DNA of 64,000 nt from assembly GCA_028711115.1 (NCBI GenBank), contig JAQTSV010000001.1, positions 390,032-454,031 on the forward strand. The letters run 5' to 3'. Source of the DNA: Candidatus Omnitrophota bacterium (GTDB lineage Bacteria > Omnitrophota > Gorgyraeia > Velamenicoccales > JABMQK01). This document shows positions 1-64,000 of this stretch, piece after piece. The stretch's first letter is position 1. Each line of letters starts with the position of its first letter. Made by a program: the position numbers and the translations under genes. The notes under the pieces are model-generated. The model saw only the letters and a list, made by a program, of their open reading frames with translations, did no database searches and was not told the DNA's origin.

Positions 1-1
1 C

Positions 2-1837
2 GTATTCTTTCCGCTCCTAATCTTTGGTGCGTTTTTATTCGTTTTCAAATCCACAAATAACACAAGGAAAACCTTAGGGCTTGTAGTTTTTTCTCTTGCC
101 TGCGCATTTTATGCGAGCATCTGGCAGGGATGGTGGTTTATACTGGATTTATTAATAATCTGCGGGCTCGTATTTATCTTAAATGATAATTTTTCAGACA
201 GAAGGAACATTCCTTTGTTTAAGGAAAATATGTTATGGTTATCACTGTTATTTATTTCCGGGATAACGCTGGTGGGCATATTGAATGGCAGAGAGAGCTT
301 GTTTAGCTTTATTACCGAACCGGCCAAATTGATATTTACCATGAAAAATATTCCCCGGGACAATTGGCCCAATGTTTTTCTGACGGTGGCGGAACTAAAA
401 AGGGTAAGCCCGTATGCAATAGCCCATGAACTGGGAGGTATTCCTATATTTTTCATCACTATCATTGGTTCAATAACTATGGTGCTTTCCAAAAAGGTAA
501 TCAGGGACGAGGAATTGGGCATAGGATTTTTCTGCTTATTCATCTGGCTCGGCGTTTTATATTATGTCTCGCTGAATGCGGTGAGGATGGCATTACTTTT
601 GGTTGTTCCTTTCGGCATAATGTTCGGCATAATCTTTGATAAGATGATAATCGGAGTTTTTGCTATATCGCGTAAATTTTCCAAAAAAATCCGCCTGTTT
701 ATATTGGCAGCTATAACAATATTTGTTTATTCAGTTGTTTCTTTTTATGGATTCGGCAGCACCGGACTGGTTTCTTCCAGGCTTCCGCTTATGAATGATG
801 CCTGGTATAAGAGTCTTATGTTTATCAGGAATAATTCCGACAATAGTGCGACAATAAATTCCTGGTGGGATTACGGTCACTGGTTTACGGCAATAGCCAA
901 AAGGCATGTGATGTTCGACGGAAAGACGCAAAACAGCCCCGTTGCCTTCTGGATGGCCAGGGTATTGATTACGACAGACGAAGAAGAGGCGTTGGGAATA
1001 TTACGTATGTTGAATATTTCCAAGAATAAGGCCTTTGATTTGCTGGAGTCGTATGGTTTTAACCACGTAAAAGCTGTAAATATTCTGGAAGACATTATAA
1101 GACTCCCGGAACAAGGCGCGCGGCAGTATCTGGAAAATATTCTGGATAAAGGAAAGGCCGGCAAGCTGATTTCCCTTCTTTACAAAAGCAACATGCCTTC
1201 GGCTTATTTTATCGCCTCTTTTGATATCATCGGAAAAATGCGCTCCATTTCTCATATCGGCAACTGGGATTTTAAGAAATGCGACATATGGCTTCATGCG
1301 GTAAGCGATCAGGCATCCGATTATATAAATTATCTTAAAAAAGAATACAACTATACAAATGAAGAGGCGCAGAACTCCTGGTTTAATTTAAGATTGCTAA
1401 GTGACAGGGACGCCTTGGGCTGGGTTTCCAAAATTGATAGCATTCAGTCTGATTCTGTATCCAATAAATTCAAAAAACAGGATAACCTGTTGTTGTTTGA
1501 TAATGGCCTGGTTTTGGATTTATCAAATTATAATGCCTATATCCTCAGAGGTCATGATACGGATATCGGCGTGCCTTACAGCGTTATTTATATGAAGGCC
1601 GGAGTTCTGGAGGAAAAAGTACTGGAAGGAAGCAATTCAGAATATTCGGTATTGATATTTAAGGGCGACGGAGACGCATACAAGAATATCTTCTTGAGTA
1701 AAGATTTGGCCAAAAGTATATTTTCTAGAATGTATTTCTTTAAAGGCGAAGGACTGAAGTATTTTAAGAGTGTTTCGGCGGAAAAAACTCCCGAAGGAGA
1801 TTTTATTTACGTGTATAAAATAGAGTGGCCGAAATAA
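2..1837 (+). CDS. Oligosaccharyltransferase, STT3/PglB/AglB family (5'-truncated by window edge)
   Basis: WWDYGHW at nt 863-883 is the WWDYG signature of STT3/PglB/AglB catalytic subunits. It is preceded by several hydrophobic helices and followed by a ~320-aa soluble domain. The frame of the listed ORF 215..1837 stays open back to nt 2 and still reads as membrane helices, so the real start lies outside the window. Confidence 0.75.
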   Translation, partial: VFFPLLIFGAFLFVFKSTNNTRKTLGLVVFSLACAFYASIWQGWWFILDLLIICGLVFILNDNFSDRRNIPLFKENMLWLSLLFISGITLVGILNGRESLFSFITEPAKLIFTMKNIPRDNWPNVFLTVAELKRVSPYAIAHELGGIPIFFITIIGSITMVLSKKVIRDEELGIGFFCLFIWLGVLYYVSLNAVRMALLLVVPFGIMFGIIFDKMIIGVFAISRKFSKKIRLFILAAITIFVYSVVSFYGFGSTGLVSSRLPLMNDAWYKSLMFIRNNSDNSATINSWWDYGHWFTAIAKRHVMFDGKTQNSPVAFWMARVLITTDEEEALGILRMLNISKNKAFDLLESYGFNHVKAVNILEDIIRLPEQGARQYLENILDKGKAGKLISLLYKSNMPSAYFIASFDIIGKMRSISHIGNWDFKKCDIWLHAVSDQASDYINYLKKEYNYTNEEAQNSWFNLRLLSDRDALGWVSKIDSIQSDSVSNKFKKQDNLLLFDNGLVLDLSNYNAYILRGHDTDIGVPYSVIYMKAGVLEEKVLEGSNSEYSVLIFKGDGDAYKNIFLSKDLAKSIFSRMYFFKGEGLKYFKSVSAEKTPEGDFIYVYKIEWPK

Positions 1838-2968
<1,131 letters not shown>

Positions 2969-3655
2969 ATGAAAATAGACATTATAACAATTTTTCCCGA
3001 AATATTTGACGCGGTTCTAAACGAATCTATCTTAAAGCGGGCTCAAGCCAAAGGCTTGGTAGAAATTTACGTGCATAATCTTCGCGATTATTCCGGAGAT
3101 AAACATAGAAAAGTTGACGACCGCCCGTTTGGCGGCGGCCCGGGAATGGTGTTTAGTCCGGAGCCTTTGTTTAAGGCGGTTGAACATATAAAGGCTTGTC
3201 CGCGAAAACGAAAGTGGCACGGACAGGTAATTCTACTTTCGCCGCAGGGAAAAACCTTAAACCAGAAAATGGCGCAAAAGTTATCCAAAGATAAACATCT
3301 GGTTTTAATCTGCGGACACTACGAAGGAATTGACGAGCGCGTGCGGCTTAAATTGGTCGATGAAGAAATTTCTATTGGAGATTATGTTTTAACCGGCGGT
3401 GAACTTCCGGCAATGGTTTTGGTTGACGCGGTAGTGCGATTAGTCAAAGGCGTTTTAGGAGATGAAGATTCCTCAAAGTCCGACAGTTTCTCTGACGGGC
3501 TACTCGAATATCCTCACTATACGCGGCCGGCAAATTTCAAGGGAATGAAAGTCCCCAAGGTTTTATTATCCGGCGACCACGAGATTATCGCAAAGTGGCG
3601 AAAAGACCAATCGCTCAAAGTTACAAAGAAAAAAAGGCCGGAATTAATAAAGTAA
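2969..3655 (+). CDS. trmD: tRNA (guanine37-N1)-methyltransferase
   Basis: Typical TrmD N-terminus [13 protein letters not shown] and the [10 protein letters not shown] and [14 protein letters not shown] motifs. The ATG directly follows the tgt stop. Confidence 0.95.
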
Positions 3656-3715
3656 TAATAGATATTTCATTGTAGAAATTATTGAAAGATAGACATAGAT
3701 ATTAAGAGAAGAAAT

Positions 3716-4123
3716 ATGAATATGAAATTAGAAATCGAGCGAAAAGAGTATTACCGTGTTTTTCTTCTTCTAGGATCCGGAATCATAATGCTATTCATTT
3801 TTTTGAGGCTATTTGAATTTAGAGAGATTGCAAATTCATATAATTTTTATAGACTTGTTTGGTGTTTTAGTTTTACTTGTTTAGGTCTTTCTATGTATGG
3901 GTTACAAAGTCGTAAAGGAGATGTAAGAGAAGTAATATGGACAGAGTTATGTTATGATTTTGTAATTTTGATATTAATTTCTGCAATTGTTTTTTCCTGT
4001 TGTCATTTATCCGAAAAAAGTAGCGGATATATTTTTTATCATATTTCAGCTGCAGCTTCTTTTATGGGTGGATATTTAAAAACTTATTTTTGGGATTTAA
4101 TTAAAAAAAAATTAAAGATATAA
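3716..4123 (+). CDS. Hypothetical small membrane protein (about 4 predicted TM helices)
   Basis: 135-aa ORF with four hydrophobic segments. It is visibly more AT-rich than its neighbours. I recognise no family. Confidence 0.5.
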   Translation: MNMKLEIERKEYYRVFLLLGSGIIMLFIFLRLFEFREIANSYNFYRLVWCFSFTCLGLSMYGLQSRKGDVREVIWTELCYDFVILILISAIVFSCCHLSEKSSGYIFYHISAAASFMGGYLKTYFWDLIKKKLKI

Positions 4124-4192
4124 ATTGATAATAGTTTTAAATCTGAGCTGGAGACCATCTCTGAGTCTTGGATTTAGACAAAAAGGAGCAAG

Positions 4193-4705
4193 ATGAAAAA
4201 ACTTTCTAAACATAAGGATTCTCAAGATGTGCCAGAAGTTGAACAAAATGTAGATGTAGTGGCTTTGATTAATACAATGCAGCAGCAGTTGAATTCCCTG
4301 GAAAGAAAAATAGACTCATTAATCGCCAAGCCTCAGGAGAGGCATTTTGAGGAAAAACATTTTTCAAAACCTTTCCAGCGTTTTGACCGCCACAGCCATA
4401 ACCGTTTTGACAGAGGAAACCGCGACAATAATTTCAGAGAGAGAAGTTATACCAAAGTTATCTGCGCAGACTGCGGCAATGAGTGTGAAGTCCCTTTCAA
4501 GCCCAGCGCAGACCGCCCGGTATATTGCAAAGATTGCTTTTCCAAGCGCAAAGAAGGCGGCACATATAACGTCAGGCACGACAATGCGCCCAGAGAAGAG
4601 CATTTTGGAAAAAAGCGTCATTTTGATAAACTTAAAGACAGCGAAAACCGCATGCCCGGCACAAGGAAGAGGCCAAGTTTTCGAAAGCGCAAATACCACG
4701 CTTAA
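4193..4705 (+). CDS. Arg/Lys-rich protein with CxxC-x17-CxxC zinc ribbon
   Basis: CADCGNECEVPFKPSADRPVYCKDCF matches the CxxC...VPF.P...RPVYC..C zinc-ribbon pattern. AAGGAG lies upstream of the ATG. The N-terminus looks coiled-coil, with basic RFDR/NRF repeats. Overlapping ORFs in other frames (4347..4742 +, 4364..4699 -) were judged to be shadows. Confidence 0.6.
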   Translation: MKKLSKHKDSQDVPEVEQNVDVVALINTMQQQLNSLERKIDSLIAKPQERHFEEKHFSKPFQRFDRHSHNRFDRGNRDNNFRERSYTKVICADCGNECEVPFKPSADRPVYCKDCFSKRKEGGTYNVRHDNAPREEHFGKKRHFDKLKDSENRMPGTRKRPSFRKRKYHA

Positions 4706-4718
4706 GCGTAAAGAAAAA

Positions 4719-4748
4719 TTAGCAAAAAACAGAATTATATAGTATAAT
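4719..4748 (+). promoter_or_regulatory. Putative sigma70-type promoter for rplS (TTAGCA-18-TATAAT)
   Basis: TTAGCA at 4719-4724 and TATAAT at 4743-4748, about 40 nt upstream of the rplS ATG, with GGAGG as the RBS. Confidence 0.35.
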
Positions 4749-4789
4749 ACGCACCTGTTTTAGAATAATAGATTAAACGGAGGTAAACA

Positions 4790-5161
4790 ATGGACAGAAT
4801 AAAATTACTCGATGAACAAAGTTTACGCAAGGATCTGCCGAAATTTAACGTAGGCGACCAGATAAGGGTGTTTGTCAAAATTATGGAAGGCGACAAGGCA
4901 AGAGTCCATCCTTTTGAAGGTACGGTTATCCGTAAGCGCGGACAGGGTATGGGCGCAAGTTTCGCGGTGAGGAAGGTTTCTTTCGGCGAAGGAGTGGAAA
5001 GGGTTTTTCCTTTTAACACGCCGTCGATTGAGAAAATCGAAGTGGTCAAAAAAGGCAAGGTGCACCGGGCCAAGTTGTATTATTTAAGAGGAAAGATAGG
5101 CAAGGTTTCCAAGGTCGAAGAAGATATAAGCAAACCCGCCACACCGCCTAAAAATCCGTAG
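4790..5161 (+). CDS. rplS: 50S ribosomal protein L19
   Basis: Full-length L19 similarity (FNVGD.IRV..KI.EG.K.R...FEG.VI.KRG). Confidence 0.95.
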
Positions 5162-5165
5162 AAAA

Positions 5166-5780
5166 GTGCTCTATTACGAGAAAAAAGCCAAAGACAAGGG
5201 TTTTTCTTTTATAATCGGTGTTGATGAAGTCGGCCGCGGCCCGTTGGCAGGCCCGGTAGTAGCTGCCGCAGTCAGATTAAAGCAAACAAAATTCCATAAT
5301 TATATAAACGATTCCAAAAAACTGAGTTCTTTGCAGAGAGAAAGAGCTTACCTGGAAATCTTCCAGAAATCCATAGTGGGCATAGGTATTATCAACGAAT
5401 CCATAATTGATGCGATAAATATCCTTAATGCCACAAAATTAGCCATGGAGCGGGCAATAACCAATCTTATTTATTCATCAAAGCGGAAGATAAATAAAAA
5501 TAAGGTTATTCTTTTGCTGGACGGAAATTTATCTCTGAGCCTGCCATTCCATTCAAAGAGTATAATCGGCGGCGACGGAAAGAGTTTGTCCATAGCCGCA
5601 GCCTCTATAGTGGCAAAGGTTACGCGGGATAGAATTATGTCCATTTATGACAAGATTTATCCCAAGTATCGTTTCCTGACCCACAAAGGTTACGGCACCA
5701 AAGAGCATTTCCGGGCGATAAAAAAACACGGCTCCTGCTCGATTCATCGCATGAGTTTTTATCCTTTGAGCGAGATTTAA
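5166..5780 (+). CDS. rnhB: Ribonuclease HII
   Basis: GVDEVGRGPLAGPVVAAAV catalytic motif, DSKKLS, and GDGKSLSIAAASIVAKV. GTG start. Confidence 0.9.
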   Translation: MLYYEKKAKDKGFSFIIGVDEVGRGPLAGPVVAAAVRLKQTKFHNYINDSKKLSSLQRERAYLEIFQKSIVGIGIINESIIDAINILNATKLAMERAITNLIYSSKRKINKNKVILLLDGNLSLSLPFHSKSIIGGDGKSLSIAAASIVAKVTRDRIMSIYDKIYPKYRFLTHKGYGTKEHFRAIKKHGSCSIHRMSFYPLSEI

Positions 5781-5781
5781 A

Positions 5782-6159
5782 ATGGGCAAAGAGAAATTAG
5801 AATTAGGCAGAAAAGGCGAAGACCTGGCAGTGGATTTCCTAAAGCAGAAAGGCTATAAAATTATCCAGAGAAATTATAAAAATAAATTAGGCGAGATAGA
5901 TATCATAGCTAAGGAGAGAAAAACGCTGTGTTTTGTGGAAGTCAAGACGCGCACAAGTTTAAAATTCGGCTATCCGCAGGAGGCCATAAATATATTTAAG
6001 CAGAGGCAATTAAATAAAGTTGCATTGAGTTATTTAAGGCAGTATAATTTACTGAACCTTCCGGCGCGATTTGACATAGTTTCCATTATCCTTGATAATC
6101 AGAATAAAGTTGATATCGAAATTATAAAAGACGCCTTCTCCCAGGAAGGATGTAATTAA
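5782..6159 (+). CDS. yraN: YraN family (UPF0102) endonuclease-like protein
   Basis: G.KGE..A..FL...GY.I...N......GEIDIIA......FVEVKTR pattern. The rnhB-yraN adjacency is a conserved arrangement. Confidence 0.85.
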   Translation: MGKEKLELGRKGEDLAVDFLKQKGYKIIQRNYKNKLGEIDIIAKERKTLCFVEVKTRTSLKFGYPQEAINIFKQRQLNKVALSYLRQYNLLNLPARFDIVSIILDNQNKVDIEIIKDAFSQEGCN

Positions 6160-6167
6160 GGGTTTTT

Positions 6168-6764
6168 ATGTATTTAGATAATTCGATTAAAAAATATCTA
6201 GACGACTTGGCGGCGAAAATGCCTGCGCCGGGCGGCGGAAGCGCGGCTGCTCTTACAGGCGCTCTGGCTGTATCTTTAATGGAGATGGTTTTAAATTACA
6301 CCGTCGGAAAAGATAAATACAGAGAGTTTGAGCCGGAATTAAGCCAGGCATTAAAGTTAAGCCAGGAATTGAAACAAAAGTTATCTGTTTTGATAGATAA
6401 GGACGTCGAGGCATATCAAAAATTGTCCGCGGTTCTTAATTCGCAGGATAATATTGCTAAGGAAAAAGCACTCAAGGATGCGGCAGGAGTACCGATGGAA
6501 ATCTGTAATTATAGTTATGAGGCGATGAAGTTATGCCGCAGCATTATGGATAAAACCAACAAAAATCTCATTACAGATATCGGCGTGGCAGCAGCGTTAC
6601 TTGAGGCGGCATATGAGAGCGCATTATTCAACATCAACATAAATTTAAAAGGCATAAAAGACAAAGAATTTAATTCCCGTATCAAAAAAGTAATTGCGCC
6701 TCAGGCAAAAGAGATGGCGAAAATTAAACAAACAATAATAAAATTTGTAAATGCGGAGTTGTAG
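6168..6764 (+). CDS. fchA: Cyclodeaminase/cyclohydrolase family protein (FTCD_C; FchA-like methenyl-THF cyclohydrolase)
   Basis: N-terminal PAPGGGSAAALTGALAVSLMEMV is typical of the FTCD C-terminal / FchA family. It lies directly upstream of folD, as in acetogen methyl-branch clusters. Confidence 0.75.
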   Translation: MYLDNSIKKYLDDLAAKMPAPGGGSAAALTGALAVSLMEMVLNYTVGKDKYREFEPELSQALKLSQELKQKLSVLIDKDVEAYQKLSAVLNSQDNIAKEKALKDAAGVPMEICNYSYEAMKLCRSIMDKTNKNLITDIGVAAALLEAAYESALFNININLKGIKDKEFNSRIKKVIAPQAKEMAKIKQTIIKFVNAEL

Positions 6765-6766
6765 CC

Positions 6767-7627
6767 ATGGCAGAATTGTTAAAGGGAAAACCAATAGCAG
6801 ATAAGATTAAGGAAGACTTAAAGAAAGAAATAGAGGGCTTAAAGTCCAAAACAGGCAGTTCGCCCAAATTAGTGGCAGTGCAGATTGGCGAGAATGCTTC
6901 TTCGGCCGTATATTTAAAGGCGCAGAAGAATACCGCCGAGAGTTTAGGCATAGAATATATTTTGAATAATCTTTCGGAAAATACTAAGCAGGACGAGGCA
7001 GAAAAATTAATCGATACATTAAACAAGGATAAAGCTGTTTCAGCAATAATTCTGCAGCTGCCTGTGCCCAAGCAGATTGATGCAAAGAAGTTAGTCAATC
7101 TGATAAGTCCCATTAAAGATGCCGAGGGAATGCATCCCGGAAATTTAGGCCAGGTTTTATTGGGTAATTGGAAACTGGCTCCCTGCACGGCAAGCGCGTG
7201 CATGGCACTAATTGAATCCACAGGAATAAATTTATACGGAAAAGAAGCGGTGATCGTGGGCCACTCTGAAATTGTGGGAAAACCCTTAAGTTTAATGTTA
7301 TTGTCGAAATTTGCCACCACCACTGTTTGCCACATCGCAACCGGCGAGCGCGGCGTTTTGCCTGAACACGTAAAAAGGGCGGAGGTTCTGGTTGTGGCAG
7401 TGGGAAAGGCCGGTTTAATCAAAGGCGAATGGGTTAAGCGGGGCTCAATAGTTATAGATGTGGGAATAAATAAAGTCGGCGACACTATTGTCGGCGATGT
7501 CGAATTTGATAAAGCCTCTCAGCAGGCAGCCTATATTACTCCTGTGCCCGGCGGTGTCGGTCCGCTTACCACTACCATGCTTATGAAAAATACCGTTGAG
7601 GCATTTAAAGCACAGAAGGTAAAATAA
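6767..7627 (+). CDS. folD: Bifunctional methylene-THF dehydrogenase / methenyl-THF cyclohydrolase
   Basis: Full-length FolD similarity (VGxNxAS..Y...K, GHSEIVGKP, TPVPGGVGPLT). Confidence 0.95.
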   Translation: MAELLKGKPIADKIKEDLKKEIEGLKSKTGSSPKLVAVQIGENASSAVYLKAQKNTAESLGIEYILNNLSENTKQDEAEKLIDTLNKDKAVSAIILQLPVPKQIDAKKLVNLISPIKDAEGMHPGNLGQVLLGNWKLAPCTASACMALIESTGINLYGKEAVIVGHSEIVGKPLSLMLLSKFATTTVCHIATGERGVLPEHVKRAEVLVVAVGKAGLIKGEWVKRGSIVIDVGINKVGDTIVGDVEFDKASQQAAYITPVPGGVGPLTTTMLMKNTVEAFKAQKVK

Positions 7628-7649
7628 ATATTAGCGAAAGGGGAAAGAT

Positions 7650-8177
7650 ATGAAAAAGACAATATTTAGCGGCACATTATTTTTGGCGCTTATTTTGGTT
7701 TTGGGTTGTTCTGTTTTAGGCGGCTGGAAGAAATATATATCCAATGAAGGCGGTTTTGCTGTAAGTATGCCTGGTGCACCGACAAGCCAGAAGATAATCC
7801 TGCCTACGGATTTCGGCCAGACTTATCTTTATGTGTTTCTTTTAAACAGGAAAGATGATAATTGCGCCTATTCTGTATCTTATGTGGATTATCCTGCAGA
7901 ACTGTTTCAGAAAAAGAGCACCGATAGAATTTTAGAGGATGCGCGCTTGGGAGCTATCAGAAATATCCAGGGTAAATTAGTCAGCGAATCGCCGATATCG
8001 CTTAAGGGTAATCCAGGCAAAGAATTTATAATTGAATCCGGCAACGGAGAAATTGTTGTCAAGGCGAGAGTATTTCTGGTTAAGCAGAGGTTTTACGAAT
8101 TGATGGTTACCACATCCAAGCAGAAGTCCACGTCGTTTGATATAAAGAAATTCCTAGATTCGTTCAGGCTTTTATAA
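7650..8177 (+). CDS. Hypothetical lipoprotein
   Basis: Signal peptide ending in the lipobox LVLGC. No family recognised. Confidence 0.55.
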   Translation: MKKTIFSGTLFLALILVLGCSVLGGWKKYISNEGGFAVSMPGAPTSQKIILPTDFGQTYLYVFLLNRKDDNCAYSVSYVDYPAELFQKKSTDRILEDARLGAIRNIQGKLVSESPISLKGNPGKEFIIESGNGEIVVKARVFLVKQRFYELMVTTSKQKSTSFDIKKFLDSFRLL

Positions 8178-8194
8178 CAGCCGAAGAAATAAGT

Positions 8195-9067
8195 ATGACT
8201 TTCAAAGAAAAAATACAGTCAGGAAAATTTGTGGTCACCAGTGAAATCGGGCCACCAAAGGGAACAGACATTAAAGAGGCATTAGAGGACGCGGAATTAA
8301 TCAAACGCAGAGTCGATGCCATAAATGTGACTGACCTGCAGAGTTCTGTGATGCGGCTGGGTTCTTTGGCGGTGTGCCGCCTGTTAAAAGAAAGAGGCAT
8401 TGAGCCGATTTTACAAATTACCTGCAGAGACAGGAACAGGTTGGCTTTACAGTCGGATTTATTGTCCGCATATGTTTTAGGCATAGAAAATGTTTTATTA
8501 CTGACAGGAGATCATACGACTTTAGGCGACCATCCCGAGGCAAAACCGGTTTTTGATTTGGATTCTGTGCAGCTTATCGGTGTGGCCAAAACATTGCAGG
8601 AAGGCAAAGATATGAAAGGCAATGAATTAAAAGGCACGCCTAAATTCTGCATCGGCGCTGTGGTTAATCCCGGTGCGGATCCTTTGGAACCTGAAATTAT
8701 AAAGATGGAAAAAAAGATAAAAGCAGGCGCTCAGTTTTTCCAGACTCAGGCAGTCTACGACATTGATATATTTAAAAAATTTCTCAGTAATATAAAGCAC
8801 CTAAACACGACAATTTTGGCTGGCGTGGTTTTATTAAAATCCGCCGGCATGGCGAAATATATGAATGAAAACGTGGCCGGGGTTCATGTACCTGATGATT
8901 TGATTAAAGAAATCGCAGCGGTTTCCAAGGAAGACCGTCCCAAAAAGAGCGTAGAGATTTCCGTGCGCCTGGTTAAGGAACTAAAACCACTGTGTTCCGG
9001 CATTCACCTTATGCCGTTAGGCTGGGATAAATTAGTCCCCGAAATTTTGGATAATTCAGGTTTTTGA
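8195..9067 (+). CDS. metF: Methylenetetrahydrofolate reductase, acetogen-type MetF
   Basis: About 290 aa, with FVVTSEIGPPKG, ITCRDRNR, LLLTGD and FFQTQAVYD, as in MetF of Wood-Ljungdahl organisms. Confidence 0.85.
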   Translation: MTFKEKIQSGKFVVTSEIGPPKGTDIKEALEDAELIKRRVDAINVTDLQSSVMRLGSLAVCRLLKERGIEPILQITCRDRNRLALQSDLLSAYVLGIENVLLLTGDHTTLGDHPEAKPVFDLDSVQLIGVAKTLQEGKDMKGNELKGTPKFCIGAVVNPGADPLEPEIIKMEKKIKAGAQFFQTQAVYDIDIFKKFLSNIKHLNTTILAGVVLLKSAGMAKYMNENVAGVHVPDDLIKEIAAVSKEDRPKKSVEISVRLVKELKPLCSGIHLMPLGWDKLVPEILDNSGF

Positions 9068-9933
9068 TGAGACACATTTGTATTATCGGTAATTCTGCCG
9101 CAGGCGTATCCTGCGCAAAGACAATACGCCAGACAGACAGCGAAAGCAAGATTACGATTATTTCCCAGGAAAATTATCCGGCATACCTGCGTTTTAAGCT
9201 GCTTGATTTTTTATATCAGGGAATAAAAGAATCAGATTTATTTGAATTTGCCAAAGATTTCTACAAAGAAAATAATATAGAGCTGGTAAATAACGTCGTT
9301 ACGCACATCGAGCCGGAAAAGAAACGGCTTTATTTTAAAGAAAAAGGGTTTTTGGAATTTGATATCCTTGTTCTGGCCTGCGGAAGAAAACCGAAATTTC
9401 CCGACATAAAGGGTACGAACAAAAGAGGCGTTGTCACTGTTTATAATTTTGATGATGCAAAACAGATTATAGAAACGCTTCCGCTTATTCAGACTGTCTG
9501 CATCACAGGCAGTAATTATGTTACGGAAAAACTGGTTGATTTCTTTGCACAGAAAAATATAGAAGTTAAATTATTCTGTCCTCAGCTGAAAATAAACAGC
9601 GAATCAAAATCCATAGAATATATCACAGACAGCCAGATCCAGGAAATATTGGGAAACGGCGATGCAAAGGCAGTGAAACTTTCCAATAATAAAATCATCG
9701 GCACAAATTTAGTCGTGTACGCCGACATACTGGTTCCCAATATCGATTTAGTTAAAGATACGCCGATTAAATATAATAATGGCATCATCGTCAACTCCTC
9801 GATGCTTACAAATATAGAAAATATTTATGCCGCAGGCGATGTCACAGAAATAACAGGCCGGGAAAAATCTTTTTCTTGGGCGAATGCCGAACAGGAAGGC
9901 ACAACTACAGGAAGGTGCATATGTCAGATTTAG
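9067..9933 (+). CDS. Truncated pyridine-nucleotide-disulfide-oxidoreductase-like flavoprotein (FAD motifs kept, second dinucleotide motif degenerate)
   Basis: N-terminal ICIIGNSAAG (beta-alpha-beta dinucleotide fold) and C-terminal IYAAGDV (FAD) motifs. Only ~289 aa, with no dimerisation domain. The ATG at 9067 overlaps the metF TGA (TGATG); an alternative TTG lies at 9064. The 3' end overlaps acsB by 13 nt. Confidence 0.7.
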   Translation: MRHICIIGNSAAGVSCAKTIRQTDSESKITIISQENYPAYLRFKLLDFLYQGIKESDLFEFAKDFYKENNIELVNNVVTHIEPEKKRLYFKEKGFLEFDILVLACGRKPKFPDIKGTNKRGVVTVYNFDDAKQIIETLPLIQTVCITGSNYVTEKLVDFFAQKNIEVKLFCPQLKINSESKSIEYITDSQIQEILGNGDAKAVKLSNNKIIGTNLVVYADILVPNIDLVKDTPIKYNNGIIVNSSMLTNIENIYAAGDVTEITGREKSFSWANAEQEGTTTGRCICQI

Positions 9934-12083
9934 CTAAAATGATTAGTGACACTTCAAACAACATTATTAATTTGGCGGAGTCTTCTTTGAAAGAATTGGA
10001 TTCCGGTAAAAAGATTGCCTTCGACAATACTGCCTATCATTTGCCGTTGGCTTATGCGTTGCTGGGCAAAGAGATAAAACAGGCCGGCGAGGCAAAGGTT
10101 ATTATAGAGAGCGCAAGGAAATTATGGAATAACCAACCGCTTTCCAATGGCTTGAGCGTGCCGTATGTCGACGGATTATTAAACAAGGGGCTGGCAACTT
10201 TATTCTGCGAGGAATTATTGACGGCGATTAATTATACAAAAGGAAAGGCTCCTTCCAGTGACTGGGTGGGTTTTATCCCGGATACGGTATTGCGTTCGCT
10301 GGGGCTGCAATTGGTAGACGGAAGAATCGCAGGCATAGCTGTAATTTTGGGCAGGCCCAAGGATTCATCCGTAGCTGCGCAGATAATCAGGGAATTTCAG
10401 GAAAAGAATATTGTAAGCGTATTGGTAGGCGATGTAGACGGCGAGACTTTTGCGGATCAGCTAAAGAAGGAAAAGGTAGAGATGGGATTGGATAATTACA
10501 TAGTTCCTTTAGGCCCGGATGCATTGTCCAGCATATTTGCGGTAAATTTCGCCATCAGGGCGCCTTTGACTTTTGGCGGCTGCACCGAAGGCCAGTGGAA
10601 AAAGAATTTAGAGTATTGCCAGGAAAGGGTGCCTGCCTTTGTGCTTGTTCTGGGAAAATTAGACGAAGTTATTGTCACCACGGGAATGGGAGTTCTGGCC
10701 TTGGGTTTTCCTATTATCACCGATATGGACGCACCGCAGGTTCCTAAAATAGAAACCACAAAATTCGATGCCATAGTCACAGAGAAAGATTATAAAAAAA
10801 TTGTAAGCCGCTGTATGGAGACGCGCGGCATAAAGATTAAAGTGCATAAGATAAATATTCCTGTTATGTACGGTCCGGCTTTCGAGGGAGAGCGCGTAAG
10901 AAAAGAAAGTCTCTATGTGGAATTCGGCGGGAAAAAAGCCATTGGTTTTGAATTTTTAAAATATGCGGATATGGATAAGGTAGAAGACGGCAAAGTCGAA
11001 TTGATAGGGCCTGACATTGACAATATCAAAGAGCAGTCTTTACCTTTGGGTATAGTCGTGGAAGTGGCTTGCCGTAACGCAAATAAGGATCTTGAGCCGA
11101 TATTAGAAAGGCAAATTCACCGTTATTTAAACGAAGCCCAGGGAATAATGCATATGGGCCAGCGCGACATTGTCTGGATTAGGATAAGCCAGGATGGATT
11201 TAAAAAAGGATTAAGGCTCAAACACTTCGGTATAATTATTCACGCAATGATTCACCAGGAATATTCTGCAATTGTGGATAAAGTTCAGGTTAAAATTTAT
11301 TCCAAAAAGGAAGACGTGGAGAAGCAAATTAAGGAAGCCAGAGTTACATATGCCAAGAGAGACGAGCGGTTGAGCGGCATGACAGATGAAAGCGTGGAAG
11401 ATTTTTATAGCTGCGCACTTTGCCAATCGTTTGCGCCTAACCACATCTGTATTATTACGCCGGAAAGACTTGGTTTGTGCGGAGCTTATTCCTGGCTGGA
11501 TGCAAAGGCGAATTTTCAAATTAGTCCTTCTGGGGCAAATCAGCCGATTCAGAAAGGCAAGGCCACAGATGTAAAATTAGGCCAGTGGAAGAACATAAAT
11601 GATTTTGTCTACGAGAAGTCCAATAAAACCATAGAGAAAGTAAGTATGTATTCACTTTTGGAATCTCCGCAATCGAGCTGCGGCTGCTTCGAATGCATAG
11701 TTGCTTTGGTGCCCGAGGCAAACGGCGTATTGATTGTGCACCGGGATTATTCCGGAGACACGCCGCTGGGGATGAAATTTACAACCCTGGCAAGTTCCGT
11801 GGGCGGAGGCGTGCAGACGCCGGGATTTTTAGGCGTAGGAAAATTATATCTGACCAGCAAGAAATTTATTTCCGCGGAAGGTGGGATAAAGAGAATTGTC
11901 TGGATGCCGCAGGATTTAAAAGAATTTTTACGCAGCAAATTAGAGGCGCGGGGAAAAGATATAGGTGACCCTGATTTTATAAATAAAATTGCCGATGAAA
12001 CCAAGGCGACGACTTTAGAACAACTGTTGGATTTTCTGAAACAAGTCAAGCATCCGGCATTGGAAATGCCGTCATTAATCTAA
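9921..12083 (+). CDS. acsB: Acetyl-CoA synthase (CODH/ACS alpha subunit, bacterial full-length type)
   Basis: A-cluster ligands are present: CALCQSFAPNHICIITPERLGLC (CxxC-x8-C-x9-C) and SCGCFEC (Cys-Gly-Cys Ni site). At ~720 aa it includes the N-terminal domain. I place the start at ATG 9921 (MSDLAKMI) rather than the listed 9876. Confidence 0.9.
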   Translation: MSDLAKMISDTSNNIINLAESSLKELDSGKKIAFDNTAYHLPLAYALLGKEIKQAGEAKVIIESARKLWNNQPLSNGLSVPYVDGLLNKGLATLFCEELLTAINYTKGKAPSSDWVGFIPDTVLRSLGLQLVDGRIAGIAVILGRPKDSSVAAQIIREFQEKNIVSVLVGDVDGETFADQLKKEKVEMGLDNYIVPLGPDALSSIFAVNFAIRAPLTFGGCTEGQWKKNLEYCQERVPAFVLVLGKLDEVIVTTGMGVLALGFPIITDMDAPQVPKIETTKFDAIVTEKDYKKIVSRCMETRGIKIKVHKINIPVMYGPAFEGERVRKESLYVEFGGKKAIGFEFLKYADMDKVEDGKVELIGPDIDNIKEQSLPLGIVVEVACRNANKDLEPILERQIHRYLNEAQGIMHMGQRDIVWIRISQDGFKKGLRLKHFGIIIHAMIHQEYSAIVDKVQVKIYSKKEDVEKQIKEARVTYAKRDERLSGMTDESVEDFYSCALCQSFAPNHICIITPERLGLCGAYSWLDAKANFQISPSGANQPIQKGKATDVKLGQWKNINDFVYEKSNKTIEKVSMYSLLESPQSSCGCFECIVALVPEANGVLIVHRDYSGDTPLGMKFTTLASSVGGGVQTPGFLGVGKLYLTSKKFISAEGGIKRIVWMPQDLKEFLRSKLEARGKDIGDPDFINKIADETKATTLEQLLDFLKQVKHPALEMPSLI

Positions 12084-12139
12084 ACTTTTTACTTGATTTT
12101 ATTACGAATCTATATTAATCTATAAACGAAAGACACACA

Positions 12140-12832
12140 ATGGGTAAAGTCATACCCAAACTCCATTTTATAATAACAGCGTTTATCATATTTTCTTTTG
12201 TGCCTTCCTCTTTTTCGGAAATCAAGAAAGACAGAAAAGAAGCTCAGGGCTATCGTGACCAGGGATACGAAGCTCAGCGTTCTGGCAATCTGGATGTTGC
12301 GCTGAATTTGTATCAGAGAGCCATAGAGACAGATCCTTCTTATGCCATGGCTTACAATGATATAGGTATAGTTTTGGAGGCAAAAGGCATGGACCAGGAG
12401 GCAGAAGAAGTTTACCTGAAGGCCATTTCCTTAGACCCTGATTATTTAAGTTCTTATTATAATCTGGCAGCCTTGTATGAAAAAGAAGGAAAACTTGAGA
12501 AGGCGGATTATTATTGGAAGACGCGGGTTAATTTAGGGGATTGGTCAGACTCCTGGACATGGAAGGCAAAAGAGCATTTACAGCAGTTAAAATCTTCAGG
12601 CAAGTTGGCTGCCAGGACTAACCCCAACGTAGGAAATTTGGATTTAAAATTGACTCCCAATCCCAAGCGTGATGCTCAATACCACCTGTATCGCGGGCGT
12701 CAATATCTCGCCACGGAAGACTACACCTCAGCTTTTAAGGAATTGAATGCAGCAAGCGTGTTGGATCCGGGGAATCCGGAAATCGAGCAATCAATAGAAG
12801 ATACACAAGAGAAAGTTCTGCTTTATAAATAA
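12140..12832 (+). CDS. Secreted TPR-repeat protein
   Basis: N-terminal signal-like helix followed by repeated A..Y...A....P....A..NLG/Y TPR patterns. Confidence 0.7.
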   Translation: MGKVIPKLHFIITAFIIFSFVPSSFSEIKKDRKEAQGYRDQGYEAQRSGNLDVALNLYQRAIETDPSYAMAYNDIGIVLEAKGMDQEAEEVYLKAISLDPDYLSSYYNLAALYEKEGKLEKADYYWKTRVNLGDWSDSWTWKAKEHLQQLKSSGKLAARTNPNVGNLDLKLTPNPKRDAQYHLYRGRQYLATEDYTSAFKELNAASVLDPGNPEIEQSIEDTQEKVLLYK

Positions 12833-12924
12833 TGGTATATTTTCTCATCGCCTAAACATTCCTGGAAGAAAAATCCATGAAACAAAATTGGTAAATCGGT
12901 GTCTAAGAGTCTTTCCAAATTATT

Positions 12925-15495
12925 ATGTCTAGAGTTTGTCTAATTGATGCGCATTCTTTGTGCTATCGTGCCTTCTTTGCCATTAAAGCAAACCTCGCAA
13001 CTTCCTACGGTCAGCCCACGAATGCCGTCTACGGTTTTATCAATATGCTGAATAAGATTCTTAGTGATGTTAAACCGGATTATGTGGCGATATGTTTCGA
13101 CGTAGCCAAGCCTACATTCCGGGAGGAAAAATTCAAAGAGTACAAGATCGACCGTCCGTCCATGCCTGATGATTTGAAGACGCAAATTCCTTTGATTAAA
13201 GAAATAATTTCCGCTTACAATATCAGGATTATAGAAAAGGAAGGATTTGAGGCAGATGATTTAATCGCCACATTCGCCTCCAGGGCCAAGAAGAAAAACT
13301 TAGAGGTTACTATAGTTACCAGCGATAAGGATATGCTGCAGTTAGTGGATAGCGATATCAAAGTTTACAATCCCTACAAAGAAGACGGGATATACTTTAG
13401 CCCCAAAGAGGTGGAAGAACATTTTGGGGTTAAGCCGCGCAATATCGTGGATTTGCTTTCTTTAATGGGAGATAGCACTGATAATATCCCCGGGGCAAAA
13501 GGCATCGGCGAAAAGACGGCAAGAGAGCTTTTAGGGGAATTCAAAGATATAGATGGTTTATTTAAAAATATCGACAAGATAAAGTCTGACAAAGTAAAAA
13601 ACTTGATTAAAGACAATAAGAAAAATATAAAATTAAGCCAGGAATTGGTCGTATTGGAAAAAGATGTCGACATAGATATTGATTTAAAGGATTTAAGTTT
13701 AAAAGAGGCGGATTACGAAAAGCTGTATGCTTTATTTTCCAAATTAGAGTTTAAAACCTTATTGAAAAGCTTGAGCCAGAAGGTTACGCCGATGACTTTT
13801 GGCAAGGAAATTGATTTTATAAAGAATATAAAACAGACTCAAGACTTAAGACAATTAGAAAGCGATTTAAAAAATACAAAGGAGTTTTCCTTTTATATCG
13901 ATATTTCTCAAGAGCAGCCCAGAACATTTATCTATGCCGGTAAAGACAAACTCTATGTATTGACCGATAAAGATAAGCTGAGTTCAATCTTTGCAGATAA
14001 AAATCTCGGCAAGATAGGTAATGACATAAAAAATGCAAAATTGATTTTCGATAAGTTCGGCGTCGATATAAGGGGAGGATTGTTTGATATTATGATTGCT
14101 GCTTATCTCATCAATCCTGCCAGGACAGACTATCAGATAGAAACGCTCTTGTACGATTATTTAAACATAGGGCCTTTCGGGAAAGAGGATCTGAAAAATC
14201 AGGAGGCAGTATTTATCTATAAGTTAAAAGAAATTCTCGATAAAGAGCTCGGCGATAAGAATCTTAGCGGATTATTTTATAAATTGGAAATACCTTTGAT
14301 TGGTGTTTTATTCAGGATTGAAAAAAACGGGATTAAACTAGACTGCAAACTTCTGGCTGATTTGTCAGAAAAGCTGGATAAGGAACTGAATAAATTAATG
14401 CAGGAAATTTTCAATATAAGCGGCAGGGAGTTTAATCTCAATTCGCCAAAACAATTAAGAGAAATTCTCTTTGATGAGCTGAAATTGCCTATAGTTAAGA
14501 AGACAAAGACAGGTCCCTCTACCGACGAAGAAGTGCTGAATAAATTATCTTTGCAGCATAAGATACCGCAGCTGATATTGAAATATCGCCAGATAACCAA
14601 ACTAAAATCCACGTATGTGGATGTTCTGCCTGACCTCTGCGATAAAAAAGACCATCGCATTCACAGCAATTTCCTGCAGATCGGCACAGAGACAGGCAGG
14701 CTCAGCTCCAACAATCCCAATCTGCAGAATATTCCTGTAAAGAGCGAACTGGGGCGGGAAATAAGGAGTGCTTTTATTGCCAGTTCCAAGGATTGGTCTC
14801 TTTTTTCCTGTGATTATTCGCAGATAGAATTAAGGATGCTCGCCCATTTATCCAAGGATGAAGTTCTGGCTAAGGCCTTTGAACAAGATTTGGATATCCA
14901 CAAGGCAACAGCAGCCTTGATTTACGGAGTGGACTTAAAAGATGTAGAGGACAAGATGCGCGAAGTCGCCAAGAGGGTTAATTTCGGCGTAATCTATGGC
15001 ATGAGCGCTTACGGACTTTCCAAGGATTTAGATATCGGATTAGACGTGGCTCAGGATTTTATTGACACATATTTTTTACGTTATCCCAAAGTAAAAGTTT
15101 TTATCGAAGGACAGATTAAACTTGCCCGGGATAAAGGATATGTGGCTACGATTATGGGCCGCCGCAGATATCTGCCGTACATCAATTCTAAAAATATCGG
15201 TTTGCGGCAATTCAGCGAGCGCCAGGCGGTTAATGCCACAATCCAGGGCTCAGCTGCAGACCTGATAAAATTGGCAATGATAAATATCCAGGAAGAGTTG
15301 GATAAAAAAAAGATGCAGACAAAGATGGTAATCCAGGTCCACGACGAACTCGTATTTGATTTTCCTGATGATGAAAAATCCCAACTGGTTAAAATTGTAA
15401 AAAGCGGCATGGAAGAGGCGATTAAATTAGATGTGCCTGTAAAGGTATCTTTAAAAATTGGTCAGAATTGGGCCGAGATGAAGGAGATTATATGA
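12925..15495 (+). CDS. polA: DNA polymerase I
   Basis: 5'-nuclease domain (LIDAHSL.YRAFFA), a vestigial 3'-5' exo region, and polymerase motifs (DYSQIELR, RR.AK..NFG..YG, QVHDE). Confidence 0.95.
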   Translation: MSRVCLIDAHSLCYRAFFAIKANLATSYGQPTNAVYGFINMLNKILSDVKPDYVAICFDVAKPTFREEKFKEYKIDRPSMPDDLKTQIPLIKEIISAYNIRIIEKEGFEADDLIATFASRAKKKNLEVTIVTSDKDMLQLVDSDIKVYNPYKEDGIYFSPKEVEEHFGVKPRNIVDLLSLMGDSTDNIPGAKGIGEKTARELLGEFKDIDGLFKNIDKIKSDKVKNLIKDNKKNIKLSQELVVLEKDVDIDIDLKDLSLKEADYEKLYALFSKLEFKTLLKSLSQKVTPMTFGKEIDFIKNIKQTQDLRQLESDLKNTKEFSFYIDISQEQPRTFIYAGKDKLYVLTDKDKLSSIFADKNLGKIGNDIKNAKLIFDKFGVDIRGGLFDIMIAAYLINPARTDYQIETLLYDYLNIGPFGKEDLKNQEAVFIYKLKEILDKELGDKNLSGLFYKLEIPLIGVLFRIEKNGIKLDCKLLADLSEKLDKELNKLMQEIFNISGREFNLNSPKQLREILFDELKLPIVKKTKTGPSTDEEVLNKLSLQHKIPQLILKYRQITKLKSTYVDVLPDLCDKKDHRIHSNFLQIGTETGRLSSNNPNLQNIPVKSELGREIRSAFIASSKDWSLFSCDYSQIELRMLAHLSKDEVLAKAFEQDLDIHKATAALIYGVDLKDVEDKMREVAKRVNFGVIYGMSAYGLSKDLDIGLDVAQDFIDTYFLRYPKVKVFIEGQIKLARDKGYVATIMGRRRYLPYINSKNIGLRQFSERQAVNATIQGSAADLIKLAMINIQEELDKKKMQTKMVIQVHDELVFDFPDDEKSQLVKIVKSGMEEAIKLDVPVKVSLKIGQNWAEMKEII

Positions 15496-16889
15496 AAATC
15501 GTTATCTGTTCCAGCGAGGTTGTTCCTTTTGCCAAGACAGGCGGTTTGGCCGATGTCAGCGGCGCATTGCCTTTGGCGTTAGAAAATTTAAAACAGGAAG
15601 TTATCGTGGTTATGCCGGGATATTCCTGCGTAAAAAACGCAGGCATAAAAATAAATCCGCTCAAACCCGGGTTTTCTTATGCTACCATCGGTAAAAATGT
15701 CAAAGTCTATTTTATTGAGAATGAAGAGTATTATAACAGAGCCGGATTATACGGAGAAAAGACAGGCGATTATCCCGATAATCTTTTGCGTTTCTCATTC
15801 TATAGCAAAAAGACGCTGGAATTATTGAAGATGATCAATTTCTGCCCCGACGTGATTCACTGCAATGACTGGCAGAGCGCATTAATCCCAGTTTATCTGA
15901 AGACAAATCTTAAAAACGATAATTTCTATAAAAAAACCAAGACTATATTGACTATACACAATTTGGCATACCAGGGATTATTTGCGGCAGAACAATTTTC
16001 TTCCTTAGGATTGGATGGCGCGCTTTTTAACATAGACGGATTTGAGTTTTACGGAAAGATAAATTTCCTTAAGGCAGGGATTATTTTCTCAGATTTCATT
16101 ACTACCGTGAGCAAAGGTTATGCCAATGAAATACTCACCAAGGATTTTGGCTGCAGCCTTGAAGGCGTATTGAATACGAGAAAGAAAAATTTGTCGGGGA
16201 TTATCAATGGCCTGGATTATTCTCTGTGGGATCCCAAAACAGACAAACAGATATTTGCAAATTACGACGCCTCGGATTTAAGCGGCAAGAAAAAGAATAA
16301 GAAAGAATTACAGAAATTATGCGGCCTGCTTATTAAGGAAGATATTCCCCTTTTAGGTTTTGTAGGCCGGCTGGCAGAACAGAAAGGTATAGATTTATTG
16401 TCGGACATTATAAAGGATATGAGCAAATTAAATATCCAGATAGTTATTCTGGGCACCGGCGACCTGAAATACCATATTTTACTGGAAGAGGTTGCTAAGA
16501 AAATTCCGCATTTGTTCAGTCTGAATTTAAAGTTTGACGATGCCTTGGCGCGCCGCATTTATGCAGGATGCGATATGTTTATGATGCCTTCTCGGTATGA
16601 GCCTTGTGGCCTGGGCCAGATGATAAGTTTTAAATATGGCACGATACCGGTGGTATATAAAACCGGTGGGTTGTCTGATACGGTATCTAATTTCGACCCC
16701 AAGACTAAAAAAGGCGACGGATTTATCTTCACTGATTACAATAAAGATGCATTTTTGAGTTCCATAAATAATGGCCTGGCAGTTTATGCCAAGAAGGATA
16801 TTTGGCAGAGTTTCGTAAAAAAAGTAATGTCCTACAATTTCTCCTGGGAAGAGTCAGCCAGGAAATATGTAGAGTTATATAAAAAATAA
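15492..16889 (+). CDS. glgA: Glycogen/starch synthase (ADP-glucose type)
   Basis: MKIVICSSEVVPFAKTGGLADV N-terminus. The start ATG overlaps the polA TGA (ATGA), so the listed 15468 start was judged an upstream extension. Confidence 0.9.
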   Translation: MKIVICSSEVVPFAKTGGLADVSGALPLALENLKQEVIVVMPGYSCVKNAGIKINPLKPGFSYATIGKNVKVYFIENEEYYNRAGLYGEKTGDYPDNLLRFSFYSKKTLELLKMINFCPDVIHCNDWQSALIPVYLKTNLKNDNFYKKTKTILTIHNLAYQGLFAAEQFSSLGLDGALFNIDGFEFYGKINFLKAGIIFSDFITTVSKGYANEILTKDFGCSLEGVLNTRKKNLSGIINGLDYSLWDPKTDKQIFANYDASDLSGKKKNKKELQKLCGLLIKEDIPLLGFVGRLAEQKGIDLLSDIIKDMSKLNIQIVILGTGDLKYHILLEEVAKKIPHLFSLNLKFDDALARRIYAGCDMFMMPSRYEPCGLGQMISFKYGTIPVVYKTGGLSDTVSNFDPKTKKGDGFIFTDYNKDAFLSSINNGLAVYAKKDIWQSFVKKVMSYNFSWEESARKYVELYKK

Positions 16890-16890
16890 A

Positions 16891-17487
16891 ATGGTAATCG
16901 CAATAACCGGTGGTTTTTGTACAGGCAAATCCGAAGTAGCGCGCATATTCAGAAAATTTGGTGCAAAGATTATTGATTTGGACAAGTTGGCACACTTAAC
17001 TTTAAAACCCCGGACAGAAAGCTTCAAGAAAATAGTCCGGGCATTCGGAAGAGATATTTTAACTAACGGCCGTATTAATCGTTTGCTTTTAGCAAAAAAG
17101 GTATTTGGCAATAGAAAGAAACTCAATAAGCTGAATTCTATCATTCATCCCGTGGTGATTAAAGAGATGAATGATTTGATAAAAAAATTTCATAAGGAAT
17201 GCCCGGTAATTATTGCAGAGGTGCCTCTTTTGTTTGAAGCAGGCCTCAATGATTATTTTGATTATGTTATAGTGGTTAATGCTGGCAAAAAGACACAGAT
17301 AAAGCGCGCAGCAGCAAAAACAAACTTAAGCAAGACAGATATTTTAAAGCGCATAAAGAGCCAATGGCCGATAGAAAGAAAGATTAAGCTAGCAGATTCC
17401 ACCATAGATAATAATGGCTCGATAGGCAACACCCGCAGGCAGGCAAAAAATATTTTTGAAAATTTAAAAAAGGAATTATTTATGTGA
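16891..17487 (+). CDS. coaE: Dephospho-CoA kinase
   Basis: IAITGGFCTGKS P-loop and CoaE-length protein. Confidence 0.9.
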   Translation: MVIAITGGFCTGKSEVARIFRKFGAKIIDLDKLAHLTLKPRTESFKKIVRAFGRDILTNGRINRLLLAKKVFGNRKKLNKLNSIIHPVVIKEMNDLIKKFHKECPVIIAEVPLLFEAGLNDYFDYVIVVNAGKKTQIKRAAAKTNLSKTDILKRIKSQWPIERKIKLADSTIDNNGSIGNTRRQAKNIFENLKKELFM

Positions 17488-17563
17488 AAATACAATGGCA
17501 ATTATTTAAAATAGATTAAGTCAATATTTTAAAAATTTATTTATTTTCTAAAGGAGGAGCAAA

Positions 17564-18847
17564 GTGGAAAAAGTCGAAAAAATTGAAAAAGGCGAAAAAG
17601 TTGAAATCGGCAAATTGAAGGATATGAAAATATCCGAATTGAGCAAAGTAGCCAGGAGCCTGAATGTTAATGGTATAAGCAGCTCCAAGAAGCAGGATTT
17701 GATTTTTAAAATACTTCAGGCCCAGGCAGAAAAAGAAGGACTTATGTTCGGGGAAGGCACCTTGGAGGTTTTGCCGGAAGGTTTCGGTTTCTTAAGGTCG
17801 CCAAATTATAATTATCTGCCCTGTCCCGACGATATTTATATCTCTCCGTCGCAGATCAGGAAATTTGAGCTTCGCACCGGAGATACGGTCAGCGGCCAGA
17901 TTCGCCCGCCCAAAGACGCAGAGAAATATTTTGCGCTTCTGAAGGTTGAGGCGGTGAATTTTGAGAACCCCGAAATGGCCAAGGAAAAAGTGCTGTTTGA
18001 TAATTTGACTCCTGTATATCCGCACCAGCGTTTTGTTCTGGAAAACGATCCGCAGGATGTTTCAACCCGTATTATGGACCTTCTGACGCCTTTAGGCAAA
18101 GGTCAGCGCGGCCTTATCGTGGCACAGCCATACAGCGGAAAGACCGTTTTACTGCAGAAGATTGCCAATGCGATTATGAAAAATCACCCCGAGGTTATTT
18201 TAATAGTGCTTCTTATCGATGAGCGGCCGGAAGAAGTTACTGATATGCAGAGGATTGTCAAGGGTGAGGTAATTTCTTCTACTTTTGACGAACCTGCTGA
18301 ACGCCATGTACAGGTTGCAGAAATTGTTTTAGAAAAAGCAAAAAGGCTTGTGGAATACAAAAAAGACGTGGTGGTATTATTGGATAGCATTACGCGCTTG
18401 GCGCGGGCATATAACACAGTTGCTCCGCACAGCGGTAAAATTCTTACCGGCGGTATAGATTCCAATGCCCTGCACAAACCCAAGAGATTTTTTGGCGCCG
18501 CACGCGCTATCGAAGAAGGAGGCAGCCTCACCATCATAGCCACGGCACTGGTGGATACCGGCAGCCGTATGGACGAAGTAATCTTCGAGGAATTCAAAGG
18601 CACGGGCAATATGGAGTTACAGCTAGACAGAAACCTCTTCCAGAGGCGCATATATCCAGCCATAGATATAAAGCGTTCCAATACCCGCAGAGAAGAACTT
18701 TTAATCGATCCGGTTGATTTACAGAAAATATGGCTGCTTAGAAAAGTCCTTAATGAATTAAATGCCTCTGAGGCCATGGAATTATTAATTGAAAAGTTAT
18801 TAAAAAGTAAAGATAATAAGGAGTTTTTGAAGAGCATGAATCAATGA
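17564..18847 (+). CDS. rho: Transcription termination factor Rho
   Basis: Full-length Rho (GFGFLR, RNP-like motifs, Walker [16 protein letters not shown]). GTG start 7 nt after AGGAGG. Confidence 0.95.
17567..17602 (+). repeat. Four tandem 9-nt GAAAAANNN units at the 5' end of rho (encode [12 protein letters not shown])
   Basis: Read directly: gaaaaagtc gaaaaaatt gaaaaaggc gaaaaagtt, followed by a degenerate fifth unit, gaaatcggc. Confidence 0.8.
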
Positions 18848-18928
18848 CGCACGAATTAACTCAAATAATTCTCGTGGATTAGTTGATAAATTTGTGAGAA
18901 TCAGTGTTTTAGGAAAGGAGTTAGAGTA

Positions 18929-19129
18929 ATGAAAGACAAAATTCATCCCACTTACAAGGAATCGACGATAATCTGTGCCTGCGGCGAAGTGATACAGACG
19001 CGTTCCACAAAACCGAATGTCAGGATCGACATTTGTTCGAAGTGCCATCCCTTCTTCACGGGAAAGCAGAAGCTTGTTGATTCCGCCGGCAGAGTTGAGA
19101 AATTCATGAAGAAATACGGCAAAAAATAA
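18929..19129 (+). CDS. rpmE: 50S ribosomal protein L31
   Basis: MKDKIHP.Y....I.C.CG...........I..CS.CHPF(F/Y)TG pattern. Confidence 0.95.
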
Positions 19130-19135
19130 GTGAGG

Positions 19136-19243
19136 GGATAACTTATAAGTCCGAACTCATCCCCCATTCTTGCTTTCGCAAGAAAGCAGGGGGGATTAAT
19201 TCGACTAAACGACTTATGTTCGTTATCACTCTATAAGTCGAGG
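19136..19243 (+). other. Structured rpmE-prfA intergenic element (GCAA-capped hairpin plus three copies of a 7-mer in alternating orientation)
   Basis: CCCCC(19161-65)...TGCTTTC-GCAA-GAAAGCA...GGGGG hairpin. ATAAGTC at 19145-51 and 19233-39 can each pair with GACTTAT at 19211-17. There is no U-tract. The prfA SD (GAGG) starts at 19240. Confidence 0.3.
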
Positions 19244-19253
19244 TTTCATTAAG

Positions 19254-20321
19254 ATGTTGGAAAAATTAGAAAAATTAGAGAGTCGCTATGTTGAGCTCGA
19301 ACATCAACTTTCTGATGTTAAGGCAATCGAAGATAAGGCACAATATCAGAGGTTGGCTAGAGAGCTTTCCGATATTTCACCTTTTGTGTATAAATTCAGA
19401 GAGTTAAAGAATATCGAGAGGCAGGAGTCTGACTTAAACAGGATGATGAGCGAGCCTCACGACGCTGATTTCCTGGAATTAGCAAAATCAGAATTGTTTC
19501 ACCTTAAAAATAAGAAAAAGAGTATAGAAGAAGATATAAAATCTTTATTCAAAGCCCAGGAAGACCAAGGCAAAGATAAAGATATAAATAGAGATGTTAT
19601 GGTAGAAATCAGGGCCGGCACAGGAGGCCGGGAGGCGGCAATATTTGCGAGCGATCTTTATAGAATGTATACAAAATATGCTGCAAATAATAATTGGAAG
19701 GTTGAATTGATGTCTTCCAGCCCCACAGAATTAGGTGGTTTTAAAGAAGTTATTTTTTCTATCTCGGGAAAAGGTGCATACAGCCATCTTAAATATGAAA
19801 GTGGGACGCACCGTGTTCAGCGCGTTCCGGAGACAGAGGCCTCAGGAAGGATACATACATCCACTGCTACTGTCGCTGTGTTGGTTGAGCCCGAGGAAGT
19901 AGAATTGACAATTGAACCCAAAGATCTAAAAATAGATACATTCCGCTCTTCTGGCTGCGGCGGTCAGCATGTTAATGTTACGGATTCAGCCATAAGGATT
20001 ACGCATTTGCCGACGGGGTTAGTTATTACCTGCCAGGATGAACGCTCACAATTAAAGAATAAAAATAAGGCTATGCGCGTATTAAGGGTAAGACTCTTGG
20101 ATAAAATCAATACTGAGAAAATAAAAGAACAGTCAAAGATACGCAAATCGCAGATAGGCAGCGGCGACAGAAGCGAAAAGATACGTACCTATAATTTTCC
20201 CGACAGGCGCATTACAGACCATCGCATTGGTTTTACAGTCCATAATCTGGAGAGCGTCCTGGAAGGGAATTTAGACGAAATAACAGGTGCTTTAATTAAA
20301 GCAGACAAAGAAAATGAATGA
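19254..20321 (+). CDS. prfA: Peptide chain release factor 1
   Basis: GGQ motif (SGCGGQHVN) and an RF1-type PxT tripeptide (PET). Confidence 0.95.
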
Positions 20322-21165
20322 ACTGGAATTGATTTTAACGGATATATTTAACTGTTCTCGTGCGGATTTATATCTGAATGCGCCAGCTATTGCCTTCAAA
20401 GAAAAAGATTTTAGATTTTTTGACAGAGTTTTAAAAAACAGGATACGGCGCCAGATGCCCGTTCAATACCTTTTGGGTTATGCAGAATTTATGGGGCTGC
20501 GGATTAAAGTGGATAGAAATGTTTTAATTCCCCGTCCAGAGACAGAGGTTTTAGTTGAGGCGGTAATTGAAAAAAATCAGAAATCAAAAATTCATCCCGA
20601 ACACGGAATCCCACTTATGCGGGAAAATCAGAAATTAAGAATTTTAGATATCGGCACAGGCTCAGGATGTATAGCAATAGCATTAGCGAAATTTATAAAA
20701 GCTGCAGAAATTTTTGCCACAGATATTTCTAAGACAGCACTCAGCTTGGCCAGAGAAAATGCAAAATTACACAAAGTAGAAGAACGTATCCGGTTCTTGC
20801 GGGCAGATATTTTTACTCCCTTAGAAAAGTCAAAAGATAAAGACAGTAGTCTTCTGGCGCAGAAGTTTGATATAATAGTTTCCAATCCGCCTTATGTGCC
20901 TACATCCGAAATTGGATTATTTGATGTCACGGTAACAAATGAACCCAGGATAGCCCTGGACGGCGGAACAGACGGCCTTATTTTTTATAAAAGAATCAGC
21001 GAACAAGCAGATGGTTTATTAAAAAAAGGCGGATTGTTGTTTTTGGAATTAGGCGAAGGCCAGGCAGAAGAAATTAAAGAAATATTTTTCCGCGGATGGA
21101 TTATTCAGGAACTTAAAAAAGATTATCAAGGTACAGAACGCGTTTGCGTAATCAAGAGGAAATAA
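20314..21165 (+). CDS. prmC: Release factor glutamine N5-methyltransferase
   Basis: [19 protein letters not shown] motif and the NPPY catalytic motif. Overlaps prfA by 8 nt. Confidence 0.9.
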
Positions 21166-21166
21166 A

Positions 21167-22429
21167 ATGGACAAACTAGTTATCGAAGGCGGAAGACCTT
21201 TAAAAGGCAGTGTTCAGGTCAGCGGTTCGAAAAATTCGCTGTTACCTATTTTAGCAGCCACGCTTTTAACTCCCGAAAAATGCGTGATAAAGAACGCGCC
21301 TTTATTGTCGGATACGTATACGATGCTGAAAATAATCCGCAATCTCGGCGTAGCCGTAGAGATGGACGGCAATGTCCTTCAGATAAAATCAGGGAATTTT
21401 AAAAAGTATGTTGCGCCTTATCGTCTGGTAAGTACGATGCGCGCTTCTTTCTGTGTGCTTGGGCCGATACTTGCGCGTTTGAAGAAGGCAGAAGTTTCCC
21501 TACCGGGCGGTTGCGTTATCGGCGTGCGGCCGGTTGATTTACATATAAAAGGATTAAAAGCCCTGGGTACAGATATAGAGATAAAAGAAGGAAATGTATG
21601 CGCAAAGACGAGGGCGCTCCGGGGTAAACAGATTTTTCTGGGTGGGGCATTCGGTTCTTCAGTATTGGCCACGGCAAATGTGATGATGGCTGCTGTGCTG
21701 GCAAAAGGCACCACTGTAATTGAAAATGCCGCCTGCGAGCCGGAGACAGTCGATTTAGCCAACTTTTTGAATAAAATGGGAGCAAAGATTAAAGGCCATG
21801 GTTCGCCGCGTATCGAGATAAAAGGCGTAAAGTCTTTATCCGGTGTTGAATATGAGGTTATTGCTGATCGCATAGAGGCAGGTACTTTTGCTATAGCAGC
21901 AGCCATAACAAAAGGCGAGGTTACGATTAAAAATATCAATGTGGAATATTTAAGCGCGCTCATAGAGAAATTAGAAGACGCAGGCGTGACAATAAAAAGA
22001 GGCAGGGATTTTCTTTTTGTCAAACGCACCGGCCCTCTTAAGCCCGTGGATATTACAACCTTGCCATATCCCGGGTTTCCTACTGATATGCAGGCGCAGT
22101 TTATGTCGCTTATGGGCATTGCTTCGGGGATTAGTGTCATAGCAGAAAAGATTTATCCCGACAGATTTATGCATATTCCCGAACTTAATCGTATGGGGGC
22201 CCAGATTTTCCGTCAGGGGCCTTATGCTATTGTGCACGGCGTAAAAAGTTTGAATGGTGCGCCTGTAATGGCTTCGGATTTACGCGCCTCTGCTGCACTG
22301 GTTTTGGCAGGATTAATTGCTAAAGATAAAACAGAAATTTTCAGAATATATCATCTCGACAGAGGTTATGAGAATTTAGATAAAAAATTAGTTCAGCTGG
22401 GGGCAAAAATTTCCCGCGAAAAACAATAA
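21167..22429 (+). CDS. murA: UDP-N-acetylglucosamine 1-carboxyvinyltransferase
   Basis: Full-length MurA similarity, including the active-site loop LPGGCVIGVRPVDLH. Confidence 0.95.
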   Translation: MDKLVIEGGRPLKGSVQVSGSKNSLLPILAATLLTPEKCVIKNAPLLSDTYTMLKIIRNLGVAVEMDGNVLQIKSGNFKKYVAPYRLVSTMRASFCVLGPILARLKKAEVSLPGGCVIGVRPVDLHIKGLKALGTDIEIKEGNVCAKTRALRGKQIFLGGAFGSSVLATANVMMAAVLAKGTTVIENAACEPETVDLANFLNKMGAKIKGHGSPRIEIKGVKSLSGVEYEVIADRIEAGTFAIAAAITKGEVTIKNINVEYLSALIEKLEDAGVTIKRGRDFLFVKRTGPLKPVDITTLPYPGFPTDMQAQFMSLMGIASGISVIAEKIYPDRFMHIPELNRMGAQIFRQGPYAIVHGVKSLNGAPVMASDLRASAALVLAGLIAKDKTEIFRIYHLDRGYENLDKKLVQLGAKISREKQ

Positions 22430-22441
22430 TACCGCAAGAAT

Positions 22442-23008
22442 ATGATTTTAATTGTCGATAACTACGATTCTTTTACCTATAATCTGGTGCAATACCTGGG
22501 GCAGCTGCACAAAGACCTGAGAGTTTTCAGAAACGACAAAATATCCGTGAAAAAGATTAAACAGCTAAATCCAGACAAGATTGTTATTTCGCCGGGTCCG
22601 GGCAGGCCAGAAGATGCAGGGATTTCCTGTGAATTGATTGATAAACTGAAAGGCGTAATTCCTATTTTAGGCGTATGCCTCGGCCATCAGGCAATAGGCT
22701 ATGCATTCGGAGGAAAGATTATACAGGCAAAAAGGATTATGCACGGCAAGACCTCGATGATTTATCATAATGGAAAGACTATTTTTAAGAATATACCGTC
22801 GCCGTTTGAGGCTACGCGATACCATTCTCTGGTTGTGGACAGAAAGACTCTGCCCAGTACTTTAGAGATTACAGCCTGGACGAAAGATGACAAAGAGATA
22901 ATGGGATTAAAACATAAGGATTATCCGATTTGGGGCGTGCAGTTTCATCCGGAGTCAATACTGACAAAGGTAGGATTGCGCCTGCTAAAGAATTTTCTAA
23001 ACCAATAG
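22442..23008 (+). CDS. trpG: Anthranilate synthase component II (glutamine amidotransferase; TrpG/PabA)
   Basis: MILIVDNYDSFTYNLVQYL, GVCLGHQ, and HPES triad elements. Immediately upstream of trpD. Confidence 0.85.
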   Translation: MILIVDNYDSFTYNLVQYLGQLHKDLRVFRNDKISVKKIKQLNPDKIVISPGPGRPEDAGISCELIDKLKGVIPILGVCLGHQAIGYAFGGKIIQAKRIMHGKTSMIYHNGKTIFKNIPSPFEATRYHSLVVDRKTLPSTLEITAWTKDDKEIMGLKHKDYPIWGVQFHPESILTKVGLRLLKNFLNQ

Positions 23009-23035
23009 ATTTATTTAATTGCGAGGGGTTTTATA

Positions 23036-24046
23036 ATGATAAAAGATGCGATAGTTAAATTAACTCAAAAACAGGACCTGACAAAAAAGGAAATGCAGTT
23101 ATCCATCGAAGAAATTATGCAGGGCAAGGCCTCGCCTGTGCAGATTTCCTCATTTTTGACAGCTTCCATAATAAAAGGTATTACAGTTGAGGAACTTACC
23201 GCGGCAGCAACTGTCATGAGGGATTTTTCCAGAAAAGTTAAATTAAAAGAAAAAGTGGTTATAGATACCTGCGGTACCGGTGGAGACAACATGGGTACTT
23301 TTAACGTATCCACAGTGGTTGCCATGATTGTTGCCGGCGCGGGCGTAACAGTTGCAAAACACGGAAATCGCTCCGTCTCAAGTAAGTGCGGCAGCGCGGA
23401 TTTATTGGAAGCATTGGGAGTTAAAATTGACATAGGCGAAGGAAAGGTTAAGGATTGCATTGAAAATGTCGGCATAGGTTTTATGTTCGCTCCGGTATTC
23501 CATCCGGCGACGAAATTTGCCCAGCCAGTAAGAAAAGAATTGGGGTTTCGCACAATTTTTAATTTCCTGGGCCCTTTGACAAACCCCGCTTTTGTGAAAT
23601 ATCAATTGGTAGGAGTTAATTCTTCAGATTTACTTAAAGAATACGTATCAGTGTTAAAGGAATTAGGCTCAATTCACGTAATGGCAGTGCGTGGCCTCGA
23701 CGGACTGGATGAGATAACTACTACCAAGAATACAGAGGTCTGCGAATTAAAAGACGGAAAAATAAAAGAATTCGTAATTTCGCCCGGAGAATTCGGCATA
23801 AAGAAAGCAGAGATAAAAGATATTTTAGGAAGCGATGTATCCACAAATGTGAAAATCGCAAAAGAAATATTAGACGGAAAACTTGGCCCCAAAAGAGATA
23901 TCGCCTGCCTTAATGCCGCCGCAGCACTATACGTGGCGAAGGCAGTACCGAATATAAAACAAGGATTTGAATTGGCAAATATCACCATAGATTCCGGCAG
24001 GGCAAAGGAAAAATTAAATCAGCTGATTGAATTTACAAACAGGTAA
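23036..24046 (+). CDS. trpD: Anthranilate phosphoribosyltransferase
   Basis: DTCGTGGD, NVST and KHGNRS.SSK.GSAD motifs. Confidence 0.95.
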   Translation: MIKDAIVKLTQKQDLTKKEMQLSIEEIMQGKASPVQISSFLTASIIKGITVEELTAAATVMRDFSRKVKLKEKVVIDTCGTGGDNMGTFNVSTVVAMIVAGAGVTVAKHGNRSVSSKCGSADLLEALGVKIDIGEGKVKDCIENVGIGFMFAPVFHPATKFAQPVRKELGFRTIFNFLGPLTNPAFVKYQLVGVNSSDLLKEYVSVLKELGSIHVMAVRGLDGLDEITTTKNTEVCELKDGKIKEFVISPGEFGIKKAEIKDILGSDVSTNVKIAKEILDGKLGPKRDIACLNAAAALYVAKAVPNIKQGFELANITIDSGRAKEKLNQLIEFTNR

Positions 24047-24054
24047 AGCCGTTC

Positions 24055-24837
24055 ATGAATTTTTTAGAAACCATAATTAAAGAAAAAAAAGATTTTGTTA
24101 AACAAACAAAAGAAAAACTTTCCCAAAAAGAATTAATTGATAAAGTTAAGACTATAACTTCCAAGCCCCGCTTTAAGCAAATTCTAAAAAAGTCGCCCCT
24201 CCATTTAATAGCCGAAATAAAACGCGCTTCTCCTTCCAAGGGTGACATACGAAAAGATCTGGATGTGATAAAAATAGCCAAAATTTACGAGGGCGAAGGC
24301 GTGGAATTGGTTTCTGTGCTTACGGAAGAAAAATTCTTTAAGGGAAGATTAGAAGATTTGTCGAAGGTGAAAGAGAACACAAAGCTTTCTATTTTGTGCA
24401 AAGATTTCATAATAGACCAATACCAGATTTACGAAGCGAAGTTGTACGGCGCAGAAGCGGTTTTACTTATCGCAAGGATTCTTTCGGAAAAACAACTTAA
24501 AGATTTTATAGCTATCGCCAGGGAAATTGATATTGACACATTGGTTGAAATTCACGATGAAGATGATTTAGAGAAAATCATAAACTTAGACGCAGATATT
24601 ATCGGTATTAATCACCGCAACTTGGAAGATTTCAGCATTGATTTGAAAATAAGCCAAGATTTATTACCGAAGATCCCCAAAGGTAAAATAGTTATTGTTG
24701 AAAGTGGCATAGAATCCGCAAAACAAATAAAATATTATAAGGAAATAGGTTTTAACGGAGTCTTAATCGGCGAGTCTTTGATGCGCCAGGAAGATATTAG
24801 AGTAAAGCTCCAGGAGTTTATCAGCGCTGCGCGATGA
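24055..24837 (+). CDS. trpC: Indole-3-glycerol phosphate synthase
   Basis: IAEIKRASPSKG, KDFIIDQYQI and INHRNL motifs. Confidence 0.9.
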   Translation: MNFLETIIKEKKDFVKQTKEKLSQKELIDKVKTITSKPRFKQILKKSPLHLIAEIKRASPSKGDIRKDLDVIKIAKIYEGEGVELVSVLTEEKFFKGRLEDLSKVKENTKLSILCKDFIIDQYQIYEAKLYGAEAVLLIARILSEKQLKDFIAIAREIDIDTLVEIHDEDDLEKIINLDADIIGINHRNLEDFSIDLKISQDLLPKIPKGKIVIVESGIESAKQIKYYKEIGFNGVLIGESLMRQEDIRVKLQEFISAAR

Positions 24838-25454
24838 AACCCAAAGTAAAAATCTGCGGAATTACAAATATAGAAGACGCCTTAGACGCTGTTTGGTGTG
24901 GAGCAGATATATTAGGATTTGTCTTCTTTAAACAGAGTAAACGTTACATAAAACCCAAAAAAGCCAAAGAAATAATCGATATCCTGCCGCCTTTTGTGTT
25001 CACGGTCGGTTTATTCGTTAACGAAAACATAAATAAAGTTAAAAAAATAGCCAAGTATTGCAAATTTAATTTTTTGCAGTTGCACGGCGATGAAAATACC
25101 GGGTATTTAAATAAATTAAAGGATTTTCGTTTAATAAAAGCCATCCGCGTAAAAGATAAAAAAAGCTTAGAAGGTTTAGATAATTTGCCTTGCGATTTAA
25201 TTTTATTCGATAACTATTCAGATTCGTTATTCGGCGGCACAGGCAGACAATTTGACTGGAATCTAGCAAAGGAGATTAAAAAATTAAAAAAGCCTTACAT
25301 AATTTCCGGCGGGCTTACGCCTTATAATGTAAAAAAAGCGATAAATCTATTTTTGCCTTACGCTGTTGATGTTTCAAGCGGTGTAGAAAAAAGTCCGGGC
25401 AAAAAAGACAAAACACTAATAAAGGAGTTTATAAAAAATGCCAAAACAAAATAA
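24834..25454 (+). CDS. trpF: Phosphoribosylanthranilate isomerase
   Basis: VKICGIT, LQLHGDE and GGL.P.NV motifs. ATGA overlap with trpC. Confidence 0.9.
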   Translation: MKPKVKICGITNIEDALDAVWCGADILGFVFFKQSKRYIKPKKAKEIIDILPPFVFTVGLFVNENINKVKKIAKYCKFNFLQLHGDENTGYLNKLKDFRLIKAIRVKDKKSLEGLDNLPCDLILFDNYSDSLFGGTGRQFDWNLAKEIKKLKKPYIISGGLTPYNVKKAINLFLPYAVDVSSGVEKSPGKKDKTLIKEFIKNAKTK

Positions 25455-25761
25455 AAAAGATTGTTGCGTTACCGTGAGCAGTTTAATAAGAACCTGCCAT
25501 AAGATAGCCAAAGAAAAAGGCTGGTGGGATAAGGAGCGTTCAGGCGGGGAAGTTATTGCGCTCATGCATTCGGAGTTATCGGAGGCCTTGGAGGCGATGC
25601 GGAACAGCCATCCCAAAGAGGCATTGGCGGAAGAATTGGCGGATTGCTGCATAAGAATTTTTGATTACTGCGGTGAGAAAAAAATAGATTTGGAAGAAGC
25701 GCTTCTTAAGAAAATAGAAAAGAATAAAGGCCGTCCCTACAGGCACGGAAAAGTGTTCTAA
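25438..25761 (+). CDS. MazG-like all-alpha nucleoside triphosphate pyrophosphohydrolase family protein
   Basis: ExxE...ExxD metal-binding pattern (HSELSEALEA ... AEELADCCIRIFD) in a ~105-aa helical protein. Overlaps the trpF end by 17 nt. Confidence 0.6.
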   Translation: MPKQNKKDCCVTVSSLIRTCHKIAKEKGWWDKERSGGEVIALMHSELSEALEAMRNSHPKEALAEELADCCIRIFDYCGEKKIDLEEALLKKIEKNKGRPYRHGKVF

Positions 25762-25773
25762 GGAGAGAATATT

Positions 25774-25935
25774 ATGTTTAATCTTAAAGATTTAGGCGAT
25801 ATGTCCAAAATAGCTTCGCAGGCAAAGGAATTGCAGCAGGCGCAGCAGAAGACAGAAGATAAGAAAATACAGCTTTTATCAAAGATTTCACAGCAGTTAG
25901 ACGAATTATTGACGGAACTAAGAAAGAATAAATAG
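25774..25935 (+). CDS. Unlisted 53-aa ORF (predicted helical/coiled-coil microprotein)
   Basis: ATG at 25774 lies 8 nt after AAGGAGAG. It encodes MFNLKDLGDMSKIASQAKELQQAQQKTEDKKIQLLSKISQQLDELLTELRKNK. It fills the only gap between mazG-like and DUF362 and falls below the ORF-track length cut-off. Confidence 0.4.
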   Translation: MFNLKDLGDMSKIASQAKELQQAQQKTEDKKIQLLSKISQQLDELLTELRKNK

Positions 25936-25949
25936 GATTTAAGGTTATT

Positions 25950-26996
25950 ATGCCAAGTGAAGTTTATTTTAAAAGCGTATCTGATGAGGCCTCAAGAAAC
26001 ATTGCTTTATCCAAAATATTGGAGCGCCTTCCGGTTTTTCAGAAAAATTCAATTGTTGCCATAAAAATTACTGTGGGTGATGAAAACAGCCGTCTGCATA
26101 TAAATCCGAAGTTGGTGGCAATGGTTGTAGAAAAAGTAAAAAGCCAGAGCGCAAAGCCCTTTATTTTCGACACCAATGTCATATATAAAGGAAAGCGTAT
26201 GAATGCGGTGGATCATTTAAACCTGGCTTATGAAAAAGGTTTTTCCCCGAAAGATATAGGCGCGCCGTTTATTATCGCCGACGGATTATCCGGGTTGGAC
26301 GGCAGGGAATTTCAAGTCGATTACAAACATATTAAGAAAGTAAAAATCCCTTCTTTTGTGGGGGTAGTGGATAATTTGATTGTGTTAAGCCACATCACCG
26401 GGCATATTTTATCAAGTTACGCCGGTGCTATTAAAAATGTGGGAATGGGGATGAGCTGCCGTTCGGGAAAACAAATCCAGCATTCTTCGGTGAAACCGAA
26501 GATAATTTCCAAAAAATGCGTTATGTGCGGGGCGTGCATTAACATCTGTCCGGTTAACGCAATTTCCCAGAAAGAAGAAAAGGCATTTATTGATTCCAAA
26601 GTTTGTGTAGGTTGCGGCGAATGCCTTTGCGCGTGTTTATACGACGCAGTGGCTGTAAATTGGAAGGAAGACATCGACGTTTTTTGCGAACGCATGGCTG
26701 AATACGCTTTCGTCATACTTTCCAAATTCAAAAACAAATTCTTTATAAATTTCGCTTTCGACATAACCAAGGAGTGCGATTGCATTGCTACGGCAAACGA
26801 ACCTAAAATCTGCCAGGATTTGGGAATTTTGGCCTCCGGAGATATTTTAGCCGTAGAAAAAGCCACCGTGGATTTATTAAATAAAAACGAAGACATTTTC
26901 TTAAAGGCGCAAAAAAGTAATTCGTATTTAGGGCAGCTAAATTATGCCGGAAAGATTTCCCTGGGCAATCTCGAATACGAATTAATTCAATTATGA
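25950..26996 (+). CDS. DUF362-domain Fe-S protein with inserted 2x[4Fe-4S] ferredoxin motifs
   Basis: CVMCGACINICP and CVGCGECLCAC cysteine motifs within a DUF362-like scaffold (VAIK...G, HSxxG-like segments). Confidence 0.75.
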   Translation: MPSEVYFKSVSDEASRNIALSKILERLPVFQKNSIVAIKITVGDENSRLHINPKLVAMVVEKVKSQSAKPFIFDTNVIYKGKRMNAVDHLNLAYEKGFSPKDIGAPFIIADGLSGLDGREFQVDYKHIKKVKIPSFVGVVDNLIVLSHITGHILSSYAGAIKNVGMGMSCRSGKQIQHSSVKPKIISKKCVMCGACINICPVNAISQKEEKAFIDSKVCVGCGECLCACLYDAVAVNWKEDIDVFCERMAEYAFVILSKFKNKFFINFAFDITKECDCIATANEPKICQDLGILASGDILAVEKATVDLLNKNEDIFLKAQKSNSYLGQLNYAGKISLGNLEYELIQL

Positions 26997-27691
26997 ATAC
27001 CTTCCTGAAGTTATTCGGATTAAATCCTCAGGATATAAAACACGATGTCATCATCACTCCTTTTATAAATTTGGAGTACTTTAAAATAAATAAAAAAAGT
27101 AAGATTAATAAAGGACTTCTGTTTGAGGTTTTGGCAGAGAGTGATTTTAGCGTAGTAAAGACCGGCGTAGGCAGTTCTTTTGTAGGTGATAGCGTCGTAT
27201 ATTTAAAAGAAACAGCCTGCAGGAGGATTTATTTTATCGGTTCCTGTGGTGTGGTTTCAAATTTCAATATCGGCGATTTGATTGTTGCGGACAAAATATT
27301 GGCCTGGGAGAGTTTCAGCGAAATTTTAGGGCACAGCCCTTCGCATTTCTTTATAAATGCGGAAAACGAACTTTCCAGGCGCTTCCTGGAATTAAATAAA
27401 GATATCCGCAAGGCAAATTTGGCTACTTTGGGTTCATTGAGCCTTCAGGAAAAAGTTTTGCAGTCACTAAAGAGGCAGGAAATCGACGTCGTGGATATGG
27501 AGGTTTCTGCATTTTCTTCCGCAGCCAAGTATTTTAAATTGTCCAGCCTGGCTTTGCTGTATTCTACCGATATTATTGAAGGCAAGCCATTTTCCAGAGA
27601 AGCAAGCCACCAGGAAAGAAAAGTTATAAAAGATTCCCGCCAGAGAGCAATCTCATTAATATGCGATTTTATCAGGAAACTAAACGCCTAG
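26993..27691 (+). CDS. Nucleoside phosphorylase-fold (PNP_UDP_1, DeoD/Udp/MTAN-like) protein, atypical
   Basis: KTGVGSS...IYFIGSCGVV aligns by eye to DeoD GHGMGIPS...IRVGSCGAV. VDMEVSAFSSAA aligns to VEMEAAG, and STDII to SDHI. ATGA overlap with the DUF362 gene. Confidence 0.65.
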   Translation: MNTFLKLFGLNPQDIKHDVIITPFINLEYFKINKKSKINKGLLFEVLAESDFSVVKTGVGSSFVGDSVVYLKETACRRIYFIGSCGVVSNFNIGDLIVADKILAWESFSEILGHSPSHFFINAENELSRRFLELNKDIRKANLATLGSLSLQEKVLQSLKRQEIDVVDMEVSAFSSAAKYFKLSSLALLYSTDIIEGKPFSREASHQERKVIKDSRQRAISLICDFIRKLNA

Positions 27692-29040
27692 AAGACGTTC
27701 AATCAGCGATAAAAGAGACGCGGCTGCACTTTGGCCCTAACAAACTGCAGGAGCTGATTCGTCTGGTTTACGAAGTTTCCCGAAGAGACAATATACCTCC
27801 CAGAATCCTCTTAAAGCAAGCCACAAAAAATACCAAGACGGAAGACACAAGGCAGGCCTTTGTCTATTTACGGGATTACTTTTTAAAGAAAAGATTCTCT
27901 ATCGCATATGGTAACAGTGGCAATTTTAAATGTTATCTTCCCAAGGTAAGCCTTGATAAAAAAGCGGTAGTCTCAAAGGAAAATTTGGGTAATTTTTATC
28001 CGGAAAACATATTTGTTGAGCAGGACGTCAAAGATTACAGTCTGACAAAGAGAATGCTTAAAAGTTTTTCTTCAGCCAGGCATATCGTTATAAATTACAT
28101 CGGCGATTATGTAAAATCACAAAAAAACAAAACTCCCATAATTAATTATAATTCAAGGGCCAAGAATCTTTTTCTAATAAAAGAGAGATTCGATTTCATA
28201 AAACCCTGTCCTTGTTCCAAAGGGGTTATAGGATGTGGTTATTGCATATTAAATTTAGGATTTGGCTGCATATATGAATGCAGTTATTGTTTTCTGCAGG
28301 GCTACACAAATGCCCACGGCATAATTTTACCTGTAAACATAGAGGATTTTTTAAAAAGATTGGGATGGTTCATCAATAAAAGTAAAGTCCCGATAAGAAT
28401 AGGTACAGGAGAATTCACTGATTCGCTGGCCTTGGATAATCTGACAGATTTTTCCAAAATATTGATAGATTTTTTCTCCCGGTCAGAAAACGCCAAATTG
28501 GAACTGAAGACAAAGAGCAATAACGTAAAAAATATTTTAAAGTTAAGGCATAACAAAAATACGGTTATTTCCTGGTCGCTGAATCCGCAGCCGATTATCG
28601 ACAGCGACGAATGGCAAGCCAGCAGCCTAAAACAAAGGCTTGATGCCGCCAAAGAATGTTGCCAGGCGGGCTATCCAGTGGGTTTTCATTTTGATCCAAT
28701 CATCTATTCTTCTAATTGGGAGAATTTATACAGGGAACTCGTAGATAATTTATTTAAGAAAATCGGTTTTCGTGATATCGCATGGATAAGTTTAGGTACT
28801 TTTCGTTTCGTGCCCAGGCTAAAGACAATCATTGAGCAGCGTTTTCCCAACACCAAGATTCTGAATGAGGAATTAATGCTGGGTTTTGACAAGAAATTAA
28901 GATACAACCCTGGATTAAGAACCGGTATATACAAGAAGATGTCTTCTTGGATAAAGAGTTATTCTGGCTCGGCCAGGGTATATTTATGTATGGAACCAAA
29001 AGAGATTTGGCAGGATGTGCTTGGCAGATGCAAGTTTTAA
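27661..29040 (+). CDS. Radical SAM enzyme of the spore-photoproduct-lyase (SplB-like) family with N-terminal extension
   Basis: GCIYECSYCFLQ (CxxxCxxC followed by YC(F/Y)LQ, as in SplB). Preceded by an extra CPC-x6-CGYC cluster. 31-nt overlap with the upstream gene. Confidence 0.7.
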   Translation: MRFYQETKRLEDVQSAIKETRLHFGPNKLQELIRLVYEVSRRDNIPPRILLKQATKNTKTEDTRQAFVYLRDYFLKKRFSIAYGNSGNFKCYLPKVSLDKKAVVSKENLGNFYPENIFVEQDVKDYSLTKRMLKSFSSARHIVINYIGDYVKSQKNKTPIINYNSRAKNLFLIKERFDFIKPCPCSKGVIGCGYCILNLGFGCIYECSYCFLQGYTNAHGIILPVNIEDFLKRLGWFINKSKVPIRIGTGEFTDSLALDNLTDFSKILIDFFSRSENAKLELKTKSNNVKNILKLRHNKNTVISWSLNPQPIIDSDEWQASSLKQRLDAAKECCQAGYPVGFHFDPIIYSSNWENLYRELVDNLFKKIGFRDIAWISLGTFRFVPRLKTIIEQRFPNTKILNEELMLGFDKKLRYNPGLRTGIYKKMSSWIKSYSGSARVYLCMEPKEIWQDVLGRCKF

Positions 29041-29144
29041 TTTGTTGCTATCTTTCATAACTTATTCTGTTTTAAAAAGTTATAACTCATATCCATATTT
29101 TTATTAGCTGCCATATATTTAAAATTTTGATATAACCATTTTTC

Positions 29145-29172
29145 TTGACAAAAGTTACCTTTTTGTTATTAT
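29145..29172 (+). promoter_or_regulatory. Putative sigma70-type promoter (TTGACA-16-TATTAT)
   Basis: TTGACA at 29145-50 and TATTAT at 29167-72, in an AT-rich gap upstream of the lipoprotein gene. Confidence 0.35.
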
Positions 29173-29238
29173 GTTCTTTAAAAATACTGGTTTGTTTTTA
29201 GAAGACGGTAAGTTGAATTTTGAAAGGAGGTAGTTGTG

Positions 29239-29727
29239 ATGGGGAAAAACAGAGTCGGTTTATTAGTATTGGCAGTATTGTTTTTGTTTGCAGTGAGCGG
29301 ATGCGTCTCTTTATCTCAGAATAAGAGCAATAAAGATTTACAGGAAAAGGTGAATAAATTAGAAGAGCGCGTAGATAGACTTGAACAGGGCGAAGTTCAA
29401 TCCGGAACGCAGATTAATGCACAGCCAAAGCAAGGCATAACAGGAGGGGCTAGTTCCGCTGAACAGCCAACCGTCAAAAAAGAAGTTTCGGGAATTCCTG
29501 CCAACGAAGATATCCAGACGGCCTTAAAGAATGCCGGGCTTTATGACGGGGCAGTAGATGGTAAGATTGGCCCCAAGACACGCAGCGCAATTAAGGAATT
29601 TCAGAAACAGAATAACCTTGAGGCCGACGGAATAGTAGGCAAAAAAACCTGGGAGGTCTTGAGTAAATTCTATTATGCCACAGGAGAAAAGAAAGACGAC
29701 ACACAGCAGGTTAGCGAAGCTCAATAA
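29239..29727 (+). CDS. Lipoprotein with C-terminal peptidoglycan-binding (PG_binding_1) domain
   Basis: Lipobox AVSGC. C-terminal IQTALKNAGLYDGAVDGKIGPKTRSAIKEFQKQNNLEADGIVGKKTW. GGAGG RBS; an alternative GTG start lies at 29236. Confidence 0.7.
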   Translation: MGKNRVGLLVLAVLFLFAVSGCVSLSQNKSNKDLQEKVNKLEERVDRLEQGEVQSGTQINAQPKQGITGGASSAEQPTVKKEVSGIPANEDIQTALKNAGLYDGAVDGKIGPKTRSAIKEFQKQNNLEADGIVGKKTWEVLSKFYYATGEKKDDTQQVSEAQ

Positions 29728-29772
29728 CAATGAAGACAAACATTAAACTAATTTAAGGATACGGGAGGAGCA

Positions 29773-30240
29773 ATGGACAGGCGCATCATAAGTTTTAAAT
29801 TATTAGTTGTGGTAGTGGTGGTTTTAGGTTTTGCTTTTGCTATCACCAGTTGCAATAAAAGAACACAGGAATCACCTTTTAAGACAGAGTTGCCGGATTA
29901 CAATACAACCATAGCCATAAGTTCTACCGATGAAGCAGCACAGGTTGCCGAACCCACCGTTTTAGAACCGACAGAAGCAGCCGCAGGTAAAATGAGTACC
30001 GAAGTAGATGCCAGCGGTTATGTGGCACCTACACCTCAGGAAATTCAGACTGCTTTGAAGAACGCCGGCTATTACAAAGGCGATGTTGATGGTAAGATTG
30101 GCCCGAAATCCAAACAGGCTATCATGGATTTTCAAAAGGATAATAATTTGGGCACAGATGGAAAAGTTGGCCCAAAGACTTGGTCCAAGTTAAAGGCCCA
30201 TCTTAATGTTCAGAGCTCTCAAGCTTCTGTGAAAGAGTAA
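29773..30240 (+). CDS. Lipoprotein with C-terminal peptidoglycan-binding domain (tandem paralogue)
   Basis: Lipobox AITSC. C-terminal IQTALKNAGYYKGDVDGKIGPKSKQAIMDFQKDNNLGTDGKVGPKTW. Confidence 0.7.
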   Translation: MDRRIISFKLLVVVVVVLGFAFAITSCNKRTQESPFKTELPDYNTTIAISSTDEAAQVAEPTVLEPTEAAAGKMSTEVDASGYVAPTPQEIQTALKNAGYYKGDVDGKIGPKSKQAIMDFQKDNNLGTDGKVGPKTWSKLKAHLNVQSSQASVKE

Positions 30241-30399
30241 GCTGTAAAAACACGCATTATTCTTTAGATTTATTGTATTTCTGCTTATGTGAGTTAGGTT
30301 CTCTAACCACAGGATAATCCCTTTTTAAATAAATTAATTATAATGATAAGAAAAACAAATTATTTAACCACGTTTATTCGGGACAGAGGCCGCATATAG

Positions 30400-30876
30400 A
30401 TGTCTGAAGATATTTTTCTGACTCAGGCAGGTTACGATAAATTAAAGGAAGAGCTGGATTATTTAATTAAAGTGCGCAGGAGAGATATCACCCAACAAGT
30501 CAGGGAGGCGCGCCTAAAAGGAGATTTAAAGGAAAACGCCGAATATGATGCTGCCAAAGAAGCACAGGCCAGTTTGGAGAGTAAGATTTCGGAGCTGGAG
30601 TTTAAGTTAAGCAATGCGCGCATTATCGAAAGAGAAGGCATAGCAAAAGACAAGGTTTATATAGGCGCTACGGTAACTCTCCTGGATTTGGATACAGACG
30701 CCAAAGAAGTTTATATCTTGGTGTCCAAAGAAGAAGCAGATTATTCCCAGGGCAAGATTTCTATTGAATCGCCCATCGGAAAAGCCATATTAGGCAAAAA
30801 GATAGATGATATTGTTAGCGTGAGAGCGCCTGTGGGAGAATTAAAATATAAAATAATCGATATACAAAGATTGTAA
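30400..30876 (+). CDS. greA: Transcription elongation factor GreA
   Basis: LT..G...L..EL..L....R......I..AR..GDL.ENAEYDAAKE pattern, full length. Confidence 0.95.
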   Translation: MSEDIFLTQAGYDKLKEELDYLIKVRRRDITQQVREARLKGDLKENAEYDAAKEAQASLESKISELEFKLSNARIIEREGIAKDKVYIGATVTLLDLDTDAKEVYILVSKEEADYSQGKISIESPIGKAILGKKIDDIVSVRAPVGELKYKIIDIQRL

Positions 30877-30915
30877 TAAAGATTATAATTAGGAAACTAA
30901 TATAATAATAAAGAT

Positions 30916-33900
30916 ATGGCGCAAAAATTAGATTTTGACCACAAGAAAGTCAAGTATTCATTAAAAGACGATGGCAGATTCATCATCGAGAATTATAACT
31001 TTTCAAAGCCATTCTCCAGTTTTTTCCCCGGCATAGCCGGTTTATACGGAATACCCATGTGGGTATTTTATGTAAACAGAGGCCAGGGAATCGCCAGTTT
31101 CGGTATCAATTCCAAGGACCATCCGCTCTTGGAATTCTTTCCTGCAGATAAGACCTATGAAATGGTTTCCCGTCGGGGATTCCGGACATTTATAAAATTA
31201 AAAAAGAATAACAACATAACTTATTACGAACCTTTCCAGAACTCGTTAAGCAATTTGGTATTTCAGAGGAAGAATCGTATAGTTATAAATTTCTCTGAAC
31301 TGGGATTAGAAGAAGAAAACTTATCTTTAGGATTAAATGTCAGAGTAAACTATTTCACTATCCCTTCAGATAATTTTGCAGGGCTGGTGAGAATATTAAG
31401 TATAAAAAATACCTCAAGAAAGCCGCAGACGATTGAATTAATCGATGGGCTCCCCATAATTATTCCTTACGGTCTTAGCAATATGTTCTTAAAGAAACTC
31501 AGCCGCACAATTGAAGCCTGGATGGGCGTGGAGAATTTGGAAAACAATGCAGCGTTTTATCGCCTGAAAGTCGATCCCACCGACAGGCCAGAAATTATAC
31601 ACATAAAAAAAGGCAACTTCTATCTAAGTTTTTATGAGCAGGATGAAAAAGCTACTTTGCTAAAACCAATCGTAGACCCGGAGTGCGTATTCGGCAGAGT
31701 TACGGATTTGTCTTTCCCGTATTTATTCTTGAAAGAGAATAATTTCACCTATCCCAGACAGCAGATTGTCCAAAGTAGAACCCCGTCAGCGCTCTCTTTT
31801 ATAAAGACTCAGCTTAAGAAAGACGAAGAATTTGTATTGTATAGTGTTTGTGGCAATATGGATTATCTCGAGAAGTTAAACAGAAATATCAAACGCATCG
31901 CCAAAACCGACTATATAAAATCAAAACAAAAAGAAAATAACCAGATTGTCGCCTCAATCATGCAGAATGCCGCAACATTGTCTTCTTCCGATACTTTTAA
32001 TTTGTATGCCAAAGGTACGTTTTTAGATAATGTGATGCGCGGCGGCCTGCCCATAACTTTAGATAAGGAAAAAGGCGAAGTTGTCTACGTTTATTCGCGT
32101 AAGCACGGCGATTTAGAGAGGGATTACAATAAATTTGTCACGCAGCCGACTTATTTTTCGCAGGGTAACGGTAATTACAGGGATATAAATCAAAACCGCA
32201 GAAACGATATCTTTTTTAATCCCGAGTTAAAAGAAGCCAACATCGTCAGTTTTCTTAATTTTATTCAGTTGGACGGCTTTAATCCTTTAGTCATAAAAGG
32301 CATAAGCTATCATATAGAAGACAAAGATAAAATTTCCAAAATCTTAAGAGATTATTTAGACGATAACGACAAGAACCTTTTGAGTTCATTTTTATCGAAG
32401 CCGTTTTATATCGGCGAGCTTTTTATGTGGCTGGAGGAACACAACATAAACATCAAGGGCGACAAGAACGAATTCATAAAGAAGGTATTGTCTTTCAGCA
32501 TAAAACAGGAAGACGCAGAATACAAAGAAGGATTCTGGACCGACCATTGGACATATAATTTGGATTTAATAGAGAGCTATCTTGCTGTTTATCCCGAAAA
32601 ATTAAAATATATACTATTGGATAAGAAGGAATTTACTTTTTATGACGATTGCTGGACGGTAAATCCTCGCATTAAAAAATATGTTTTGTATGGTATAAAT
32701 CCGCGGCAGCTTAATGCAGTTGCGATTTCTAAAGAAAAACAGGTATTGATAGAAGGAAGAAAAGTCGAGCCGCATAAAGTGCGCATTGATTTTGGAAAAG
32801 GCGAGATATATAAGACTAATCTATTAGAGAAATTCATCTGCATAATCTTGAATAAACTGGCTTCGCTCGATCCGTTCGGCGTGGGCATAGAGATGGAAGC
32901 AAACAAACCCGACTGGTACGATGCCCTTAACGGCCTGCCTGCGCTTCTGGGTTCATCTATTTCGGAAACGATGGAACTTAAGAGGTTGATTCTATTTATA
33001 GAAAAGTCACTGAAGGAGTTAGGCCTAAAAGAAGATTCGAAAATCGAAATGGCAGAAGAGTTTTTTGAATTCTACAATGGTTTATCACAATTGTTAGAGG
33101 CCAAAGACGAAGATTCACAGGAAGGCAATTTTGTATTTTGGGATAAAAGTTATAGTTTAAAGGAAGAATACAGAGAAAAAACAATCTTAGGCTTAAGTGG
33201 AAAAGAAAAACAGATTAGCTTGTCAGATTTTATGCAATTCCTTAATCGCGCCCTGGCAAAGGTTGAAAGAGCAATATGCAAATCCTATAATCCCAAAGAT
33301 AAAACTTACAATACCTATTTTATAAATGAAATCGAGAAATTTGAGCGTATCGGCGAAGATAAAGAAGTCGTTTTTATAAAACCGCTCAAATTCAGGCAAA
33401 AGGCGCTGCCTCTATTTTTGGAAGGTTTTGTTCACGCCTTAAAGATAACAGATAAAATCACCGACAAGAAATCCATATATGAAGCAGTGAGAAGAAGTAA
33501 ACTTTACGATAATGCCTTGGGCATGTATAAAGTTAACGCTCCGCTGGAAGGCCAGCCGGAGGAAATCGGCAGAGCCAGAGTATTTACGCCGGGCTGGTTA
33601 GAAAACGAATCTGTTTGGCTGCATATGGAATATAAGTATTTATTGGAACTTTTAGAATCCGGTTTACATGATGAATTTTATAAAGATTTCTTTAGAATTC
33701 TGATTCCTTTCCAGGATCCCCAAAGATACGGACGCAGTATATTGGAAAATTCTTCTTTCTTGGTAAGCAGTGCTTTCCCCGACGCTAAATTGCACGGCAA
33801 TGGTTTTGTAGCGAGATTAAGCGGTTCCACATCAGAATTTTTACACATCTGGTTATTGATGAATGTGGGGGTTGCGCCGTTCTTTTTAGACGGCAAAGGA

Positions 33901-34227
33901 AAGTTATGTCTTAGATTTCAGCCAATTCTGCATAAAGACCTGTTTACGAAAAAAGAAATTAAATTCAATTACGCTACCAACGGCGATAAAGAAGTTTTGA
34001 TTGAGAAAAATTGTTATGCCTTTAATTTCTTGGGTAATACTTTGGTTGTTTACCATAATCCCAAAAGGTTAAATACTTATGGTAACAATGCTGCCAAGAT
34101 AAAGAAGATTATTTTAGAGGACAGGCAAAACAAAAAGCATGAAATCAATTCCGATTTGATATCCCCGGACTACTCCTATAATATCCGTTTGGCTAAATTC
34201 TTCCGCATAGACATATATCTTTCCTGA
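30916..34227 (+). CDS. Large (1103-aa) uncharacterised protein, possibly a distant GH94-like (alpha/alpha)6-barrel glycoside phosphorylase/hydrolase
   Basis: A single uninterrupted ORF, so coding status is secure. The functional hint is only the motif KPDWYDALNG (32911-32931), which resembles the xDWNDxxN motif I recall from GH94 phosphorylases, plus protein size and domain length. Confidence 0.45.
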   Translation: MAQKLDFDHKKVKYSLKDDGRFIIENYNFSKPFSSFFPGIAGLYGIPMWVFYVNRGQGIASFGINSKDHPLLEFFPADKTYEMVSRRGFRTFIKLKKNNNITYYEPFQNSLSNLVFQRKNRIVINFSELGLEEENLSLGLNVRVNYFTIPSDNFAGLVRILSIKNTSRKPQTIELIDGLPIIIPYGLSNMFLKKLSRTIEAWMGVENLENNAAFYRLKVDPTDRPEIIHIKKGNFYLSFYEQDEKATLLKPIVDPECVFGRVTDLSFPYLFLKENNFTYPRQQIVQSRTPSALSFIKTQLKKDEEFVLYSVCGNMDYLEKLNRNIKRIAKTDYIKSKQKENNQIVASIMQNAATLSSSDTFNLYAKGTFLDNVMRGGLPITLDKEKGEVVYVYSRKHGDLERDYNKFVTQPTYFSQGNGNYRDINQNRRNDIFFNPELKEANIVSFLNFIQLDGFNPLVIKGISYHIEDKDKISKILRDYLDDNDKNLLSSFLSKPFYIGELFMWLEEHNINIKGDKNEFIKKVLSFSIKQEDAEYKEGFWTDHWTYNLDLIESYLAVYPEKLKYILLDKKEFTFYDDCWTVNPRIKKYVLYGINPRQLNAVAISKEKQVLIEGRKVEPHKVRIDFGKGEIYKTNLLEKFICIILNKLASLDPFGVGIEMEANKPDWYDALNGLPALLGSSISETMELKRLILFIEKSLKELGLKEDSKIEMAEEFFEFYNGLSQLLEAKDEDSQEGNFVFWDKSYSLKEEYREKTILGLSGKEKQISLSDFMQFLNRALAKVERAICKSYNPKDKTYNTYFINEIEKFERIGEDKEVVFIKPLKFRQKALPLFLEGFVHALKITDKITDKKSIYEAVRRSKLYDNALGMYKVNAPLEGQPEEIGRARVFTPGWLENESVWLHMEYKYLLELLESGLHDEFYKDFFRILIPFQDPQRYGRSILENSSFLVSSAFPDAKLHGNGFVARLSGSTSEFLHIWLLMNVGVAPFFLDGKGKLCLRFQPILHKDLFTKKEIKFNYATNGDKEVLIEKNCYAFNFLGNTLVVYHNPKRLNTYGNNAAKIKKIILEDRQNKKHEINSDLISPDYSYNIRLAKFFRIDIYLS

Positions 34228-34389
34228 AATTATCCAGTCCGCATTCGCGCCACAAATTAATTAGGCCAATCTTTTTTATTTATCGCTTTAAAAATAATAT
34301 TTTAGTTGCAATAGGTATCTATATGTATTAAATTATTACTATAATTCATAGATTAAGTTATTCTCTAATGTTTACGGGAGAGATTTAAT

Positions 34390-35580
34390 ATGGCAATGAA
34401 GATACTTTTGGCAGAAAAAGACGAAAGCTTAATAGAAATCTTGCATATGCTGCTTAAGTCTTTTAAATACGAAGTAGCCATTTCCCGCAGCGCAGACGAT
34501 ACACTGTCAACCATAAAGGAAGTCTCACCGGATTTAATTCTCATCGATACAAATCTTTCCGACGCAGACGGCCTGGAGGTATCCAAAGCTATAAAAGAGG
34601 ATTTTCTAACCGCCTATATTCCTATAATTGTGTTGATTGACCGCAGGCAGGTAAGAAGGGATTTACTCGAGATTGAACAGGGAATAGATGACTACATTAT
34701 AAAGCCTCCGGACCCTATTGATTTGCAGATACGCATTGAAATGGCCGTGCGCCGGGCCACGCATCAGTTTTTTGCCAATGCACTCACCAGATTACCGGGT
34801 AATAGAACCATTGAGATAGTTTTAAAGAAAGTTATCCAGTCAAACGATCAGTTTTCTTTTGGTTACGTCGATGTCGATAGATTCAAATATTTTAACGATC
34901 ATTACGGTTATCTGAAAGGAGATGTTGTCATAATACAGACTTCCCAGATTATCTCGCGCATAGTTAAGGAATACGGCAACAAGACTGATTTTGTAGGACA
35001 TGTGGGCGGAGATGATTTTGTATTTATCACTACTCCCGACAAAGAAGAGGTTATAGCCAAAGAAATTATTAAAGAATTTGACAGGTTGATTCCTTATCAT
35101 TATTCCAAAGAAGACCGCCTGAGAGGTTATGTTGAAACCAAAGACCGCCAGGGGAAATTATCCAAAATACCGCTTATGGATATTTCTATTGCCCTGGTAA
35201 ACAATGTGAATGTCAAAATCAACAGCCTCGTCGAGTTAAGCGAGATAGCTTCGGAGATAAAAGGTCATTTAAAGACAATCGCGGGAAGCAAATTCCTTAA
35301 GAATCGCAGGGTGGAGAACAAAGGCAAAACCATCAGAAAAAAAGATGCCGATAAAACCAAAGGGCAGATTAAACGTACAGAAAAACCGCATCCCAAGAGG
35401 CCGCTGGGCCAGTTGTTGCTCGAGGCAAATCTTATTAATGAGGAGACGCTGGAGGAAGCCTTGGTCAGGCACTGGCGTTCAGGCCAGAATTTAGGCCAGA
35501 CTTTGGTAAGGATGGGTTTGGTGGATCAAGACGATATTTTAAATATGTTGAAATTACAGGAGGATAACGCAAAGTGTTAA
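34390..35580 (+). CDS. Response-regulator receiver + GGDEF-type domain (GGDDF) + C-terminal MshEN/T2SSE_N-like c-di-GMP-binding motif pair
   Basis: Receiver (DLILIDTNLSDADG, DYIIKP). GGDEF fold (LTRLPGNR..., YVDVDRFKYFND, GGDDF at 35005-35019). The C-terminal 53 aa (35401-35559) match the tandem 24-residue MshEN motif with a 5-residue spacer. Confidence 0.75.
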   Translation: MAMKILLAEKDESLIEILHMLLKSFKYEVAISRSADDTLSTIKEVSPDLILIDTNLSDADGLEVSKAIKEDFLTAYIPIIVLIDRRQVRRDLLEIEQGIDDYIIKPPDPIDLQIRIEMAVRRATHQFFANALTRLPGNRTIEIVLKKVIQSNDQFSFGYVDVDRFKYFNDHYGYLKGDVVIIQTSQIISRIVKEYGNKTDFVGHVGGDDFVFITTPDKEEVIAKEIIKEFDRLIPYHYSKEDRLRGYVETKDRQGKLSKIPLMDISIALVNNVNVKINSLVELSEIASEIKGHLKTIAGSKFLKNRRVENKGKTIRKKDADKTKGQIKRTEKPHPKRPLGQLLLEANLINEETLEEALVRHWRSGQNLGQTLVRMGLVDQDDILNMLKLQEDNAKC

Positions 35581-36410
35581 AGTTTATCTTATTAGGTTTG
35601 GTCCAGGGCCTTACCGAATTTCTTCCTGTGAGCAGCTCCGGGCATTTGGTTGTATTACAGAAAATTCTGGAGATAAATCAAAACGTAGTTTTCCTGGATG
35701 TGGTGTTGCACTTAGGCAGTTTATGCGCATTAATAGTGTTTTTCAGAAGGGATATTTTTGTTTTATTCTCCGGATTTATTACCGCAATATACGACATGGT
35801 GTTTTATAGACGGATTTCTCATGTTTGGCACTATAACGATAAATTTAAATTATGCATTTATATAGTAGTAACCACTGTCATCACCGGATTTATCGCTGTG
35901 ATTGGCAAGGAATTTTTTGAAAGTCAATTTGAATCTATAAATACCGTAATCTTAGGATTATTTTTTGTCGGCATAATTCTTTTTCTCACTAAAAATTTTG
36001 ATTATGGTCAGAGATATTTAAGGCATATTTGCCTTAAGGATTCCATATTGTTAGGGTTAGTTCAGGCTTTAGCTATCATTCCGGGAATTTCCCGTTCAGG
36101 CATTACTATTTCTACACTTATATTTTTAAATGTAGACAGGGAGAGTGCATTTAAACTTTCTTTTCTTGTATCGATACCAGCGATTTTAGGGGCATTTGTT
36201 TTAAAACTTAACGATATACAAGGCACAACGCTGGATTTTCCGTTATTATATTTAATCTCGGGGTTTTTATTTGCTTTTATAAGCGGATTGTTGGCGCTTT
36301 ATGTTTTACGTTCGATTCTAAAAGGTAAAATTGGTTTCTCCAGATTTTCCTATTATTGTTTTTTGCTGGCGATAACGATACTCATATTTAAAATGCACAA
36401 TATTTTTTAG
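35574..36410 (+). CDS. uppP: Undecaprenyl-diphosphate phosphatase
   Basis: GLVQGLTEFLPVSSSGHL and PGISRSG motifs, polytopic membrane protein. GTG start overlaps the upstream stop. Confidence 0.9.
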   Translation: MLKFILLGLVQGLTEFLPVSSSGHLVVLQKILEINQNVVFLDVVLHLGSLCALIVFFRRDIFVLFSGFITAIYDMVFYRRISHVWHYNDKFKLCIYIVVTTVITGFIAVIGKEFFESQFESINTVILGLFFVGIILFLTKNFDYGQRYLRHICLKDSILLGLVQALAIIPGISRSGITISTLIFLNVDRESAFKLSFLVSIPAILGAFVLKLNDIQGTTLDFPLLYLISGFLFAFISGLLALYVLRSILKGKIGFSRFSYYCFLLAITILIFKMHNIF

Positions 36411-36435
36411 TTCTAAATCAGAAGGGAGTTAAAAT

Positions 36436-36909
36436 ATGTTAGAAGACAAAATATTGGCAGATTTTAAGGAAGCGATGAAGAGCAAAAATAATCTCAGGAG
36501 TTCCACTTTGAGTTTTCTGCGCTCTCAATTAAAGAATGCAGCCATAGAAAAGAGAAAGGATAAGCTCGACGATAGCGAAGTAATAGTGGTGATTAAAAAA
36601 CAGGTTAAGCAAAGACAGGATTCCATAGAGCAGTTTAAGAGCGGAGGAAGGTTAGACTTAGCCAATAAAGAGCAGGGCGAATTGGAAATTTTAAAGACAT
36701 ACCTGCCTCAAGAATTATCCAAGGAAGAAGTGGAAAAGATTATTGAGGAAACAATTGTTCAGCTTTGCGCAAGCGGAATAAAAGATATGGGTAAGGTGAT
36801 GAAAGAAGTAACGCCAAAAGTTGCGGGCAGAGTGGATAATAAGTTCTTAAGCGACTCGGTAAGGGCAAGATTGACAAAAAATGAAAGCAGTAATCCAGAG
36901 AGTAAGTAG
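36436..36909 (+). CDS. yqeY: GatB/YqeY domain protein
   Basis: I..D.K.AMK.......STL....S..KN..IE and QR..S...F..GGR.DLA..E..E...L..YLP pattern. Confidence 0.85.
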   Translation: MLEDKILADFKEAMKSKNNLRSSTLSFLRSQLKNAAIEKRKDKLDDSEVIVVIKKQVKQRQDSIEQFKSGGRLDLANKEQGELEILKTYLPQELSKEEVEKIIEETIVQLCASGIKDMGKVMKEVTPKVAGRVDNKFLSDSVRARLTKNESSNPESK

Positions 36910-37333
36910 TGCCTGCGTTAAAATAAATAATCAGGCGATATCCAATATAAAAAAAGGATTAGTTATCTTATTAGGTATCTCCGAAGCAGATACGAAAAAA
37001 GATATAGACATAATTGTAGACAAGATTAAAAATCTGCGCATCTTTGAAGATTTACAAGGCAAGATGAATAGCTCGCTGCAAGATATAAACGGCGAATTAT
37101 TGGTTGTGTCGCAATTTACGCTCCTGGCTGATTTAAGCAAAGGGCGCAGGCCTTCGTTTTCGCAAGCGGCTGCTCCGGAGAAAGCTGAAAATATTTATAA
37201 ACAGGTGATTGCCGGCTTTAAAAAGTGTGACATTAAAGTAGAAACCGGCGAATTCGGCCAGGATATGCAGGTAGAGCTGATTAACGACGGTCCTGTAACG
37301 TTGATTTTCGATACAAACAGAGAAAATATTTAG
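36881..37333 (+). CDS. dtd: D-aminoacyl-tRNA deacylase
   Basis: MKAVIQRVS N-terminus, SQFTL and NDGPVT motifs. Confidence 0.95.
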   Translation: MKAVIQRVSSACVKINNQAISNIKKGLVILLGISEADTKKDIDIIVDKIKNLRIFEDLQGKMNSSLQDINGELLVVSQFTLLADLSKGRRPSFSQAAAPEKAENIYKQVIAGFKKCDIKVETGEFGQDMQVELINDGPVTLIFDTNRENI

Positions 37334-37401
37334 AAATTTTCTGAAAAATAAAAGATATTTAGCCACATTATTTAAAATATAGGGAAAATCTAAGAAATTT
37401 A

Positions 37402-37430
37402 TTGACTTAGCCTTTTATTTTATATATTAT
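37402..37430 (+). promoter_or_regulatory. Putative promoter P1 (TTGACT-17-TATTAT)
   Basis: Read directly in the 190-nt AT-rich gap after dtd. Confidence 0.4.
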
Positions 37431-37467
37431 ATTTTCAAAAATTAATTAAGCTTTATTGAAAATTCTA

Positions 37468-37495
37468 TTGACATTCACCCAAATTTTATTAAAAT
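37468..37495 (+). promoter_or_regulatory. Putative promoter P2 (TTGACA-16-TAAAAT)
   Basis: Read directly. About 30 nt upstream of the ATG at 37525, which has a GGGGG RBS. Confidence 0.4.
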
Positions 37496-37524
37496 AAATT
37501 TATAGAAAGGAAAACAAAGGGGGA

Positions 37525-37842
37525 ATGGGAAACCAAAAAGAAGGTTTCTTTACAGTAGCAGATAAAATTGGCCATACAGGCAAGTATGTTCTTCGACCAT
37601 GTGTAGCAAGGAATATAAATTCCATCGAATTATTCAGCGAAGCAAGAAATACCACAAATACAATCCTTCCGGAAGAAAAAAATCATAACTTTTCATCCAA
37701 ACAAAGCGCATCAGGAGCAATTGTTATCCCGAAATCCCACAAAGTTAATCAAACATGGACTAAGTTTAATTATGCAGTTATAAATTTTGTAAAGCGGTTG
37801 CGGTATTTAAAAAGTTATTCTCAACTATTAGAAAGGACATAG
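37525..37842 (+). CDS. Hypothetical protein (105 aa)
   Basis: ORF with a strong RBS (AAAGGGGGA) behind tandem promoter-like elements. No family recognised. Confidence 0.45.
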   Translation: MGNQKEGFFTVADKIGHTGKYVLRPCVARNINSIELFSEARNTTNTILPEEKNHNFSSKQSASGAIVIPKSHKVNQTWTKFNYAVINFVKRLRYLKSYSQLLERT

Positions 37843-37845
37843 AAG

Positions 37846-38211
37846 ATGAAGCAAGATGAACTTTACGGTATGGAGATAATTTTAGATCTCTATGGCTGTG
37901 ATTACAAGGTTATTACTTCGAGAAGCGCTCTTCGTAATTTCGTGCGCAGGATGTGTAAGCTTTTAGATATGAAGAGATTTGGAAAAACTCTTCTGCCCCA
38001 TTTCGGCCACAGCGATCCCAAAACATCGGGATATTCGATGTTGCAATTCATAGAAACAAGTTCTATCACCGGACATTTTTCCGAATCCAAGAAGAGTGCC
38101 TACATAAATATATTTTCCTGTCGGATGTTTGATGCTGCCAAGGCGATTAACTTCACAAAGAAATTCTTTAAAGCAAAGAAAGTTAAGGCAAGAACGCTTA
38201 TCCGCAAATAA
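37846..38211 (+). CDS. S-adenosylmethionine-decarboxylase-fold (SpeH/class 1b-like) pyruvoyl-type protein, divergent
   Basis: Aligns by eye along its whole length with Thermotoga-type SpeH: LDLYGCD vs AEFYECD; FIETSSITGHFSES vs VISESHLTIHTWPE; INIFSCR vs IDLFTCG. Confidence 0.55.
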   Translation: MKQDELYGMEIILDLYGCDYKVITSRSALRNFVRRMCKLLDMKRFGKTLLPHFGHSDPKTSGYSMLQFIETSSITGHFSESKKSAYINIFSCRMFDAAKAINFTKKFFKAKKVKARTLIRK

Positions 38212-38243
38212 ATTACCAATCACCATTTTCTCGTCTTAATATA

Positions 38244-38477
38244 ATGAAAATGAGAAATATTTTATTAGTTGTTTTATGTTTTTCTCTGGTGGGCTGTTCT
38301 ATCTTTACAAAAAGTAATAAAATAAACCAGGTTAAAGAATCCCTTGCAGAGAAAGATCAGGAAATCGCAGATTTACAGAATTTATTGGGAGAAAAAGAAC
38401 GCCAGATTTCCGAGAAAGATGCCAAGATAGAAGATCTAAGCAAGAAACTAGAGATGTTTGGCGTGTTTGAAAAATAA
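38244..38477 (+). CDS. Small coiled-coil lipoprotein
   Basis: Signal peptide with lipobox SLVGC, then a heptad-like charged region. Confidence 0.5.
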   Translation: MKMRNILLVVLCFSLVGCSIFTKSNKINQVKESLAEKDQEIADLQNLLGEKERQISEKDAKIEDLSKKLEMFGVFEK

Positions 38478-38516
38478 CTATGTATTTTACAGGCCAGATA
38501 GATTAGAATAAGAATT

Positions 38517-39377
38517 ATGATAAAAGATATCTTTCTAGATTCCGATTTGCAGACTCGCATAATTTTGTCCATAGGAATTATGCTTTTCTTCTACCTTGCA
38601 AAGAGAACAGCATCTTATTCCATAAATAAATATATAGAAAATATAAATTTAAAACATACCTTTAAGAGGCTGGCTGTTTATATTTCTGGCGCTTTGGTTC
38701 TTTTAATCTTGGGTTTTATTTGGCTGAGAAAGATACATTTGGGAATTATTCTTTCCTTGTCCACCGCAGGGTTAATTATTTCTTTGGGCGATCTCATCTT
38801 AAGTTTTGTGGCCTGGTTTTTTATTACCTTAAGGAAACCTTTTGAGATTGGCGAACGGGTGCAGATAGGTTCCATCAAAGGAGATGTTGTGGACATCAGG
38901 GGATTTGATGTAACTTTGTTAGAGATCGGGGGCTGGATAGACGAAGAGCAGTCTACAGGAAGAGTTGTGCATATTCCAAACAATTTCATCTTCAGGCAGC
39001 CCGTTTATAATTATACAAAAGGTTTTAACTTTATCTGGAATGAAATAAAGATTACCATTACCTTTGAAAGCAATTATAAGAATGCAAAAGACATCTGCCT
39101 TAAGTATCTTAGTGAGTTTCATAATAGCTGGGCAGAGGATTTGGATAAGAAAATAAAGCATGCACAGAATATCTACGCTATTTACTATAAAGAGCTTAAT
39201 CCTATAGTCTATGTAAAGATTGTTGATAGCGGAGTGGTTTTGAGTTTAAGGTATCTCGTTGAGCCTCACAACAGGAGATTTTCCGAGAACTTTTTATACG
39301 GGAAGATTTTAGATGAATTTTCCAAAGCAGACGATATTAAATTTGCTTACACGACCTATAGGATCACTGATAAATAG
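38517..39377 (+). CDS. Mechanosensitive ion channel (MscS family)
   Basis: Three N-terminal TM helices followed by PF.IGERVQIG...G.V.DI....T.L pattern. Confidence 0.8.
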   Translation: MIKDIFLDSDLQTRIILSIGIMLFFYLAKRTASYSINKYIENINLKHTFKRLAVYISGALVLLILGFIWLRKIHLGIILSLSTAGLIISLGDLILSFVAWFFITLRKPFEIGERVQIGSIKGDVVDIRGFDVTLLEIGGWIDEEQSTGRVVHIPNNFIFRQPVYNYTKGFNFIWNEIKITITFESNYKNAKDICLKYLSEFHNSWAEDLDKKIKHAQNIYAIYYKELNPIVYVKIVDSGVVLSLRYLVEPHNRRFSENFLYGKILDEFSKADDIKFAYTTYRITDK

Positions 39378-39406
39378 TTTAATTTTTTAGATTAAGAATA
39401 TATTTT

Positions 39407-40756
39407 ATGAAGAAGGATACGTTCCATCTTAATATTTCCACCTCGGATAATTTAGGCATAGGATTATTTAAATATTCCTTGTTGCCCGATGAGAAATTCA
39501 TCATTACGAATTCCATGTTAGCCAAGATGCTGGGTTATTCCTTAAAGAGCGAATTTAAGAATTTAAAATTAGATAATTTATTTTTGAATGCGCAGGACAG
39601 AGATGTTTTTTTTAAAACGTTAAAAAAGAAAAAAAGAATTAAATTCTTCGAAACTACTTTTAGAAAAAAGAACGGCGGCAGTTTGTGGGTAGCCATTACC
39701 GCTTCTCAGATCGGCTCACGTGATAAAAAATATCTCGAAGGAATAATCGAAGATATCTCTTTGCACAGACAGATGGAAGAAAAACTGGCTTTGGAAAGAG
39801 ATTTCATGCAGGGCCTTTTGGACAATATACCGGATGCCATTTATTTTAAAGACCGTCAGAACAAAATCATCAAAGTGAATAAATTTTATGTGCAGGGTTT
39901 AAATTTAAAGTATGAGGATATTATCGGCAAGACAGATTTTGATTTCTTCTCTGCCGACCAGGCAAAGAGAATGCTCGACGACGATAATTATGTTTTGAAT
40001 ACGGGTAAGCCTATCGTAGGAAAAATCGAACATAATGTGCTTCCCGATGGCTCGTGGAGCCAGGTGATTACCACCAAAATTCCTATGTATGATAGAAATG
40101 GTAAAATTATCGGCACAATGGGCATCACCAGAGATATGACTGCCTATGCTAATTTAGAGAGAGAAAGACTGGATATGTTAATCAATGCACTGACAGTTTT
40201 AAGCAGGGTGCTGGAGATGCGGGATCCCTATACCTCCAATCATAACAACAATGTAGCCAATATCGCCGAGAAGATCGCAAGGGTATTGGGCTGGGATGAG
40301 AACCGTCTTTTGGGAATCCGTCTGGCAGGCCAGCTTCACGATTTGGGAAAAATTGGTATTCCCTTGGATATTCTGAACAAACCGGGAAAATTAAGTAATT
40401 TAGAATATCGTCTTATTCAGGAACATGTCAAGAAGTGTTATGATATCATTAAGGATGTGAATTTCCCATTTTCCCTGGCAGAGACAATATACCAGCACCA
40501 TGAGCGTTTGGATGGTTCGGGTTATCCCAGAGAACTGAAGCAGGACGGCATTATATTGGAGGCGCGCATTCTTGCCATAAGCGATGTTTTGGAATCCATG
40601 ACTTCATATCGTCCTTACCGTGAAGCCTTAGGGCTGGAAAAGGCAATGCTGGAACTCCAAGAAGGTAGCGGCTCCAGATATGACTCCGAGATAGTAAAAA
40701 TCGTCTTTAATCTCGTCAAAGATAATCAAGGCAAGGTATTTTGGGGAATTAATTAG
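39407..40756 (+). CDS. PAS-domain HD-GYP c-di-GMP phosphodiesterase
   Basis: HDLGKIGIP and HHERLDGSGYP motifs, with two PAS-like segments upstream. Confidence 0.85.
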   Translation: MKKDTFHLNISTSDNLGIGLFKYSLLPDEKFIITNSMLAKMLGYSLKSEFKNLKLDNLFLNAQDRDVFFKTLKKKKRIKFFETTFRKKNGGSLWVAITASQIGSRDKKYLEGIIEDISLHRQMEEKLALERDFMQGLLDNIPDAIYFKDRQNKIIKVNKFYVQGLNLKYEDIIGKTDFDFFSADQAKRMLDDDNYVLNTGKPIVGKIEHNVLPDGSWSQVITTKIPMYDRNGKIIGTMGITRDMTAYANLERERLDMLINALTVLSRVLEMRDPYTSNHNNNVANIAEKIARVLGWDENRLLGIRLAGQLHDLGKIGIPLDILNKPGKLSNLEYRLIQEHVKKCYDIIKDVNFPFSLAETIYQHHERLDGSGYPRELKQDGIILEARILAISDVLESMTSYRPYREALGLEKAMLELQEGSGSRYDSEIVKIVFNLVKDNQGKVFWGIN

Positions 40757-40896
40757 TATTTTTTAAAATAGTTTATCCCGGATTGAAAACTCTATCCAGT
40801 TATCCCGCCTTATTTTATTCCTAGCTAAAAGAGCCCCTTAAGTTAAAAACGAATTTACTTGGATTTAGAAAAATCCCGAATAAATTATGGAATAAG

Positions 40897-40925
40897 TTGA
40901 CACTATAACTATGCTTATATATAAT
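40897..40925 (+). promoter_or_regulatory. Perfect consensus sigma70 promoter TTGACA-17-TATAAT abutting the lysS start
   Basis: TTGACA at 40897-40902, a 17-nt spacer, and TATAAT at 40920-40925. ATG codons follow at 40928 and 40934, and no SD sequence is present. Confidence 0.5.
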
Positions 40926-40927
40926 AT

Positions 40928-42379
40928 ATGGTTATGGAATTAGCTGACATTATAAAACAAAGAAAAGCTAAGTTGAAGTCATTCAAAGATAAAGGGATAG
41001 AGCTTTACGCCCATAAATTTGTACGCAGTAATTCTGTCTCTGAATTGATTGCTGATTTTAAGGAAGAACAGAGGGTTTGTGTAGCCGGAAGAATGACGGC
41101 AAAACGCACCCATGGCAAGGCTTGTTTCTGCGATTTAAAAGACCAGTCAGCCAAGATTCAGATTTATGTAAGAAACGATATCATAGGCGAGGAGAATTTC
41201 TCGTTATTTCAGGAGCTTGATATAGGAGATTTTATCGGGGTAAGCGGCACGTTGTTTAAGACGCACACCGGAGAAATAACAATAAAGGTAGAAAGCTTTA
41301 CGCTGCTTTCTAAATCCCTGAGGCCAATGCCGGAAAAATGGCATGGGCTTAAGGATATTCAGTTAAGATACCGGCAAAGATATCTGGATTTAATTGCCAA
41401 TGAAGACGTAAAGAAAGTTTTCTTGATGCGTTCCAAAATAGTTTCCTGTATAAGAAGTTTTCTGGACAAGAAAGGTTTTATCGAGGTAGAAACGCCGATG
41501 ATGCATTATATCCCCGGCGGAGCTGCAGGAAAGCCGTTTGAAACGCACCATAACGAATTGGATATGGATTTGTATTTAAGGATAGCGCCTGAATTGTATC
41601 TGAAGCGCCTGCTCGTGGGAGGTTTTGAGAAAGTATACGAGATTAACCGTAGTTTCCGTAATGAGGGAACCTCTACGCGCCACAACCCAGAATTTACTAT
41701 GCTGGAGATATACAGTGCTTACGATAATTACGAAGATATGATGCAGTTATGCCAGGAACTGATTGCAAGCTGCGCCCAGGAAGTTTTAGGCAGGACAAGA
41801 ATCACATTCAGCGGCAAAGATATTGAGCTTGTCAGCCAGTGGCAGAAGCGTTCTTTTGCCGAAGCGGTGAAAGATAAATTCGGCATTGTTCCCGAAGATG
41901 ACGTAAAGACAATGATAAAGAAATTGAACGAAAAAGGAAGGGGTATCAAGGAAGAAAAATTATCGCGTATGCAGATTGTGCGCATTATCGAGGAATTTTT
42001 GCAGGAAGGCCAGAGTGAATTGCCGGTATTTTTTACGGATTATTTCAGCATCCTTTGTCCTTTGGCAAAAAATAAAAAAGATAATCCGTTGTTATCTGAG
42101 AGATTTGAATTGTTTATAGGCGGAATGGAAGTCGCCAATGCCTATTCGGAATTGAATGATCCCGTAGAGCAGAAGAACAGATTTCTCGAAGAAATTAAAG
42201 AGGAGAAAGACAAAAAGGCTTTAGATGAAGATTATATCAACGCCTTGGAATACGGCATGCCTCCTGCCGGCGGTTTGGGGATTGGCATAGACAGATTAGC
42301 AATGATATTCTTGGATCAGCCTTCGATTCGCGATGTTATTCTCTTCCCGTTATTGCGCCCGGAAAAGACCGACGAATAG
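40928..42379 (+). CDS. lysS: Lysyl-tRNA synthetase, class II
   Basis: Full-length class II LysRS (OB-fold, motifs 1-3; GGLGIGIDRL). The true start is possibly the second ATG at 40934 (see the leaderless finding). Confidence 0.95.
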   Translation: MVMELADIIKQRKAKLKSFKDKGIELYAHKFVRSNSVSELIADFKEEQRVCVAGRMTAKRTHGKACFCDLKDQSAKIQIYVRNDIIGEENFSLFQELDIGDFIGVSGTLFKTHTGEITIKVESFTLLSKSLRPMPEKWHGLKDIQLRYRQRYLDLIANEDVKKVFLMRSKIVSCIRSFLDKKGFIEVETPMMHYIPGGAAGKPFETHHNELDMDLYLRIAPELYLKRLLVGGFEKVYEINRSFRNEGTSTRHNPEFTMLEIYSAYDNYEDMMQLCQELIASCAQEVLGRTRITFSGKDIELVSQWQKRSFAEAVKDKFGIVPEDDVKTMIKKLNEKGRGIKEEKLSRMQIVRIIEEFLQEGQSELPVFFTDYFSILCPLAKNKKDNPLLSERFELFIGGMEVANAYSELNDPVEQKNRFLEEIKEEKDKKALDEDYINALEYGMPPAGGLGIGIDRLAMIFLDQPSIRDVILFPLLRPEKTDE

Positions 42380-42394
42380 AAGAATAGCTAAATT

Positions 42395-43582
42395 ATGAAG
42401 TTTGAACTTTGGATAAGCTGGAGATATTTTATAACAAAACAGAAAGAAAGGTTTATTTCTGTAATCAGTATAATTTCCGTGCTGGGGATTGCTATCGGAG
42501 TTACGGCCTTGATCGGAACGCTGGGAGTGATGACAGGTTTTGGTAATCAGTTAAGGGAGAAAATAATCGGTGCCAATGCACACATAACGATAATGGGCGA
42601 TTCTTACATTACCGACTATAAATCTCAGGAAGAAAAATTAAAAAAGCTCGCTTATGTCAAAGCAGTGACAGAAAATATCCAGGGACAGGCATTTTTTTAT
42701 TACGGCAACAAAGCATCGTCTTTGGCTGTGAGGGGCATTAATCCCGCCAGAGAACTGAAAGTTACGAAGATAAGAGATTATCTGAAAAAAGGAAGTTTAC
42801 TGATTAAAAAAGGCGAGATAGTAGTCGGCAAGGAATTGGCGCTGTACTTAGGTTTGGATATAGGCAGTACCTTAAGCCTGGGTTCGCCTATTACTGGCAA
42901 GATGCAGAGTTTTACCGTGGCGGGGATTTTTGATTCAGGATATTACGAATACGATTCCAATTTGGTATTGGTCACCATTGCCGATGCGCAGGAATTATTT
43001 GTTTTACCGCAAGATGCAGTTACCGAGATAGGTATAAGGATTGATAAGCCTCAATTAGCGGCAAAATTAAAGAAAGATATTGCTTCCTTTGTCGGGCCGC
43101 AGTTTCGGGTCAGGACGTGGATGGATATAAATAAAAGCCTGCTTGCAGCTTTAAAATTAGAAAAGTTTGTTATGTTTCTGGTGGTTGTGCTCATTGTTTT
43201 AGTGGCTTCTTTTAATATTGCTTCCACATTGATAGTTACGGTGACAAAAAAGATAAAAGACATAGGTATTTTGAGGTCTGTTGGCATTACGGGTTCAAGT
43301 ATTGCCCAGATATTTGCTTTGGGAGGATTATTTTTGGGGATTATGGGTATAGTTTTAGGAATTTGCGGCGGATTATTGGTGTGTTATATTATCAGAAATA
43401 TTCATCATTTTATTGAGATACCCCAGGATATTTATTATTTTGACAGGGTTCCCGTGGCATTTAATTTACAGGATTTGGTGTGGATATCTCTCAGTGCGAT
43501 TATCATTTGTTTCTTATCAACGATTTATCCGGCCTGGAGGGCTTCTAAACTTAAAGCAATAGATGCTTTACGTTACGAATAA
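42395..43582 (+). CDS. lolC: Lipoprotein-releasing ABC transporter permease LolC/LolE
   Basis: FE..I..RY N-terminus, MacB-like periplasmic domain, FtsX-type C-terminal TM bundle. Followed by lolD. Confidence 0.85.
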   Translation: MKFELWISWRYFITKQKERFISVISIISVLGIAIGVTALIGTLGVMTGFGNQLREKIIGANAHITIMGDSYITDYKSQEEKLKKLAYVKAVTENIQGQAFFYYGNKASSLAVRGINPARELKVTKIRDYLKKGSLLIKKGEIVVGKELALYLGLDIGSTLSLGSPITGKMQSFTVAGIFDSGYYEYDSNLVLVTIADAQELFVLPQDAVTEIGIRIDKPQLAAKLKKDIASFVGPQFRVRTWMDINKSLLAALKLEKFVMFLVVVLIVLVASFNIASTLIVTVTKKIKDIGILRSVGITGSSIAQIFALGGLFLGIMGIVLGICGGLLVCYIIRNIHHFIEIPQDIYYFDRVPVAFNLQDLVWISLSAIIICFLSTIYPAWRASKLKAIDALRYE

Positions 43583-43587
43583 TTCTT

Positions 43588-44256
43588 ATGCTTGAGGCAA
43601 TAGGTTTAACCAAGGAATATGAAGTAGGTTTAAATGTATTGGAGGTATTGAAAGGAATTGATTTATCCGTCAAGAAAGGCGAGGTCCTGGGAATAGTCGG
43701 TCCGTCTGGCGCGGGGAAATCCACGCTCCTGCATCTTTTGGGAGGGTTGGATGATCCCACTAGAGGCAAAGTGCTCTTGGAAGGCACGGACATCGCCGAA
43801 CTTAATGATAAAAAACGCGCACAGCTGCGCAACATATATTTTGGTTTTGTGTTTCAGTTTTATCATCTGTTGTCTGAATTTACTGCCGTAGAGAACGTGA
43901 TGTTGCCTGCGTTAATAACGAACAGGGAAAGCAGAAGCAGGATAAAAGAAAAGGCGCAGGTTTTGCTTAAAAGGTGCGGTTTGCTTGAGAGGTTGTATCA
44001 TCGTCCATCAGAGCTTTCCGGCGGAGAACAACAGCGGGTGGCTATAGCCAGAGCACTGATTAATAGACCGCAGATACTTTTTTGTGACGAGCCCACCGGC
44101 AATTTGGATACAGAAACAGGCTCAAGCATTAAGAATTTACTCTGGCAGCTTAACAAAGAATACAATACCACGTTATTAATCGTCACGCATGCGCAGGAAA
44201 TAGTCAAAGACGCAACCAGGATTATACATCTAAAGGACGGGAAAATGTTAAATTAG
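43588..44256 (+). CDS. lolD: Lipoprotein-releasing system ATP-binding protein LolD
   Basis: Walker A GPSGAGKST, signature LSGGEQQRVAIARAL, Walker B ILFCDEPTGNLD. Confidence 0.9.
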   Translation: MLEAIGLTKEYEVGLNVLEVLKGIDLSVKKGEVLGIVGPSGAGKSTLLHLLGGLDDPTRGKVLLEGTDIAELNDKKRAQLRNIYFGFVFQFYHLLSEFTAVENVMLPALITNRESRSRIKEKAQVLLKRCGLLERLYHRPSELSGGEQQRVAIARALINRPQILFCDEPTGNLDTETGSSIKNLLWQLNKEYNTTLLIVTHAQEIVKDATRIIHLKDGKMLN

Positions 44257-44264
44257 GAGGAATT

Positions 44265-45137
44265 ATGAAGATTTATCTCAATGGAAAATTAGTGGATAAA
44301 GAGGACGCAAAAATCTCGGTGTATGACCACGGGCTTTTATACGGCGACGGAGTGTTTGAGGGAATCCGTTCGTATGATTGTCTGGTGTTTAAATTAAAAG
44401 AGCACATTGACAGGCTGTATAATTCAGCCCAGGCGATCCGGCTTAAAATCACTCTTACAAAAGAAGAGATGATTAAGGCGGTGATAGGCACTCTTAAAGC
44501 CAATAAATTGCGCGATGCATACATTCGAGTGGTTGTGACAAGAGGGGAAGGCGATTTAGGCCTTGATCCGCGCAAATGCAAAGCGCCGTCAATTTTTATT
44601 ATCACCGACAAAATTGTGCTTTATCCTAAACAGTTATACGAAAAAGGACTCTCTATCGTGACAGTGCCTACGCCTCGCAATATTCCGGAGGCATTGAATC
44701 CGCAGATAAAGTCTCTGAATTACCTTAATAATATTTTGGCCAAGATTGAAGCAATCAACTTTAATGTGGAGGAGGCGTTGATGTTGAATAAAGATGGTTT
44801 GGTTGCTGAATGCACAGGCGATAATATTTTTATGCTGAAGAACCATACGCTTATGACGCCGCCCACTGCCATAGGAGTCCTGGCCGGTATTACCAGGCAG
44901 TGCGTTCTGGATTTGGCGCCAAAGTCGGGTTTAAACGCAGAAGAAAAGTTAATTACGCGTTACGATTTATTCAATGCCGACGAAGTATTTTTGACCGGTA
45001 CGGCTGCAGAAATTATTCCTGTGGTGAATATCGACGGTAGGACTATCTGTAACGGTAAGCCTGGAAAATTTACCTTAAATTTAATAAAGGAATTCCGCAA
45101 GGTTACGAAAACACAAGGAGTGCGTTATGCTTTGTGA
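44265..45137 (+). CDS. ilvE: Branched-chain amino acid aminotransferase (class IV PLP fold)
   Basis: DHGLLYGDGVFEGIR, YIR.VVTRG and N.....K......N motifs of fold-type IV aminotransferases. Specificity as IlvE versus Dat/PabC cannot be proven from sequence. Confidence 0.75.
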   Translation: MKIYLNGKLVDKEDAKISVYDHGLLYGDGVFEGIRSYDCLVFKLKEHIDRLYNSAQAIRLKITLTKEEMIKAVIGTLKANKLRDAYIRVVVTRGEGDLGLDPRKCKAPSIFIITDKIVLYPKQLYEKGLSIVTVPTPRNIPEALNPQIKSLNYLNNILAKIEAINFNVEEALMLNKDGLVAECTGDNIFMLKNHTLMTPPTAIGVLAGITRQCVLDLAPKSGLNAEEKLITRYDLFNADEVFLTGTAAEIIPVVNIDGRTICNGKPGKFTLNLIKEFRKVTKTQGVRYAL

Positions 45138-45732
45138 TGTTTGCGGTAAAAATCAGGCCACAGTGCATCTTACAGAAATAGTCGATGAGCAGATGACCGA
45201 GCTGCATTTGTGCGAAGAATGCGCAAGGCAGAAGAGCTCACAGATGGAGCAACAGTTCGGGTTGGCCGATTTATTGGCCGGCCTGGTTGATTTTGGCAAG
45301 CACGCCGAAGGCCAGGAACTGGCTAAGATTCGTTGCCCCAGCTGCAATCTAAGTTACGAGGATTTCAAAAAGATAGGCAGGCTTGGCTGTAGCAATTGCT
45401 ACACTACTTTTATAAGGTATCTGACACCGCTTTTGAAGCGTATTCACGGTACGACTGTGCACACAGGAAAATTTCCTAAAGGCGTTAGCGCTCCGGCTCC
45501 GGAAGTAGCACTGAAAAAACCAGAGGCCGCAGCAAAACCCAAGACTGAGTTATCAGAATTAAAAAATAAACTGCAGGAAGCCGTAAGGACGGAAAATTTC
45601 GAAGAGGCAGCGAGATTGCGTGATAAAGTAAAAGAACTGGAAAAAAAAGCAGAAGGTTCTGATAAAGGCGAAACAGCATCTCGTGATACAACTACCAAGA
45701 AGAAAAGGGAGCCTCGGCAGGATTCTAAATAG
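45127..45732 (+). CDS. mcsA: McsA-like activator of protein arginine kinase (two zinc ribbons + UVR motif)
   Basis: CDVCGKNQATVH...LCEECA, CPSC...CSNCY, and UVR-like ENFEEAARLRDKVKELE. Directly upstream of mcsB-clpC. Confidence 0.8.
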   Translation: MLCDVCGKNQATVHLTEIVDEQMTELHLCEECARQKSSQMEQQFGLADLLAGLVDFGKHAEGQELAKIRCPSCNLSYEDFKKIGRLGCSNCYTTFIRYLTPLLKRIHGTTVHTGKFPKGVSAPAPEVALKKPEAAAKPKTELSELKNKLQEAVRTENFEEAARLRDKVKELEKKAEGSDKGETASRDTTTKKKREPRQDSK

Positions 45733-45747
45733 GAGGTTTGTCAATAG

Positions 45748-46806
45748 ATGAATATTGATGATTTGGTTAATCACATAAGTGAATGGCTCAGAGGTACAGG
45801 GGCTAATTCCGATATAGTAATATCCAGCAGGATACGCCTGGCGCGTAATTTTCCCAATATCCCTTTTCCGCATTGGGCAGATAAAGAACAGGAAAAGATT
45901 ATTGTGGAAAAAGCCAAAGCTATAATTTCCCAGGCACCGCAGTTAAAGGACGCTTCATTCTTTATGTTGTCAGACCTGGATAATTTGGACAAGCAGCTTC
46001 TCGTGGAGAGGCATTTGATGTCGCATGAACACGCCATGCGCTCTAACGGCAAAGCCATTTGTTTGACTGATAATGAAGTGATTTCCATTATGATAAATGA
46101 AGAAGACCATTTACGTATTCAGGTAATGAAATCCGGTTTTGATTTAGATGATGCCTGGCAGATAATCAATAAGTTAGATGATGATTTGTCCGCAAAATCT
46201 GCGTTTGCATTTTCCAGGGAGCTGGGTTTTCTTACAGCCTGTCCCACAAATACCGGCACAGGCATGCGCGCATCTATTATGTTGCATTTACCGGTATTGG
46301 TGATGACACGCCAGATTAACCGCGTTTTGGATGCCATCGCCAAATTAAGTTTTACCACAAGAGGACTTTACGGCGAAGGAACGCAGGCAAGCGGTAATTT
46401 CTTCCAGATTTCCAATCAGGTTTCTTTGGGCCAGAAAGAAGAAGAGATTATCGATAATCTGGAAGGAGTCATAAGCCAGGTGATAGACCAGGAGAAGACA
46501 GCGCGCGACAGGCTTATGGTCAAAAACCGCTCTATGTTAGAAGACAGGATTTGGCGTGCTTCCGGTACGCTTATGAATGCGCATATAATTACCAGCCAGG
46601 AGACTGTGGAGTTATTGTCGATGTTAAGATTGGGCCAGGATTTGGGAGTTATTAACAATCTGGAACGGCAGTTAATTAACGAATTGTTTATTTTAACGCA
46701 GCCGGCGCATTTACAAAAAATAGAAAAGAAGAAACTTACTCCGCAGGAAAGAGATGTAAAACGCGCGGAGTTAATCAGGGAAAAACTGACGAATAAAAAG
46801 TTATAA
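45748..46806 (+). CDS. mcsB: Protein arginine kinase (ATP:guanido phosphotransferase)
   Basis: SSRIRLARN, NEEDHLRIQ and CPTNTGTGMRAS motifs. Confidence 0.9.
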   Translation: MNIDDLVNHISEWLRGTGANSDIVISSRIRLARNFPNIPFPHWADKEQEKIIVEKAKAIISQAPQLKDASFFMLSDLDNLDKQLLVERHLMSHEHAMRSNGKAICLTDNEVISIMINEEDHLRIQVMKSGFDLDDAWQIINKLDDDLSAKSAFAFSRELGFLTACPTNTGTGMRASIMLHLPVLVMTRQINRVLDAIAKLSFTTRGLYGEGTQASGNFFQISNQVSLGQKEEEIIDNLEGVISQVIDQEKTARDRLMVKNRSMLEDRIWRASGTLMNAHIITSQETVELLSMLRLGQDLGVINNLERQLINELFILTQPAHLQKIEKKKLTPQERDVKRAELIREKLTNKKL

Positions 46807-46845
46807 AAAATAATCAGTTCTATTTTATATTTAGGAGGTTGAGAT

Positions 46846-49263
46846 ATGTTTAACAGGTTTACAGAAAGAGCAAGGAAGGTTATTGTTTTGGCCAAAGAAG
46901 AAGCGCGCCGATTTAATCATGATTATATCGGTACGGAACATCTGCTCTTGGGTTTGGTGCGTGAAGGAGAAGGCGTGGCCGCAGCAGTATTACAAAAAAT
47001 GGGCTTAAGCCTTGAGTCCATACGTTTAGAAATAGAGAAATTAGTTCAGCCCGGACCTTCCACACAGATTTTAGGAGACATTCCTTTTACACCGCGTTCC
47101 AAAAAGAGTTTGGAACTGGCTGCAGAAGAGGCGCGGGCATTGGGGCATAATTATATCGGTACGGAACATCTGCTCTTGGGTTTGGTGCGTGAAGGGGAAG
47201 GCGTGGCCGCGCAGGTGTTATTGAATTTAGGCCTGGATTTAAACAGCGTGCGTTCCGAGATTATGGAGATTTTAGGTTCTGCTACGCCGGGTTTCGGTAA
47301 TTCTACACAGGGAGTAAAGTCAAAGACACCGGCATTAGACGCATTCGGCAGAGATTTAACCATGCTTGCCAAGGAGAATAAATTGGATCCTGTGATTGAC
47401 AGGAAAAACGAGATAGAGCGGGTCATACAGATTTTAAGCCGCAGGACTAAAAATAATCCTGTGTTACTGGGCGAGGCGGGCGTGGGAAAGACTGCCATTG
47501 TAGAAGGTTTGGCTCAGCAGATTGTCGTGGGCAATGTCCCCGAGGTTTTAAGGGATAAACGCCTGATTATACTTGATTTGGCTTTGATGATTGCCGGAAC
47601 TAAATACCGTGGCCAGTTTGAAGAGAGAATAAAGGCGATAATGGACGAGATAAAACGCTCGAAAGACGTGGTAATATTTATTGATGAATTACATACCTTG
47701 GTAGGGGCAGGTGCGGCAGAAGGCGCTATCGATGCCTCAAATATTTTAAAACCTGCGTTATCCCGGGGAGAAATCCAGTGCATCGGCGCTACAACTTTGG
47801 ATGAATACAGAAAACACATAGAAAAAGATGCTGCATTGGAGAGAAGATTCCAGACTATTATGGTTGATCCTCCGACGGTGGATCAGACTATAGAGATATT
47901 GAAGGGATTGCGCGATAAGTATGAAGCCCACCATCGTGTAAAGTTTACAGATGATGCACTTGAGGCAGCAGCAAAATTATCGGACCGTTATATCAGCGGA
48001 AGATTCCTGCCGGATAAAGCTATCGATATAATCGACGAAGCCGGTTCACGCGCAAGATTGGCCGTATTGACAGTGCCGGAAGCAATAAAAGAATTGGAGA
48101 AGAATGTCGAAGACCTGAAAAAGGAAAAAGAGGTATTTATCAAGAGCCAGGATTTTGAAAAGGCAGCGTCCTTAAGGGATAAAGAAAGACAGGCGCGTGC
48201 TGAGCTAGAGACCAAGAAAAAAGAGTGGATACAGGAACGCGATAAAAATTGTCCCAGCGTAAAAGAAGATGAAATTGCCTATATTGTTTCCAAGTGGACA
48301 GGTATTCCTATAGTAAGGCTGGAGCAGAAAGACAGCGAGAAGCTGCTCAAAATCGAAGATGAAATGCGCAAGCGCGTGGTAGGCCAAGACGAGGCGCTCT
48401 CTGTTATCGCCCATGCAGTGCGCCGTTCCCGGGCAGGGATTAAGGATCCGCGCCGGCCCATAGGTTCATTTATATTTTTAGGCCCCACAGGAGTGGGAAA
48501 AAGTCTTCTGGCACGGGCATTGGCGGAATTCATGTTCGGCGATGAAGACGCACTGGTGCAATTAGATATGTCGGAATATATGGAAAAATTTAATGTCTCA
48601 AGACTTGTAGGCGCGCCTCCGGGATACGTGGGTTACGAAGAAGGCGGCCAGCTTACAGAAAAAATCCGCAGGCGGCCGTATGCGGTGATATTGCTTGATG
48701 AAATCGAAAAGGCACATCCGGATGTATTCAATATCCTGCTTCAGGTTTTGGAAGAAGGCCGTCTCACCGACAGTTTCGGAAGAAAAGTGGATTTTCGAAA
48801 TACAATTTTAATAATGACCTCTAATGTCGGCGCTGAGGTTCTGCGTAAACAAGGTTCGTTAGGTTTTAAAACACGCGATGAAGAGACTAGTTATCAAGAG
48901 ATGAAACAAAAACTGATGGATGAAGTTAAGAAAACCTTTAAGCCGGAGTTTTTGAATAGAGTCGATGATATAGTGGTCTTCAGGTCGCTGTTAAAAGAGG
49001 ATTTATTGAGGATAGTTGAGATTGAGATCGCCTATGTCGGCGAAAGGCTCAAGGATCAGCATATCACATTTGAATTAGATAATAGCGCAAAAGAGCTTTT
49101 GATCGAAAAGGGTTTTGATCCTGTATTCGGCGCAAGGCCGTTAAAGAGGACTATCCAAAGATACCTGGAAGACCCCCTGGCACAGGATATGATTTCCCAG
49201 AGATTCAAACAGGGCGCTCACATCAAAGTCAAGAGGCAAAGAGACGAACTGGCATTTGAGTAA
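46846..49263 (+). CDS. clpC: ATP-dependent Clp protease ATP-binding subunit ClpC
   Basis: Two Clp_N repeats, two AAA+ modules ([16 protein letters not shown]), and a UVR-like middle domain. Confidence 0.95.
46922..47210 (+). repeat. Intragenic direct repeat: two 61-nt copies (46922-46982 and 47150-47210) differing at one position
   Basis: Read directly: attatatcggtacggaacatctgctcttgggtttggtgcgtgaagg[a/g]gaaggcgtggccgc. Both copies encode [20 protein letters not shown] of Clp_N repeats 1 and 2. Confidence 0.9.
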
Positions 49264-49312
49264 AAAGAATTAATTAATTTTTTTAATAAATTAGCATAAC
49301 GGATACTTATCT

Positions 49313-50092
49313 ATGAAAGAATATTTAACAAATTTAGGAAATAAGACGCTGAATTTCTTTCGTTATCTGGGAGGAGTAACTGAGCTTTGTCTGGAGACGT
49401 TCTTCTGGATTTTTGTCCCGCCCATGAAAAGAGAACGCATATTTGAACAGGCAAAGAGGATAGGGCTGGATAGTTTGCTGATAGTTTCTCTTGTGGGGTT
49501 GTTTACGGGTATGATCCTGGCTTTGCAGACAGCCTATCTTATGAAGAAGTTATCTTCTGAGATATACATTGCCAGCATAATCGCCTTGTCTTTGACGCGA
49601 GAATTGGGCCCGGTGCTTACTGCCTTAATTGTGGCGGGAAGATCCGGTGCTGCAATTACAGCGGAAATCGGCACGATGACCGTAACCGAACAGGTAGACG
49701 CGCTGAAGACATTGGCCACAAACCCGGTGAAATACCTGGTTGTGCCTAGATTCCTTGCCCTTACATTTATGCTGCCGGTGCTTACTATTTATGCTGACCT
49801 GGTGGGAATATTCGGAGGTTATCTTATCGGTGTAAACAGATTAAGTATTTCTCCCAGCATGTATCTCGCTACTACTTTCGATACGCTGGTCAATAAAGAT
49901 ATATTCACAGGTTTAATTAAGACGGTATTTTTCGGCATGCTTATTGCCTTGATTTCCTGTTATGAAGGTTTGAATGTAGAGGGAGGAGCGGAAGGCGTGG
50001 GAAAATCCACCACAAATTCCGTAGTCACCACTTTTATTTTTATAATTGTTGCGGACTGTTTCTTTACGGCCTTGTTCTATTTCTTCTTCTAA
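49313..50092 (+). CDS. mlaE: MlaE-family ABC transporter permease
   Basis: Polytopic permease with RELGP..TA...AGR.G.A..AE.G.M...EQ.DAL pattern. Confidence 0.85.
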   Translation: MKEYLTNLGNKTLNFFRYLGGVTELCLETFFWIFVPPMKRERIFEQAKRIGLDSLLIVSLVGLFTGMILALQTAYLMKKLSSEIYIASIIALSLTRELGPVLTALIVAGRSGAAITAEIGTMTVTEQVDALKTLATNPVKYLVVPRFLALTFMLPVLTIYADLVGIFGGYLIGVNRLSISPSMYLATTFDTLVNKDIFTGLIKTVFFGMLIALISCYEGLNVEGGAEGVGKSTTNSVVTTFIFIIVADCFFTALFYFFF

Positions 50093-50136
50093 GGTAAATA
50101 TATTAAAAAAATTACGCAAAATTTTAGGTAATTAAT

Positions 50137-50901
50137 ATGATTGAGATAAAAGGGCTTTCAAAACGATTCAACGATCATATGGTCTTAGATTCTCTGGATT
50201 TAAAGATAGAGACAGGCGAGACTAAGGTTATTATCGGGCGTTCTGGCTGCGGCAAGAGCGTCTTATTAAAACATATAGTGGGATTATTGATTCCTGACAG
50301 TGGTACTGTATTGGTTGACGGTCAGGATGTCTCCAAGTTAGATGAAAAGAGAATGAATCAGCTTCATATGAAGATAGGTTTGGTTTTTCAGGGTGGAGCT
50401 TTATTTGATTCGCTCTCTGTATGGGAAAATGTAGGTTTTGTGTTAAGGGAATACTCTACACTTAAAGAAAAAGAAATAAGGGAGCGTGTCAAAGAGGCAC
50501 TTTCTCTGGTAAATTTATACGATGTAGAGGATAAGATGCCCTCGGAACTGAGCGGCGGAATGAAAAAAAGAGTATCTTTGGCCAGGGCTCTTTGCGTGCG
50601 GCCACAGATAATACTTTATGATGAACCTACCACAGGCGTTGATCCCATAACCGCTGACGCAATAAATGTTTTGATTGACGAATTACATGACAAATTAAAG
50701 GTTACTGCTATTGTGGTTACGCATGACATGAGAAGCGCTTATAAAGTGGCGGATAAAATTGCCATGTTATATAACGGAAAGATTATTGCTGAGGGCACGC
50801 CGGATGAAATTCGTTATACGCACGATTCTATCGTGCATCAATTTATAACCGGTGCTGCCCACGGTCCGATAACCGCTAATTTGAAAACTCAACAAATATA
50901 A
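50137..50901 (+). CDS. mlaF: MlaF-family ABC transporter ATP-binding protein
   Basis: Walker A GRSGCGKS, signature LSGGMKKRVSLARAL, Walker B ILYDEPTTGVD. Confidence 0.85.
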   Translation: MIEIKGLSKRFNDHMVLDSLDLKIETGETKVIIGRSGCGKSVLLKHIVGLLIPDSGTVLVDGQDVSKLDEKRMNQLHMKIGLVFQGGALFDSLSVWENVGFVLREYSTLKEKEIRERVKEALSLVNLYDVEDKMPSELSGGMKKRVSLARALCVRPQIILYDEPTTGVDPITADAINVLIDELHDKLKVTAIVVTHDMRSAYKVADKIAMLYNGKIIAEGTPDEIRYTHDSIVHQFITGAAHGPITANLKTQQI

Positions 50902-50927
50902 TTTTTTAAAATATAAGGGGGATAAAA

Positions 50928-51581
50928 ATGGCAGATAAATTAAAAAGGACGGAATTGCAGGTAGGTGTTTTTGTTTTTATAGGCATGATCATTCTTATTG
51001 TATTTGTTTTGATGATCGGCGATTTTCGCCTGATTAACCCCGGTTATACCTTTAAAATTTCATTCAGTTTTGCCAACGGCGTTAAAGTAAGCGCGCCGGT
51101 CAGGCTTGCCGGCGTAGAGGTCGGCGAGGTTAAAAGCCTTAACATAGGTTATGATGAGCAGGCAAAGAAACCCCAGGTTTTAATTTCGGTCTGGGTGAAG
51201 AAGAATGCAAAAATTCCCATTGATTCGCGTGTCTGGGTGAATATGCTGGGAGTATTGGGAGAAAAGTATATTGAGATTATACCCGGCCAGAACTTTAAGG
51301 CCCTGCTCACAGAAGGCTCTATTATAAAAGGAGAAGATCCCATTTCTATACAGGAATTAACGGATCTAAGCAGGCAGGTTGCCATGCAGGTCGGTGATAC
51401 AGTAGCCAAACTCAGCGAAACCCTGGATTCATTGAATTTGATTTTTGATAATATAAAGCAAGGCCAAGGGACTGTAGGCAAGCTCTTTTTCGATAACAGC
51501 CTCTATGACAATATTGACGAGATGTTCGCTGACTTAAAGAAAAATCCCTGGAAGCTTTTATATAGGTCGAAAGAAAAATAA
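50928..51581 (+). CDS. mlaD: MlaD/MCE-domain protein
   Basis: N-terminal TM helix then the MCE pattern (V..AP.VR.AGV.VG.V). Confidence 0.75.
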   Translation: MADKLKRTELQVGVFVFIGMIILIVFVLMIGDFRLINPGYTFKISFSFANGVKVSAPVRLAGVEVGEVKSLNIGYDEQAKKPQVLISVWVKKNAKIPIDSRVWVNMLGVLGEKYIEIIPGQNFKALLTEGSIIKGEDPISIQELTDLSRQVAMQVGDTVAKLSETLDSLNLIFDNIKQGQGTVGKLFFDNSLYDNIDEMFADLKKNPWKLLYRSKEK

Positions 51582-52948
51582 TGAAGACAAAGACAAGAAC
51601 TATTTTTGTTTGTCAGAATTGCGGAGCCCAGTCGCCCAAATGGATAGGCAGGTGTCCTGATTGCGACAGCTGGAGTTCTTTTGTGGAAGAGGATATACCG
51701 CAGGAAGGCTCAAGATTCGATATCGCGGATTCATCGCAGCCACCGGTGCTTCTCAAAGATATAAACACAGAGAAGGAACACCGCATAGAAACAGGGATAC
51801 AGGAATTAGACCGCGTTTTGGGCGGAGGCGTGGTAGTGGGTTCGATGGTGTTAATCGGCGGAGACCCGGGCATCGGCAAATCCACGCTTTCTCTGCAGAT
51901 GTCCTCGAACTTAAGCAAAAAGGTTACTGTTTTATATGTGAGCGGCGAAGAATCCACTATGCAGACCAAGATGCGGGCGAACAGATTAAATTCCCACACA
52001 GGCGATAATTTTTATATCGTTAATCTCACGAATTTGGAAGGTGTTTTCGAGGCGATTAAAAAAGTAGAAGCCAAAATTGTAATTATTGATTCTATTCAGG
52101 TTGTATATACACAGCATATTGCCTCCAGCCCGGGCAGTGTTTCTCAGGTAAGAGAGTGCGCCAATATGCTTATGAAATTTGCCAAGAGATACGGAATTTC
52201 TATGTTTTTAATCGGACATGTAACCAAGGAAGGCGCAATTGCCGGGCCGCGCGTGTTAGAGCATATAGTAGATACGGTATTGTATTTTGAGGGCGACAGG
52301 TTCTCTCATTACAGAATGCTCAGGGCGGTAAAAAACCGTTTTGGCTCTACGAATGAAATCGGCGTTTTTGAAATGTCCAATCAGGGTTTAATGGAAGTGA
52401 CAAATCCTTCGGAATATTTTCTTTCCGAAAGGAATAACAATATTTCCGGCAGTGTGATTTGCGCGACGGTGGAGGGGACGCGTCCTTTGTTAATTGAAAT
52501 ACAGGCCCTGGTTTGCAAGGCCGGTTTTGGTTTAGCCAGGAGAAAGGCGCAGGGCATAGATTTTAACCGCATTAATTTGCTGGTTGCTGTTTTGGAAAAG
52601 CGCATAGGATTAAAATTGGAAGATAAGGATGTATTTGTAAATGTCGTAGGCGGTATAAGTGTAAATGATCCGGCTTCGGATTTGGCTATTACCACTGCCA
52701 TAACATCCAGTTTTTATGATAAACCCATACCTAAGGATTTGATAATCTTGGGCGAGGTGGGCCTGGGAGGCGAGATGAGGTCCGTCACATATTTATCTCT
52801 GCGTCTTAAAGAAGCCGCAAAATTAGGATTTAAGAAGGCTATCATTCCGCAGGGAAATCTCAAAGATAGCAAGGATAAATTGAATTTGGAAATTTTTTCT
52901 TTCGGCAGCCTTAAGGAATCATTTAAATTTTTATGGAAGGAGACATAG
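51581..52948 (+). CDS. radA: DNA repair protein RadA/Sms
   Basis: Zinc finger CQNCG...CPDC, Walker A GDPGIGKST, KNRFG motif, and Lon-like C-terminal domain. The ATG overlaps the mlaD TAA by 1 nt. Confidence 0.95.
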   Translation: MKTKTRTIFVCQNCGAQSPKWIGRCPDCDSWSSFVEEDIPQEGSRFDIADSSQPPVLLKDINTEKEHRIETGIQELDRVLGGGVVVGSMVLIGGDPGIGKSTLSLQMSSNLSKKVTVLYVSGEESTMQTKMRANRLNSHTGDNFYIVNLTNLEGVFEAIKKVEAKIVIIDSIQVVYTQHIASSPGSVSQVRECANMLMKFAKRYGISMFLIGHVTKEGAIAGPRVLEHIVDTVLYFEGDRFSHYRMLRAVKNRFGSTNEIGVFEMSNQGLMEVTNPSEYFLSERNNNISGSVICATVEGTRPLLIEIQALVCKAGFGLARRKAQGIDFNRINLLVAVLEKRIGLKLEDKDVFVNVVGGISVNDPASDLAITTAITSSFYDKPIPKDLIILGEVGLGGEMRSVTYLSLRLKEAAKLGFKKAIIPQGNLKDSKDKLNLEIFSFGSLKESFKFLWKET

Positions 52949-53932
52949 ATGAGAATAACTTTATTTTTTATGCGATTATTATTCGTTATCGGCAGTTCTC
53001 TGATAGGCTATAGCATAGGTATGGATGTAAAAGAAGGCATTGTCGGTTTATACATCGGCGCTACTTTCAGTATGGTCATCATTATTTTGGAGATGATGAT
53101 GAGGCGGGTCTCTGTGAGAGGATTATCGAGCATGGTATTTGGTTTGTTATTGGGTTTAATTATGGCAAAGATTGTATCCAACGCCTTTATTCTTTTTCCC
53201 ATAGATGCCTCTATGCGTTCCATAACCAATATAATACTTACCCTTTCTTTTTGCTATTTGGGTGCGGCTTTGGGGCTTCGCGGCAGGGATGAATTCAACG
53301 TCATAATTCCTTATGTAAAATTGAAGAGACAGGGCGAATTGTCTGATGCGGTTATCTTGGATACCAGTGCTATTATCGACGGAAGAATCCTGGATATCTG
53401 TAAGACTCATTTCCTGGAGGTTAAATTAATAGTCCCACGTTTTGTCTTGAAGGAGCTGCAGACGATTGCGGATTCGGCAGATTCCATTAAACGCCAGAGG
53501 GGAAAGCGCGGCCTGGAGATTTTACATACGATTCAGAAAGAAATTAATATTACTATTCAGGAAGAGGATTTTCCCGAGATACAGGAAGTGGATACAAAGT
53601 TAATCAGATTAGCGAAACTCCTGGAGGCAAAGGTGGCGACAGTGGATTTTAACCTTAATCGTATAGCCACGCTGCAGGGGATTAAAATACTCAACATAAA
53701 CGAATTGGCAAATGCCCTGAAGGCGATTGTATTGCCGGGCGAAAATTTAGAGATAAAAATCATAAAAGAGGGCAAGGAATATAATCAGGGAATAGGTTAT
53801 CTAGAAGACGGAACCATGGTAGTCGTGGAGAATGGCCGTAAACTGATAGGTAAGACTTTGGCAGTAGGCGTCACTTCCGTGTTGCAGACGCAGGCCGGAA
53901 AGATGATTTTTGCCAAGTCCTTACAGGAGTAA
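52949..53932 (+). CDS. yacL: Membrane-anchored PIN + TRAM domain protein (YacL-like)
   Basis: N-terminal TM helices, PIN-type segment ([12 protein letters not shown]), and C-terminal TRAM-like beta domain. Conserved position between radA and ispD. Confidence 0.8.
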
Positions 53933-53935
53933 GAT

Positions 53936-54622
53936 GTGAAAGTTACTGCAATCGTGCCTGCAGCCGGATTAGGCGTAAGATTAAAATCAAATATCGCCAA
54001 GCCTTTAGTTAAGATAAATGATGAAGCAATTATACTCCAGACTCTGAGAAAACTGTCCGGCCATCCTCTGATTAACGATATCATTGTAGTATTTAACTCC
54101 CAGGATATACCAGAACTAAAAGATTTAATAAGACAAAAACAAATCAGAAAGATTAAAGAAGTTGTTGCGGGCGGAACTTTCAGGAAAGATTCAGTTAAAA
54201 ACGGGCTTAAGAATGTATCCGGAGATACGGATTTTGTCTTAATCCATGACGGGGTGCGGCCTTTTATAGAAAAGAAAATTATCAGTGATGTAATTGAGGC
54301 AGCTTTTAAAGACGGCGCAGCAATAGTAGGTATACCTCTTAAATCAACCATAAAAAAAATAAAAACAAAGGTTTTAGAAGTAGATTCTACGTTAAACCGA
54401 AATGAAGTCTGGGAGATTCAGACGCCGCAGGTATTTAAGAAAGATTTAATTATGCGCGCCTATGACGCTACAGATGTTACAGACGTTCCTGACGATGCTT
54501 TTTTGGTCGAGCGTTTAGGCCAGCGCATTGTGTTAGTCGAAGGTTCGCCTCTCAACATAAAGATAACCACCCCCGACGACATTATATTAGCTAAGGCAAT
54601 AAATAGCCTGAGCAAAGAATAA
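53936..54622 (+). CDS. ispD: 2-C-methyl-D-erythritol 4-phosphate cytidylyltransferase
   Basis: AIVPAAGLGVRL N-terminus and VLIHDGVRPF motif. GTG start. Confidence 0.9.
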   Translation: MKVTAIVPAAGLGVRLKSNIAKPLVKINDEAIILQTLRKLSGHPLINDIIVVFNSQDIPELKDLIRQKQIRKIKEVVAGGTFRKDSVKNGLKNVSGDTDFVLIHDGVRPFIEKKIISDVIEAAFKDGAAIVGIPLKSTIKKIKTKVLEVDSTLNRNEVWEIQTPQVFKKDLIMRAYDATDVTDVPDDAFLVERLGQRIVLVEGSPLNIKITTPDDIILAKAINSLSKE

Positions 54623-54636
54623 CTTATTATCAAATT

Positions 54637-55119
54637 ATGAAGAATCTAAGAATCGGAATAGGATTTGATATCCACAGATTTAAAAAAGGAAGAAAATTAG
54701 TTTTGGGCGGAGTAGAGATCCCTTATAAATTTGGCCTGGATGGTCACTCCGACGCGGATGTTTTATTGCATGCCTTATGCGATGCTATTTTAGGGGCAAT
54801 GGCCAGGCCGGATATCGGCGAGCATTTTTCCGATAAAGACCCCAGATACAAAAATATATCCAGTATGATTCTTTTGAAGAAAGTTAAAGATATAATGCAA
54901 AAATATGGATTTCAGCCCGTAAATGTTGATTGTATAGTTATAACGGATGAGCCCAGAATAAATACCTTCAGGAATAAAATCAAAACAAATATCAAAAAAG
55001 CACTTTGTCTAGATATAGATTGCATAGGTTTGAAAGCCAAAACCACAGAAGGCGTCTTGTCTTTTTCTAAAAAAGGCATCGCAGCTTACTGTGTGGTTTT
55101 ATTGGAGAAGAAAAAATAG
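54637..55119 (+). CDS. ispF: 2-C-methyl-D-erythritol 2,4-cyclodiphosphate synthase
   Basis: RIGIGFDIHRF and GHSDADVLLHA motifs. Confidence 0.95.
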   Translation: MKNLRIGIGFDIHRFKKGRKLVLGGVEIPYKFGLDGHSDADVLLHALCDAILGAMARPDIGEHFSDKDPRYKNISSMILLKKVKDIMQKYGFQPVNVDCIVITDEPRINTFRNKIKTNIKKALCLDIDCIGLKAKTTEGVLSFSKKGIAAYCVVLLEKKK

Positions 55120-55168
55120 AGTTATCGCCTTTCTTTGATGAAAGGTTAATATTAAATCGGAGGAAATA

Positions 55169-55849
55169 ATGAATTTCTTATTGGAAATTTTAATCATGAT
55201 TTTGGCGGTTGTTTTACTCTGGATTTTGTTTATTCTTCTGTTTTTTAACAGCGAAATTAAAGCCGTAAAAGAAAGAGACCCGGCGGCAAAGAGCCACCTT
55301 GAGGTAGTCCTGCTTTATTCAGGGCTGCATGCCATAATCTTTTATCGCATTGCCAATTTTTTAGTTAAGTTAAGGATTCCCATCCTGCCCCGGGCTATTT
55401 CGCAATTCGCCAGGTTTCTTACGGGAATTGAAATACATCCGGCTGCTCAAATAGGTAAAAGTCTGTTCATAGATCATGGCATGGGCGTGGTTATAGGAGA
55501 GACGACTATCGTAGGCGACAATGTCACTTTATATCAGGGCGTTACATTGGGCGGCACCGGCAAGGAAAAAGGCAAACGCCATCCCACCATCGGCAATAAT
55601 GTGGTTATAGGCACAGGCGCAAAAGTTTTGGGAAATATTTCCGTGGGAGATAATTCTTATGTGGGAGCAAACGCGGTAGTCATTAAAGATGTTCCGCCGG
55701 ATTCTACGGCAGTGGGAGTGCCGGCCAGGATTACGCGCCAAGGTGGTAAAAAGATCGAGGAGAAATTAGACCACGTGCATGTCCTTGACCCGATTATGGA
55801 ATCAATCGATGAATTAAAGAAAAGAATTTCTGACTTAGAGAAAAAGTAA
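55169..55849 (+). CDS. cysE: Serine O-acetyltransferase with hydrophobic N-terminal extension
   Basis: DPAA.S..EV.L.Y.G.HAI..YR.A, IHPAA.IG, and hexapeptide repeats. GGAGG 6 nt upstream of the ATG. Confidence 0.85.
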
Positions 55850-55852
55850 TTT

Positions 55853-57280
55853 ATGCCGACAAATCCTATCCAGATTTATAATTCATTATCCGGGAAAAAA
55901 GAGCTATTCGAGCCTTTGAAGCCGCCGAAGGTAAATATCTATACCTGCGGAGTGACTGTTTATGATGATTGCCACATCGGCCACGCCAGAAGCCTTTATA
56001 TCTTTGACGTTATGCGGCGTTATCTGGAATATAAAAAATACAAAGTTAATTTTGTGCGAAATATTACCGATATCGACGATAAAATCATAAACCGCGCGCG
56101 CCAGGAAAATAAAGGCGAGCCGCTTATAGAGACTACCAAGTCAGTCACCGATAAATATATCCAAAGTTATTATAAAGATTTAGAGTCTTTGGGAATAAAA
56201 AAAGCAGATTTTGAGCCCAGGGCTACCGAAAATATCCCTGAAATGGTTGAATATATAAAGTTACTAATTGATAAAGGCTACGCCTATGTCACAAATACCG
56301 GCGTTTATTTTAGCGTGCGTAAATTCCAAAATTACGGGCAACTTTCCCACCAGTCAATTGACCAGATGTTGACGGGTGTCAGAAAAGAAGCTGACGAGAC
56401 AAAAAATGACCCTTTGGATTTCGCTCTTTGGAAATTATCCAAACCCGACGAGCCCAAATGGCAAAGCCCCTGGGGAGAAGGAAGGCCAGGATGGCATATT
56501 GAGTGCTCTGTAATGAGCCAGAAATTTCTAAAAACCGAAACCTTGGATATTCACGCTGGAGGATTGGATTTAGTTTTCCCTCACCACGAAAACGAAATCG
56601 CCCAGGCCGAGGCATTAACCGGAAAACCATTTGCAAAATACTGGATTCATCACGGCCTTTTAACCATAAACGGCCACAAAATGTCCAAGTCATTAGGGAA
56701 TTTCGTGACTGTTTCTCAGTTCCTGGAAAAATACGAAGTCGATATATTAAAATTGTTCTTTTTGACAGCACACTACAAATCTTCTATTGATTACACGCAG
56801 GAAAAAATCGAGATAGCAAAGAAAAACAAAGAAGAAATAGATAGATTTTTCTCTCAGTATTTATTTGGGAAGAAAGATAAGTTAAGTAAAGAAGACAAGG
56901 AGGCGATTGATAGAATTGTTGAGAATTTTAATTTGGTTATGTCTGATGATTTTAATACGCCGCGTGCATTGGCAGAAGTATTTGGAGCGGTTAACTTAGG
57001 TAGTAACTATGTTGTGCAAGATAAAGTTTCAGCATTAAATTATTTACGAGAGAAAATAAGTGATTTGTTAGATATACTTGGCATTTCTCCCGAGAAAGAA
57101 ATAGATGAAAAAACAAAAAAGCAATTAGAAAAATTATTAAAAGAACGCCAAGAAGCGAGAGAAAGAAAAGATTATAAGCGAGCTGATCAAATAAGAGAAG
57201 AAATAAGAAACAAGGGATTTGTAATTTCGGACACAGGAAGTAGTTTTAGCATTACCTCCCATAGAATAAATGAAAGGTAA
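55853..57280 (+). CDS. cysS: Cysteinyl-tRNA synthetase
   Basis: HIGH (CHIGHARS) and KMSKS motifs, full-length CysRS. Confidence 0.95.
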   Translation: MPTNPIQIYNSLSGKKELFEPLKPPKVNIYTCGVTVYDDCHIGHARSLYIFDVMRRYLEYKKYKVNFVRNITDIDDKIINRARQENKGEPLIETTKSVTDKYIQSYYKDLESLGIKKADFEPRATENIPEMVEYIKLLIDKGYAYVTNTGVYFSVRKFQNYGQLSHQSIDQMLTGVRKEADETKNDPLDFALWKLSKPDEPKWQSPWGEGRPGWHIECSVMSQKFLKTETLDIHAGGLDLVFPHHENEIAQAEALTGKPFAKYWIHHGLLTINGHKMSKSLGNFVTVSQFLEKYEVDILKLFFLTAHYKSSIDYTQEKIEIAKKNKEEIDRFFSQYLFGKKDKLSKEDKEAIDRIVENFNLVMSDDFNTPRALAEVFGAVNLGSNYVVQDKVSALNYLREKISDLLDILGISPEKEIDEKTKKQLEKLLKERQEARERKDYKRADQIREEIRNKGFVISDTGSSFSITSHRINER

Positions 57281-57890
57281 ATTTATTACATTCGAAGGGC
57301 CGGAGAAGAGCGGCAAAAGCACGCAGGCAAAGCTCTTAAAAAAATATTTGTCAAAAAAGGGTTTTTCCTGTTTGTTTATAAGGGAACCCGGAAGCACAAC
57401 TTTGGGCGAAAAAATAAGAAAGATACTTTTGGATAAAAGAAATACCCATATTACACATACCGCAGAAATGCTTTTATATATGGCGGCGCGCGCCCAGATT
57501 ATTAATAAAATAATCGAGCCGGCGCTCAAAAAAGGGCAAATTGTTATTTGTGACAGGTTTTTAGATTCAACCATTGTTTATCAGGGTTATGGTTTGGGTA
57601 TGGATATAAGCTTAATAAAGGAAATAGGTGAATTCGTAACCCGAGGCATCAAGCCGGACATTACCATTTTACTGGATTTAGGCGCCAAGGAGAGTTTGTT
57701 TAAGGAGAATCATAAAAAAGACAGGATAGAATTGCGTTCCAGAGGTTATCATAATAAAGTAAGAAAAGGTTATCTAGCCCTGGCAGAAAAATATCCCCGC
57801 CGCATAAAAATAGTCTGCGTGCAGGATAATGTTTTTTCCACACAAAAAGAGATACGAAAGGTCGTCGATAAATGTCTTTTAAAGAAATAG
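57270..57890 (+). CDS. tmk: Thymidylate kinase
   Basis: FITFEGPEKSGKSTQ P-loop and DRF..S..VYQG motif. Confidence 0.9.
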   Translation: MKGKFITFEGPEKSGKSTQAKLLKKYLSKKGFSCLFIREPGSTTLGEKIRKILLDKRNTHITHTAEMLLYMAARAQIINKIIEPALKKGQIVICDRFLDSTIVYQGYGLGMDISLIKEIGEFVTRGIKPDITILLDLGAKESLFKENHKKDRIELRSRGYHNKVRKGYLALAEKYPRRIKIVCVQDNVFSTQKEIRKVVDKCLLKK

Positions 57891-58849
57891 TAAACCAGGA
57901 CCACATCGTCAATTTTTTATTGTCTTCATACAAGGCCGATAGAATTTCCGGCGCCTATTTATTTCTCGGCAGTGACGGCATAGGCAGGACCAAGATGGCA
58001 AAAGAATTTGCCAAATTGATAAATTGTAAGAATGCCAAAGGAGACTGTTGTGACGTATGCCCGTCCTGCAAGAAAATCGAAGAAGGTAATTATGTCGATA
58101 TACACTGGTTTAAACCCATAAATAATGCAATTACTATTTCTCAAGTCAGGGAACTGGAAAAATATGTGTATTTGAAACCTTACGAGTCTGATAAGAAGGT
58201 ATTTATCATCTGCGACGCGCAATGCCTGACAGAGGAATCTTCCAATGCACTCTTAAAGACCCTGGAAGAGCCTACCGATGACTCGGTAATTATTCTCATA
58301 GCAAACGATATATCCGCTTTGCTTCCTACTATAACCTCGCGCTGCCAAAAGGTCATATTCAATTCTATCGATGAGGCAGGTATAGAGGATATTTTGGTGC
58401 ATAAGCATAAAGTCCCGTTGTCTCACGCGCATTTTATAAGTTATCTTGCGGAAGGCAGCCCGGGCAAGGCCCTAGAGTTCAAAGATTTAAGAGAGGATTT
58501 ATTGCAAAAAAGGAGCCATATCCTGAATTCGGTTTATTTCAGGAAATTTTCTTTATTCAAGATGGAGGAATTCAGCATAAAGGATAATACCCAGAAGAGA
58601 AAAAGCATAAATCTCCTGCTGGATATTTTGTTGTCTTGGTTTCGGGATTTGCTTGTGGTTAAAACCGGAGTAGACACTCCGCTGATTAATCTGGATAAGA
58701 AAGAGGATTTGTTGAAACTGAATAATCAATACAGCCGTGAAGAACTGATTAAAAATATTTCTACTATCTGTGATACAAAATTTTTCATCAATAGCAATCT
58801 GAATGTAAAGCTAACGCTTTCTAAAATGAGGTCAGACTTATGGAAATAG
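57872..58849 (+). CDS. holB: DNA polymerase III subunit delta'
   Basis: AYLF.G..GIGRT, Cys-rich zinc module CCDVCPSCKK, and SRCQ motif. Confidence 0.85.
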   Translation: MSFKEIVNQDHIVNFLLSSYKADRISGAYLFLGSDGIGRTKMAKEFAKLINCKNAKGDCCDVCPSCKKIEEGNYVDIHWFKPINNAITISQVRELEKYVYLKPYESDKKVFIICDAQCLTEESSNALLKTLEEPTDDSVIILIANDISALLPTITSRCQKVIFNSIDEAGIEDILVHKHKVPLSHAHFISYLAEGSPGKALEFKDLREDLLQKRSHILNSVYFRKFSLFKMEEFSIKDNTQKRKSINLLLDILLSWFRDLLVVKTGVDTPLINLDKKEDLLKLNNQYSREELIKNISTICDTKFFINSNLNVKLTLSKMRSDLWK

Positions 58850-59619
58850 CTCAGGTAAGATTAAGAGAATCGAATAATGTCGCCTGGTATAAGATAAATA
58901 ACCTGACAGTTAAAACCGGAGATTATGTTATTGTTGAGGCAGAGCGGGGCATTGATTACGGACAGATAAACAGCGATGCGCTAAAGCAGGAGCAAACCGA
59001 AGAATCTCTGAAGCCGATACTGCGCATAGCTACTCCGGATGACTTAAGGCAGATAGAAGAGAACAGAAAAAAGGCCAAGGATTCATTTGATATTTGTCTG
59101 GGCAAAATCGGAGAGCATAAGTTAAATATGAAATTGGTCAGTTGCGAATATTCCTTTGACCGCAGCAAGATTCTGTTCTATTTTACCGCCGATAATCGCG
59201 TGGATTTCCGCAATTTAGTCAAGGATTTAGCCAGGATATTCAAGGCGCGCATAGAGATGCGCCAGATTGGTGTAAGGGACGAAGCAAAACTTTTCGGCGG
59301 ATTCGGCCCCTGTGGCAGAGAATTATGCTGTTCCAAGTTTTTAAAGGATTTTGAGCCGGTTACAATCAAAATGGCCAAAGGCCAGGGGCTTCCTGTGAAT
59401 CTTCCCAAGATTTCCGGATTGTGCGGAAGGCTTATGTGTTGCTTATCGTACGAATACGAATGTTACCGTCAGCTATGCAAAGATCTTCCCAGAGAGGGCG
59501 ATAAGATTGATACACCTCAAGGCAAAGGCAAGGTTATAAGTGTCAGCGCCTTGCGTAAGGCTGTTTTGGTCGAAATTGCCGACGGAAAACGCATAGAGAT
59601 AATATATAATAAACAGTAA
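58840..59619 (+). CDS. ricT: PSP1-domain protein (YaaT/RicT-like)
   Basis: PSP1 core (FYFTADNRVDFR.LVKDLA..FK.RIEMRQIG.RD) plus a C-terminal Cys cluster. Conserved position after holB. Confidence 0.85.
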   Translation: MEIAQVRLRESNNVAWYKINNLTVKTGDYVIVEAERGIDYGQINSDALKQEQTEESLKPILRIATPDDLRQIEENRKKAKDSFDICLGKIGEHKLNMKLVSCEYSFDRSKILFYFTADNRVDFRNLVKDLARIFKARIEMRQIGVRDEAKLFGGFGPCGRELCCSKFLKDFEPVTIKMAKGQGLPVNLPKISGLCGRLMCCLSYEYECYRQLCKDLPREGDKIDTPQGKGKVISVSALRKAVLVEIADGKRIEIIYNKQ

Positions 59620-59634
59620 AAAGGTTTAAGCACC

Positions 59635-61122
59635 GTGAAAAATAAATTTTACGTTACCACGCCGTTATATTATGTAAATGCCTCGCCGCATATTGGCCAC
59701 TCCTATACAAATATCGCTGCCGACACTTTAGCCCGTTTTTATAGAAATCGTGGTTACGAAGTTTATTTTCTTACTGGAACCGATGAGCACGGGCAGAAAA
59801 TCGCCAAGGTCGCGCAGGAACAGGGATTGGATACTTTGGTTTTTGCCGACAGGATGGTCGCGGTATTTAAAGACCTTTGGCAGAAATTAAACATAAGTTA
59901 CGACGATTTTATCCGCACCACCGAGAAGCGCCACGAAGATACAGTCAGATGGATACTGGATTTCCTGCATAAAAACGGCGACATCTATCAGGATGAATAT
60001 TCCGGCTGGTATTGTGTTCCCTGCGAATCATTCTGGACGCAAGACCAGCTCATAGAGAAAATGTGCCCTGATTGCAGGCGCAGCGTAGAACACATATCGG
60101 AGTTTAATTATTTCTTCAAGCTCTCAAAATATCAGGACTGGCTTATTGATTATATAAAATCGCACCCCGATTTTATTAAACCGCAATCAAGATATAACGA
60201 AGTGTTATCTTTTCTGGAGGGGAATAAACTCCGCGATTTATGTATTTCGCGCCCAAAAGAGAGATTGTCGTGGGGGATCTCGATTCCATTCTCAGAAAAT
60301 CACGTCACTTATGTCTGGTTTGATGCGCTTATAAATTACATAAGCGCCGTGGGTTTTTCTTATGATGACAAGAAATTCAAGAAATTCTGGCCGGCAGATA
60401 TACATTTGATGGGCAAAGATATTTTAAGGCAGCATGCCATATACTGGCCGATTATACTTCGCGCGCTTGGTATTGAGCCGCCGAAGATGATTTTTGCGCA
60501 CGGCTGGTGGCTTACGTCTTCCAAAGGCGACAAACAAAAGATGTCCAAGTCAAAAGGCAATATCGTAAATCCTTTGGATATAATTAAAGAATATGGAGTG
60601 GATACTTACAGGTATTTTCTTTTGCGGGAGGTCCCTTTTGGATTGGACGGGACATTTCAGGAAGAGGCGCTGAAGAAACGTTTTAATTTTGATTTGGCTA
60701 ATGATTTGGGAAATTTAGTTTACAGAACGCTTACTATGGCGGAGAAATATTTTTCCGGAGAGATTCCGCAAAATATTGACAAGAGTTTAATCTTAGCCAA
60801 TCCCATAATGAAAATGATGGAAGGATTAGCCGGCCGTATCGATAAAGCAATGCTTAGCGTGGATTTTTCTTCAGCACTGGCTGAGATTTGGTTATTGATT
60901 AATGCCGCGAATAAATATATAGAAGAAACCAAGCCCTGGCAGTTATCCAAAGGAAAAAAGACAAAAGAGTTAGAAGAATTTATATTTATCTTGATAGAAG
61001 TGCTTAAGAAGGTGGCTTGCGAGATTTCTCCTTTTATGCCGGACACCGCTTCTAAAATCGAAGGACAGATTAAAAAAGATAAAATTAAAAAAGCTCCTCC
61101 TATTTTCCCGCGTATTGAATGA
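59635..61122 (+). CDS. metG: Methionyl-tRNA synthetase (short form)
   Basis: HIGH (PHIGHSYT), KMSKS, and zinc knuckle CVPC...CPDC. GTG start. Confidence 0.95.
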   Translation: MKNKFYVTTPLYYVNASPHIGHSYTNIAADTLARFYRNRGYEVYFLTGTDEHGQKIAKVAQEQGLDTLVFADRMVAVFKDLWQKLNISYDDFIRTTEKRHEDTVRWILDFLHKNGDIYQDEYSGWYCVPCESFWTQDQLIEKMCPDCRRSVEHISEFNYFFKLSKYQDWLIDYIKSHPDFIKPQSRYNEVLSFLEGNKLRDLCISRPKERLSWGISIPFSENHVTYVWFDALINYISAVGFSYDDKKFKKFWPADIHLMGKDILRQHAIYWPIILRALGIEPPKMIFAHGWWLTSSKGDKQKMSKSKGNIVNPLDIIKEYGVDTYRYFLLREVPFGLDGTFQEEALKKRFNFDLANDLGNLVYRTLTMAEKYFSGEIPQNIDKSLILANPIMKMMEGLAGRIDKAMLSVDFSSALAEIWLLINAANKYIEETKPWQLSKGKKTKELEEFIFILIEVLKKVACEISPFMPDTASKIEGQIKKDKIKKAPPIFPRIE

Positions 61123-61921
61123 TAGATTTATGTTGATAGACACACATTGCCATCTGGATTTTCCTCAATTTGACAATGATAGAGAAACCGTCATCCAAAG
61201 AGCCAAAGACAATCAAATAGATTATTTAATAAATGTGGGCTCAAGCATTGAATCGTCATTTAGAGCAAGAGATTTAGCCGAGAAATTCGACAATATCTTT
61301 TTTAGCTTTGGCCTGCATCCTCATTACGCAGATAAATTTGATAAAGATACGTTGAATTCCACAAAGGATGCGGGAAAATTAGAAGATTTGCTCAAGAGTA
61401 AAAAATTAGTAGCTATCGGAGAAGTAGGATTAGACTATTATAGAAATTTATCAGAAAAAGAAAAACAAAAACAGGTATTCAGAGAGTTTATCGGCTTAGC
61501 CAAAAGACTGAATTTGCCGTTAGTTATACATTGCCGAGAAAGCCAATCCGATACATACGGCATATTGCATGATGAATTAAAAAATTTCAGCCGGATTGTA
61601 TTTCATTGTTTTTCCGGCCCAGAGGATTTCTTGGATAAATGTTTGGAACAAAACGCCATGTTTTCTTTTGCAGCAAACATAACTTATCCCAAGGCAGTTA
61701 AATTGAAAGAATTGGCAAAGAAAATACCTTGGGAAAAGATTATGCTGGAAACAGATTCTCCTTTTCTGGCTCCACAGAAATTCAGAGGCCAGCGTAACGA
61801 GCCATCGTATGTCCATTTTGTGGCTCAGGAATTAGCATTGATTAAGAATGTTACTCTTCAGGAAATTTCAGACATAACGACTCAAAACGCAAAAAGATTT
61901 TTTAAATTAGATGAAAACTAA
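61115..61921 (+). CDS. tatD: TatD-family metal-dependent hydrolase
   Basis: LIDTHCHLDF, GE.GLDY, IHCR and ETDSPFL motifs. Confidence 0.9.
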   Translation: MNDRFMLIDTHCHLDFPQFDNDRETVIQRAKDNQIDYLINVGSSIESSFRARDLAEKFDNIFFSFGLHPHYADKFDKDTLNSTKDAGKLEDLLKSKKLVAIGEVGLDYYRNLSEKEKQKQVFREFIGLAKRLNLPLVIHCRESQSDTYGILHDELKNFSRIVFHCFSGPEDFLDKCLEQNAMFSFAANITYPKAVKLKELAKKIPWEKIMLETDSPFLAPQKFRGQRNEPSYVHFVAQELALIKNVTLQEISDITTQNAKRFFKLDEN

Positions 61922-63026
61922 AGTTGCATTAGCAAGGTGCAGAGAATATGGTTCTGAAGAGGTAGATAGAGCCGTAGAGAAAGTATTGGATTTATTGGGC
62001 GGTATACAAAGTATTATTAAACCAAATTCCAGAGTTTTGATTAAGCCGAATCTTTTGACGGATAGTTTGCCTGAGGAATGTATTACTACGCATCCGCGCG
62101 TTATAGAAGCGATTATCCGTGCAGTTAAAAAGGTAACTCCCAATATTTATGTGGGCGATTCTCCGGGTTATATTGGTCAAAGGATAGAAGCGGATAAGGT
62201 TTATGAAGCCACAGGCATAAAAGAAGTTTGCCGCAGGCAAGGCGTAAAGCTTGTGTATTTCGATAAAGCGGTATTAAAGAAAAATATACCGCTTACAGAT
62301 TGGCTGGAGAGCTGTGATTGTATAATAAATGTGCCTAAATTTAAGACTCATGGTCTTACTACGCTTACAGGTGCAATTAAAAACTTATTTGGTTTAGTCT
62401 TGGGAGCGCACAAGGTCAAGCTGCACAAAGAACATCTTTACAGGGATGATTTCTCTAAGCAATTAGTGGATATATTTGGATTGGTAAAACCCGCATTGAC
62501 AATTGTAGACGCGGTTATCGCCATCGAAGGCGACGGCCCCGGCTCTTCAGGTACCAGAATAGACACGGAATTAATATTGGCCAGCCAGGACGCCGTAGCC
62601 GTAGATAGCATTCTGGCTACTGTTATGGGACTTTTTCCTCTGGATATTCCTACGACAAAAGAGGCGTTTTCCAGGAAATTAGGAGAGGCCAATATCGAAA
62701 ATATGGAAATACTAGGAGAGAATTTAGGTGAATTCATACACAGCGATTTCAAGCTTCCCAAGATGAGCCTTGTTTACTGTATGCCCAAGCCATTGTTTAA
62801 GCTTGCCAGAAAATTAACGTTGCATAAGATGCAGGTAATCAGAAAACAATGCCAGTCTTGCAGAAGATGTATTGAAATATGCCCGGTAGGTGCGGTAAGT
62901 TTTAAAAAAGACAAAGCCCTTATCAATTCTAAAGAATGTATTCTTTGTGCATGTTGTCAGGAAATTTGCCCTCACAAGGCAATAACAATTCGCAGAAGTC
63001 TGTTATTGAAAATACTGGGAGCCTAA
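61911..63026 (+). CDS. DUF362-domain protein with C-terminal 2x[4Fe-4S] ferredoxin domain
   Basis: V.IKPN, NVPK.K.H, and DA..A.EG.GP DUF362-like segments. CQSCRRCIEICP and CILCACCQEICP motifs. Paralogous in type to the gene at 25950..26996. Confidence 0.8.
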   Translation: MKTKVALARCREYGSEEVDRAVEKVLDLLGGIQSIIKPNSRVLIKPNLLTDSLPEECITTHPRVIEAIIRAVKKVTPNIYVGDSPGYIGQRIEADKVYEATGIKEVCRRQGVKLVYFDKAVLKKNIPLTDWLESCDCIINVPKFKTHGLTTLTGAIKNLFGLVLGAHKVKLHKEHLYRDDFSKQLVDIFGLVKPALTIVDAVIAIEGDGPGSSGTRIDTELILASQDAVAVDSILATVMGLFPLDIPTTKEAFSRKLGEANIENMEILGENLGEFIHSDFKLPKMSLVYCMPKPLFKLARKLTLHKMQVIRKQCQSCRRCIEICPVGAVSFKKDKALINSKECILCACCQEICPHKAITIRRSLLLKILGA

Positions 63027-64000
63027 ATGAAAAATATTTTACCTTTAGCTTATTTCAAAGATCATATCAAAATAGTAGACCAGACAAAATTGCCTTTGGA
63101 GTTGAAATATGTTTCCTGCCGCAATGAAAGAGACGTATCCGACGCCATAAAAAAGATGAAGATAAGGGGCGCACCGGCAATAGGCATAGCCGGTGCCTTC
63201 GGCCTATATTTGGGTATCAGGAATTTTAAGTCAACAGATAAAGATAGGTTTATAAAAAGAACAGTAGAAGTTGCCGAATATTTAGCCGAATCCCGTCCGA
63301 CTGCCGTGAATTTATCCTGGGCTTTGGAAGAGCTAAAGAAAAAAGTATTGCATAATTACCGTAGATCTATCGGTGAATTAAAGGATATAGCTTATAAAGA
63401 AGCTGTCCATATCATGCAAGACGACCAGAAGAGGTGCCGTCTCATGGGAGCTTTCGGGGCTAAATTGATAAAGAATAAAGATGTCTGTCTTACCATATGT
63501 AACGCCGGCGGAATGGCAACATCAGGATACGGCACGGCCTTGGGCGTATTTTTTAAAGCCAAAGAAGACGGCAGAAAATTCGAGGTCTTTGCCTGTGAAA
63601 CGAGGCCATTATTACAGGGTGCCAGAATAACATCCTGGGAATTAATGCAGAAAAAAATAAAGACAACTTTAATCTGCGATAGCATGGCCGCTTCTTTGAT
63701 TAAGAGAGGTATTATAAAAAAGATATTTGTAGGCGCAGACAGAATTACCTTAAGCGGAGATTTCGCCAACAAAATAGGCACTTATAATTTGGCTGTCCTG
63801 GCAAAATTTCACAATATTCCTTTTTATGTGGTAGCGCCTCTTTCTACATTCGATAAAAATTTAAAAAGCGGCAAAGATATACCCATAGAATTCAGGAATA
63901 AAGACGAGATAACCAGTCTCTATTTTAAGAAACGCATAGCGCCTCCAGGCGTTAGAGTGGTTAATCCTGCATTTGACGTTAGCGATGCCAAATTGGTAAG
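63027..64000 (+). CDS. mtnA: S-methyl-5-thioribose-1-phosphate isomerase (3'-truncated by window edge)
   Basis: Not in the ORF track because it runs off the window. My translation from ATG 63027 gives MKNILPLAYFKDHIKIVDQTKLP...IRGAPAIGIAGAFG...SRPTAVNL...CNAG...ETRP.LQGAR.T.WEL...GADRI, typical of MtnA/eIF-2B-like isomerases. The ATG directly follows the upstream TAA. Confidence 0.85.
   Translation, partial: MKNILPLAYFKDHIKIVDQTKLPLELKYVSCRNERDVSDAIKKMKIRGAPAIGIAGAFGLYLGIRNFKSTDKDRFIKRTVEVAEYLAESRPTAVNLSWALEELKKKVLHNYRRSIGELKDIAYKEAVHIMQDDQKRCRLMGAFGAKLIKNKDVCLTICNAGGMATSGYGTALGVFFKAKEDGRKFEVFACETRPLLQGARITSWELMQKKIKTTLICDSMAASLIKRGIIKKIFVGADRITLSGDFANKIGTYNLAVLAKFHNIPFYVVAPLSTFDKNLKSGKDIPIEFRNKDEITSLYFKKRIAPPGVRVVNPAFDVSDAKLV

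Follow-up and report, generated by a model that had tools for sequence, protein, structure and literature searches.

A locus in a Candidatus Omnitrophota MAG raises the question of why a DUF362-family Fe-S protein, a protein of the PNP fold and a radical SAM enzyme (rSAM) resembling spore photoproduct lyase (SPL) are encoded by three overlapping genes. We examined this trio in the 64,000-nucleotide stretch of DNA that contains it (the window) and in related loci from genomes and metagenomes. The best explanation, judged from sequences and gene context, is that the PNP-fold and SPL-fold proteins would form a dedicated two-enzyme unit in a small-molecule pathway rather than in DNA repair.

Overlapping reading frames

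The genes, their overlaps and the downstream boundary are as follows.
25950-26996, + strand: DUF362-family Fe-S protein, 348 aa (PF04015 at 110.6 bits)
26993-26996, + strand: ATGA start/stop overlap of the DUF362 and PNP genes (read from the sequence)
26993-27691, + strand: divergent NP-I (PNP/MTAN) fold protein, 232 aa (PF01048 at 50.4 bits)
27661-27691, + strand: 31-nt overlap of the PNP 3' end and the rSAM 5' end (sequence, N-terminal conservation)
27661-29040, + strand: SPL-fold radical SAM enzyme, 459 aa (PF20903 at 130.1 bits)
29145-29172, + strand: strong sigma-70-like promoter match (11/12 with TG extension; a consensus match only)

The three reading frames and both overlaps described in an earlier sequence-only reading are seen in the sequence, and its family assignments hold at the Pfam scores given above. 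The MazG-like gene (PF03819 at 25.8 bits) and the 53-aa ORF that it had noted upstream of the trio are also present. It had further taken the overlaps as a sign of co-translation and fixed stoichiometry. Overlaps are common in this genome, involving 17 of the 63 same-strand neighbour pairs in the window (longest-ORF calls), trpC/trpF and trpF/MazG among them, so overlaps alone do not show coupling and argue only weakly for fixed stoichiometry. Coupling is instead shown by the conservation of the overlaps in other genomes: in nearly every locus where they adjoin, the PNP and rSAM genes overlap by 8-40 nt, and the DUF362 and PNP genes share the same four ATGA nucleotides in 9 of the 13 trio loci. 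The upstream rSAM start, which creates the 31-nt overlap, is real since the N-terminal 111 residues are conserved, with M1, N27, K28, R34, E38 and R78 invariant among 56 homologues. Downstream of the rSAM stop, the promoter match appears to open a new transcription unit, which would place the 3' boundary of the module there.

A conserved PNP-rSAM pair in a shuffling gene set

The PNP gene lies directly 5' of the rSAM gene in 26 of 67 rSAM-centred genome loci from several phyla, and the rSAM gene directly 3' of the PNP gene in 44 of 73 PNP-centred metagenome loci. Across phyla this adjacency is kept at 40-47% rSAM identity with all surroundings rearranged, and in a Fibrobacterota MAG (L035) the two are joined in a single in-frame fusion of 649 aa. 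The conserved core of the module is thus the PNP-rSAM pair. The full DUF362-PNP-rSAM order, with DUF362 directly 5' of PNP, was found in 13 of the 67 rSAM-centred loci and in about half of the PNP-centred metagenome loci (35/69), so the three families do co-occur elsewhere.

These observations bear on the view that three unrelated housekeeping genes have simply come to lie side by side in a compact, co-directional genome. The window itself lends it some colour: 64 of its 65 genes are on one strand at a coding density of 95%, overlaps are frequent as noted, and the trio lies inside an aroA-trp-MazG string without a promoter of its own; DUF362 orthologues, moreover, occur in unrelated contexts. 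Set against the survival of the adjacency across phyla, the natural fusion and the occurrence of every well-flanked PNP locus within one gene set (see below), incidental adjacency is largely refuted for the PNP-rSAM pair, and we consider it very improbable as an account of the locus.

The trio had been proposed to be self-contained; it is instead part of a wider, shuffling gene set. That set also includes two more rSAMs, one of the B12 type and one short and PA0069/Rv2578c-like, along with a GT2 glycosyltransferase and an aldo-keto reductase (AKR). GT2 lies directly 5' or 3' of the rSAM gene in about 25 loci, the AKR adjoins in 7-8 Elusimicrobiota loci, a B12-type rSAM is close by in many loci, and in one locus (L100) PNP, rSAM, GT2 and AKR form a contiguous operon. 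In a large sister clade of rSAM loci, GT2 is present and the PNP gene is absent within 8 kb. Conversely, where PNP has no long rSAM nearby, it still stands beside a B12-rSAM/short-rSAM pair (L121, L123, L136, L152). The recurrent partners of the PNP-rSAM pair are sugar-chemistry enzymes, and the wider set is predicted to serve sugar or nucleoside chemistry. The predicted pathway of this pair occurs widely in Omnitrophota and Elusimicrobiota and in some phyla near them. The MazG-like gene and the 53-aa microORF accompany the trio only in its two closest relatives (L001, L002) and are not part of the module; the damaged-nucleotide theme that they had suggested finds no comparative support.

An SPL fold with altered substrate contacts

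Four features of the rSAM were mapped.
27661-27993, + strand: family-specific N-terminal helical domain, residues 1-111 (the SPL profile starts at residue 112)
28207-28236, + strand: invariant Cys triad CPCSKGVIGC (C183, C185, C192; CPCx6C), 56/56 homologues
28267-28299, + strand: radical SAM cluster motif CIYECSYCFLQ (C203, C207, C210), 56/56, aligned with C90/C94/C97 of Geobacillus thermodenitrificans (Gt) SPL
28402-28425, + strand: GTGEFTDS motif, with E251 and T253/D254 (residue mapping to SPL)

SPL is the best match of the rSAM in Pfam, NCBIfam and the PDB. In Foldseek, the AF2 model (pLDDT 91.0) matches SPL with E about 5e-24, a target TM of 0.83-0.84 and 24-26% identity; the next match stands at E about 1e-4, and MqnE is found only as a distant fold neighbour (E = 2e-3, TM about 0.38). 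The enzyme has the fold and CxxxCxxC motif of Gt SplB (TIGR04070; PDB 4FHC/4FHD), equivalents of its SAM-binding residues Ser142/Asp143 (here T253/D254), Lys174, Ser195 and Arg273, the Tyr96 equivalent and the β-hairpin after the barrel. C185 aligns with Ser76 of Gt SPL, the position of Cys77 in Clostridium acetobutylicum SPL, an alternative H-atom donor (SPL residue roles: PMC3467042).

The family match, the conserved SAM-binding residues and Tyr96 equivalent, the alignment of Cys185 with the clostridial donor and a UvrD-like helicase close by in some Endomicrobia loci would all suit a genuine spore-photoproduct-type DNA repair lyase with accessory proteins in a non-sporulating host. The substrate side of the active site speaks otherwise. 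The score against TIGR04070, the model for true SPL, is 149.5 bits, far below the cutoff of 400; Arg193, which contacts thymine O4 in SPL, is Ser or Ala in this family; Glu268 is deleted; and the H-donor Cys140 is replaced by an invariant Glu (E251, 56/56). The hairpin tip and C-terminal substrate contacts cannot be aligned, and new invariant polar residues (H343, D345 and others) occur in the barrel. Furthermore, the genes that recur beside it encode a nucleosidase, a glycosyltransferase and an aldo-keto reductase and no repair proteins, and the hosts are Omnitrophota and Elusimicrobiota, which are not endospore formers. The rSAM was accordingly rejected as a true SPL on the score, the lost thymine contacts and the Cys140 replacement, and falls outside characterised families; like the sequence-only reading, which had doubted it, we judge SPL-type repair unlikely in the extreme.

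Other features set the rSAM apart from SplB: its occurrence in non-sporulating phyla, its genetic coupling to a nucleosidase-fold protein, the 111-residue N-terminal domain (helices predicted by AF2 at residues 5-19, 26-43, 47-55, 63-78 and 80-86), the CPCx6C triad and C443. The triad and C443 are a candidate H-donor or auxiliary metal/cluster site.

A probable non-phosphorolytic nucleosidase

Three active-site motifs are retained in the PNP-fold protein.
27239-27250, + strand: GSCG, with the Ser90 equivalent in this loop
27494-27502, + strand: DME, Met180/Glu181 ribose contact
27566-27571, + strand: TD, catalytic Asp204 equivalent

The AF2 model (pLDDT 90.5) gives Foldseek TM values of about 0.7 with MTAP, PNP and MTAN structures at 12-19% identity. 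With DeoD-type PNP, MTAP and MTAN the protein shares the NP-I fold, the GSCG loop and the equivalents of Met180/Glu181 and Asp204; within the family the Glu181 equivalent is kept in 25/25 sequences, that of Asp204 in 24/25, and those of Met180 and Ser90 are also kept. The protein lacks a phosphate clamp: the phosphate-binding Arg87 is replaced by a hydrophobic residue (Leu/Phe/Val) and the GDPxR motif is absent. Retention of the ribose-binding Glu and catalytic Asp in this setting points to a probable non-phosphorolytic nucleosidase. That it is no ordinary DeoD, MtnP or MTAN protein is also evident from the NCBIfam equivalogs, all far under cutoff (best 33.4 against 161). The family, with 190 representatives at E <= 1e-30 and without an equivalog match, is distinct. 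In each of the 26 PNP-family loci flanked by 3 kb or more on each side, one or more partners from the gene set were present. The family is dedicated to the rSAM gene set and, in contrast to DeoD, MTAP and MTAN, does not lie in nucleoside catabolism or methionine salvage operons.

A facultative DUF362 partner

Two regions of the DUF362 protein stand out.
26496-26657, + strand: 2x[4Fe-4S] ferredoxin-type insert, residues 183-236 (Fer4/Fer4_7 matches)
26766-26786, + strand: TKECDCI motif, near-invariant C276-D-C278 (25-sequence alignment)

PF04015 matches over the full length of the protein. The insert carries two Cys motifs, CVMCGACINICP and CVGCGECLCAC, matches ferredoxins in the PDB and is common to many DUF362 proteins. 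C276-D-C278, outside the insert, is a candidate metal or cluster site. The alignment also reveals an invariant core (K39, D74, T75, D88, D111, D117, H152, K162, N163, H178), and a ferredoxin-less paralogue keeps the conserved His/Asp/Lys core as well. With its own invariant His/Asp/Lys/Cys core, the protein looks like an enzyme and more than a reductant. Only some orthologues are operonic with the PNP-rSAM pair; others, at 55-57% identity, are solitary and lie in unrelated surroundings. As a partner of the PNP-rSAM core, DUF362 is facultative and restricted to certain lineages, and the unit that is conserved is the pair, found across several phyla and once fused. The Pfam family has no characterised member and was used merely as an outgroup in PMC11770544. 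PF04015 belongs to Pfam clan CL0471 together with the LarA N-terminal domain DUF2088.

A proposed adenosylation with later loss of adenine

In hopanoid biosynthesis, HpnH adds a 5'-dA radical, and a residue of the active site gives hydrogen to the product radical; adenine is then removed by the PNP homologue HpnG, and HpnI (a glycosyltransferase) and HpnJ (an rSAM) act next; adenosylation is also carried out by a second rSAM, MqnE (PMC13459092). By analogy, and with a probability of roughly one in three, we propose that the rSAM adenosylates its substrate by radical chemistry and that the PNP-fold enzyme then removes the adenine. The rSAM would reductively cleave SAM, and its 5'-deoxyadenosyl radical would add to an unsaturated substrate carbon; an active-site hydrogen donor, possibly the invariant Cys185 at the clostridial donor position, would quench the product radical; and the PNP-fold enzyme would remove adenine, with a ribosyl (C5 sugar) group left attached. 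The AKR and GT2 that adjoin the pair in other genomes would reduce and glycosylate this group, and DUF362 with its 2x[4Fe-4S] insert, where present, may be a redox partner or reductase. The scheme would follow the order HpnH, HpnG, (reduction), HpnI with unrelated rSAM and nucleosidase lineages.

The two systems are alike in the genetic pairing of an rSAM with a dedicated PNP_UDP_1-fold protein, in the GT2 and B12-type rSAM that accompany the pair in related loci (compare HpnI, a GT2, and HpnJ), and in the reductase step that the hopanoid pathway requires after adenine removal, an AKR being present in the gene set here. They differ in sequence family: the rSAM here is SPL-fold, and neither protein matches the HpnH, HpnG, MqnE or MqnB models of NCBIfam (E <= 0.01 for HpnH/HpnG). 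The hosts are Omnitrophota and Elusimicrobiota, the neighbourhood of the cluster showed no hopene cyclase, other hopanoid gene or candidate gene for alkene production, and adenosylation is a step that we infer here. To our knowledge, the SPL fold supports H-abstraction and C-C fragmentation only, not adenosylation, which counts against our proposal. In the GT2 clade without PNP within 8 kb, obligatory deadenylation would require a PNP encoded elsewhere.

The main rival, which we hold possible but doubtful, is close to the earlier proposal of reductant, catalyst and by-product clearance: DUF362 would supply low-potential electrons, the rSAM would abstract hydrogen and release 5'-deoxyadenosine (5'-dAdo), and the PNP-fold nucleosidase would clear 5'-dAdo, and SAH from the neighbouring B12-rSAM, at source. 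Inhibition of rSAM enzymes by 5'-dAdo is known (PMC8102628, PMC6079011). Purine-nucleoside catalytic residues without a phosphate clamp are also what hydrolytic MTANs have, and the nucleosidase is tightly coupled to, and once fused with, an rSAM. The loss of Cys140, and of Tyr98 (Phe in half of the family, the window protein included), suggests consumption of SAM without its regeneration. Up to three rSAM enzymes in the wider cluster would generate much 5'-dAdo and SAH, and PNP beside the B12-rSAM/short-rSAM pair without the long rSAM fits general clean-up; all of the gene context suits clearance in an rSAM-rich cluster equally well. However, known dedicated rSAM/PNP-fold pairs (HpnH/HpnG; MqnE with MqnB or MTAN) act on adenosylated products, and we know of no by-product nucleosidase fused or translationally coupled to one rSAM. 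An adjacent PNP is missing in half or more of the rSAM loci; DUF362, absent from most loci, found alone elsewhere and enzyme-like in its core, is not a dedicated reductant; and the AKR and GT2 are left without explanation. A mechanism of reductant, catalyst and clearance may apply, and we do not prefer it to one in which the nucleosidase acts within a pathway.

The pair might instead serve nucleoside salvage, a reading we regard as unlikely. In queuosine salvage in Clostridioides difficile, a queuosine hydrolase (QueK) and a radical SAM queuine lyase (QueL) are co-encoded and share one metabolite derived from a nucleoside, a real instance of a nucleosidase paired with an rSAM lyase (PMC11130926, PMC11570991). 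By this analogy, the PNP-fold protein would free a modified base or sugar from a modified nucleoside, and the rSAM would perform SPL-like radical C-C or C-N fragmentation of this nucleoside or base. With the SPL fold, SAM site, β-hairpin and an invariant equivalent of Arg273 (lesion-phosphate and SAM contact) retained, the active site could still accept a nucleoside or nucleotide; Cys185 at the SPL donor position suits fragmentation, and salvage is plausible in these small-genome lineages. Against this, QueK belongs to the IUNH family of hydrolases, without the NP-I fold of PNP_UDP_1, and QueL is catalogued solely under the generic rSAM core domain IPR006638. The Que cluster holds an ECF transporter component, whereas the window and eight representative loci contain no module-associated transporter, riboswitch or tRNA-modification gene. 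Biosynthesis is a better fit than salvage for the GT2, AKR and B12-rSAM partners.

Organization of the module

The three genes lie on the plus strand at 25950-29040. Pfam agrees with the families proposed for them in the sequence-only reading, namely a DUF362 protein with Fe-S motifs, a protein of the purine nucleoside phosphorylase (PNP) fold, and a radical SAM enzyme (rSAM) resembling spore photoproduct lyase (SPL).

Genes of the trio (coordinates, strand, product, Pfam match)
25950-26996 (+): DUF362-ferredoxin ORF, 348 aa; PF04015, 110.6 bits
26993-27691 (+): PNP-fold ORF, 232 aa; PNP_UDP_1, 50.4 bits
27661-29040 (+): rSAM ORF, 459 aa; SPL family PF20903, 130.1 bits (gathering score 27)

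The three proteins are 100% identical to 'hypothetical' or DUF362 entries of a Candidatus Omnitrophica MAG. The overlaps described earlier (ATGA between the DUF362 and PNP genes; 31 nt between the PNP and rSAM genes) are exactly as stated, and the more upstream rSAM start, from which the longer overlap results, is supported by the conservation of the N-terminal 111 residues among 56 homologues. By themselves these overlaps argue little, since overlaps are commonplace in the window (17 of 63 same-strand neighbour pairs), where the plus strand holds 64 of the 65 ORF-called genes at a coding density of 95% and a GC content of 39.9%. The weight of the coupling argument rests on comparative data, not on the overlaps.

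Upstream of the trio runs the gene string aroA-trpG-trpD-trpC-trpF-MazG-small ORF. The flanking genes in the window are housekeeping genes only and give no hint of a substrate. No Rfam family, including tRNA, rRNA and riboswitch families, reached its gathering score across the 64-kb window, and no ligand-revealing riboswitch was found in the window or in eight homologous loci, where the Rfam matches were to tRNA and tmRNA only. No convincing promoter belonging to the trio was found in the region; the sole strong promoter-like site, and the strongest in the region, lies at 29145-29172, past the rSAM stop codon.

The PNP-fold and rSAM genes are coupled across genomes

This uncharacterised module is real and conserved, and the PNP-fold protein and the rSAM enzyme form a functional unit within it. 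In an rSAM-centred scan with one genome per species, at least 584 relatives were found and 80 loci were kept, mostly from Omnitrophota and Elusimicrobiota/Endomicrobia, with single rSAM-bearing MAGs labelled Chlamydiota, Auribacterota, Fibrobacterota, Erginobacter and Clostridia. Partner genes were detected with iteratively built HMMs and counted in the 67 loci with sufficient upstream sequence. The PNP-fold gene lies immediately 5' of the rSAM gene, on the same strand, in 26/67 loci and within 8 kb in 30/67. A DUF362 gene is present in 13/67, always in the order DUF362-PNP-rSAM, so the co-occurrence suspected from one genome holds in others. The DUF362 and PNP genes overlap by 4 nt in 9 of these 13 trio loci, and where the PNP and rSAM genes adjoin they nearly always overlap, by 8-40 nt.

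An exhaustive profile search defined a distinct PNP family of 190 representatives (50%-identity clusters; E <= 1e-30), and 80 metagenome loci were retrieved with this family. The long rSAM gene is immediately 3' of the PNP gene in 44/73 of these PNP-centred metagenome loci, and DUF362 is immediately 5' in 35/69. Every PNP locus having at least 3 kb on each side (26/26) contains at least one member of the recurrent gene set described below, which makes the PNP-fold protein a dedicated part of this set instead of a housekeeping nucleosidase; with the flank requirement relaxed to at least 1.5 kb, the count is 34/36.

At one locus, L035:7353-9302 (from a MAG labelled Fibrobacterota), a single in-frame 649-aa ORF encodes a PNP domain that retains the DME and TD motifs, followed by the N-terminal extension and the rSAM. 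It is the sole fusion among 160 loci and among the top 150 PNP-family representatives. Fusions are rare, since the best-scoring 150 of the 190 representatives are all 184-256 aa; none occurs in the 73 metagenome loci, and we rejected fusion as a common architecture. At two loci flanked by DUF362 and rSAM genes (L140:4001-4348 and L141:226-573), the PNP-family match spans only the first half of the profile, which may reflect a frameshift, a pseudogene or an assembly error.

A radical SAM enzyme with a predicted SPL fold, distinct from SPL

The AlphaFold model of the rSAM enzyme (pLDDT 91.0) has an SPL-like partial TIM barrel and an N-terminal α/β domain, placing the protein in the SPL-fold superfamily. 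SPL was the only close PDB match to the model in a Foldseek search (4FHC-4FHG; E ~5e-24, target TM 0.83-0.84, 24-26% identity), the next PDB match having E ~1e-4. The SPL-like signature noticed in a host with no sign of sporulation is borne out at the level of fold; the score against the SPL equivalog TIGR04070 is 149.5 bits (cutoff 400) and that against the 'SPL family' model 65.6 bits (cutoff 437). Its hosts are not endospore-forming Firmicutes but MAGs assigned to Omnitrophota, Elusimicrobiota, Chlamydiota, Auribacterota and Fibrobacterota. To our knowledge, no function has been assigned to SPL homologues outside spore formers.

We mapped the residues of G. thermodenitrificans (Gt) SPL with experimentally defined roles (PMC3467042) onto 56 family sequences, with numbering validated on C90/C94/C97.

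Gt SPL residues (role) and their equivalents in the window protein, with conservation among 56 family sequences
C90, C94, C97 (cluster cysteines): C203, C207, C210; 56/56
Ser142/Asp143 (SAM contacts): T/S253, D254; D254 56/56, position 253 S/T
Lys174, Ser195, Arg273 (SAM contacts): K285, S306, R382; 56/56
Tyr96 (SAM backbone / relay): Y209; 55/56
Cys140 (H-atom donor): E251; Glu 56/56
Tyr98 (radical relay): F211; family F28/Y28
Arg193 (thymine O4 contact): S304; S50/A6
Glu268 (thymine O4 contact): deleted; sits in an SPL-specific insertion missing here
Ser76, Cys77 in clostridial SPL (alternative H donor): C185; 56/56

The H-donor cysteine is Cys140 in Bacillus/Geobacillus SPL and, alternatively, Cys77 in Clostridium (PMC3467042). 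C185 falls within an invariant CPCx6C triad (C183, C185, C192), which may be an H-donor site or, instead, a metal or auxiliary cluster site. C443 is also invariant and C333 is kept in 54/56 sequences. Further new invariant residues include H343, D345, E281, E317, E392, R394, D410, K412, R414 and Y415, the last four in a β-hairpin at 405-415 of the model. The DNA-flipping β-hairpin of SPL carries Arg304/Tyr305 and Lys309; pairwise and profile alignments of the rSAM enzyme with SPL end at about native residue 291-296, short of the SPL hairpin and C-terminus. A helical N-terminal domain (residues 1-111) is family-specific and found in all clades.

We rejected a true SPL on the basis of the equivalog score, the missing thymine contacts and the genes found alongside, and the PNP-rSAM pair is not an SPL-type DNA repair system. 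Anti-phage defence was likewise rejected, none of four proteins matching a PADLOC defence-system model at E <= 0.01. The family defines one large, coherent SPL-fold subfamily in at least 584 species-level genomes, with testable features: an invariant Glu where SPL has its donor Cys, the added Cys triad and N-terminal domain, and a nucleosidase partner that is dedicated to the enzyme and sometimes fused to it.

A divergent NP-I protein predicted to lack the phosphate clamp

The single PNP sequence found nothing in the PDB; the family profile matched DeoD-type PNPs best (E = 1.5e-14), and the model (pLDDT 90.5) superposes on MTAP, PNP and MTAN at TM ~0.7 with 12-19% identity. We aligned the family to E. 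coli DeoD, using a reference sequence that matches the literature numbering at 11 checked residues. The equivalents of the ribose-binding residues Glu181 (E170, 25/25) and Met180 (M169), of the catalytic Asp204 (D193, 24/25) and of Ser90 (S84, 22/25) are conserved, and at the position of the phosphate-binding Arg87 the family has a hydrophobic residue (L15/F7/V3; Phe81 in the window protein). No GDPxR motif could be aligned to the family, and the N-terminal regions that contain DeoD Arg24 (phosphate-binding) and Arg43 and the water-activating Glu12 of E. coli MTAN did not align with the family profile. From these alignments the protein appears to be a divergent NP-I enzyme without a phosphate clamp. 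The pattern fits a catalytic core that binds purine-type nucleosides, which would belong to a hydrolase or to an enzyme using a non-canonical nucleophile.

The proposed DeoD/Udp/MTAN fold stands, but an ordinary DeoD, MtnP or MTAN orthologue was rejected on the loss of Arg87, on a context exclusive to the gene set, and on scores far under the cutoffs: 22.2 bits against the DeoD equivalog TIGR00107 (cutoff 232), and 33.4 and 18.3 bits against the MTAN models PRK07164 (161) and PRK05584 (169). The hopanoid-associated phosphorylase and futalosine hydrolase models (HpnG/MqnB) were absent from the NCBIfam matches at E <= 0.01.

The DUF362 protein is a facultative partner

The DUF362 match is full length (profile positions 1-200 of 200), with an insert at residues 183-236 containing two ferredoxin-type CxxCxxCxxxC motifs (Fer4/Fer4_7 at 184-233). 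Invariant His, Asp and Lys residues and a near-invariant CDC motif all lie outside this insert, and the His, Asp and Lys residues are common even to a paralogue lacking the ferredoxin motifs. This conservation outside the insert suggests that the protein is no simple electron carrier but an Fe-S-dependent enzyme or a protein that binds a cofactor, although a role as reductant for the rSAM enzyme is possible. In the literature examined there is no characterised DUF362 member, and membership of a Pfam clan with the LarA N-terminal domain is the sole link. Orthologues at 55-57% identity are solitary in 3/3 sampled contexts, where neither PNP nor rSAM genes occur, and we rejected DUF362 as an obligate partner.

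A second DUF362-ferredoxin paralogue is encoded in the window at 61911-63026 (+) (PF04015, 171 bits), with a C-terminal ferredoxin dicluster (~307-357) in place of the mid-domain insert of the trio protein. Two DUF362 genes separated by 1.5 kb also occur at locus L081 (260-1303 (-) and 2856-3911 (+)), on a contig labelled Nitrospirae; one of them has no ferredoxin insert, and a BrnT-toxin-like gene sits between the two.

The trio belongs to a larger gene set that shuffles

Four further genes recur beside the module, whose partners are enzymes of sugar or nucleoside chemistry.

Recurrent neighbours (cluster, product, best family evidence)
c2: B12-binding-domain rSAM; generic class B
short rSAM: 280-330 aa; PA0069 / Rv2578c / 'mobile pair B' type
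c1: GT2 glycosyltransferase; generic GT2
c12: aldo-keto reductase (AKR); PF00248, 259 bits

None of c1, c2 and the short rSAM matched an NCBIfam model at equivalog cutoff, and none of the four genes occurs in the 64-kb window itself. They combine with the trio genes in several arrangements.

Gene orders observed at homologous loci
B12-short rSAM-DUF362-PNP-rSAM: e.g. L095, L102, L107, L113, L132, L138, L150
B12-short rSAM-GT2-rSAM: L061, L071, L077
PNP-rSAM-GT2: L098, L099
PNP-rSAM-GT2-AKR: L100
AKR-rSAM: Elusimicrobium-type loci
B12-short rSAM-PNP, long rSAM absent nearby: L121, L123, L136, L152

The short rSAM gene almost always has a B12-binding-domain rSAM gene directly 5' of it (L006, L016, L019, L061 and many of L085-L164; short rSAM at L006:733-1602, L016:5385-6230, L019:5118-5963 and L061:4743-5597). 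The two genes move with the module as a pair and lack an assigned function.

Partners follow clades on the rSAM tree. In one Omnitrophota clade PNP is present, mostly together with DUF362; its sister clade has GT2 directly upstream of rSAM and no PNP within 8 kb; and the Elusimicrobiota clades have PNP or AKR. At five loci of the GT2 clade (L043, L053, L057, L058, L071), a DAGK_prokar/DgkA-type (diacylglycerol/undecaprenol) kinase gene lies 3' of rSAM on the same strand (L071:9328-9714, for example), and past it, on the other strand, are SpoIID-like, lpxI, lpxA and fabZ-lpxC-like genes. This neighbourhood may hint at a membrane-lipid context or be mere synteny.

Candidate functions

We rank first radical adenosylation by the rSAM enzyme followed by deadenylation by the PNP-fold enzyme, with a probability of about 0.33; all the chemical steps are ones that we infer. 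Following the HpnH model, the rSAM enzyme would add the 5'-dA radical to its substrate, with the invariant Cys at the H-donor position a candidate H source for the product radical. The PNP-fold enzyme would then remove adenine from the adenosylated product, and the AKR, GT2 and B12-type rSAM would complete the set. The ranking reflects this cysteine, the mirrored gene set, and the fact that the dedicated rSAM/PNP-fold enzyme pairings on record are of the adenosylation/deadenylation type (PMC13459092). HpnH adds the 5'-dA radical to diploptene, and an active-site residue then donates H to the product radical; adenine is removed by HpnG, after which HpnI (a glycosyltransferase) and HpnJ (an rSAM) act, and MqnE is analogous (PMC13459092). 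The presence of rSAM, PNP-fold, GT2, B12-type rSAM and AKR genes resembles the Hpn pathway in logic only, as the protein families here are unrelated to those of the Hpn and Mqn systems (NCBIfam). The rSAM enzyme had no NCBIfam match to the HpnH or MqnE family models, and MqnE is a remote fold match to its model (E = 2e-3, TM ~0.38).

Action on an adenosylated product would make the module a convergent example of radical adenosylation, yielding ribose-derived metabolites or lipids hitherto unknown in poorly known candidate phyla. A more specific proposal, which we regard as rather unlikely, is that an SPL-fold rSAM convergently turned adenosylating and, with a private nucleosidase, AKR and GT2, builds a ribose-derived C5 polyol or glycosyl appendage. 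The DgkA and lpx genes close by in one clade make a membrane lipid or polyprenol a possible acceptor. If so, Omnitrophota and Elusimicrobiota would contain 'extended' lipids or metabolites of a class not yet recognised. ArsS represents a third rSAM lineage with adenosylating activity. MqnE and HpnH represent two other such lineages (PMC13459092).

The sequence-only reading cast DUF362 as reductant, the rSAM enzyme as catalyst and the PNP-fold protein as a nucleosidase removing 5'-deoxyadenosine. Such clearance would suit a cluster rich in rSAM enzymes and a phosphate site lost as in MTAN, but leaves the AKR and GT2, and a facultative, enzyme-like DUF362, unexplained; we place it second, as an improbable though serious candidate. 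It would provide a physically coupled, dedicated by-product-removal partner for an rSAM enzyme, of which we know no earlier case. Third comes a design resembling QueK/QueL, a nucleoside lyase or salvage pathway, which seems doubtful. Queuine salvage pairs an IUNH-family hydrolase with a QueL-type rSAM beside a Q-precursor transporter, whereas the nucleosidase here has the NP-I fold and no transporter is adjacent. QueL is reportedly linked to SPL; homology to QueL (Q186P0), which the literature found catalogues under IPR006638 only, was dropped and kept as an analogy. The remaining probability falls to something further, for instance sulfur chemistry or another reaction at an auxiliary cluster on the Cys triad.

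Whether the nucleosidase acts on an adenosylated product or on 5'-deoxyadenosine, the module offers an experimental handle on DUF362. It is new at the subfamily level only and not a categorically new system, since SPL-fold rSAM enzymes, NP-I nucleosidases and the rSAM-plus-nucleosidase design are already known. For radical SAM enzymology, as for the biology of Omnitrophota and Elusimicrobiota, it offers a good lead for experiments; many uncharacterised rSAM clusters exist, however.

Other genes near the module

The MazG gene and the small ORF upstream had been read as partners in a damaged-nucleotide theme. They lie beside the trio only in L001 and L002, the two closest relatives, and we rejected them as module members. 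The small ORF (25774-25935 (+), 53 aa) encodes a conserved protein with no family match and no link to the module; its counterparts at the same position in L001 and L002 are 82% and 65% identical, and relatives at 45-50% identity occur elsewhere, on the opposite strand, in L029 and L049.

After the promoter-like site, tandem paralogous lipoprotein-like genes with C-terminal PG_binding_1 domains (~65% identical over the domain) occupy 29236-29727 (+) and 29773-30240 (+). Further downstream, a 1103-aa ORF at 30916-34227 (+) has no Pfam match at E <= 1e-5 and is weakly similar (tblastn, 26-27% identity) to the 828-aa protein of neighbour cluster c16, which recurs near rSAM in other Omnitrophota loci (e.g. 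L028:10748-13234).

Follow-up and report, generated by a model that had tools for sequence, protein, structure and literature searches.

A reduced receiver–GGDDF protein of Omnitrophota with a C-terminal MshEN_N module, a candidate for c-di-GMP sensing in cis

Diguanylate cyclases are known to be restrained through the RxxD I-site, and genome censuses usually count domains that carry the signature GGDDF as 'degenerate or inactive'. Degenerate GGDEF domains fused to EAL or HD-GYP domains are often sensors, and those that have become receptors normally lose active-site residues. Fusions of GGDEF to PilZ domains are said to have been described by Amikam and Galperin in 2006. A different type of receptor is formed by the MshEN motif, which starts with (R/K/L)-L-G: the Gly amides bind guanine O6/N7, the Arg, Lys or Leu that opens motif II stacks on guanine, and the terminal Gln of LxxxLxxQ contacts the ribose-phosphate backbone; glycines, G18 and G47 in MshE, stand at the alpha1-alpha2 and alpha3-alpha4 turns, the first of them being reported as necessary for its turn. 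MshEN_N(1-62) in isolation binds c-di-GMP at 0.35 µM (PMC5013675), and Supplementary Table 4 of that work gives Bdellovibrio Bd2402 as a c-di-GMP-binding response regulator of the form REC – MshEN_N – unknown domain (Wang et al. 2016, PMC5013675). PilF's GSPII-C domain likewise binds c-di-GMP (PMC12002112). Among cyclases, GSU1937 of Geobacter sulfurreducens is a Hypr GGDEF enzyme that carries GGDDF and has been reported active both in vivo and as a fusion (PMC8835794).

Here we describe an open reading frame at 34390-35580 of a 64-kb window of Candidatus Omnitrophota DNA (the whole stretch analysed; all features given coordinates below lie on its forward strand), whose product of 396 residues is 100% identical to P0001, annotated as a 'response regulator' in a Candidatus Omnitrophica MAG. 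It comprises three modules, a receiver, a GGDEF-fold domain with the signature GGDDF, and a C-terminal tandem MshEN_N of 53 residues (residues 338-390), and every coordinate quoted for it in an earlier note on this DNA proved correct against the translation. The product is best read as a cytoplasmic signalling protein and a reduced form of a conserved REC–GGDDF–MshEN family, found mostly in Omnitrophota, in that it has only the four-helix MshEN_N half of the tail and a degenerate receiver pocket. The modules are known and their combination is new: a literature search found no GGDEF–MshEN fusion and no description of such a combination, and nothing relevant on c-di-GMP in Omnitrophota. In the passages covered, the architecture table of Wang et al. 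shows no GGDEF fusion; GGDEF occurs 5 times in the supplement, the passages retrieved being those of the census table. We consider that the protein is probably an active cyclase able to sense in cis the product that it makes, a reading to which we assign a probability of roughly one half; the domain identities, the conservation and the predicted fold are results of the analysis, and the regulatory logic, catalysis, ligand binding and their coupling are inferred.

The tail is an MshEN-type (MshEN_N) module by curated profile, by sequence matches in the PDB and by predicted fold. Its layout is 24+5+24 (nt 35401-35559), with motif I, PLGQLLLEANLINEETLEEALVRH (residues 338-361; 35401-35472), recovered by NF053729, phmmer, the family profile and AF2/Foldseek, a five-residue spacer WRSGQ (residues 362-366; 35473-35487) whose W362 is kept in 117/120 relatives, and motif II, NLGQTLVRMGLVDQDDILNMLKLQ (residues 367-390; 35488-35559), recovered by profile, alignment and family pattern. 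The NCBIfam model NF053729.1 ('c-di-GMP_motif, MshE-related') covers residues 338-390 from end to end (profile positions 1-53/53; E 7.9e-15), scoring 54.4 bits where the cutoff is 38, or 16 bits above it. In phmmer comparisons the tail aligns without gaps to residues 7-61 of V. cholerae MshE (5HTL; E 2e-6) and matches the PilF GSPII domains at E 9e-17, and a profile of the family tails searched against the PDB returned MshE/PilF/PilB N-domains only (5HTL, E 4.7e-16). The fold was compared by modelling the tail separately with AF2 and passing that model to Foldseek, the full-length model being dominated by REC and GGDEF matches and uninformative for the tail. The separate model (pLDDT 84) is a four-helix bundle with helices at 10-16, 22-35, 39-45 and 51-65; its best match was c-di-GMP-bound V. 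cholerae MshE (5HTL_B; TM 0.81, rmsd 0.7 Å over 56 columns), followed by c-di-GMP-bound PilF GSPII-B at 0.9-1.2 Å. The tandem of 24-residue MshEN motifs that the earlier note had read in this segment is thus confirmed by NF053729, phmmer and the family profile, and the profile searches, which matched both NF053729 and GGDEF models, place the tail with MshE/PilF/PilB and not with an unrelated helical domain. Pfam PF05157 (T2SSE_N/MshEN) found no match in the protein at E<=10, which says nothing about the motif, since in long relatives the match to this model lies wholly beyond the 53-residue motif; tails of 87-105 residues, present in 37/118 relatives, do match it. Because the window protein stops 6 residues past motif II, it has no MshEN_C (T2SSE_N1) subdomain.

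Conservation was counted over 120 homologs of 50-100% identity, 118/120 of which carry the tandem pattern, and by alignment it falls on the residues that would contact the ligand, namely both LG glycines, the Leu triads and Q390. Both LG pairs, L339-G340 and L368-G369, are present, motif II has I383, L387 and Q390, and motif I has L354 and L358 with H361 in place of Gln; no variation is seen at G340, Q341, L354, L358, H361 or G369, and P338 is found in 118/120, the alpha3-alpha4 turn Gly G376 in 113/120 and Q390 in 95/120. Position 347, Asn here, is variable in the family, and the turn is still formed there in the predicted model. The earlier note was right that copy 2 matches at nearly all fixed positions, having overlooked its deviant first residue, N367 for Arg, which is a minority state (11/120); of copy 1 it had recognised N347 for Gly and H361 for Gln, and missed P338 for Arg. 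The relaxed 24-residue pattern of Wang et al. is matched by copy 2 only, and with all six frames of the window translated this is its sole match.

The occurrence of H361 and N367 at presumed contact sites, and of N347 for Gly, speaks against the preferred reading and could mean that the tail is a decayed, non-binding MshEN_N, as in PilF GSPII-A or Xanthomonas XpsE; its helices would then serve for dimerisation or for partner binding in what is otherwise an ordinary protein of REC-GGDEF type. Non-binding GSPII-A has His (H33) and Ser (S39) at the positions of H361 and N367, the small polar Ser at the start of motif II abolishes binding in GSPII-A constructs, and Arg restored for this Ser was required for binding (PMC12002112); N367 is small and polar in the same manner. 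Furthermore, N347 stands in for the Gly on which the helix turn is said to depend, motif I fails the relaxed pattern, and the branch, having lost both its MshEN_C half and its receiver pocket, would be shedding functions. However, the failure of GSPII-A is multi-factorial, involving the N-cap helix and inter-subdomain contacts, and H33Q was never assayed alone (PMC12002112). The 'KPLG' start of motif I is also found, in the alignment, in the binding domain GSPII-C, and Gln occupies the H361 site in distant family members where all 120 nearer relatives have His, which suggests that His and Gln interchange there. That the kept residues are the ligand-contact ones, that NF053729 scores so far over its cutoff and that the predicted fold lies <1.2 Å from ligand-bound structures argue further against decay, which we consider unlikely. 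Binding of c-di-GMP by the tail, with motif I ending in His and motif II beginning with Asn, is likely, though not assured.

The GGDEF-fold domain (residues 132-304; 34783-35301) was delimited by Pfam, AF2 and Foldseek. Pfam GGDEF (PF00990) scores 52.9 bits against a gathering threshold of 23.8, over profile positions 6-105/161 only, and the AF2 model has a cyclase fold whose best Foldseek matches are WspR, PleD and DgcR, with DosC also found. As the earlier note had it, the signature is GGDDF (G206-F210; 35005-35019), which Pfam and the alignment to PleD confirm; it is kept in 120/120 family members and preceded by an invariant H204, which sits at the position of PleD R366, while D209 aligns to PleD E371. 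The site of RxxD, which is expected five residues ahead of the signature, is not obligatory in GGDEF domains and was also correctly reported there as lacking Arg, reads NKTD (residues 197-200; 34978-34989) and aligns to PleD R359-A-I-D362, with N197 at R359 (95/120 relatives) and D200 at D362 (120/120). A clade-specific insertion (residues 238-262; 35101-35175), predicted as a short helix and beta-hairpin before the canonical 'SIA' strand, includes Y238, D242-R243, D252-R253 and, at its end, P261-L262-M263. The domain belongs to a GGDDF clade of 542 clusters (50% identity) at E<1e-30, found in many phyla and fused to REC, HAMP, HK, EAL and HD-GYP modules, in which the residues for metal and guanine binding are retained. 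In its 150 best representatives GGDDF is kept in 133 and MshEN_N is present in only 19, and no clade sequence that was read begins the RxxD site with Arg, the four residues ending in a conserved Asp. GGDDF is the consensus of a large GGDEF clade and not local decay, and GGDDF together with the lack of RxxD would be its ancestral state. The earlier note had suggested that the MshEN tail replaces a lost I-site; as an evolutionary account this was rejected, RxxD being absent in the clade with or without MshEN, so that the tail is not a substitute for a recently lost site. It is also dispensable for the enzyme as such, since most GGDDF-clade proteins lack any MshEN, a point that weighs against the preferred reading.

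Within the domain, D161, K166, N169 and D178 align to PleD D327, K332, N335 and D344, which we take to be the metal-binding Asp, the Lys and the guanine-reading Asn and Asp; all four, and D170 likewise, are invariant or nearly so in the family, N169 without exception and D178 in the protein and 119/120 relatives. With these residues in place, the domain is most likely an active cyclase that would convert GTP to c-di-GMP and that lacks the RxxD product-inhibition site. Active domains usually carry the motif [G/A/S]G[D/E]E[F/Y], the Glu at its fourth position has been reported as the cross-dimer catalytic base, and the fourth position here is Asp (D209). This Glu to Asp change and the replacement of R366 by His, as judged by alignment, weigh against the preferred reading, as do the absence of a cyclase phenotype for PA3258 (GGDDF-EAL) and the extent of the Pfam match, the first ~100 of 161 GGDEF positions. 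All of these but the last favour instead a pure c-di-GMP receptor or adaptor, in which a dead GGDDF domain is at most a scaffold that binds GTP or another nucleotide, the tail reads c-di-GMP made elsewhere and output runs through protein-protein contacts; such a protein would also suit a receiver pocket so degenerate that no obvious activating input is left, and the fusion of some clade members to EAL or HD-GYP. It is harder to reconcile with the near-invariance of D161, K166, N169, D170, D178 and GGDDF, with the retention of GGDDF across the best clade representatives, and with the many clade members that are sensor-GGDDF proteins without any other output domain. Moreover, the GGDDF domain of GSU1937 made cGAMP and c-di-GMP in vivo where a GADDF mutant did not (PMC8835794). 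A pure receptor is rather unlikely but to be taken seriously, and the suggestion in the earlier note that GGDDF may be non-catalytic is weakened by the near-invariant active-site residues and by the published activity of GSU1937.

The same enzyme raises the question of the product. At the base-specificity position, 15/150 of the best clade representatives have Ser and 18/150 have Asn, both Hypr-like, and a Desulfuromonadales TM-GGDDF group in which Ser is invariant agrees with what is described for the cGAMP synthase GSU1937. One of its proteins, P0148, is 45% identical to the window cyclase domain (E 2e-46), and the named matches of a search with P0148 were Desulfuromonadales MAG proteins; GSU1937 itself would thus belong to the GGDDF clade, a placement made by description and not by its own sequence. 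Together with an altered general base, His at R366 and the clade-specific insertion, any of which could change the chemistry, this might suggest that the window domain makes another signal such as 3',3'-cGAMP, with the tail letting c-di-GMP control a second pathway in a form of cross-talk and not of self-sensing. We regard this as very improbable, as the protein keeps the guanine pair D178 (PleD D344) and N169 (N335) and the window offers no sign of another nucleotide pathway.

The preferred reading, an active cyclase that reads its own c-di-GMP, places little weight on phosphorylation. The receiver (residues 5-116; 34402-34737; Pfam PF00072, 53.9 bits against 30.2) has a strand and helix order that fits (beta-alpha)5 in the AF2 model, with matches to DivK and PhoB at TM 0.85-0.94, normalised to target length. 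Read against the CheY/PleD pattern and the PleD alignment, it has the acceptor Asp D53 and Lys K105, an E9-K10 pair within AEKDE (residues 8-12) at the acidic pocket and I83 at the Thr/Ser position; the full phospho-active-site set is lacking here, the second acidic residue and the Thr/Ser being replaced. The earlier note had called this pocket atypical, and across the 120 relatives it is also variable: D53 is found in 120/120, E9 in 97/120 and I83 in 109/120, position 10 is H, K, E or G, and position 105 is K in 70 and N in 43. In the distant relatives P0128, P0129 and P0131 the canonical DD, T and K are all in place. No partner kinase was found in the window or adjoining the gene in nine related loci. 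At one locus (L005) there is a REC-HisKA-HATPase gene four genes off, at a distance of ~2.5 kb upstream. The receiver-like domain is probably phosphorylation-independent and may mainly supply a dimerising helix of the DgcR/PleD type, the long helix at residues 109-133 (34714-34788) that in the AF2 model runs from REC alpha5 into the cyclase linker and includes an invariant KPPDPIDL segment.

A second, Lys/Arg-rich linker (residues 305-337; 35302-35400) joins the cyclase to the tail; it starts with an invariant N305-R306-R307, is otherwise variable in sequence, and is mostly of low confidence in the AF2 model (pLDDT <50 at residues 309-323; block means of 46-71 for residues 311-340), with a short helix predicted at 316-324. 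The MshEN_N bundle that follows this flexible basic linker would most likely bind one c-di-GMP in the manner of MshE and PilF. With a cyclase and a c-di-GMP-binding bundle in one chain, the protein would read its own product in cis; in the version that we prefer, product sensing would tune the cyclase as a homeostat, and in a close alternative the liganded bundle would be an output surface for a local target.

The genomic context offers a candidate for such a target. The start codon (GTG) of uppP/bacA (undecaprenyl-diphosphatase; 35574-36410; Pfam BacA, 220.7 bits) overlaps the stop of the reading frame by 7 nt, which makes it a probable operon partner; the same overlap occurs at loci L007 and L091, and BacA is nearby at L090. 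A PAS-PAS-HD-GYP gene lies 3.8 kb downstream, so that c-di-GMP turnover, as read from sequence, exists in this genome. Rfam and tRNA scans of the window found no c-di-GMP riboswitch and no other family, and a promoter and terminator scan around the gene was uninformative, its counts being equal to shuffled expectation. One may tentatively propose, as a rather doubtful extension, that the proteins with GGDDF form a clade of their own, widespread and hardly studied, of active nucleotide cyclases with Asp in place of Glu as the base, and that a branch in Omnitrophota has joined the enzyme to its own high-affinity product receptor and has also lost a functional phospho-receiver, giving a local write-and-read c-di-GMP module in a single polypeptide that, in view of the recurrent overlap with uppP/bacA, possibly acts on undecaprenyl-phosphate-dependent envelope glycan synthesis.

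If the preferred reading, self-sensing by an active cyclase, is true, a complete MshEN_N receptor on a cyclase would represent a second, modular route to product sensing, and the protein would lend itself naturally to testing local c-di-GMP signalling from source to receptor. The analysis also brings to light a very large GGDEF clade with a GGDDF consensus, and should this clade be active, cyclase counts would be too low in many phyla. Omnitrophota is an uncultured phylum of very small cells, and a conserved family with a single gene copy in each locus examined represents a reasonable entry point into its signalling.

Among known systems, the closest counterparts of the tail are MshE of V. cholerae (5HTL) and GSPII-B/C of T. 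thermophilus PilF. With them it shares the 24+5+24 layout of a four-helix bundle, the two LG pairs, the Leu triads, G376 and the Gln that closes motif II, and a fold predicted to lie 0.7-1.2 Å from ligand-bound structures. Unlike in MshE and PilF, the module is C-terminal on a cyclase-type protein and not N-terminal on a T4P/T2SS ATPase, the MshEN_C (T2SSE_N1) half is absent, its motif I ends in His-Trp and not in Gln, and its motifs start with Pro or Asn and not with Arg, Lys or Leu. Bd2402, as described in the table cited above, similarly combines a receiver with an MshEN_N-only module without T2SSE_N1, but by that description a GGDEF-fold domain is missing and the MshEN_N lies inside the protein, not at its C-terminus. 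PleD, WspR and DgcR, the best sequence and Foldseek matches, share the order of receiver, long helix and GGDEF fold, and the metal, Lys and guanine-binding residues align with those of PleD; they differ in having GG(D/E)EF where the window protein has GGDDF, Arg for His at R366 and RxxD for NKTD, whereas the window protein has a ~12-residue insertion, a divergent C-terminal half, a degenerate receiver pocket and an added MshEN_N tail. GSU1937 resembles it in carrying GGDDF, in an enzyme reported active, and differs in its TM/HAMP input, in the Ser at the base-specificity position (cGAMP) and in having neither REC nor MshEN. E. coli NfrB, a glycosyltransferase–MshEN protein whose MshEN region matches P0132, one of the long family members (NF008411 at E 3.1e-13, a score far under the cutoff of that model), and its dedicated cyclase DgcJ likewise couple a c-di-GMP source tightly to a high-affinity receptor, and GGDEF proteins with an I-site or a fused PilZ domain are likewise cyclases that bind their own product. 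In contrast to NfrB and DgcJ, source and receptor are here united in one polypeptide, and in contrast to the I-site and PilZ cyclases, the receptor is MshEN_N.

The ORF at 34390..35580 on the + strand encodes, as quoted in the earlier note, a protein of 396 residues that comprises three modules, each with an assigned identity and predicted fold: a receiver (residues 5-116; Pfam, 53.9 bits), a GGDEF domain (residues 132-228; Pfam, 52.9 bits, covering only profile positions 6-105 of 161), and a C-terminal MshEN_N segment of 53 residues (residues 338-390, nt 35401-35559, + strand). The last is matched by NCBIfam NF053729.1 ('cyclic di-GMP-binding domain-containing protein, MshE-related'; 54.4 bits, cutoff 38, E 7.9e-15), to which it aligns over the whole length of the 53-position model. 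Translation reproduced every motif coordinate previously reported, namely AEKDE at residues 8-12, NKTD at residues 197-200 and GGDDF at residues 206-210 (nt 35005-35019, + strand). An identical sequence is listed under the name 'response regulator' for a Candidatus Omnitrophica MAG (contig JAQUPK010000002.1, GCA_028716625.1). Each module is known, and the novelty lies in their combination: proteins with an MshEN_N-only module are listed in the covered part of the 2016 report by Wang et al. (PMC5013675), the covered part of its MshEN_N table holds no GGDEF fusion, and full-text literature searches found no GGDEF–MshEN fusions. Precomputed Pfam annotation describes long forms as REC+GGDEF+MshEN; short forms, including the window protein, bear just the names 'response regulator' or 'diguanylate cyclase'.

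Four concordant lines of evidence establish that the C-terminal tandem motif is real and of MshEN type, as the earlier note had proposed. In addition to the NF053729.1 match, phmmer gave a gapless alignment of the C-terminal 73 residues to residues 7-61 of V. cholerae MshE (5HTL, E 2e-6), and also aligned them to all three T. thermophilus PilF GSPII domains (E 9e-17). A profile built from 28 tails of the REC-GGDDF-MshEN family retrieved 14 distinct sequences from the PDB, all of them MshE, PilF or PilB N-terminal domains (5HTL, E 4.7e-16). Modelled by itself with AlphaFold2, the tail forms four helices (pLDDT 84), and the best Foldseek match of this model is c-di-GMP-bound MshE (5HTL_B; TM 0.81, rmsd 0.7 Å, 56 columns), followed by c-di-GMP-bound PilF GSPII-B structures (0.9-1.2 Å); the shortness of the query accounts for weak E-values (0.02), but unrelated helical proteins begin only at rank 19. 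The full-length model places the same helices at 339-345, 351-364, 368-374 and 380-395, preceded by a basic linker of mostly low confidence (pLDDT <50 for residues 309-323). Among the profiles earlier proposed for confirmation, those for GGDEF and MshEN (NF053729.1) matched, but Pfam PF05157 (T2SSE_N) had no match in the window protein. This model covers only ~85 residues beyond the 53-residue motif in long relatives, and an earlier version missed the binding site, according to the covered part of the Wang et al. supplement (PMC5013675).

Searching 5.8 billion proteins and analysing the best 120 matches revealed a tight family (49-100% identity over at least 94% of the query), in which the organism names given are all Omnitrophica/Omnitrophota or the uninformative 'bacterium'. 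The tandem pattern is found in 118 of these 120; 81 of the 118, like the window protein, end at most 21 residues past motif II, and 37 continue for a further 87-105 residues that constitute the MshEN_C/T2SSE_N1 half (PF05157; aligning to PilB residues 2-139). Purifying selection acts on catalytic and ligand-contact residues alike. Across the 120 sequences K166, N169, D170, D178, D200, H204, G206-F210, R253, K291, S300, R306 and R307 of the cyclase domain are invariant, as are G340, Q341, L354, L358, H361 and G369 of MshEN_N, where P338 (118/120), W362 (117), G376 (113) and Q390 (95) are also common. Position 367, at the start of motif II, varies (K43, R25, L20, N11), and Asn367 of the window protein is a minority state common to its closest relatives. 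In the receiver D53 is invariant, E9 occurs in 97 of 120, position 10 is H, K, E or G, I83 occurs in 109, and position 105 is mainly K (70) or N (43). In more distant members recovered by exhaustive search (P0128, P0129 and P0131) the receiver is fully canonical (DD, T, K), motif I ends in Gln rather than His and the MshEN domain is complete. The window protein is thus a derived, reduced form, with a decayed receiver pocket, loss of the MshEN_C half and a Gln to His replacement.

Alignment of the window protein to PleD with HMMER equated D161, K166, N169 and D178 with PleD D327, K332, N335 and D344, N197/D200 with R359/D362, H204 with R366, and D208/D209 with E370/E371; we take the roles of these PleD residues to be metal, phosphate and guanine contacts and the I-site. 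On this mapping the metal and guanine binding residues are preserved, and the clade as a whole has other residues in place of the I-site Arg, R366 and the fourth-position Glu. GGDDF does not reflect local degeneration. A search with residues 120-396 against 1.84 billion cluster representatives yielded 542 clusters (50% identity) at E<1e-30; those outside the REC–GGDDF–MshEN group match the cyclase domain only, at ~36-52% identity (mostly 40-48%). Among the best 150 of the 542, the signature is GGDDF in 133 and AGDDF in 6, the remainder being minor variants, GH[IV] directly precedes it in 130, 102 have Asp, 18 Asn and 15 Ser at the base-specificity position, and MshEN_N is present in only 19. 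Domain partners within the clade include REC, HK-REC-REC, HAMP/4HB, EAL, HD-GYP, CBS and ROK, and hosts among the matches listed (L008-L087) include Geobacteraceae, Actinomycetota, Nitrospirota, Chloroflexia, Clostridia, Planctomycetes, Acidobacteriota, Elusimicrobia, Omnitrophota and other groups. In every clade member scanned, the match to the Pfam GGDEF model is confined to the first 85-110 of its 161 positions, owing to an insertion conserved in the clade (Y238, D242-R243, D252-R253, P261-L262-M263) and to divergence of the C-terminal part, a region modelled by AlphaFold2 as a canonical strand-helix-strand with an extra hairpin. The consensus GH[IV]GGDDF domain, without RxxD, defines a very large clade spanning many phyla. 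GGDDF marks a large, conserved and nearly unstudied GGDEF clade, perhaps the more useful by-product of this work, which censuses scoring GGDDF as 'degenerate' would overlook.

The sole literature found on GGDDF activity (PMC8835794) bears on whether this domain is catalytic. GSU1937 of G. sulfurreducens, with a TM/HAMP input and a Hypr Ser, contributes to in vivo cGAMP levels; a fusion of its GGDDF domain to the GacA receiver produced both cGAMP and c-di-GMP in E. coli, and a GADDF mutant produced neither (PMC8835794). PA3258, a GGDDF-EAL protein, had no cyclase phenotype (PMC8835794). That the GGDDF domain of the window protein is catalytically dead and the protein a pure receptor is a reading that we consider rather doubtful. 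The cyclase is probably active and would make c-di-GMP, since Asp178 and Asn169 are retained, the active site is conserved clade-wide, the domain is the sole output of many clade members and activity is known for one GGDDF enzyme. A different nucleotide product is very improbable. An invariant, Hypr-like Ser at the base-specificity position occurs in a set of Desulfuromonadales membrane proteins of TM-GGDDF architecture (P0148, P0271-P0389; ~320-340 aa), of which P0148 is 45% identical to the GGDDF domain of the window protein; they fit the published description of the cGAMP synthase GSU1937, which would thus probably belong to the same clade.

The regulator gene overlaps uppP/bacA (35574-36410, + strand), which starts 7 nt before the stop codon of the regulator. 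The same overlap occurs in two loci encoding relatives of 62-73% identity (L007, L091), and in a third (L090, 50% identity) BacA follows after two small ORFs. Other lineages have purB-purC-purL downstream and polyprenyl synthase plus DUF2059, GT2 or PMT_2 genes upstream. A link to undecaprenyl-phosphate recycling or envelope glycan synthesis is only a lead. A 1103-aa protein encoded upstream (30916-34227, + strand) has no Pfam match, matches GH161 phosphorylase/cellobiose phosphorylase structures (9qqk, 9h8v; E ~1e-224) and weakly, below cutoff, a GH149 beta-1,3-glucan phosphorylase model; L007 and L091 carry a Pfam-less ~1100-aa gene upstream of the homologous regulator, likened to it by length only. 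Nearly all large ORFs of the window lie on the + strand, and no Rfam family at gathering threshold, tRNA or tmRNA was detected in 1-64000. The window contains no further REC, GGDEF or MshEN gene. It does hold, 3.8 kb downstream of the regulator, a PAS-PAS-HD-GYP gene (39407-40756, + strand) with intact HD (311), HHE (364) and GYP (372) motifs, likely a c-di-GMP phosphodiesterase, which suggests that c-di-GMP turnover is present in the source organism. In two related Omnitrophota loci, L089 (2340-2705) and L090 (777-1127, 1322-1711), stand-alone small PilZ genes precede the homologous regulator by 2-4 kb; the ten window ORFs flanking the regulator gave no PilZ match. No histidine kinase adjoins the regulator in the window or the related loci examined, the REC-HisKA-HATPase gene of L005 lying ~2.5 kb upstream, four genes away.

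Because the receiver would no longer support Mg2+/phosphoryl chemistry and has no kinase gene beside it, regulation would enter mainly through the tail, if it binds c-di-GMP, and the protein would sense its own product. Feedback control of the cyclase by the tail is the role we favour; that the liganded bundle serves as an output surface is only slightly less plausible. Docking or undocking of the bundle would be a more likely regulatory mode than I-site-style cross-linking of domains, which is unlikely.

Aligned to MshE, the tail has non-consensus residues at four positions (R9→P338, G18→N347, Q32→H361, R38→N367) and retains both Leu-Gly pairs, L354/L358, G376, I383/L387 and Q390. The earlier note had correctly recognised N347 and H361 in copy 1 but overlooked N367 in copy 2; the relaxed pattern of Wang et al. 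accepts copy 2 but not copy 1, and matches nowhere else in the window translated in all six frames. The Arg is dispensable, as PilF GSPII-B has Lys and Leu and an affinity 83-fold above MshEN (PMC11731258). Pro at the start of motif I has precedent, since motif I of GSPII-C, which binds c-di-GMP (PMC12002112), begins 'KPLG' as in the present family. The Gln residues are important: Q190E shifts the KD of GSPII-B to ~500 nM, in the range of the original MshEN, and binding is abolished in the Q190E+Q218E double mutant (PMC11731258). Weighed against the published variants, c-di-GMP binding by the tail is likely but not assured, with an affinity that may be lower than in its relatives. That the tail has decayed and does not bind at all seems distinctly unlikely given the selection on its contact residues, and finds its closest model in the non-binding GSPII-A, where His ends motif I and Ser starts motif II, and where reverting Arg to Ser in a rebuilt domain abolished binding (PMC12002112). 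The failure of GSPII-A is also structural, involving an N-cap helix and inter-subdomain contacts, and a single H33Q was not among the variants (PMC12002112). The comparison with GSPII-A thus singles out two worrying positions in the window tail: the end of motif I, where both have His, and the start of motif II, where Ser in GSPII-A corresponds to Asn367.
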